NCBI GenBank assembly: GCA_031372065.1
Contig: JANMKN010000404.1
Coordinates: forward strand, 1 to 15,704
Direction of reading: 5' to 3'
Origin: Abditibacteriaceae bacterium
GTDB lineage: Bacteria > Armatimonadota > Abditibacteriia > Abditibacteriales > Abditibacteriaceae
Length of the DNA: 15,704 bases
In this document: positions 1 through 15,704 of the stretch, one piece after another
Layout: each line of letters opens with the position of its first letter
Numbering within the stretch: the first letter of the stretch is position 1
The notes under the pieces: generated by a model
What the model was told of the DNA's origin: nothing
Seen by the model: only the letters and a program-made list of their open reading frames with translations
The model's database searches: none
Made by a program: the position numbers and the translations under genes

Positions 1-311
1 CCGCCGCGTCCGACCATGACGCGCACGTTGCGAACGTCCTTGCGCTCGGCCCAATTGCCCGCGTCATCTACCAGATACGGGTATTTGTTCTTGACCTTCA
101 CCGCATTTTCCAGCGACCCTTCCGGCCCGGTGATTTTGCCCAGCCCGACCATGTTGGACTGGCCCATCAGGATGAAAACCTGCACCGGCTTGGTCATGTC
201 CGCCGCTTTGCCGTCAGGTTTGGGGATTTGCGCCGAGGCCGGTGTCAACGATGAAAAGGCGAGCGCCGAAGCCACAATCGAGGCTGAAAATAGGGAAGGT
301 TTCTGTTTCAT
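1..311 (-). CDS. Secreted SGNH-type carbohydrate esterase (sialate O-acetylesterase/SASA-like), 5' part; runs off the window
   Basis: Not in the ORF track. Manual translation from ATG at 311: MKQKPSLFSASIVASALAFSSLTPASA-QIPKPDGKAADMTKPVQVFILMGQSNMVGLG... It has a Sec signal peptide with an A-S-A site and the VFILMGQSNM catalytic-Ser motif. Confidence 0.85.
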   Translation of the reverse strand, partial: MKQKPSLFSASIVASALAFSSLTPASAQIPKPDGKAADMTKPVQVFILMGQSNMVGLGKITGPEGSLENAVKVKNKYPYLVDDAGNWAERKDVRNVRVMVGRG

Positions 312-343
312 GGTGATTTTCTGCGGTTTTTCACTACGGGTTT

Positions 344-930
344 TCACTTTACCGGCGTCAGCGTGAACTGTTTGACCGTCACGCCCCAGCTGGGTGCCGG
401 GCGCGTGAAACGCAGGACGTTTGGCCCTTTGGCCAGCACGATTTCGACTGGCTTGGTCTGCGCCCACTGGCCAACGGTGTAGGGCACGGCAATTTCCACC
501 GGCGCTTTCCACCGGCGTTTTGGCATCGTTCGCCGCGAGCAACAGCTTTTGCTCCGATTGCACCGTGACGACCTGCGCCGTGAACTCATATTTTCCGGCT
601 TGCGGCGCCTCAAAGGCGCACTCGAACTTTTGGTGGCGTTCAAATCGCGCGACAAATGCAACTGCATCCCGCCGGTTGCGCTTTTCATCGCGATGACGCC
701 GCCCACCTTGCCGCAACGCACCGCCGGAATGGTGAGCGTCCCGTCTTCGCCCACCACGACTTGCAGGTCGGCTTCGACCGTCTTGGCCTGTTCCACCGGG
801 GCTTTTTCTTTTGACTCATTGGCTTCGGCCACGTCTTGTCCGAGTGGCGCCAGTGCCACGACTTTGCTGTCGGCGGCGATTTGCGCTGTCAAATCATGCG
901 CGGCGGCGCTCCAAAAGCCGCCGGCCACGG
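344..930 (-). pseudogene. Decayed C-terminal fragment of a beta-sandwich-containing protein with two compensating frameshifts
   Basis: ORF 344..976 contains an aberrant R/S-rich stretch. The alternative frame there reads KFECAFEAPQAGKYEFTAQVVTVQSEQKLLLAANDAKTPVE, and a 13-nt tandem duplication at 493-517 returns to the original frame. No convincing start or RBS. Confidence 0.6.
493..517. repeat. Tandem duplication, 13-nt period
   Basis: TTTCCACCGGCG at 493-504 and 506-517. Confidence 0.9.
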
Positions 931-1176
931 CGAAACTCGATAGTGCGTTCAGAGTGTTGAAGAAATCCACACTCAATCAACCAATCTTCAAAGTGACGGT
1001 TGAGTTCAACAACGGGAAGCGAATTTGCGGCATTAATGCCACTGTTTGAGACGTGAGAAATCTCGGCGAAGGTGCTTTGACCTTTGCCGTTTCTGTGAAA
1101 GCAGGTGCCCTTTTTTGCATAATTGCTCCCGAAAATGTAGATTTTGGGAGCAACCGAATACCACGAAGAAAGTGCT

Positions 1177-1324
1177 AAAACCCTTATAGGATAAGGCGAA
1201 ACTCGCATTTTTCGCCTCAAGTTTTATCACTTTTACGGTCCCGACCGGATTCGAACCGGCGGTCTCCTGCGTGACAGGAGTTGTGACAACTTCGCTTCGT
1301 CGCCCCTTATGGCATAAGGGTTTT
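1177..1324. repeat. Pair of inverted palindromic motifs AAAACCCTTAT-N3-ATAAGG flanking the att site
   Basis: 1177-1196 is AAAACCCTTAT-AGG-ATAAGG. 1304-1324 is CCCTTAT-GGC-ATAAGGGTTTT, the same motif in reverse orientation. Confidence 0.75.
1236..1278 (-). tRNA. 3' half of tRNA-Asp(GTC): displaced fragment forming the att junction, not a functional tRNA
   Basis: Minus strand reads C-CTGTCAC-GCAGG-AGACC-GCCGG-TTCGAAT-CCGGT-CGGGACC-G: anticodon loop with GTC, T-arm, 3' acceptor strand and discriminator G. The 5' acceptor strand, D-arm and most of the 5' anticodon stem are absent. Confidence 0.92.
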
Positions 1325-1411
1325 GCGCTTTTTTCCGCCCTTCGTTTCAAAAAAGCAGGAGAATAAATCTTTGATTCAACTTCTGCCCCATTCGTTTAAT
1401 TTCACGATGCG

Positions 1412-2401
1412 CTATAAACCCAGCAGATCGTCAATCCGTCGCCGCAATTCCATTAGTGTTGCGCGCGGCGCCGTGCCGCCCTCTTTCACCCATTGCTGCA
1501 CCGTTTCGAGATTGGAAAGCGCGCCTTGTGCGGCGGCGGCGGCGTTCTGAGTGGCTTCTTTTTTGGAGACGGTTGTTACCTGCTGTCCACGCGATACAGG
1601 AGCGCTTCCTTGTTCAGCGGCACGGCTTTGGCGCGATTGCGTTTCAGAGTCCGGTGCCTTTTGACTTTCTAACTGGAGATCGTGCTGGGCAGCGCGTTCG
1701 GTAATGATGCTTTGCAGCTCGCGCACAGGCGCGCCATGCTGGGCATATTCCATCAGCTCGCTGCGCAGTGATTTGTCGGCTACCGGACGCAGTGTCAAGG
1801 CGTGCGTCATCAGTTCAGGGTTCTCGGCGGCAAAGGTTTGCACATCCGGCGGGCACTTGAGCAGATTGACGCGGTTTTCAATGTAGGATTTATCCACATT
1901 GTATTTTTTAGCCATCGTGCGCAGGCTGAGATTCTCGTCGCGCATTTCGGCTTCAAAGGCGTGGGCCTGTTCAATGGGCAAATGATGCTTGTTGTGGATG
2001 CTGGTGCGCAGCGCCGCCGAGCGCGCGTCTTTGGCGCTCAGGTCATCAAGGATAATCGGCAGCCAGTCGTAATCATCTTTTGTCGCGCGGAACTTGCGCC
2101 CCCCATCCCAGACGAGCAGGGTGGCGTTCTTGCGCACTTTGCCGTCTTTGCCGGTGCTACCCGACGCCCAGCGGCATTTGAGCGGCTCCATGATGCCACT
2201 TTCCAAAAGGCCGTGTTTCTTGGCGCGCCAATCGTCAATATCGGCGCGCAGCGATTTGAGGTCTTCCTCGATGATGACGGTGCGCGGCTGGCCGGGGTCG
2301 AGTTTGAGGCGCGAGGGCGGCGCCAGCAGCACGCCAAAGTCGGGCGAGAAGCGCAGGCCGTTGTCGAGAAGTTCGGTGCGGTCAAGATTGAGGCGGATCA
2401 T
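1412..2401 (-). CDS. ParB/Spo0J-like protein with divergent CTP-binding motifs
   Basis: PGQPR (box I), GIMEPL, VWDGGRKFRA (box II; canonical GERRxRA), LPIEQAHAF and HTH SLRTMAKKYNVDKSYIENRVNLL. ATGA overlap with the upstream gene. Confidence 0.85.
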   Translation of the reverse strand: MIRLNLDRTELLDNGLRFSPDFGVLLAPPSRLKLDPGQPRTVIIEEDLKSLRADIDDWRAKKHGLLESGIMEPLKCRWASGSTGKDGKVRKNATLLVWDGGRKFRATKDDYDWLPIILDDLSAKDARSAALRTSIHNKHHLPIEQAHAFEAEMRDENLSLRTMAKKYNVDKSYIENRVNLLKCPPDVQTFAAENPELMTHALTLRPVADKSLRSELMEYAQHGAPVRELQSIITERAAQHDLQLESQKAPDSETQSRQSRAAEQGSAPVSRGQQVTTVSKKEATQNAAAAAQGALSNLETVQQWVKEGGTAPRATLMELRRRIDDLLGL

Positions 2402-3279
2402 ATGATTGACGGCGGCGACTCATTAAACACTTTCAGATAAAGACCGATCATCTCTGGGGCGGCCTTTATGATACTTGGCAGCGCGTAATAAATTGCATCA
2501 ACAACACTCTTAACTGGGCTTGGTTTTACTACCTCTGCTTCGATAATATCAACCAATTTGGAGTTGGCTATCCGCTCATCTTCAGGAAGTGCACTCACCG
2601 CTTGGCGGATGCTTTCCATCAAGGCGGCAATCTCTTCAATTCTGGGATTGATTTGTTGATTGGCATAGCCCGTGTTGTCGTTGCCTGTTTGTAGGAGGCC
2701 GATGGCACTCCCGGTTACATCAGAAATGTTGATGCTGCGGTTGCTGTTGTCCATGTTGTTGGTAATGTATTGAACGGTCATTGCATTAAAAAAGTGTGTC
2801 GGCTGGTTTGGGTGGCGAATGGCATTTTCAATTTCATCCGCTCCCTGTCGGGTCAAAACTACATTTGGGCCACCTGCCGTGTGTATTTTCATCAAACCGC
2901 GCTCTATTAAAAAGAAAAACGCATCATTAGCATCCTCTCTCGACCATTTCTGCTCGTCAATGATTTTTGACCAAGAAGCTGGCTTTTGAGGATCTCCCCC
3001 CGACTCATCGTAGATTTTGCGCAAGGCTATAAGGCGGCGGTTGTCACGTTGGGCCACCAGTTGAGCATCGGCGCTGCGCGGGATAAAGCCCATGATGACA
3101 TATTGAGGCATGGTAGATGGGTTGCCGCTGGCTTCCCTTAGGTCAACCAGAGGGCTTCCTCCTAACTCTTCGGCCTCTTCAATGTCACGCGGATTTACAA
3201 AAACTTCCCCGATTCCATCCACCAAATACGTCCCGTCTTCCTGTTTGCCATTAACAACTTGGATCCAATCAATACGCAT
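2398..3279 (-). CDS. Hypothetical protein (293 aa): winged-helix-like core, N/G/Q-rich segment, helical C-terminus
   Basis: Start reassigned to ATG 3279 because AGGAGG (3285-3290) lies 5 nt upstream; the ORF is open to 3453. wHTH-like LRKIYD...AFFFLIERGLM...LTRQG. Confidence 0.7.
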   Translation of the reverse strand: MRIDWIQVVNGKQEDGTYLVDGIGEVFVNPRDIEEAEELGGSPLVDLREASGNPSTMPQYVIMGFIPRSADAQLVAQRDNRRLIALRKIYDESGGDPQKPASWSKIIDEQKWSREDANDAFFFLIERGLMKIHTAGGPNVVLTRQGADEIENAIRHPNQPTHFFNAMTVQYITNNMDNSNRSINISDVTGSAIGLLQTGNDNTGYANQQINPRIEEIAALMESIRQAVSALPEDERIANSKLVDIIEAEVVKPSPVKSVVDAIYYALPSIIKAAPEMIGLYLKVFNESPPSII

Positions 3280-3645
3280 TGAAGCCTCCTGAGAAATTTT
3301 TGGCATTTTCCATTTCTTACAATCCTTAGCTAAAACAGTAATGGTGTGGGCATACCCATTCGATTTCCACTCACCCCGGTGTCCCAAAAGATACCAATGA
3401 ATCAAGGCTTTCGCAGACTCAAGCATTGTTGAGTGGTCAGGGCAATCAGTCATACGCGGAGGCCCTGTGAAGAGTATTTTAAATTCATGGGTTTCCTCTG
3501 GCTACAATCAGCAGTTCACTTTTATCCTGCGTGTGCTGCGCACACACAAAATAAACATTCATCATTTCACAAAATTAAGTTTTCTATTGGAACTTCCGTT
3601 AGTGGTCGCCGTCGGCCACTGAGATAAAATTCCTCAAGAGGATTT

Positions 3646-4491
3646 ATGCCCACCACACCGTTTTGGAGTTCTGATCGAGCAACGCTGTATCATGGAGACG
3701 CCAAAACCGTTCTGGCATCACTTCCCACAGAAAGTGTGGATTGTATCGTCACGTCTCCGCCTTACTACGGGCAGCGCGATTACAAGGTTAAGGGCCAGAT
3801 TGGACTTGAAAAAACTCCTTTTGAATTCATAGAGTCTCTGGTTGATGTTTTTGGCGAAGCGCGCCGGGTGCTAAAACCTACCGGTGCCCTGTGGGTGAAC
3901 ATCGGTGACACCTACTGGAGTGGAAAGGGCAAACCGACCCAGCCAGATAATAAGCAGAGGAATCGCCGGTTTGAGCGCCCCCAAGACAAAACCAGTTCCC
4001 ACCCCATTTGTAAGCCAAAACAACTCCTTTTGGTGCCACACCGATTTGCCATCGCTATGCAAGACGATGGATGGGTTGTGCGCAATGATGTCATTTGGTG
4101 CAAACAAAATCCAACTCCTGACCCTGCAACAGATCGTTTAGCCTCCGCCCATGAATTCATGTTTTTCTTCACCAAGCAGGCAAAAGGCTATTACTTTAAC
4201 CGGCGAGCCGTTAGGGTTCTCTGCGCCGACGGAAAATCCACGAAGAACCCGCCCACTGTTTGGAATCTAAAAAGCGCGCCCACTTTCAAAAAACACATCG
4301 CTCCTTTTCAGGAAGAGCTTTTGCGCATCCCCATCAAGGCTACACTGCCCATCAACGGTGTGCTGCTGGATCCATTTTGCGGTAGCGCAACAGCCCTCAA
4401 GATGGCCTTAGCCAGAAGCAAGAGAAGTCGCGCCGTCGGCATCGACATTAGTGAAGACTTCTTGAATGAGGCAAAGGGCTTGCTGATCTAA
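3646..4491 (+). CDS. N4/N6 amino-DNA methyltransferase, beta class (SPPY suggests m4C)
   Basis: Motif IV TSPPY precedes motif I VLLDPFCGSAT. Also RVLKPTG, IWCKQNP, HEFMFFF. RBS GAGGA upstream. Confidence 0.95.
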   Translation: MPTTPFWSSDRATLYHGDAKTVLASLPTESVDCIVTSPPYYGQRDYKVKGQIGLEKTPFEFIESLVDVFGEARRVLKPTGALWVNIGDTYWSGKGKPTQPDNKQRNRRFERPQDKTSSHPICKPKQLLLVPHRFAIAMQDDGWVVRNDVIWCKQNPTPDPATDRLASAHEFMFFFTKQAKGYYFNRRAVRVLCADGKSTKNPPTVWNLKSAPTFKKHIAPFQEELLRIPIKATLPINGVLLDPFCGSATALKMALARSKRSRAVGIDISEDFLNEAKGLLI

Positions 4492-6411
4492 TTAATTCTC
4501 CTCGTTCTCCAGCGATAGACTACCCTGAGTTGCGATGTCATCGGGTGGAGTCTCATCGTCATCTTCATCGAAGTTCAAATCGTCTGTGCCCCAAAAATTT
4601 GGAAAGCTGAGTTGTCCATTCATACCCTTGTTTCCAAATTCGGGGAGCAGAGCAAGAGCGCCATCAATCGTGATCTTTTGAATTGCAACTCGGTTGTTAT
4701 TGCAGAAGGGATGAACAATCCGACCATTGTAAATAGCGGTTGGACCACCCTTGCCCACCTCGTGCTTGTGATCATACTGAACATTTTGAGTCGCAATCAA
4801 ACGCCCATTGCATATTTCGCAAGTAGGTAAAGTATCAAGAATGGTTTTCACCATAATCTCGTCTTTCATGCCTGGCGGGAAATTTCTGGCTGATGAAACT
4901 TTTTCATCCTCTATCCGGCCACTCTGACTCTTAGAACTTGTTTTTGTTAAAGTCTCAAGAATAATTGTGTGAGCAGCTTCAAATTCAGGTGTATTGATCT
5001 TGCCTGAAAATTCAATTACCTTTTGCAGCAAAGCATCAAAATAATTGGCGGTCTGTCGAGTTACCTCAGAGCCAGATCCAATTTTTCGCGTTATTCTTTT
5101 AATAATACGTTGCTTATGCTGAATCAATACATCTTCAAATGAGCCGCGATAAGCAGAAAAACTAATTTTTCGGGTATGAACATCTGTGTCGGAACCGAAG
5201 TTGATCCAATACAACATACCGTAAAGAAGATTGCGGACATAATCTCCTTGAGTATTGTAGTAATACAGGAGGGGAGCCGTGCTTAAGGAGCGCGGAGACG
5301 GACCCGCCAAACTATTCAAGGCATCAATGGTTTCGCTGGTTAGTGACTGGGCATTAATGATTATTTGCGTAGACGAATCCGATTTGTCGGCCTTCATAAG
5401 CGCCTCAGTCTCGACTTTCTGCCCTTTCTGCCCTTTTACAATGGTCAACACCTCTGCTGTGTATAATGGGCGCAAGTCGGGTCGAGCAGCAGATATACCC
5501 AAAAGAGGTCTTAAGGCGTCCTGTTTTACGTTCGCGGTCAATGGCTCAGGCGCAAAAAGCAAATTGGAGATGACGCGCGATTTCTTTAAAACTTCATCGG
5601 TAGTTGAATGCATTGGGGCAGGGACATCTACCTTTGGCCAACAGCGGTCAGCATGTGTTGGGTCTGCGATAGACATTACAAGTCGCGCAAAACTTGACTG
5701 TCTATTTTCAACAAGGATGGTTTCCCAGTCACTAAGAGGTGCACCAGTGCGATTAATCTTTACGAAAGACTTTTCGGCAGTCTCGTAATTTCCCACCACC
5801 CACTGAATAAAAAAACCAATGTCGGAGCCGCGCCACCTTCGAACTTTATTTGCTAACTTCTGTTCGCGCAAGCTAAGTTCGCCACTTACTGCTTCGCGTC
5901 CATGTTCACGCTCAACTTGACGAAATTTTGAATCCGCCATCCAGTATTCACGCGCCTCTCCGATACTTTTTGCCGCCAACAACTTGCGCACTTGTGTTGC
6001 TGCCTCGCGAGCCGCCACCAACTCTGCAGGAGTCATGTTTCTCGTGCAGCCTTCACCCCAATCATCTTTTAGCCAAGCCAATAACACCGAAATCCGATGG
6101 CCACCATCCAAAACATATATGAAGTTATCAGGACTCATCCAAAGAATTACGCTGGGAACAACCTGCTCATTTACAATGGATTCAAGTAAGTCCGCGCAAA
6201 CCGTCGGCGACCACGCCTGAGTAGTTCTTTGAAAATCCGGTTTGCGCAATTGCCAAACGAGGTCAGGATCGTTGTTTAGAGCATACAGGCGCAACGAAGG
6301 GAAAGGAGTGGGTTGATTGTCCCCCGCTTCAGTAATGCTTTTGTAAAGCAAAGGCTCTCTGGGAATCAGATGGTCCAGATAAACCCTGACCGACTGGTTT
6401 GTAACACTCAT
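4492..6411 (-). CDS. DUF262 (GmrSD N-terminal, ParB/Srx fold) plus C-terminal HNH endonuclease
   Basis: KPDFQR...WS...LLESI...PSVILW...VLDGGHR and F-VKINRTG-APL motifs. C-terminal CEIC...YDHKHEVGKGG...NGRIVHPFCN HNH signature and an acidic tail. Confidence 0.88.
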   Translation of the reverse strand: MSVTNQSVRVYLDHLIPREPLLYKSITEAGDNQPTPFPSLRLYALNNDPDLVWQLRKPDFQRTTQAWSPTVCADLLESIVNEQVVPSVILWMSPDNFIYVLDGGHRISVLLAWLKDDWGEGCTRNMTPAELVAAREAATQVRKLLAAKSIGEAREYWMADSKFRQVEREHGREAVSGELSLREQKLANKVRRWRGSDIGFFIQWVVGNYETAEKSFVKINRTGAPLSDWETILVENRQSSFARLVMSIADPTHADRCWPKVDVPAPMHSTTDEVLKKSRVISNLLFAPEPLTANVKQDALRPLLGISAARPDLRPLYTAEVLTIVKGQKGQKVETEALMKADKSDSSTQIIINAQSLTSETIDALNSLAGPSPRSLSTAPLLYYYNTQGDYVRNLLYGMLYWINFGSDTDVHTRKISFSAYRGSFEDVLIQHKQRIIKRITRKIGSGSEVTRQTANYFDALLQKVIEFSGKINTPEFEAAHTIILETLTKTSSKSQSGRIEDEKVSSARNFPPGMKDEIMVKTILDTLPTCEICNGRLIATQNVQYDHKHEVGKGGPTAIYNGRIVHPFCNNNRVAIQKITIDGALALLPEFGNKGMNGQLSFPNFWGTDDLNFDEDDDETPPDDIATQGSLSLENEEN

Positions 6412-6431
6412 AGCTTAAAATACCGCCTCAC

Positions 6432-6470
6432 TTAATCAAACACTTTCTCCAGCGCGCCGCGACACAATGC
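6432..6470 (-). repeat. Repressor 3'-end copy 4 (ALCRGALEKVFD*)
   Basis: GCA TTG TGT CGC GGC GCG CTG GAG AAA GTG TTT GAT TAA. 27/33 nt match to the repressor's last 11 codons; 20 nt upstream of the DUF262-HNH ATG. Confidence 0.9.
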
Positions 6471-6472
6471 TC

Positions 6473-6871
6473 TCACGCGAACGCTTCGCCCAGATTTGGC
6501 TCCAACAACTGCCGAATGCTTGCCTTGAATTCCGTCATATCCATCGGCTTGCCAAAAAACGCATCGGGTTTGCAGCGGGCCATCTCATCACGGCGTGTCT
6601 CCTGAAACCCTGAGAACACAACGATCTTGGTATCGCTGCGCACCTCTCTGGCGATGCAACACACATCGGCCCCGGTGCCATCGGGCAAGTCCCAATCGAT
6701 CAAAACCAAATCCACACACCCGTCTTGCAAAGCAGCGCGGGCCTCGGCTACCGATCCGGCGCCGCGCACAACATAGCCCATCAATCGCAGCACCGTAGCC
6801 GTGAGAATCACGAGTTCGTCGTGGTCATCAACGACAAGGACATGGGTAATGTTGTTGGATGATTCAAGCAT
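6473..6871 (-). CDS. Stand-alone response-regulator receiver (CheY-like) domain
   Basis: VLVVDD, DLVLIDWDLPD (phospho-Asp), FSG and GKP motifs intact; no output domain. Confidence 0.93.
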   Translation of the reverse strand: MLESSNNITHVLVVDDHDELVILTATVLRLMGYVVRGAGSVAEARAALQDGCVDLVLIDWDLPDGTGADVCCIAREVRSDTKIVVFSGFQETRRDEMARCKPDAFFGKPMDMTEFKASIRQLLEPNLGEAFA

Positions 6872-6876
6872 GAGCC

Positions 6877-6912
6877 TCAGCCAAAGACTTTTTCCCGAAT
6901 GCTACGGCACAC
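6877..6912 (-). repeat. Repressor 3'-end copy 3 (VCRSIREKVFG*)
   Basis: GTG TGC CGT AGC ATT CGG GAA AAA GTC TTT GGC TGA. 25/33 nt match; 5 nt upstream of the receiver gene ATG. Confidence 0.82.
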
Positions 6913-6941
6913 CTGAAGCTGCTTCAGGAAGCAGCTTCAGG
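6912..6941. repeat. Perfect 14-bp inverted repeat with nested palindrome
   Basis: CCTGAAGCTGCTTC-AG-GAAGCAGCTTCAGG. Contains the stop of 6937..7164 and abuts copy 3; no U-tract. Confidence 0.85.
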
Positions 6942-7164
6942 AACCTTTATTCAAATCCAAGGCTCCCAAATGTTCGATGATGGCCGCAAACTGAGTTTCG
7001 GCCTCTTCTTTTGTTAACCCACTTGCCAGTTCGGTGTGATCTGCATAAAGGCCATAGCCCACCCAAGGGCCATTCTGGTTGTCGGGATCTGTTTTCCCTT
7101 CAATGGAAATCACTTTAGCGTGTATCAAATTGTAAACCTTGCCATCCGCTGCTTTTACCCACAT
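6937..7164 (-). CDS. Hypothetical protein (75 aa)
   Basis: Strong RBS AAAGGAG upstream of the ATG; protein-like beta/alpha pattern. Confidence 0.8.
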   Translation of the reverse strand: MWVKAADGKVYNLIHAKVISIEGKTDPDNQNGPWVGYGLYADHTELASGLTKEEAETQFAAIIEHLGALDLNKGS

Positions 7165-7188
7165 TGCTGTCTCCTTTGTTGGTTTTCG

Positions 7189-7371
7189 TTACGGGAGAAT
7201 CTCGTTCGGAAAATAATAGCCTTTGATGCGTCCGATCACAAACGCCGCAATCGCAATCCACAAAAAATTACGCCGCAACCAAACAGCCCACAAGCCAGCG
7301 CGTTCCTCCAGCGAGACAACGCGTTTTCGCTGTTTGAGATTTGTGAGTGGGTCAGGAATGGGCGGTAGCAT
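7189..7371 (-). CDS. Small putative membrane protein (60 aa)
   Basis: Hydrophobic segment FLWIAIAAFVIG; ATG 2 nt after the stop codon of copy 2. Confidence 0.55.
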   Translation of the reverse strand: MLPPIPDPLTNLKQRKRVVSLEERAGLWAVWLRRNFLWIAIAAFVIGRIKGYYFPNEILP

Positions 7372-7373
7372 CT

Positions 7374-7406
7374 TTAATCAAAGACTTTTTCCAGCACACC
7401 GGAGCA
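7374..7406 (-). repeat. Repressor 3'-end copy 2 (CSGVLEKVFD*)
   Basis: TGC TCC GGT GTG CTG GAA AAA GTC TTT GAT TAA; 28/33 nt match. Confidence 0.9.
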
Positions 7407-7449
7407 AAACACTTTGCATCATCGTCAAGCATTTGTTACGCTTTTTTTT

Positions 7450-7737
7450 ATGAGTAACGATGTTGAAACCGTAGCCCCACAAGCTCTCCCAAACGCTTCT
7501 CCAAGCGCTCCTAAAACCGTGGCTGGAACCGTCGCTGAAATGGCACCTGCCGATTTTGAAGCCTTGTTAACGCGCGCACTATGCAATGCCATGAGTTATG
7601 CCGCGTTTCGCTTTGAAGAGGAGCGTCAAACGGAATATGGATTTACATTGCGCGAGCGCACTAACACAAGGCATCAGGAAATTCATGAAAGCTGGCACAC
7701 CTTATTAGACGGCGACAAGTCTGAAGTCACCGTTTGA
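7450..7737 (+). CDS. Hypothetical protein (95 aa), convergent with the adjacent gene
   Basis: Open frame from ATG 7450 with plausible composition. No clear RBS; 11-nt 3' overlap with 7727..7945. Confidence 0.45.
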   Translation: MSNDVETVAPQALPNASPSAPKTVAGTVAEMAPADFEALLTRALCNAMSYAAFRFEEERQTEYGFTLRERTNTRHQEIHESWHTLLDGDKSEVTV

Positions 7738-7945
7738 ATTGGTGTCCTGACACGCTGCCCTGCGGCGTCTCCCGATCCCTCTCGCGCACAACTTTAGTTT
7801 CGGCTTCAATCGTTGTTGCCAAAGCCTGTGCGATTTGATTAAGCCCTTCCGCGCTGACTTTGGGTGCCATTGCCTGACACGCTCCTCGCACCGCTGCCAG
7901 TGCTTCTAATTGCGATTCATGTAACTGCTTTGAATTTTCAGCCAT
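7727..7945 (-). CDS. Hypothetical helical protein (72 aa)
   Basis: RBS AGAGGAG lies between the stop of copy 1 and ATG 7945; MAENSKQLHESQLEALAAV... Confidence 0.7.
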   Translation of the reverse strand: MAENSKQLHESQLEALAAVRGACQAMAPKVSAEGLNQIAQALATTIEAETKVVRERDRETPQGSVSGHQFKR

Positions 7946-7959
7946 ACACAAACTCCTCT

Positions 7960-8050
7960 TCAATCAAACACCTTCTCTAAAACGCCGCGACACACCGCCA
8001 CGGCACACAGCCACGACGCGCGCCGATTCGACATCCTTGCCGAAATGGTA
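7960..8050 (-). repeat. Repressor 3'-end copy 1 (YHFGKDVESARVVAVCRG / VAVCRGVLEKVFD*) with internal 13-nt duplication
   Basis: 7960-8001 encodes VAVCRGVLEKVFD*, with 8 differences in the last 33 nt, all synonymous. 7997-8050 in another frame aligns with repressor FVLGPTMKQARIVAVCRG. Confidence 0.93.
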
Positions 8051-8320
8051 AATTAAAATACGCAGAAATGAGAACGCCTGCCCCCATCGCTTAACGCCCG
8101 CACTTACGCAGTGGCTTGGGCTTTGAGCGGACGTGTGTTTTCACAACAACCGTTTTCGGCCCCGGCTTCTTCGTAGTGCGCACGGGACGGCAAGTGGTTT
8201 TTGGCATTAAATCACCTCTTTCCGGCAGCGGTTGCCACCGGGCGCGTAGCAGTAACAACTACTGGCCGCAAGAGAGTTTTAATGGAAAGACAGGCGTTCT
8301 CATTTCTGCATATTTCAGCT
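8051..8320. repeat. 270-bp unit bounded by long inverted repeats
   Basis: 8056-8080 AAATACGCAGAAATGAGAACGCCTG versus the reverse complement of 8291-8315, AAATATGCAGAAATGAGAACGCCTG (24/25). Extends to 26/30 over 8051-8080 and 8291-8320. Confidence 0.92.
8091..8207 (-). CDS. Small basic peptide (38 aa) MPKTTCRPVRTTKKPGPKTVVVKTHVRSKPKPLRKCGR
   Basis: Below the ORF-track cutoff. Strong RBS AAAGAGGTGAT just upstream of ATG 8207, TAA at 8091-8093; fits inside the inverted repeats. Confidence 0.7.
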   Translation of the reverse strand: MPKTTCRPVRTTKKPGPKTVVVKTHVRSKPKPLRKCGR

Positions 8321-9315
8321 CAATCAAACACTTTTTCCAGCACACCACGGCAGACCGCCACGATTCTGGCTTGCTTCATGGTTGGCCCCAGCACGAACCC
8401 CGGATAGTCTGGGTTGTTGGCGCGCAATCGCTTTTTCTCATAAGCCTTGAGGGTTTGCACTACGCGCCCGTCTTTAAATTCAATTTCGGCCAGCACAATA
8501 TCGCCGGTGCGCGGCTGCCGTGGAAACTCATTCAAGGGCGTGAGTAAAATATCTGCGCCGTTTTGAATGGACATACGGTCACCATCCTGACTCATGCTCC
8601 ATCCAATAACAGTGGCTACGCCCGAATGAGGCGTGGCTTTTTCGGCCAAGCGGCCCCAAACTTCAACTTCGCTGGTATCGCCGATCATTTCGACAATATT
8701 ATCCAGCTCATCTAACGTGAATCCCTGCCCCGCACTAACCACCATATTGCGTGGCACCTTTTTCATTAATTGTAATGCCGGAATACGCGGCTTTCGCGGC
8801 TTAAATCCGTGTTTTTCTAAATCTTCAAAGAAAGTAGATTTCTTCTCTTCGAACGCTTCATCAATCATCCGACGGATGCGCGCCTCTTCTTCAACATCTA
8901 AAGGCTTCTTGGTTTTCTGTGGCTTTTCGGCGGGCGCTGTTAGTTCCAGATCGGCACCCTGAGATTGCGACTGCGATTGGCTTTGCGTGTCGGCTTGCAG
9001 GTAAAGGCTTATTGCTACTTGTGCCATTTCATTCGTGTCAAGATTCGTCTCAGATTTCCGAGCCTTCATCCGCGACCAAAGGTCGTCAGGAACGCTGGCC
9101 GACTTGCGCATATCGCGGTCTGTAATAAATAGGCGATGTTCAATCGTGTGAGGTGTTTTTAAATACCTCTCGAAGGCGCGACGAATAATAGACGCAACAG
9201 GAATATCAAGCTCTAACGCGTGATTGACAAGTGCTTGTCCCAATTCGTCCGAGAGATATACGTCTCGGATGCTGCGTTTCCCCTCTGACTGTCGCGGCAT
9301 TAAAAGTGTTGTCAT
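8320..9315 (-). CDS. CI/LexA-like repressor: two N-terminal ribbon-helix-helix-like units plus a C-terminal S24 autopeptidase
   Basis: VSAG (Ala-Gly scissile site), VIGWSM (Ser), TLKAY (Lys), LRANNPDYP. N-terminal repeats DVYLSDELGQAL...ASIIRRAFERYL and SASVPDDLWSRM...NEMAQVAISLYL. Divergent from the early operon. Confidence 0.85.
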   Translation of the reverse strand: MTTLLMPRQSEGKRSIRDVYLSDELGQALVNHALELDIPVASIIRRAFERYLKTPHTIEHRLFITDRDMRKSASVPDDLWSRMKARKSETNLDTNEMAQVAISLYLQADTQSQSQSQSQGADLELTAPAEKPQKTKKPLDVEEEARIRRMIDEAFEEKKSTFFEDLEKHGFKPRKPRIPALQLMKKVPRNMVVSAGQGFTLDELDNIVEMIGDTSEVEVWGRLAEKATPHSGVATVIGWSMSQDGDRMSIQNGADILLTPLNEFPRQPRTGDIVLAEIEFKDGRVVQTLKAYEKKRLRANNPDYPGFVLGPTMKQARIVAVCRGVLEKVFD

Positions 9316-9330
9316 GATGGTGCGTTCTTA

Positions 9331-9366
9331 TTTTACGCTTCGTGCAATTCGTGCAACGTCGTAAAA
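9331..9366. promoter_or_regulatory. Candidate operator
   Basis: Tandem TTCGTGCAA (9339-9347, 9348-9356) bracketed by inverted TTTTACG/CGTAAAA. Confidence 0.45.
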
Positions 9367-9389
9367 CACCAACAATATACGATAAATAA

Positions 9390-9401
9390 AAACATTTGTT
9401 C
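9390..9401. promoter_or_regulatory. Candidate LexA (Cheo-type) SOS box
   Basis: Minus strand GAAC-AAAT-GTTT fits GAAC-RNRY-GTTY. Confidence 0.45.
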
Positions 9402-9408
9402 TTATACC

Positions 9409-9436
9409 TTGCAAACTATCTAATATGTTGTAAAAT
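9409..9436 (+). promoter_or_regulatory. Candidate sigma70 promoter for the rightward early operon
   Basis: TTGCAA, 16-nt spacer, TAAAAT in the AT-rich divergent intergenic region. Confidence 0.55.
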
Positions 9437-9496
9437 AACGAGTAATTACGCAAATAAAAGCGCGCTACGCGGTCTTTACACAAGGACAAAACCAAA

Positions 9497-9961
9497 ATGG
9501 CAAACAAAACACACGACGTAACAATGAAATTGCACCCTGAAGACGAAAGCAGAATTGTCTTTCAGCGCGGCACAGAAAGTCGCGTTTTCGGGATTCTGCC
9601 CCACGGCGACAATGTTTTTGTGGTGACCATGCCAAACGGCAGTGAGCAGACCATTTGCCGCAAAATCCAGCTTTGGGGCTATCTCTGGCATTGCACCAGC
9701 ACAGGCGGCGTTTTGCGCGAATTTCACCCCTCCGAAAATCGCACCGACGAAGCCACCGGCGATGTGCGCGCCGTCTACGCTGTGCTTTCTTGGTTTCATT
9801 TGCGCGCCGAGTGTCGGTGCGGCGGCGGCAAGGTTTCCAGCATGGAAGAGTTAAGCAAGCGTGCCGAAAACTTTGAAAATCAAATGAAGCGCATTGAGCC
9901 TCAAAGCACTTTGGCTGCTGATTTTTGCGCCAAATACAACGGGCAGCGCATTACCAATTAA
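9497..9961 (+). CDS. Hypothetical protein (154 aa), first early gene
   Basis: RBS AAGGA upstream; no family recognised. Confidence 0.75.
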   Translation: MANKTHDVTMKLHPEDESRIVFQRGTESRVFGILPHGDNVFVVTMPNGSEQTICRKIQLWGYLWHCTSTGGVLREFHPSENRTDEATGDVRAVYAVLSWFHLRAECRCGGGKVSSMEELSKRAENFENQMKRIEPQSTLAADFCAKYNGQRITN

Positions 9962-9971
9962 AGGAAAGACT

Positions 9972-10202
9972 ATGGCCTCGAACGAACCATTAATGACAAC
10001 TCAGGAAGTGGCAGACTGGTTAAGATTTCACCCCGCCACAATTACGCGAATGGCGGGCGAAGGTGAACTTCCTGCTATTCGCACTGGTGGCGTTTGGCGC
10101 TTTCGCCGCGCCGACATCGAAGCGTATTTGCAAGGCGGCCAATCGCAAGCCGCGCCGCTCACGCGCGCTGAAGAAGCCGCCGAAACCGCCAATCGCGGCT
10201 AA
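9972..10202 (+). CDS. Excisionase-family HTH (HTH_17/MerR-like) DNA-binding protein
   Basis: LMTTQEVADWLRFHPATITRMAGEGELPAIRTGGVWRFRRADIEAYL; RBS AAGGA before ATG 9972. Confidence 0.92.
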   Translation: MASNEPLMTTQEVADWLRFHPATITRMAGEGELPAIRTGGVWRFRRADIEAYLQGGQSQAAPLTRAEEAAETANRG

Positions 10203-10283
10203 TTGAGAAGGTGTCATGTTGCGATTTAGCCACCTTATCAACAAAACAACGCTCGTCTGGCCCGGACGTAACAACGGGCAAAG

Positions 10284-10315
10284 AAAAACCCCGGCGCGTT
10301 ACGAGCGCACCGGGG
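10284..10315 (-). terminator. GC-rich hairpin with adjacent A-tract (U-tract on the minus strand)
   Basis: AAAAA-CCCCGG-CGCG...GCGCA-CCGGGG. Confidence 0.35.
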
Positions 10316-10370
10316 CGTGGACACAAATCCACGAATTATTTTCCTCCAAACGGAGAAAGGACACAAACCA

Positions 10371-11048
10371 ATGCTGAAAAACCAAACCAAACGCAAGCAT
10401 CGCTGGAATCCGGTGCGCCTGCACCGCCGCCTTCAGCACCTCGGCATTTTGCCGGGTGAAGTTCACCAATTCGCGCTCTACTCGCTAACGCGCGCGGGCC
10501 GCGAAATTCGTCACGATGTCGAGACTGATTTGCAAAGCGGCGAGGTGCGTTGCTCGTGCGAGCACTTCCTCTATAAATTGGCCGCGAGTCGCCCGCACCT
10601 GTGCGACGCAACGCTTCACTGCAAACACATCACGCGCGCTTTGGATTGGCTACATCGGCACGGATTACTGAAAACTTCGCTCGCTGAACTGCGCCCGTGC
10701 CGCAAATGCGGCGTGGTCGAAGCCGAGTTCGAGATGTGCGATGGGAGCGGCCATCCCCTGCCCGGCCATTTTATCTGCCGCGATTGCATCGAAGCCGCAA
10801 CCGATGACCTGCGCGACGCCTCGCCCATCCTTGCACCACAGCGGGAGCCAGTTCCGGCTTTTCCCGATGCCGACGGTGAATTGACGGATGCGCCGCGTTA
10901 TACGCGCCATTCCCAACCGCCAGCGTCGCAAGCCGCACTGACCGCCGCCACAACCGTTCCAGCGCACATTGACCCGCAAACCGGCGAATTACGGCCCGGC
11001 TATTTGCCTTCGGGCGACGTGGATTACAACGGAATGTTTGAAGATTGA
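10371..11048 (+). CDS. SWIM zinc-finger protein with an additional CxxC...CxxC ribbon
   Basis: CSCEHF...CKHI (SWIM) plus CRKC and CRDC; RBS GGAGAAAGGA before ATG 10371. Confidence 0.8.
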   Translation: MLKNQTKRKHRWNPVRLHRRLQHLGILPGEVHQFALYSLTRAGREIRHDVETDLQSGEVRCSCEHFLYKLAASRPHLCDATLHCKHITRALDWLHRHGLLKTSLAELRPCRKCGVVEAEFEMCDGSGHPLPGHFICRDCIEAATDDLRDASPILAPQREPVPAFPDADGELTDAPRYTRHSQPPASQAALTAATTVPAHIDPQTGELRPGYLPSGDVDYNGMFED

Positions 11049-11104
11049 GCGAGCTGCCCGCCGGTGCCATTTGTCGCATCGGCGGGCTTTTGCACAGGAG
11101 AATC

Positions 11105-11248
11105 ATGAGCAGATTTTACGATGAACGCGAAAGCGACGAGCTCTTGCAGTTGGAGCGCGAACTCTGTCCCGACTGCAACGGACTCAACATTGATTTGGTC
11201 AGCGATACCGGCGGCTCCTGCCCGTCGTGTTTTGGCGGCTATCGCTAA
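11105..11248 (+). CDS. Small zinc-ribbon protein (47 aa)
   Basis: RBS AGGAG before ATG 11105; CPDC and CPSC. Confidence 0.7.
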   Translation: MSRFYDERESDELLQLERELCPDCNGLNIDLVSDTGGSCPSCFGGYR

Positions 11249-11259
11249 GGGGATTAATC

Positions 11260-11619
11260 GTGAAAAAAGTTCCTTGTCCACATTGCACAGACTGCAACCG
11301 CGTCGTAATTCGTCATGGCGTGGCCGGAACGTCAATAACACGCACGTCAAATTGCGCAACGTGCGGCGATTCAAAAATGATTGATGCCGACATAGCGCAA
11401 CGAATCGGGGAAGGCGAGAAGTTTCGTGACGCCCGAATCGATGCCCGAATCACGTTACGAGAATTGGCATCAATGGCGGGACTTGAGCCGCGCGAATTAT
11501 CTGATTTTGAAAACGGGCGGCTCGGCATCACAGCGCACAATGCCGTTGAACTGAAATTACGTCTGACGAATTTCGGGCACGGCGTAGCGTGGGAGAAACC
11601 ACGCGAAGGAGTTTTATGA
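11260..11619 (+). CDS. Zinc-ribbon plus XRE-family HTH protein
   Basis: GTG start after AAGGGG; CPHC...CATC followed by RDARIDARITLRELASMAGLEPRELSDFENG. Confidence 0.8.
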   Translation: MKKVPCPHCTDCNRVVIRHGVAGTSITRTSNCATCGDSKMIDADIAQRIGEGEKFRDARIDARITLRELASMAGLEPRELSDFENGRLGITAHNAVELKLRLTNFGHGVAWEKPREGVL

Positions 11620-11861
11620 AAAACCTCTGGAAAGTCTGGCGAGATGTTCTTCGCTGGCAAGTCTGGGACGATCTTCTGGTGACCGCCGTTTTGGTTTGCG
11701 CGCCGCTTTTTGCTTGTTTCCTCGCGTGGCAGTGCTTTGCGGCGCCGCTTCCGATTCAAGCGAACCCCGCTGTAAAAACCATTGGCGAGGTGCCGGTTTC
11801 GGTGCGCGTGAACACGGTGCCACGCTACGGCAATCGCCGTTGGCTTGGCCCGCGCGATTGA
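11616..11861 (+). CDS. Small membrane protein
   Basis: RBS AAGGAG, ATGA overlap, hydrophobic LLVTAVLVCAPLFACFLAW. Confidence 0.7.
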   Translation: MKNLWKVWRDVLRWQVWDDLLVTAVLVCAPLFACFLAWQCFAAPLPIQANPAVKTIGEVPVSVRVNTVPRYGNRRWLGPRD

Positions 11862-11877
11862 AAGAGCCATTAAAAAT

Positions 11878-12165
11878 ATGACCAAAACAGCAACCACAGC
11901 AACCCTTGCCCCGGCGCCAAAACTCGTAACTGAATGTCGCGCGCGTTACTACGCCACGACTGATCAAATCGAATTCGACTGGCTCAACGCCGATGCGCCG
12001 GGCCGCAAACCCCATGGTAACGAGTTTATTCCCCGCCACGAAATAGGCGGTCAATTGAACGCTTTATCGAACCGCTGCTACGAGGCGCCTCGTCACGGCG
12101 CAAAAGGGCAGTGGGTTGATTTGACCCGCACCGAAATGGTGGCCTATGGAGTGAAGCAAAGATGA
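11878..12165 (+). CDS. Hypothetical protein (95 aa)
   Basis: Fills the operon gap; ATGA overlap with the next gene. Confidence 0.65.
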   Translation: MTKTATTATLAPAPKLVTECRARYYATTDQIEFDWLNADAPGRKPHGNEFIPRHEIGGQLNALSNRCYEAPRHGAKGQWVDLTRTEMVAYGVKQR

Positions 12166-12488
12166 GCAGACCCACAACCAGAATAGTCACACCAGCCCGG
12201 CAAGCGCGCGAGGCAGCGGGCCTCACGTTGGAACAGGTGGCGCGCCGCGTATCGCCGCGCCCGTCACCACCAGCGCGCTACGTTCGCAACGCCGCGCAGC
12301 GGTTGGCGCGCATCGAAAAGCACGGTGGTTATGTCGTCGGCGCCGGTGATGTCTTGCTGGGTAAATTAGCGCGGCTCTACGGTTGCTCGTTTGAGACGGT
12401 GGCCTATAGCCCGAATTATCACGCTGGAATTGAAACGGGTGGAAAAGACAACGCGGCAGGTAAAAACCAAGCGGGCCGGGGCGGCTGA
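12162..12488 (+). CDS. XRE-family HTH protein
   Basis: ARQAREAAGLTLEQVARRV...LARIEK...KLARLYGCS, with a Pro-rich insert in the HTH turn. Confidence 0.8.
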   Translation: MSRPTTRIVTPARQAREAAGLTLEQVARRVSPRPSPPARYVRNAAQRLARIEKHGGYVVGAGDVLLGKLARLYGCSFETVAYSPNYHAGIETGGKDNAAGKNQAGRGG

Positions 12489-12501
12489 AGGCGCCCTAAA
12501 T

Positions 12502-12667
12502 CCCCGCTGCGGGTTTCCCCGTCTGGGGGCTCAAAGAGCGGCGGGTGGAATTCGCAGTCTGCCGAGACTGCCACCCACCGCTCTTTGAAAAGAAGTTTGA
12601 AGTAAAGGAAGTAATGCTATAGCGCCGCGCTGGTGTAAACAGCGCGGCGCCTCGCAGGGATGCGAGG
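12502..12667 (+). ncRNA. Candidate structured RNA (four consecutive hairpins)
   Basis: Stems: 12502-12528; 12531-12548/12571-12588 (17/18) with inner GCAGTCT/AGACTGC; 12622-12632/12640-12650 (11/11); 12650-12656/12661-12667 (7/7). Family not recognised. Confidence 0.4.
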
Positions 12668-12710
12668 TAGCGTAGTTTAACGACTTTTAATTTCGCAGGG
12701 AGTGAGACAA

Positions 12711-13175
12711 ATGGAAGGCTTGACACAGTTGGAAACGTTGGAAGTGCTGGTGCCGCCGATGTTGGCGCAGGCGCTGGGTTATTCGGGCGAGGCCCGTTTT
12801 CTGGCGATTTATTTTGACGCTGAAATCGGCGAGGCGCGCTGGGACGATGGGCAGCGCGACGAAGACGCGCATTATGAGGCGTGGGAAATGTTTATCAACC
12901 ACGCCGCCATCGCCCCGGCGTTAGCGAATTATGAGATCGGCGACCCGCTTCCGGCGCGGCATTTTCTGCTGCTGGATCGGCACAGGATGGAATTTCACGG
13001 CGGCGCGCTCCTCATCGGCGGCGTGGAATTGATTAGCGAAACGATGCGACCCGGCGGGGAGGCGCGCACGGAAACCGCAACGCCCGCCAAGGCGCCGACA
13101 ACGCCGGAGGGATTGGAGGCGCTGATTCTGCGCATGGGCTTCTGGCTGGGCGAGCAATTGGAAAGGAAATTATGA
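12711..13175 (+). CDS. Hypothetical protein (154 aa)
   Basis: RBS AGGGAG; GC-rich coding bias; ATGA overlap with the next gene. Confidence 0.75.
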   Translation: MEGLTQLETLEVLVPPMLAQALGYSGEARFLAIYFDAEIGEARWDDGQRDEDAHYEAWEMFINHAAIAPALANYEIGDPLPARHFLLLDRHRMEFHGGALLIGGVELISETMRPGGEARTETATPAKAPTTPEGLEALILRMGFWLGEQLERKL

Positions 13176-13681
13176 AACCACGCGCTATTGTTTTTGATGC
13201 TGCACTAACTGCCCTCTGGGAGAGCGTTACCGAATTGAGAGAGCAGATTAAAAATGGTGAGCTATGGGGTGAAAAGACTATGAACGCACTTGATTTTCAA
13301 CTTATTGTCGGTGATTTGCATTTCCAAAATTGGGAATTCAATATCGGCGACATGGGCGAAGGATTTTATTTGCAGGTGCAGTTTGAGGCACCTGATTTAG
13401 CATCTGTAGGACAAAATGCCGCGCCCGAAATTCAGCGTGGCCGCAAGTGGTATGTCAGCCGCCATGCGACGCGCGGCGAGGTCATCCAAACCGCGTTCCT
13501 CGCCGTCAAAACGGCGCAGGAGCATGAGTTGCGCGAGCAGTTTACTTATCGGGGCCGCGCCATTTTTGGCCCGCATTTCGACATCGGCACACTGGTCGCC
13601 ATGTGCGATGCCGACGAGTTCGAAAGGCGAGCGCCGCCGGAATCGAAGGCGCAATCGAAACCGGAGGAGTCATTATCATGA
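13172..13681 (+). CDS. Phage-type hypothetical protein
   Basis: GRKWYVSRHATRGEVIQTAF...EHELREQFTYRGRAIFGPH resembles uncharacterised phage proteins (from recall, unverified). Alternative start at 13280. Confidence 0.75.
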   Translation: MKPRAIVFDAALTALWESVTELREQIKNGELWGEKTMNALDFQLIVGDLHFQNWEFNIGDMGEGFYLQVQFEAPDLASVGQNAAPEIQRGRKWYVSRHATRGEVIQTAFLAVKTAQEHELREQFTYRGRAIFGPHFDIGTLVAMCDADEFERRAPPESKAQSKPEESLS

Positions 13682-13815
13682 CCGTCAAAAAGTGGCTTTA
13701 TTTACTGCTTTTCATCGCGCCGCCGCTGGCCTTTGTGCTGTTTCTGGCATGGCAGGCGGTGCGCGATTTGGAAGAGCTGGACGATTGGAATTGGGATCAT
13801 TTCGGAGGCTTATGA
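13678..13815 (+). CDS. Small single-pass membrane protein (45 aa)
   Basis: RBS GGAGG, ATGA overlap; KKWLYLLLFIAPPLAFVLFLAW then an acidic tail. Confidence 0.7.
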   Translation: MTVKKWLYLLLFIAPPLAFVLFLAWQAVRDLEELDDWNWDHFGGL

Positions 13816-13997
13816 AAACTGAATCGCTCATCGCCGTTTTTCTTGTCGCTGGATTTCTTTTGCTCTTGGCAGTTACGGCTTGGGTTTTCCTGTCCGTGAT
13901 CCCTGCCTGCGTAAAGATGCTACAAGCGCCTGATTTCGATGAACGCAATGCTCACCCGGCAAGCGAATCGGTAGACCTCGCAGCGGGAGGTGAATAA
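13812..13997 (+). CDS. Small single-pass membrane protein (61 aa)
   Basis: RBS GGAGG, ATGA overlap; LIAVFLVAGFLLLLAVTAWVFLSVI. Confidence 0.7.
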   Translation: MKTESLIAVFLVAGFLLLLAVTAWVFLSVIPACVKMLQAPDFDERNAHPASESVDLAAGGE

Positions 13998-14286
13998 ATT
14001 GACAACAGAAACTCTATGGATGCTGGCAATGCTCGCGATGTTTAGTTTGTTCCTGCGCGGCTTGCAAATCGAAGCGCGCCGCTCGTTGCGCAAAATCGCC
14101 GAGGATGAGGCGAATCAAGGCACGCCAGACTTGATGCACGAAGCCGAATTAGCCAAATTGCAAGCGCAAAGGGAATTTCGCGCGCGCGAAGCGCGAATGC
14201 GCATGATTGTCCGTCGCGCGCTGGAAAATCCAGCCCACCGACCCAAAGGGTGCCCCGACCCATCGCTGAAAAGCGAACCGAATTAG
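13990..14286 (+). CDS. Membrane-anchored coiled-coil protein (98 aa)
   Basis: N-terminal LWMLAMLAMFSLFL followed by a charged helix; overlaps the previous gene. Confidence 0.65.
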   Translation: MNKLTTETLWMLAMLAMFSLFLRGLQIEARRSLRKIAEDEANQGTPDLMHEAELAKLQAQREFRAREARMRMIVRRALENPAHRPKGCPDPSLKSEPN

Positions 14287-14297
14287 AAGGAGAATTT

Positions 14298-15059
14298 ATG
14301 AACGACGATAATGCTGTAAATGACGCCGTGAGCGACGCGGATTCGGAGACGCCCCCGATGGAGCCAACCGAAACACAGCCAACCGAAACGGAGCCGGAAG
14401 CGGAGCCGCAGTCGAATACATGGACAGGCAAAACCCATCAAAACCTCAAGGTGGTTTTGACTGAAATGCAAGTGCTGGCCCACGGACGCGAGCAAGCCAA
14501 ACTGCTACAAAGCCTCGCCCGCACTGAAGAGGAAGAAAAGCAAGTCAAAGCACAATACAAAGCCAAGAAGGAAAAGCTGCTCGCCGAAATCAAATTCGAA
14601 TCGCAGATCGTCAACAACGGCTACATCTTCAAAGAAATCGAGTGTGAGGTGCGCTTTAACAGCCCGCTGAATGGCGAGAAGACAATTGTGCGCCTCGACA
14701 CCGGCGATGTGGTCGGCATTGAAATGATGGACTATCACGAGATGCGGCGCCCTGTCACTCAGCACGAATTGTTCCCTCAGAACGAAGTCGCTGCGGCCAC
14801 TGATGTAAGCGATGAATCCGAAGAAGTTGAAGGCGACGAAGAGGCTGATCAGGAAACCAATCAAAAAGACAGCACTGCCGAGATATTCCCTGTCAATGGT
14901 GCCACACCAAATGGTTATCATTTTGAGAAAGACCTGCCACCGGTGCCAGAGTTACCCCAGATGATGGACGAGGCCAACGACAATGCACACGGAAGTCTCT
15001 CTGTTGATTCCCCAGAGGCTACGTCCAAGAAGCGCAGCCGTAAAGCGGCCTCAGCATAA
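14298..15059 (+). CDS. Acidic phage protein with central coiled-coil/beta domain
   Basis: RBS AAGGAG before ATG 14298; P/T/E-rich N-terminus, core LKVVLT...IVRLDTG...QHELF, acidic C-terminus. Confidence 0.8.
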   Translation: MNDDNAVNDAVSDADSETPPMEPTETQPTETEPEAEPQSNTWTGKTHQNLKVVLTEMQVLAHGREQAKLLQSLARTEEEEKQVKAQYKAKKEKLLAEIKFESQIVNNGYIFKEIECEVRFNSPLNGEKTIVRLDTGDVVGIEMMDYHEMRRPVTQHELFPQNEVAAATDVSDESEEVEGDEEADQETNQKDSTAEIFPVNGATPNGYHFEKDLPPVPELPQMMDEANDNAHGSLSVDSPEATSKKRSRKAASA

Positions 15060-15060
15060 A

Positions 15061-15113
15061 CGAACAGGGGCGCCACGGTTTTCGGATGATCGAATCTGTG
15101 GCGCTCCTATTCG
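15061..15113 (+). terminator. Long hairpin after the stop codon (terminator or processing site)
   Basis: CGAACAGGGGCGCCACGG pairs with CTGTGGCGCTCCTATTCG (two G-U pairs, one mismatch); only a weak U-tract. Confidence 0.5.
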
Positions 15114-15147
15114 TTTCATCAAAAGAGCAACGAAAGAAGGGATTTTA

Positions 15148-15704
15148 GTGACAAATGAACTCGCTACCGTGCAAAACGGTATTCAACATGGCGCGCAAGC
15201 TGGTATTCAAACAGCGCAAAACGGCGCCGCGTTATCACCAGCCATGACGGTCAATCAGGCCGTGCTGCAATACAAACTCATCCAAAAAATTGTGAGCGAT
15301 GTTTTAGTGGAAGGGCGCGATTACGGTGTTATTCCCGGCACGCGCGGCGGGCCATCGCTGTGGAAGCCGGGCGCCGAAAAGTTGTGCGGCGTTTTTGGTT
15401 TGGCGGTGACTATCGCCCATGTTGCCACCAAGCAGCAGGAAAACTTTCTGGAATATCAAATCACCGTGGAACTGGTTTCGCGGCACACCGGCGCCGTTGT
15501 CGGGCAAGGCATCGGCTCGTGCAATTCGCAGGAGAAGAAATACAAAAACGTGTCCGTGGCCGACTGCGCGAACACGCTGCTAAAAATGGCAAAGAAGCGC
15601 GCGCAGATTGATGCGGTTTTGAGCGCAACGGGCGCCAGCGGCTTCTTTGAGGATGAAGACGAAGTAACACCCGCGCAGCGCCCACAAAACACATCGCAAA
15701 CCAC
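15148..15704 (+). CDS. Putative single-strand annealing protein (Rad52/Erf/Red-beta superfamily-like); runs off the window
   Basis: Not in the ORF track. GTG 15148 after AAGGGA, open to the window end: DYGVIPGT..PSLWKPGAEKL...GQGIGSCNSQEKKY...NTLLKMAKKRAQIDAVL. Confidence 0.65.
   Translation, partial: MTNELATVQNGIQHGAQAGIQTAQNGAALSPAMTVNQAVLQYKLIQKIVSDVLVEGRDYGVIPGTRGGPSLWKPGAEKLCGVFGLAVTIAHVATKQQENFLEYQITVELVSRHTGAVVGQGIGSCNSQEKKYKNVSVADCANTLLKMAKKRAQIDAVLSATGASGFFEDEDEVTPAQRPQNTSQT

Follow-up and report, generated by a model that had tools for sequence, protein, structure and literature searches.

In the window, a 15,704-nt stretch of an Abditibacteriaceae bacterium (GCA_031372065.1, contig JANMKN010000404.1), a prophage repressor-like gene is followed by four orphan copies of its own 3' end, each closely followed by another gene. 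Comparable scars lie behind about one gene in a hundred in this genome. As judged from sequence, the two observations together point to a general process rather than to a special integron-like device. We lean towards regarding the copies as scars of successive displacement events, left by a process acting on many genes of this genome. In our best reading, the nearest known process is repeated one-sided recombination anchored in a gene, as proposed for rhs loci, for gene displacement in type VI secretion (T6SS) clusters and for insertion with long target duplication.

A repeat search of the window detected a single family of five copies, at 6432, 6877, 7374, 7960 and 8320 (spacings 445, 497, 586 and 360 bp). 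The copy at 8320 is the intact repressor end. The other four are direct, co-oriented copies of its last codons, 27-43 nt long, and score 24, 23, 21 and 19 against a shuffled maximum of 10.5 on average and 15 at the highest (100 shuffles). The gaps from their stops to the next ATG are 14, 2, 5 and 20 nt, and copies 3 and 4 begin 23 and 8 nt past the stop of the preceding gene. The first-pass annotation had described the copies with their spacings, the nearby start codons and the close abutment of copies 3 and 4 on the previous gene; the repeat search, the translations and the measured distances agree with it on each point. The unit of copy 2 consists of two genes, for proteins of 60 and 75 aa. 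When the 6.1-Mb genome was scanned with a PWM, strong copies came up only in the window and on contig C270, so the motif is not a dispersed intergenic repeat, which the annotation had named as a refuting possibility. C270 holds a second cluster, of three copies, with a gene order unlike that of the window. The features of the window are listed in Table 1.

Table 1. Repressor anchor, orphan ends, cargo genes and flanking features of the window
Feature	Position	Strand	Remarks
Prophage repressor-like gene, array anchor	8320..9315	-	331 aa; Arc-like N-terminus, S24-type C-terminal domain
First spacer	8056..8315	.	25-nt inverted repeats (8056-8080 / 8291-8315) enclosing a 38-codon ORF
38-codon Lys/Arg-rich ORF	8091-8207	-	within first spacer
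Orphan repressor end 1 (VAVCRGVLEKVFD, stop)	7960..8002	-	preceded by an overlapping frame-shifted partial copy, up to about 8023
72-aa cargo gene	7727..7945	-	
Orphan repressor end 2 (CSGVLEKVFD, stop)	7374..7406	-	
60-aa hydrophobic cargo gene	7189..7371	-	paralog on C270, 82% identical, also follows an orphan end
75-aa cargo gene	6937..7164	-	left out of the first-pass annotation
Orphan repressor end 3 (VCRSIREKVFG, stop)	6877..6913	-	abuts a 13-bp hairpin at 6912-6941
Stand-alone receiver-domain gene	6473..6871	-	PF00072 E 7e-16; interrupted paralog on C270
Orphan repressor end 4 (ALCRGALEKVFD, stop)	6432..6470	-	
DUF262/GmrSD_N + HNH gene, last gene of array	4492..6411	-	PF03235 E 8e-11, PF01844 E 0.004, phrog_29172 E 6e-58
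ParB-like gene, closes variable region	1412..2401	-	66-67% identical genes downstream of related repressors in L014 and L016
Predicted att site	1235..1278	.	its 44 nt recur exactly in a tRNA-like sequence of C231

The repressor matches phrog_4 (E 5e-6) and phrog_6506 (E 6e-4), with PF00717 under the cut-off (E 0.0014). Its final 12 residues are the same in three homologs of 47-52% overall identity. The inverted-repeat arms of the first spacer occur nowhere else in the genome, and the spacer has a fold z of -6.8; the frame-shifted partial copy before copy 1 reads ARVVAVCRG. A homolog of the 72-aa cargo protein (60% identical) is encoded on C58, flanked on one side by a JAB-domain gene and on the other by an orphan copy of the JAB gene's end. 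For the 75-aa protein, genome G024 has a gene with similar first 12 residues (7/12 identical, a weak match) after an intact repressor. The DUF262-HNH product is a possible defence nuclease. PADLOC matched none of the small cargo genes convincingly, and promoter and terminator counts in the array were at chance level.

We then counted orphan gene ends across the genome. Under an in-register-stop rule (strict census), 30 of 3499 genes are followed by an orphan copy of their 3' end, against 0-2 in internal and upstream controls. When the last 45 nt served as query under a codon filter, a short orphan copy was present within 3 kb in 33 of 3534 genes; control windows ending 45, 90, 150, 240 and 330 nt before the stop yielded 16, 8, 3, 0 and 0, and the same gene end sought upstream yielded 0 of 3457. 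These filtered controls replaced an earlier one without the codon filter, which was noisy (32 hits versus 7-14 internal, up to 24 at the 5' side and 41 past the stop). The scarred anchors other than the repressor are metabolic or unknown genes and include metH, an amidase, acetate kinase and a DUF1552 gene with three copies; no phage context was seen at the DUF1552 array. Copy statistics are based on 35 of 38 copies, the remaining three being artefacts of repeats or paralogs. The 35 have a median length of 45 nt, homology extends at most 5 nt beyond the stop in all of them, and the differences by codon position (79/48/164) give the divergence an allele-like character. The left edges of the orphans vary between 20 and 230 nt, share no evident site and mostly fall within about 30 nt of the stop of the inserted gene, and the arms of 20-100 nt are 68-100% identical. 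Five scanned inserts contain Fic, SMI1/KNR4 and IS200-like genes as well as unknowns, with one weak HSDR_N match. Initial labels for the anchors on C368 ('smc') and C257 ('pilB') were dropped, their last 150 residues being without a Pfam match.

None of 695 genes sampled from three other genera of the family was scarred, against about 0.9% here, which makes rate, donors and pathway testable by genome comparison and transformation. Within the genus, a second sample of G002 gave 0 of 269 and pooled G002, an assembly with frameshifts, gave 2 of 535, at least one of them probably a paralog end; this does not differ from the other genera (p=0.19), so sampling does not show a genus-wide enrichment. 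The G003 sample (1 of 186) contained a contig already known as scarred, and an E. coli control (0 of 31) had no power. A literature search, with most subscription papers outside its coverage, found nothing on repressor-end arrays or genome-wide gene-end scars.

We compared 39 homologous loci in five relatives, of which 32 were uninformative. Empty sites were found in three cases: metH in G001 and G002, and a GNAT gene in G002. The metH insert is flanked by 35-nt repeats and the GNAT gene insert by 40-nt repeats. At two G003 loci the homolog of the insert lies directly behind the anchor without an orphan, as expected of a donor, and two loci in relatives carry their own orphan behind a different insert. 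For the genes on C257 and C368, the C-terminus of the congener is retained in the orphan and not in the intact gene. The annotation had proposed that old ends are displaced and that the array grows at its repressor-proximal side. The empty sites and the orphans with a congener C-terminus support such displacement at other loci of the genome (metH, the GNAT gene and the C257 and C368 genes); for the window, where a search of the relatives found neither an empty site nor a donor arrangement, the same polarity, with the new end coming in and the old one pushed downstream, appears likely by analogy. Three junctions, inspected by eye, show a few bases of overlap, with donors lying outside the sampled genomes.

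In the mechanism that we favour, incoming DNA would bring a homolog of the resident gene together with the gene next to it in the donor. Homologous recombination would take place in or upstream of the resident gene, and the other end, just past the stop of the new gene, would be joined illegitimately some 20-100 nt ahead of the resident stop, so that the joint would land upstream of the anchor's end. The product would be an intact gene with the donor end, the new gene, the stranded old end and the old downstream gene at its original spacing. At the prophage repressor at least four such events would have occurred, each swapping all or part of the repressor for another allele plus its first cargo gene. 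The DNA may have arrived by transformation or phage; comEC is present in 4/4 genus genomes and does not discriminate, because it is also present in 10 of 14 control genomes. The tight fit could be a primary feature, or selection acting against untranslated gaps and long repeats could have maintained it; in a secondary role, the copies may offer short handles for deletion or reshuffling. Several observations count against one-sided joining. At the rluD-like gene and metH, the intact end is equally close or closer to the relatives than the orphan is, and Ku was not found in any of the four genus genomes. Homology-facilitated illegitimate recombination itself, as the accessible text of Kirchberger et al. 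(2017, PMC5361080) describes it, is rare and replaces rather than duplicates resident DNA.

Other origins of the copies are less probable. In a slippage scenario, the repressor end would be duplicated locally in tandem, the copies would decay neutrally and genes would be inserted later; this would suit the 13-nt offset partial duplicate of copy 1 and some non-synonymous changes in copies 2 and 3. However, copy 1 differs from the repressor end at one first, no second and eight third codon positions, with no amino-acid change in the last 12 codons. Since these differences are almost all in third positions, its source would be another working allele and not a decayed duplicate. Copy 4 shares the synonymous bias, and the window's repressor end is matched more closely by that of a distant prophage, L014 (32/36 nt), than by any of the orphan copies (27-29/36), which makes slippage highly improbable. 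An assembly artefact is barely credible, even though the assembly is metagenome-derived. The annotation had listed mis-assembly as a concern, and we checked it in contigs of one public run, possibly of the source sample. They cover 7227-9600, 6842-7255 and 4400-6494 with zero differences, copies 1 and 2 lying within one 3.1-kb contig and copies 3 and 4 within others; 6517-6842 is uncovered in the listed pieces. No single record among these contigs spans the whole array, and they break at sequence common to C270. Against an artefact, the copies share just 23-29 of 36 nt with each other, and the same architecture occurs in the independently assembled G002 and G003.

The annotation had likened the array to an integron built specifically on the repressor. 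Integrons are polar arrays of promoterless genes that depend on IntI, attI and attC, and the polarity and promoterless genes are indeed a likeness. A dedicated system with the repressor 3' end as specific recombination site would account for four copies within 1.9 kb and three more on C270, each near a start codon, and for the same end plus leader (AGGAGTTTGTGTATGGCTG) before different genes on C203, the window's contig, and on C270. Nevertheless, about 30 unrelated chromosomal anchors show the same architecture, one of them with three copies, the left edges reveal no common site, and none of 12 related repressor loci has copies, so specificity for the repressor is not upheld. In line with the annotation, no intI was found beside the array and no sign of attC within it: none of 11 PF00589 (tyrosine integrase) matches in the genome is on C203 or C270, an Rfam scan of 6300-8500 gave no match at E<=0.1, and the repeats are direct copies of coding sequence. 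We consider such a system very unlikely. At icd, integrase-mediated insertion of e14 into the 3' end of a coding gene reportedly restores the target and displaces the old end; that type of insertion has a fixed att core and a cognate integrase, whereas here duplications of 20-230 nt occur at about 30 unrelated genes. A possible but distinctly less probable alternative to one-sided joining is insertion-duplication, in which a circle of gene end plus one cargo gene would integrate by a single crossover. The short orphan would be the circle's homology arm or what erosion has left of a longer one, and circles could be re-made between neighbouring copies. Arms of this length and identity are poor RecA substrates, most anchors have a single orphan, the donor-like G003 loci lack a repeat for circle excision, and no unit-skipping joint was present in contigs of three runs, although contigs lose rare forms. 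Yet the circle would give the same final architecture and polarity and would fit the other gene order on C270. It has been proposed for rhs loci (Jackson et al. 2009, PMC2935791), and mini-circles between short repeats have been demonstrated for PeSL cassettes of T4-type phages (Arbiol et al. 2010, PMC2839356), in both cases according to the accessible text.

Repeated one-sided recombination has its closest parallels in three systems, compared here on the accessible portions of the sources. At rhs loci, incoming DNA gives a new 3' end and the old one is shunted downstream, resulting in arrays of variable-length fragments (PMC2935791). The stranded fragments of the upstream gene are likewise co-oriented and variable in length here, but the rhs payload is the variable functional tip and its repeat an internal core fragment, whereas here a separate gene is the payload, no more than the conserved final 7-30 codons are stranded, and arbitrary genes act as anchors. 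The T6SS clusters of Vibrio cholerae undergo sequential displacement, in which homology-facilitated illegitimate recombination combines one homologous anchor with one illegitimate joint and the previous downstream gene survives farther back; the authors noted a likeness to integrons and had no integrase evidence (PMC5361080). That case is restricted to effector-immunity modules, while the short stop-bounded remnant and the genome-wide occurrence are features of the present one. The anchors of both systems are polymorphic toxins or effectors with toxin tips and immunity genes, in contrast to an S24-type repressor and, elsewhere, metabolic or unknown genes. Insertion with long target duplication (Furuta et al. 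2010, PMC2853133), which occurs mostly in naturally competent species, places inserts free of mobile elements between repeats >30 bp, often across a start or stop with the target gene left intact. The metH and GNAT gene loci are of this kind (insert <20 kb, repeats >30 bp, empty site elsewhere). However, the published inserts are restriction-modification genes, and their tabulated repeats are mostly near-identical and not stop-bounded, whereas here diverse single genes are found and the repeats are stop-bounded, allele-like in divergence and stacked. PeSL cassettes, with short repeats between accessory genes that allow shuffling, differ in that PeSLs are promoter/stem-loop elements and the repeats here are coding-gene ends (PMC2839356).

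How single genes come to sit cleanly among conserved genes or after phage repressors when no mobile element is involved has so far been inferred, for the most part, from one case at a time. Orphan gene ends that stop with their stop codon can be counted and have a polarity; they identify the anchor, the original neighbour and the order in which the genes arrived. Read in this way, the prophage array would record at least four rounds of cargo gain, and the putative cargo position behind the repressor may be expressed in lysogens. We regard as doubtful a bolder idea, an undescribed gene-capture pathway that would move single genes as stop-to-stop units without integrase or transposase. It would link a foreign gene's end, at a point about 30 nt or less from the stop codon, to a site lying a few dozen bases short of the stop in any homologous upstream gene. 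If it existed, its repeated action would have produced the arrays at the repressor and the DUF1552 gene, and it would account for lone accessory genes arriving neatly inside operons and behind phage repressors.

Among the 12 related repressor loci, just three have the same C-terminus type, and the sequence available behind them is 6000, 1210 and 217 nt long. A search for the tail pattern in 26 other genomes of the family was negative, and viral contigs yielded no relatives, whether scanned with the ParB-like protein, the repressor, alignment A1 or either of two tail patterns. Tail-pattern scans of metagenome and genome collections gave nine loci, three of which encode a repressor (L014, L015 and L016); the other six, lacking a match to the repressor, were put down to chance. 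An Atlas search of 14983-15704 for a phage annealing protein returned unnamed clusters only, SSAP_Sak at 0.83 being a mere lead. The segment at 1235..1278 is probably an att site; its counterpart on C231, which we take to be tRNA-Asp, has a tyrosine integrase about 0.8 kb away.

The 3' end of the window's repressor gene recurs downstream as four orphan copies, each preceding a cargo gene (Table). The first-pass annotation had listed these together with the gene's own end, and all five copies, their spacings, translations and stop-to-ATG gaps proved correct on re-checking. The orphans have scores of 19-24; shuffled sequences reached at most 15. Three details had been overlooked: the third unit also holds a 75-aa gene, the first spacer contains a 38-codon ORF within 25-nt inverted repeats, and copy 1 is preceded by a frame-shifted partial duplicate. 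Each copy is present, with its flanks and with zero differences, in contigs from a single run (possibly the source sample), and no contig spans the whole array. The inverted-repeat unit folds into a stem of ~30 bp (z -6.8), and a predicted inner hairpin appears to mask the ribosome-binding site of the 38-aa Lys/Arg-rich ORF. The unit may be a segment capable of inversion, a MITE-like element, or a small gene under translational control directly after the repressor.

Features of the window and of related loci in the source genome (G000)
Location	Feature	Remarks
Window 1235-1278	Probable att site	Identical to a stretch of contig C231 near a tyrosine integrase
Window 7960, 7374, 6877, 6432 (minus strand)	Stops of copies 1-4	
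Window 6912-6941	13-bp hairpin	Adjoins copy 3 on its left edge, immediately past the stop of the 75-aa gene
Window 8056-8315	Inverted-repeat unit	260 bp; 25-nt inverted repeats (24/25 complementary); single copy in genome
Window 8320-9315	Repressor-like gene	331 aa, minus strand
Window 14983-15704	Conserved phage protein (phrog_10048)	Homologs in L014 (metagenome/genome locus), C370 and C168
Window 15564-15704	Contig end common to C185 and C186	141 nt, 100%; these run on into differing replication-type modules
C270 (L029:1080-4700)	Repressor-less orphan cargo cluster	Three tail copies; fragmented nuclease, presumably PLD-like
C145 (L028:3407-4300)	62-aa ORF followed by small-gene/PIN pair	ORF resembles zinc-ribbon N-terminus of related repressors
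C115 (L030:3548-4179)	Small-gene/PIN pair	The same pair as on C145; after intact repressor
C67 (L058:1599-3084)	DUF1552 gene	Three orphan copies at +464, +958, +1485, each separating a small gene; window-like architecture, no phage context seen
C368:10000-15000 (L064)	Orphan end of 1,241-codon gene	Between SMI1/KNR4-type genes

In the final 11 sense codons, copy 1 shows 1, 0 and 8 differences from the repressor at first, second and third positions, and copy 4 shows 1, 1 and 5. The repressor of L014, an unrelated metagenome contig, matches the window's repressor end at 32 of 36 nt, compared with only 27-29 of 36 for the copies. Because of this codon-position bias, and because L014 is closer than any copy, at least copies 1 and 4 are the ends of other functional alleles. 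The three closest repressor homologs have the same last 12 residues, although overall identity is only 47-52%.

Three more copies occur on C270, which lacks a repressor match. The genes that come after them are a 64-aa gene, a paralog of the window's 60-aa gene and a zinc-ribbon gene; an interrupted receiver-domain paralog lies next. The end-plus-leader found before the 72-aa gene in the window is the one found before the zinc-ribbon gene on C270, and a 39%-identical homolog of the latter is cargo behind a repressor in G003, a relative; therefore, the boundaries do vary. The prediction of the first-pass annotation that tail numbers would vary among relatives was not borne out in this sample: when each locus's own last 42 nt was searched for in the 217-6000 nt downstream, none of 12 other repressor loci (only three with the window's C-terminus type) had tail copies beyond the null. 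The stretch between the repressor and the ParB-like gene carries differing cargo in L014, L016 (another locus encoding a related repressor) and C115, and is therefore a hotspot whether or not tails are visible. An insert holding a 300-aa gene interrupts the receiver-domain gene of C270, and a tandem 6-residue repeat lies near the end of this receiver-domain gene.

On contig C58, a homolog of the 72-aa gene has a JAB-domain gene on one side and, on the other, an orphan copy of the end of this JAB-domain gene; therefore, the whole genome was scanned for such scars. A short orphan copy of the last 45 nt was found ≤3 kb downstream of 33 of 3534 codon-filtered genes, a lower bound with a truncated length distribution, since scars shorter than about 19 nt are invisible to the census. 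Control windows ending 45, 90, 150, 240 and 330 nt before the stop gave 16, 8, 3, 0 and 0 matches, and searching upstream gave none (0/3457); the initial control without the codon filter was far noisier. A re-run under a strict in-register-stop rule returned 30 of 3499 genes. The intact genes (anchors) include methionine synthase, amidase, acetate kinase, pseudouridine synthase, GNAT, three DUF1501 genes and a DUF1552 gene; we take the gene names among them to include gatA, rluD, rimI and hslU. After removal of repeat or paralog artefacts (3 of 38 copies), the 35 retained copies have a median length of 45 nt (20-230) and an identity of 68-100%, with homology extending ≤5 nt past the stop, an in-register stop in all but one (34/35), and 79, 48 and 164 differences at first, second and third codon positions. 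Most inserts consist of one co-oriented gene, and the distance from the insert's stop to the start of the orphan is usually no more than about 30 nt.

Eight anchors were traced across 39 loci in five relatives. Three loci are empty sites (metH in G001 and G002, the GNAT gene in G002), where the gene is directly followed by what lies behind the G000 orphan. The bases past the relatives' metH stop resemble those past the orphan. Two are donor-like, the GNAT and C257 genes of G003 directly preceding homologs of G000 inserts with no orphan. Two others, the G002 ortholog of the C257 gene and the G003 ortholog of the C368 gene, bear independent scars behind other inserts, which by their motifs we take to be toxin-antitoxin-like. 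The remaining 32 loci are uninformative. For C257 and C368, the orphan keeps the congener-type C-terminus and that of the intact gene differs; for metH and pseudouridine synthase, the intact end is as close to the relatives as the orphan, or closer. In random samples, scars follow 2 of the 535 genes drawn from G002 and none of 695 from three other genera of the family (G005, G011 and G012). Compared with these genera, the scar rate differs for G000 (p=0.006) and does not for G002 (p=0.19), p values that are indicative, as genes within a genome and kin are non-independent. The scar of the 1,241-codon gene in G003 surrounds a PIN-like pair. Independent inserts also occur at the same 464-aa gene in G002 (L106) and G000 (L069), where the two junctions lie a mere 10 nt or so from each other and each insert's stop codon immediately precedes its junction.

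Homologous genes whose neighbours differ no longer match beyond the stop codon, which is why the homology ends there. The integron-like device suggested by the first-pass annotation finds no support from an integrase, an RNA-family match or a fixed site. Very probably, the copies are old ends displaced by recombination with incoming alleles, a reading shared by two routes. In the simplest, recombination would have its anchor inside the gene or upstream of it, and the donor's far end would be joined, by a presumed strand chemistry, to the resident strand a short way ahead of the resident stop. A joint past the stop would delete the neighbour's start and leave no tail, and would therefore be counter-selected or invisible. 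The main rival route runs through a circular intermediate, which may or may not erode later, and ends in the same product as such one-sided joining. Under displacement by recombination, each event at the repressor locus would import another allele along with that allele's first cargo gene, leaving the previous allele's last dozen codons stranded with their own cargo and translation start. All four genomes of the genus have comEC, and Ku was not found in any of them.

Displacement arrays are known at rhs loci (PMC2935791) and in T6SS clusters (PMC5361080; PMC11751169), insertion with long target duplication, free of mobile elements and often across a start or stop, is known for restriction-modification genes (PMC2853133), and small variable segments flanked by repeats are common in bacteria (PMC2884548). 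The literature searched, with subscription journals mostly outside its coverage, yielded no paper on repressor-end arrays and no genome-wide census of stop-bounded gene-end scars. The array is genuine and illustrates well a kind of scar that is already known; it does not represent a dedicated new system. What is added here is the recurrence of this signature at some 30 genes unrelated to one another, together with the empty and donor-like sites of congeners.

The window, contig C203 of a 6.1-Mb genome in 410 contigs, reads as one end of a prophage: beyond the att site come the ParB-like gene, the variable region, the repressor-like gene and divergent early genes with HTH domains. An Atlas lead, a weak one, relates the phrog_10048 protein to single-strand annealing proteins. 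The fork into C185 and C186 reflects either two related prophages or the assembly. The repressor family comprises 26 representatives at E≤0.001, one of them a false hit, and combines a near-constant S24-type C-terminal domain with very different N-termini (tandem Arc-like, zinc-ribbon, short).

Follow-up and report, generated by a model that had tools for sequence, protein, structure and literature searches.

Integron arrays consist of promoterless, co-oriented cassettes of one or two genes that are separated by a short recurring joint and served by one likely promoter, and a 2024 preprint reportedly describes defence cassettes in integrons. Cargo that is expressed in the lysogen is also found behind phage repressors, as in lambda cI-rexAB and in prophage defence hotspots, and mycobacteriophages are said to offer examples. 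Homology-facilitated illegitimate recombination anchors one end by homology and joins the other illegitimately, leaving a truncated gene end.

Displaced or duplicated gene ends, which are the nearest parallels to the present case, have been described in two further settings. In PMC3967940, orphan rhs-CT/cdiA-CT modules appear as displaced fragments that keep conserved coding sequence without start signals; the stretch in common with the main gene runs to hundreds of bases (522 bp in that paper) and can recombine with it. PMC6379469 reports that e14 in icd leaves a 163-bp pseudo icd'.

Here we describe a prophage locus in which the 3' end of the repressor gene recurs behind it. The window (the whole stretch of DNA that was analysed) is an entire 15.7-kb contig, one of 410 in a metagenome-assembled genome, and it contains five co-oriented copies of the repressor 3' end, with stops at 8320 (the real end), 7960 (orphan tail c1), 7374 (c2), 6877 (c3) and 6432 (c4). 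Every unit between 8358 and 6432 is flanked by tails. The literature searches gave no report of repressor 3' ends that are stacked in this way and mark cassettes. We put the probability at about 65% that the orphans are untranslated relics of the 3' ends of other repressor alleles, each of which likely arrived joined to the cargo that follows it.

The locus resembles the rhs-CT/cdiA-CT modules in that truncated main-gene ends without start signals are stacked downstream in one orientation, each with its own partner gene. It departs from them in what is displaced. There the orphan carries a variable functional toxin tip; here it is the conserved last 11-13 codons (~33-45 nt) of the main gene, which is a phage repressor, and the variable part consists of separate cargo genes. 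No variable tip that could be fused again to a main gene was found, as the orphan is the invariant end CRGVLEKVFD and encodes nothing variable, and recombination between main gene and orphan was not observed here. As with e14 in icd and with prophages and islands in tRNA genes, a second 3'-end copy lies beyond the inserted DNA and the gene is kept intact by the incoming end; the prophage in the window is itself the tRNA version of such a duplication, at 1235-1278. Unlike e14/icd elements, which have their own integrase and recombine at a defined core, the cassettes encode no recombinase recognised by Pfam, and the units are single small genes, stacked four deep. Pfam and PHROG searches of the cassettes (the 38-, 72-, 95-, 60- and 75-aa ORFs, the receiver and the GmrSD-like gene) returned no integrase.

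With integrons the locus shares co-oriented promoterless cassettes, a short recurring joint, a likely single promoter, defence-like cargo and apparent reassortment between two arrays. It differs in that the contig holds no IntI gene and the joint is a piece of coding sequence. Pfam detected no IntI-type recombinase in the 28 window ORFs scanned, on a contig of only 15.7 kb beyond whose ends such a gene could lie. attC-type hairpin repeats were absent from the tails: the fold z-scores of the five tail regions were 0.5, -2.7, -0.1, -3.6 and 1.2, and the value of -3.6 stems from a separate hairpin at 6912-6941. The accessory, defence-like genes downstream of the repressor (a GmrSD-like nuclease and a methylase) recall cI-rexAB, and the truncated resident gene end recalls homology-facilitated illegitimate recombination, for which the repressor or the upstream phage genes would be the anchor here.

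Results

Architecture of the prophage end

The window contains one prophage end. From a tRNA-Asp repeat upward, the minus strand carries the ParB-like gene, a 351-aa ORF, the GmrSD-like gene (with a methylase gene on the plus strand before it), a response regulator, several small ORFs and the repressor, and HTH-rich early genes on the plus strand diverge from the repressor. The features are as follows.

1235..1278, no strand: 44-nt copy of the 3' end of tRNA-Asp, 100% identical to C231 2415-2458, where ARAGORN places tRNA-Asp at 2415-2490
1412..3453, minus: ParB-like gene (1412-2401) and 351-aa ORF (2398-3453), the conserved end of the cargo region
3646..4491, plus: N6/N4 DNA methyltransferase inside the cargo region (Pfam 4.2e-39; MTase_II 8e-83)
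4492..6411, minus: GmrSD-like gene, 639 aa, ATG 20 nt past the c4 stop
6432..6464, minus: orphan tail c4, CRGALEKVFD, stop TAA; begins exactly at the Cys codon, where similarity to contig C270 ends
6473..6871, minus: receiver-only response regulator, 132 aa (PF00072, 6.6e-16), ATG 5 nt past the c3 stop
6877..6912, minus: orphan tail c3, VCRSIREKVFG, stop TGA; the most diverged orphan
6912..6941, no strand: perfect 14-bp hairpin in the interval between the 75-aa ORF and c3, fold z = -3.6; no T-run after it on the minus strand
6937..7164, minus: 75-aa cargo ORF, no family match; stop TGA, in the same frame as tail c3
7189..7371, minus: 60-aa cargo ORF, ATG 2 nt past the c2 stop; DNA 86% identical to C270 1786-1968
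7374..7409, minus: orphan tail c2, (K)VFCSGVLEKVFD, stop TAA; in-frame stops upstream
7450..7737, plus: 95-aa ORF, convergent with the 72-aa ORF (11-nt overlap); no family match
7727..7945, minus: 72-aa cargo ORF, ATG 14 nt past the c1 stop and preceded by AGAGGAG; no family match
7960..8046, minus: orphan tail c1, VAVCRGVLEKVFD and stop at 7998->7960; upstream remnant FGKDVESARVVAVC in another frame
8056..8315, minus: first unit behind the repressor, 25-nt inverted repeats (8056-8080, 8291-8315) around a 38-aa ORF
8320..8358, minus: resident functional tail, last 12 codons and TGA
8320..9315, minus: repressor, 331 aa, ending in IVAVCRGVLEKVFD and stop; RHH-like N-terminus, CI/LexA-like (S24) C-terminal domain

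The 44-nt repeat at 1235-1278 is probably the attachment-site repeat of the prophage, and contigs with loose ends at 1235/1236 and 1278 occur in all three sequencing runs that were searched. The cargo array would thus lie at the prophage end. Immediately behind the repressor, the inverted repeats of the first unit are 96% complementary and its 38-aa ORF (8207->8094) encodes a very basic product behind a good ribosome-binding site; the ORF matched no Pfam family and the unit has no second copy in the genome. Further down, the minus-strand ATG that follows each orphan stop lies 14, 2, 5 and 20 nt away for c1 to c4, respectively. The 60-aa cargo ORF probably encodes a membrane protein, and the GmrSD-like protein has a DUF262 N-terminus (PF03235, 8.4e-11), an HNH match (0.0037) and a match to phrog_29172 (6e-58). 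The N-terminus of the 75-aa ORF weakly resembles that of an 87-aa ORF on C270.

The repressor matches PHROG 4 ('transcriptional repressor', 5.4e-6), and its match to Pfam S24 (PF00717, E=0.0014) scores 18.7 bits, under the curated cut-off of 23.3; in the wider family, 7 of 15 members match the S24 profile at E<=0.01. A sequence search of the PDB gave nothing at E<=0.01. The fold match is clearer than the profile match: in a predicted model of moderate confidence (mean pLDDT 66.7; 70-80 over most of the C-terminal domain), Foldseek ranks the lambda repressor cleavable fragment first and second (2hnf/2ho0; E 1.5e-4, probability 1.00, target TM 0.62), with the lambda CI-RecA complex 8gmu and LexA entries among the further matches. 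By this structural comparison the C-terminal domain is predicted to adopt the S24 beta-fold, and the tail residues would form its last beta-strand and the C-terminal turn. Within the 15-member alignment, Ser240 (of GWSM) is nearly invariant, and Lys290 and Gly196 (of xSA/CG) are invariant; from what is known of LexA and CI, we take Ser240 and Lys290 to be the putative catalytic dyad and the Ala/Cys-Gly pair to be the putative cleavage site. The N-terminus has an Arc-like match (PHROG 6506, 6e-4), RHH_1 and RHH_3 each match one of the 15 family members, and the fold matches of the N-terminal ~100 residues are the small DNA-binding chains of the F relaxosome and DndE.

Silent divergence of the orphan tails

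The original prediction held that the tail copies diverge mainly at synonymous sites, and codon-by-codon comparison with the resident tail bears this out most clearly for c1 and c4. Over the last 33 nt, c1 (7992->7960) differs from the resident tail (8352->8320) at eight bases without a single residue change, reading TGT CGC GGC GTT TTA GAG AAG GTG TTT GAT TGA against TGC CGT GGT GTG CTG GAA AAA GTG TTT GAT TGA, and the Val codon immediately before this stretch has a ninth silent change (GTG/GTC). c4 (6464->6432) has six differing bases, of which five are silent when the stop change from TGA to TAA is counted and one replaces Val by Ala. The stops alternate as had been noted, with TGA in the repressor and c1, TAA in c2, TGA in c3 and TAA in c4. 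The pattern is less clean in c2 (3 silent and 2 replacement changes) and c3 (3.5 silent and 4.5 replacement, path-averaged) than in c1 and c4.

The recurrence itself is well beyond chance. An 18-nt degenerate tail pattern, searched with up to three mismatches, matches six sites in the window, namely the five tails and an unrelated site at 1361-1378, against 0.28 expected, and six matches were reached in none of 200 shuffles.

Conservation of the tail among functional repressors

If the silent bias was acquired in working genes, the tail should be under selection in real repressors. A word-index search of 5.8 billion proteins found only three repressor homologues (45-51% identity), and the tail is invariant in all three, each ending in AVCRGVLEKVFD, the same 12 residues. 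Among 1.84 billion cluster representatives, a full HMMER search found 33 matches at E<=1e-3. The tail segment was found by pattern in 25 of these, 22 of which start with Cys (consensus CRGVLEKVF), and the consensus of the wider family is C-R-G-V-(L/V)-E-(K/R)-V-F-x. The tail is thus conserved across real repressors, which points to strong protein-level selection there and so to the source that the silent bias needs.

The orphans also carry traces of particular alleles. c1 runs about 14 codons further upstream as FGKDVESARVVAVCRG, though in another frame, owing to an imperfect 13-nt tandem repeat (8014-8002, 8001-7989) that joins VAVCRGVLEKVFD to FGKDVESARVVAVC; MAFFT did not resolve this repeat, and it was read from the three frames instead. 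This stretch agrees with homologue P0004 at 12 of 16 residues, compared with 9 of 16 for the resident repressor. Some of the replacements are natural variants of the family: P0008 (CRGALERVFD) has the Ala of c4, P0005 has the Ile of c3, and P0007, P0011 and P0013 have the terminal Gly of c3. At the DNA level, c1 is slightly closer to the tail of a related prophage, L009, than to the resident tail (30/36 vs 27/36), as is c4 (29/36 vs 28/36). Taken together, the invariance of the tail, the c1 remnant, the natural variants and the lack of translation in place (below) support the prediction that the tails come from other functional repressor alleles. No donor allele is matched for any orphan, and the DNA comparison covers a single relative, L009.

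Searches for such donors extended to several collections. Among 50,697 phage records, blastn with 6400-9400 had no match. In viral contigs, the repressor and two family alignments found 0, 0 and 1 locus, the last (L034) being a provirus record that ends at the repressor stop, with any cargo beyond the record; in the same contigs the degenerate tail pattern had 0 matches and the GmrSD-like cargo protein none. Three matches to the degenerate tail pattern were obtained in metagenome contigs. L009 is real, and we read the other two as chance matches: L007 lies antisense within a response-regulator gene, and at L008 the frame is closed about 20 codons upstream, with no repressor-like sequence before it. 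Among 13 matches in genome contigs, 11 are an unrelated internal motif ending in W that arises from widening the stop to TRR, one is the antisense chance match of L007 and one failed the peptide-motif scan. The repressor had only weak matches (29-36% identity) in 27 family genomes and, apart from the window, none at E<=1e-10 in 401 genomes of a phylum sample. The array DNA had none in the family genomes outside this genome except two chance-level matches of 33-35 nt, and a search for short proteins that carry the tail found none.

A cargo hotspot between repressor and ParB-like gene

The L009 prophage has the same repressor and ParB-like backbone (the ParB-like proteins are 71% identical) and entirely different cargo between them, among which are zinc-ribbon proteins and a Ser/Thr kinase. 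The first of its cargo ORFs begins 5 nt past the repressor stop. In a third related prophage, on C115 of the same genome as the window, the S24 repressor is a different one and has no tail copies behind it; the genes that follow are PIN and DUF4041-T5orf172 genes, a ParB-like gene and a large serine recombinase. Since the region between repressor and ParB-like gene differs among the window, L009 and C115, this stretch is a cargo hotspot.

A second array in the same genome

C270, a contig of the same genome that may come from a different strain or bin member, carries a second array that lacks a repressor. In order, it comprises a PLD-like gene with a frameshift, T1' (GCRGVPEQAFD and stop), a 64-aa ORF, T2', the 60-aa gene (86% identical), T3', a 103-aa ORF of zinc-ribbon type, T4' in decayed form, the receiver gene (91-98% identical) and an 87-aa ORF. 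A 1.33-kb element bounded by 55-nt terminal inverted repeats interrupts the receiver gene. The 60-aa and response-regulator cassettes thus stand in another order and next to other neighbours than in the window. The tails on C270 are damaged: T3' has a 2-nt deletion, the 5' half of T2' cannot be aligned, and T4' has lost its stop. The 60-aa gene keeps the 3' part of its tail there, and the tail before the response-regulator gene is decayed and stopless. This is the look of unconstrained relics.

The breakpoints between the two arrays fall at the tails. Similarity of the receiver cassettes (6465-6874 in the window, 91-98% identical) extends exactly from the c3 stop to the c4 Cys codon. Comparison of c1 with T3' gives eight differences in the first 21 nt and two in the next 33 nt (Fisher p=0.009), the common stretch being the tail end, the ribosome-binding site and ATGGCTG, after which the genes are different. 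c2 and T2' disagree at 12 of 15 nt, are identical over the next 23 nt and differ at 29 of 180 nt within the ORF. Because similarity starts and stops at or inside the tails, they likely also act as crossover points.

Discussion

How the array may have formed

We favour the following scheme. A cargo gene would once have been the immediate downstream neighbour of a working repressor, starting 2-20 nt past the repressor stop, and would have been read from the repressor transcript. Later segments, each comprising a repressor end and new cargo, would then recombine in at the same place, pushing the older stub and its cargo downstream, where they would be stranded. The tails, ~33-45 nt with the adjoining ribosome-binding site, would likely serve as short homology patches for the exchange, loss and reordering of cassettes. 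Entry itself might proceed by homology-anchored illegitimate recombination or by deletion between tandem or co-resident prophages. This mode of formation and the serial order of arrival are inferred; likewise, the repressor promoter would drive the cargo, and the tails may still recombine today.

On this reading the array would be a readable record of how cargo builds up behind the repressor of a temperate phage in a barely studied lineage, and the cargo (the GmrSD-like nuclease, the methylase and the receiver protein) is probably expressed in the lysogen. As a practical marker, orphan repressor ends would delimit cassettes and show which genes once stood first. Should the tails prove to be true crossover points, cassette exchange would need only ~33-45 nt of conserved coding sequence, which would bear on whether phage mosaicism arises at conserved linkers or by random joins.

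Several observations sit less easily with orphans that are relics and nothing else. The 5' limits of four of the five well-defined orphans (c2, c3, c4 and T1') cluster 11-13 codons before the stop, which random illegitimate joins do not predict and which hints at a preferred site or at selection for length. Homology-facilitated illegitimate recombination alone predicts neither these clustered limits nor breakpoints inside the tails. The last codons are constant even at silent sites, with TTT in 9 of 9 tails and GAT in all 8 that keep Asp, compared with local usage of 0.61 and 0.55, respectively. Where the window and L009 repressors have identical residues, the codons agree at 8 of 12 positions in the tail and at 46 of 141 in the body (p=0.026). 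Together with the clustered limits, the silent-site constancy and the codon identity point to some constraint or exchange that acts on the tail DNA itself, for which a pure relic model has no need; the translation start region of the next gene and a preferred recombination site are candidate causes. Decay of the tails is not graded with distance from the repressor.

A dedicated site-specific system

The same features could point to a dedicated cassette system in which tail and ribosome-binding site form an attachment site and a recombinase encoded elsewhere moves promoterless cassettes into and out of the repressor end. The site would be comparable to attC/attI of integrons, or to elements that restore the 3' end of their target gene, such as e14 at icd and islands at tRNA genes. 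Such a system would account for tails that lie in one orientation, have a uniform length of 33-45 nt and share clustered 5' limits, for breakpoints inside the tails and for an array, that of C270, away from any repressor. The invariant core TTTGATTRA has five window matches (four tails and one other) against 0.43 expected. This prophage also has a tRNA-Asp 3'-end repeat at its border, and the related one on C115 carries a large serine recombinase. We nevertheless hold this reading to be rather improbable. Neither the 28 ORFs nor any cassette encodes a recombinase recognised by Pfam, and the tails have neither an inverted repeat nor a shared fold. A conservative site-specific exchange would moreover keep the coding arm on its repressor, which leaves the silent-biased orphan arms and the c1 remnant unexplained. 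An operator or 'stoperator' role of the tails was considered and rejected, as the invariant core is absent from the intergenic region between repressor and early genes (9316-9496).

A broader idea, which we offer as speculation and think unlikely, is that tail and ribosome-binding site form the docking joint of a phage-borne, integron-like platform, where promoterless defence or other cargo genes would be captured singly into the repressor operon of the lysogen, stored in an array and reshuffled at the joints by an unseen recombinase or by short homology alone. It is equally speculative that arrays of this kind, if they exist, outlive the phage, as on C270.

Translation of the tails where they stand

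Relic status also presupposes that the tails are not translated in place. The competing view is that they serve as leader peptides coupled to the next gene, or as C-terminal extensions reached by readthrough or frameshifting, and that their codons are selected where they are found. Some details would suit it: c1 lies within a 24-codon ORF with an ATG, a GTG that could start c4 overlaps with the stop of the response regulator (GTGA), a single TGA, with a strong hairpin behind it, separates the 75-aa ORF from c3 in the same frame, and the last 18 nt of c2 with AGATG are identical on C270 (23/23 nt). Against these, none of the orphan stops closes an ORF of at least 25 aa, and in c2 the first tail-like codon is preceded by in-frame stops three and five codons upstream. 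The possible starts are inconsistent (ATG 24 codons before the c1 stop; GTG 12, 11 and 14 codons before those of c2, c3 and c4), and the orphans have neither a start codon nor a Shine-Dalgarno spacing in common. On C270, the related copies have indels that disrupt the frame or have lost the stop, and their 5' halves have diverged far more than the genes next to them (the 12/15 nt against 29/180 given above for T2'). Finally, the 12 residues that are constant in the real alleles of the close homologues vary in three of the four window orphans. The leader-peptide scenario, which the original prediction had named as the finding that would undo it, is not borne out, and we regard translation in place as unlikely, indeed as markedly improbable.

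Nor did the region offer other signals. Rfam gave 0 matches and no tRNA was found in the window, and promoter- and terminator-like sites showed no excess over shuffles.

Local duplication and assembly error

The relic reading is further distinguished from local duplication, by which slippage or unequal crossing-over would have copied the resident end, followed by neutral decay. The tails are direct repeats in one locus, and the 13-nt tandem repeat in c1 shows that slippage-like events occur here. Neutral decay had been thought unable to give the observed pattern, and simulation from the resident 33-mer (200,000 trials per transition/transversion weight) agrees: eight changes with peptide and stop intact, as in c1, arose in 0, 0 and 1e-5 of trials, and six changes with at most one residue changed, as in c4, in 0.0025-0.0089. 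The c1 remnant is also closer to another allele than to the resident, and local duplication with neutral decay is strongly disfavoured.

That the array is an artefact of assembly or binning, from collapsed repeats or contigs mis-joined at tails, might be suspected of a genome in 410 pieces, the more so as Logan contigs are interrupted at 6494-6842 and around 7227-7255 by competing C270-like variants, yet it is very improbable. Reads were available from three DNA runs of one study, with no RNA run listed, possibly from the source sample of the genome. Logan contigs of the run that holds the locus best, itself maybe the source sample of the assembly, bridge every tail with 0 differences: 1249-6494 covers c4, 6842-7255 covers c3, and 7227-10364 spans c2, c1 and the repressor end. 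No tail-to-tail deletion joint was seen in the contigs of these runs, which drop rare variants and so are uninformative on such deletions. The tails also differ pairwise at 7-13 of 36 nt, more than collapsed repeats would.

Possible silent-site constraint at the tail ends

The copies of the repressor gene's 3' end were compared over their last codons at the following sites:

Window 7960-7968, 7374-7382 and 6432-6440: orphan tails c1, c2 and c4
Window 8320-8328: end of the resident repressor gene
C270 (L023, a second cassette array on another contig of the same metagenome-assembled genome) and L009 (relative prophage DNA): further tails

Silent-site variation is zero in the final tail codons, TTT (n = 9 copies) and GAT (n = 8). 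Because these two codons are silently invariant while the seven that precede them vary freely, the comparison suggests that the DNA or RNA itself is constrained where a tail meets the next gene.

Tail c3 shares its frame with the 75-aa ORF. Between them stands a single TGA, with a perfect 14-bp hairpin after it (window 6877-6941). A GTG in the c4 frame overlaps the stop of the receiver gene as GTGA (6464-6475). Both arrangements could have arisen by chance or be left over from coupling signals.

A 260-bp unit lies immediately after the repressor stop, at window 8056-8315, bounded by 25-nt inverted repeats (96% complementary) that enclose one small reading frame:

8207->8094, minus strand: very basic 38-aa ORF with a strong ribosome-binding site

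We found no family match for this unit and no further copy of it in the genome. It could act as a long-range RNA stem insulating the repressor message, or could be a small inserted element.

The prophage end and related elements

Contig C231 carries a tRNA-Asp(GTC) gene whose 3' part is matched exactly by the 44 nt at window 1235-1278, and contigs from all three sequencing runs (3/3) diverge on both sides of this window segment. This stretch is probably the prophage attachment-site repeat, which would place the cargo array at the prophage end. L009 is 83% identical to window 1235-1370.

The same genome carries a second related prophage:

C115 (L024) 2858-11435: related prophage

Its repressor is a 222-aa S24 protein different from that of the window, followed in order by PIN, a 111-aa ORF, DUF4041-T5orf172, ParB-like and large serine recombinase genes. 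Early-gene stretches common to both prophages show 71-82% DNA identity, and one 99-nt stretch at the end of contig C115 is identical to the window. No repressor-tail copies were found in the C115 prophage.

A tail-like peptide, GALEKVFDW, occurs internally in 10 genome contigs (L010-L013, L016-L020, L022) titled Fimbriimonadales, Fimbriimonadaceae, Fimbriimonas, Chthonomonas or Armatimonadetes, preceded by YG in 9/10 and FG in 1/10. An eleventh contig (L021), from an Acidobacteriota genome, has FGVLEKVFDW. This protein family was picked up solely through the widened stop codon in the search pattern and appears to have no relation to the repressor.

Two features alter the receiver gene of C270:

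2492-3825: 1.33-kb element, terminal inverted repeats of 55 nt (96%)
4163-4324: 18-nt repeat, 9 units, 96% matches

The element, inserted into that gene and flanked by a 7-nt duplication (GTCCTTG), contains no transposase; the 300-aa protein it encodes is exported and matches CarboxypepD_reg weakly. Ahead of the array, the PLD/Nuc-like nuclease gene (about 1100-1444) seems, as judged by eye, to be frameshifted. The 18-nt repeat lengthens the receiver protein's C-terminus with LEPNLG repeats, whereas the window receiver gene has one unit only.
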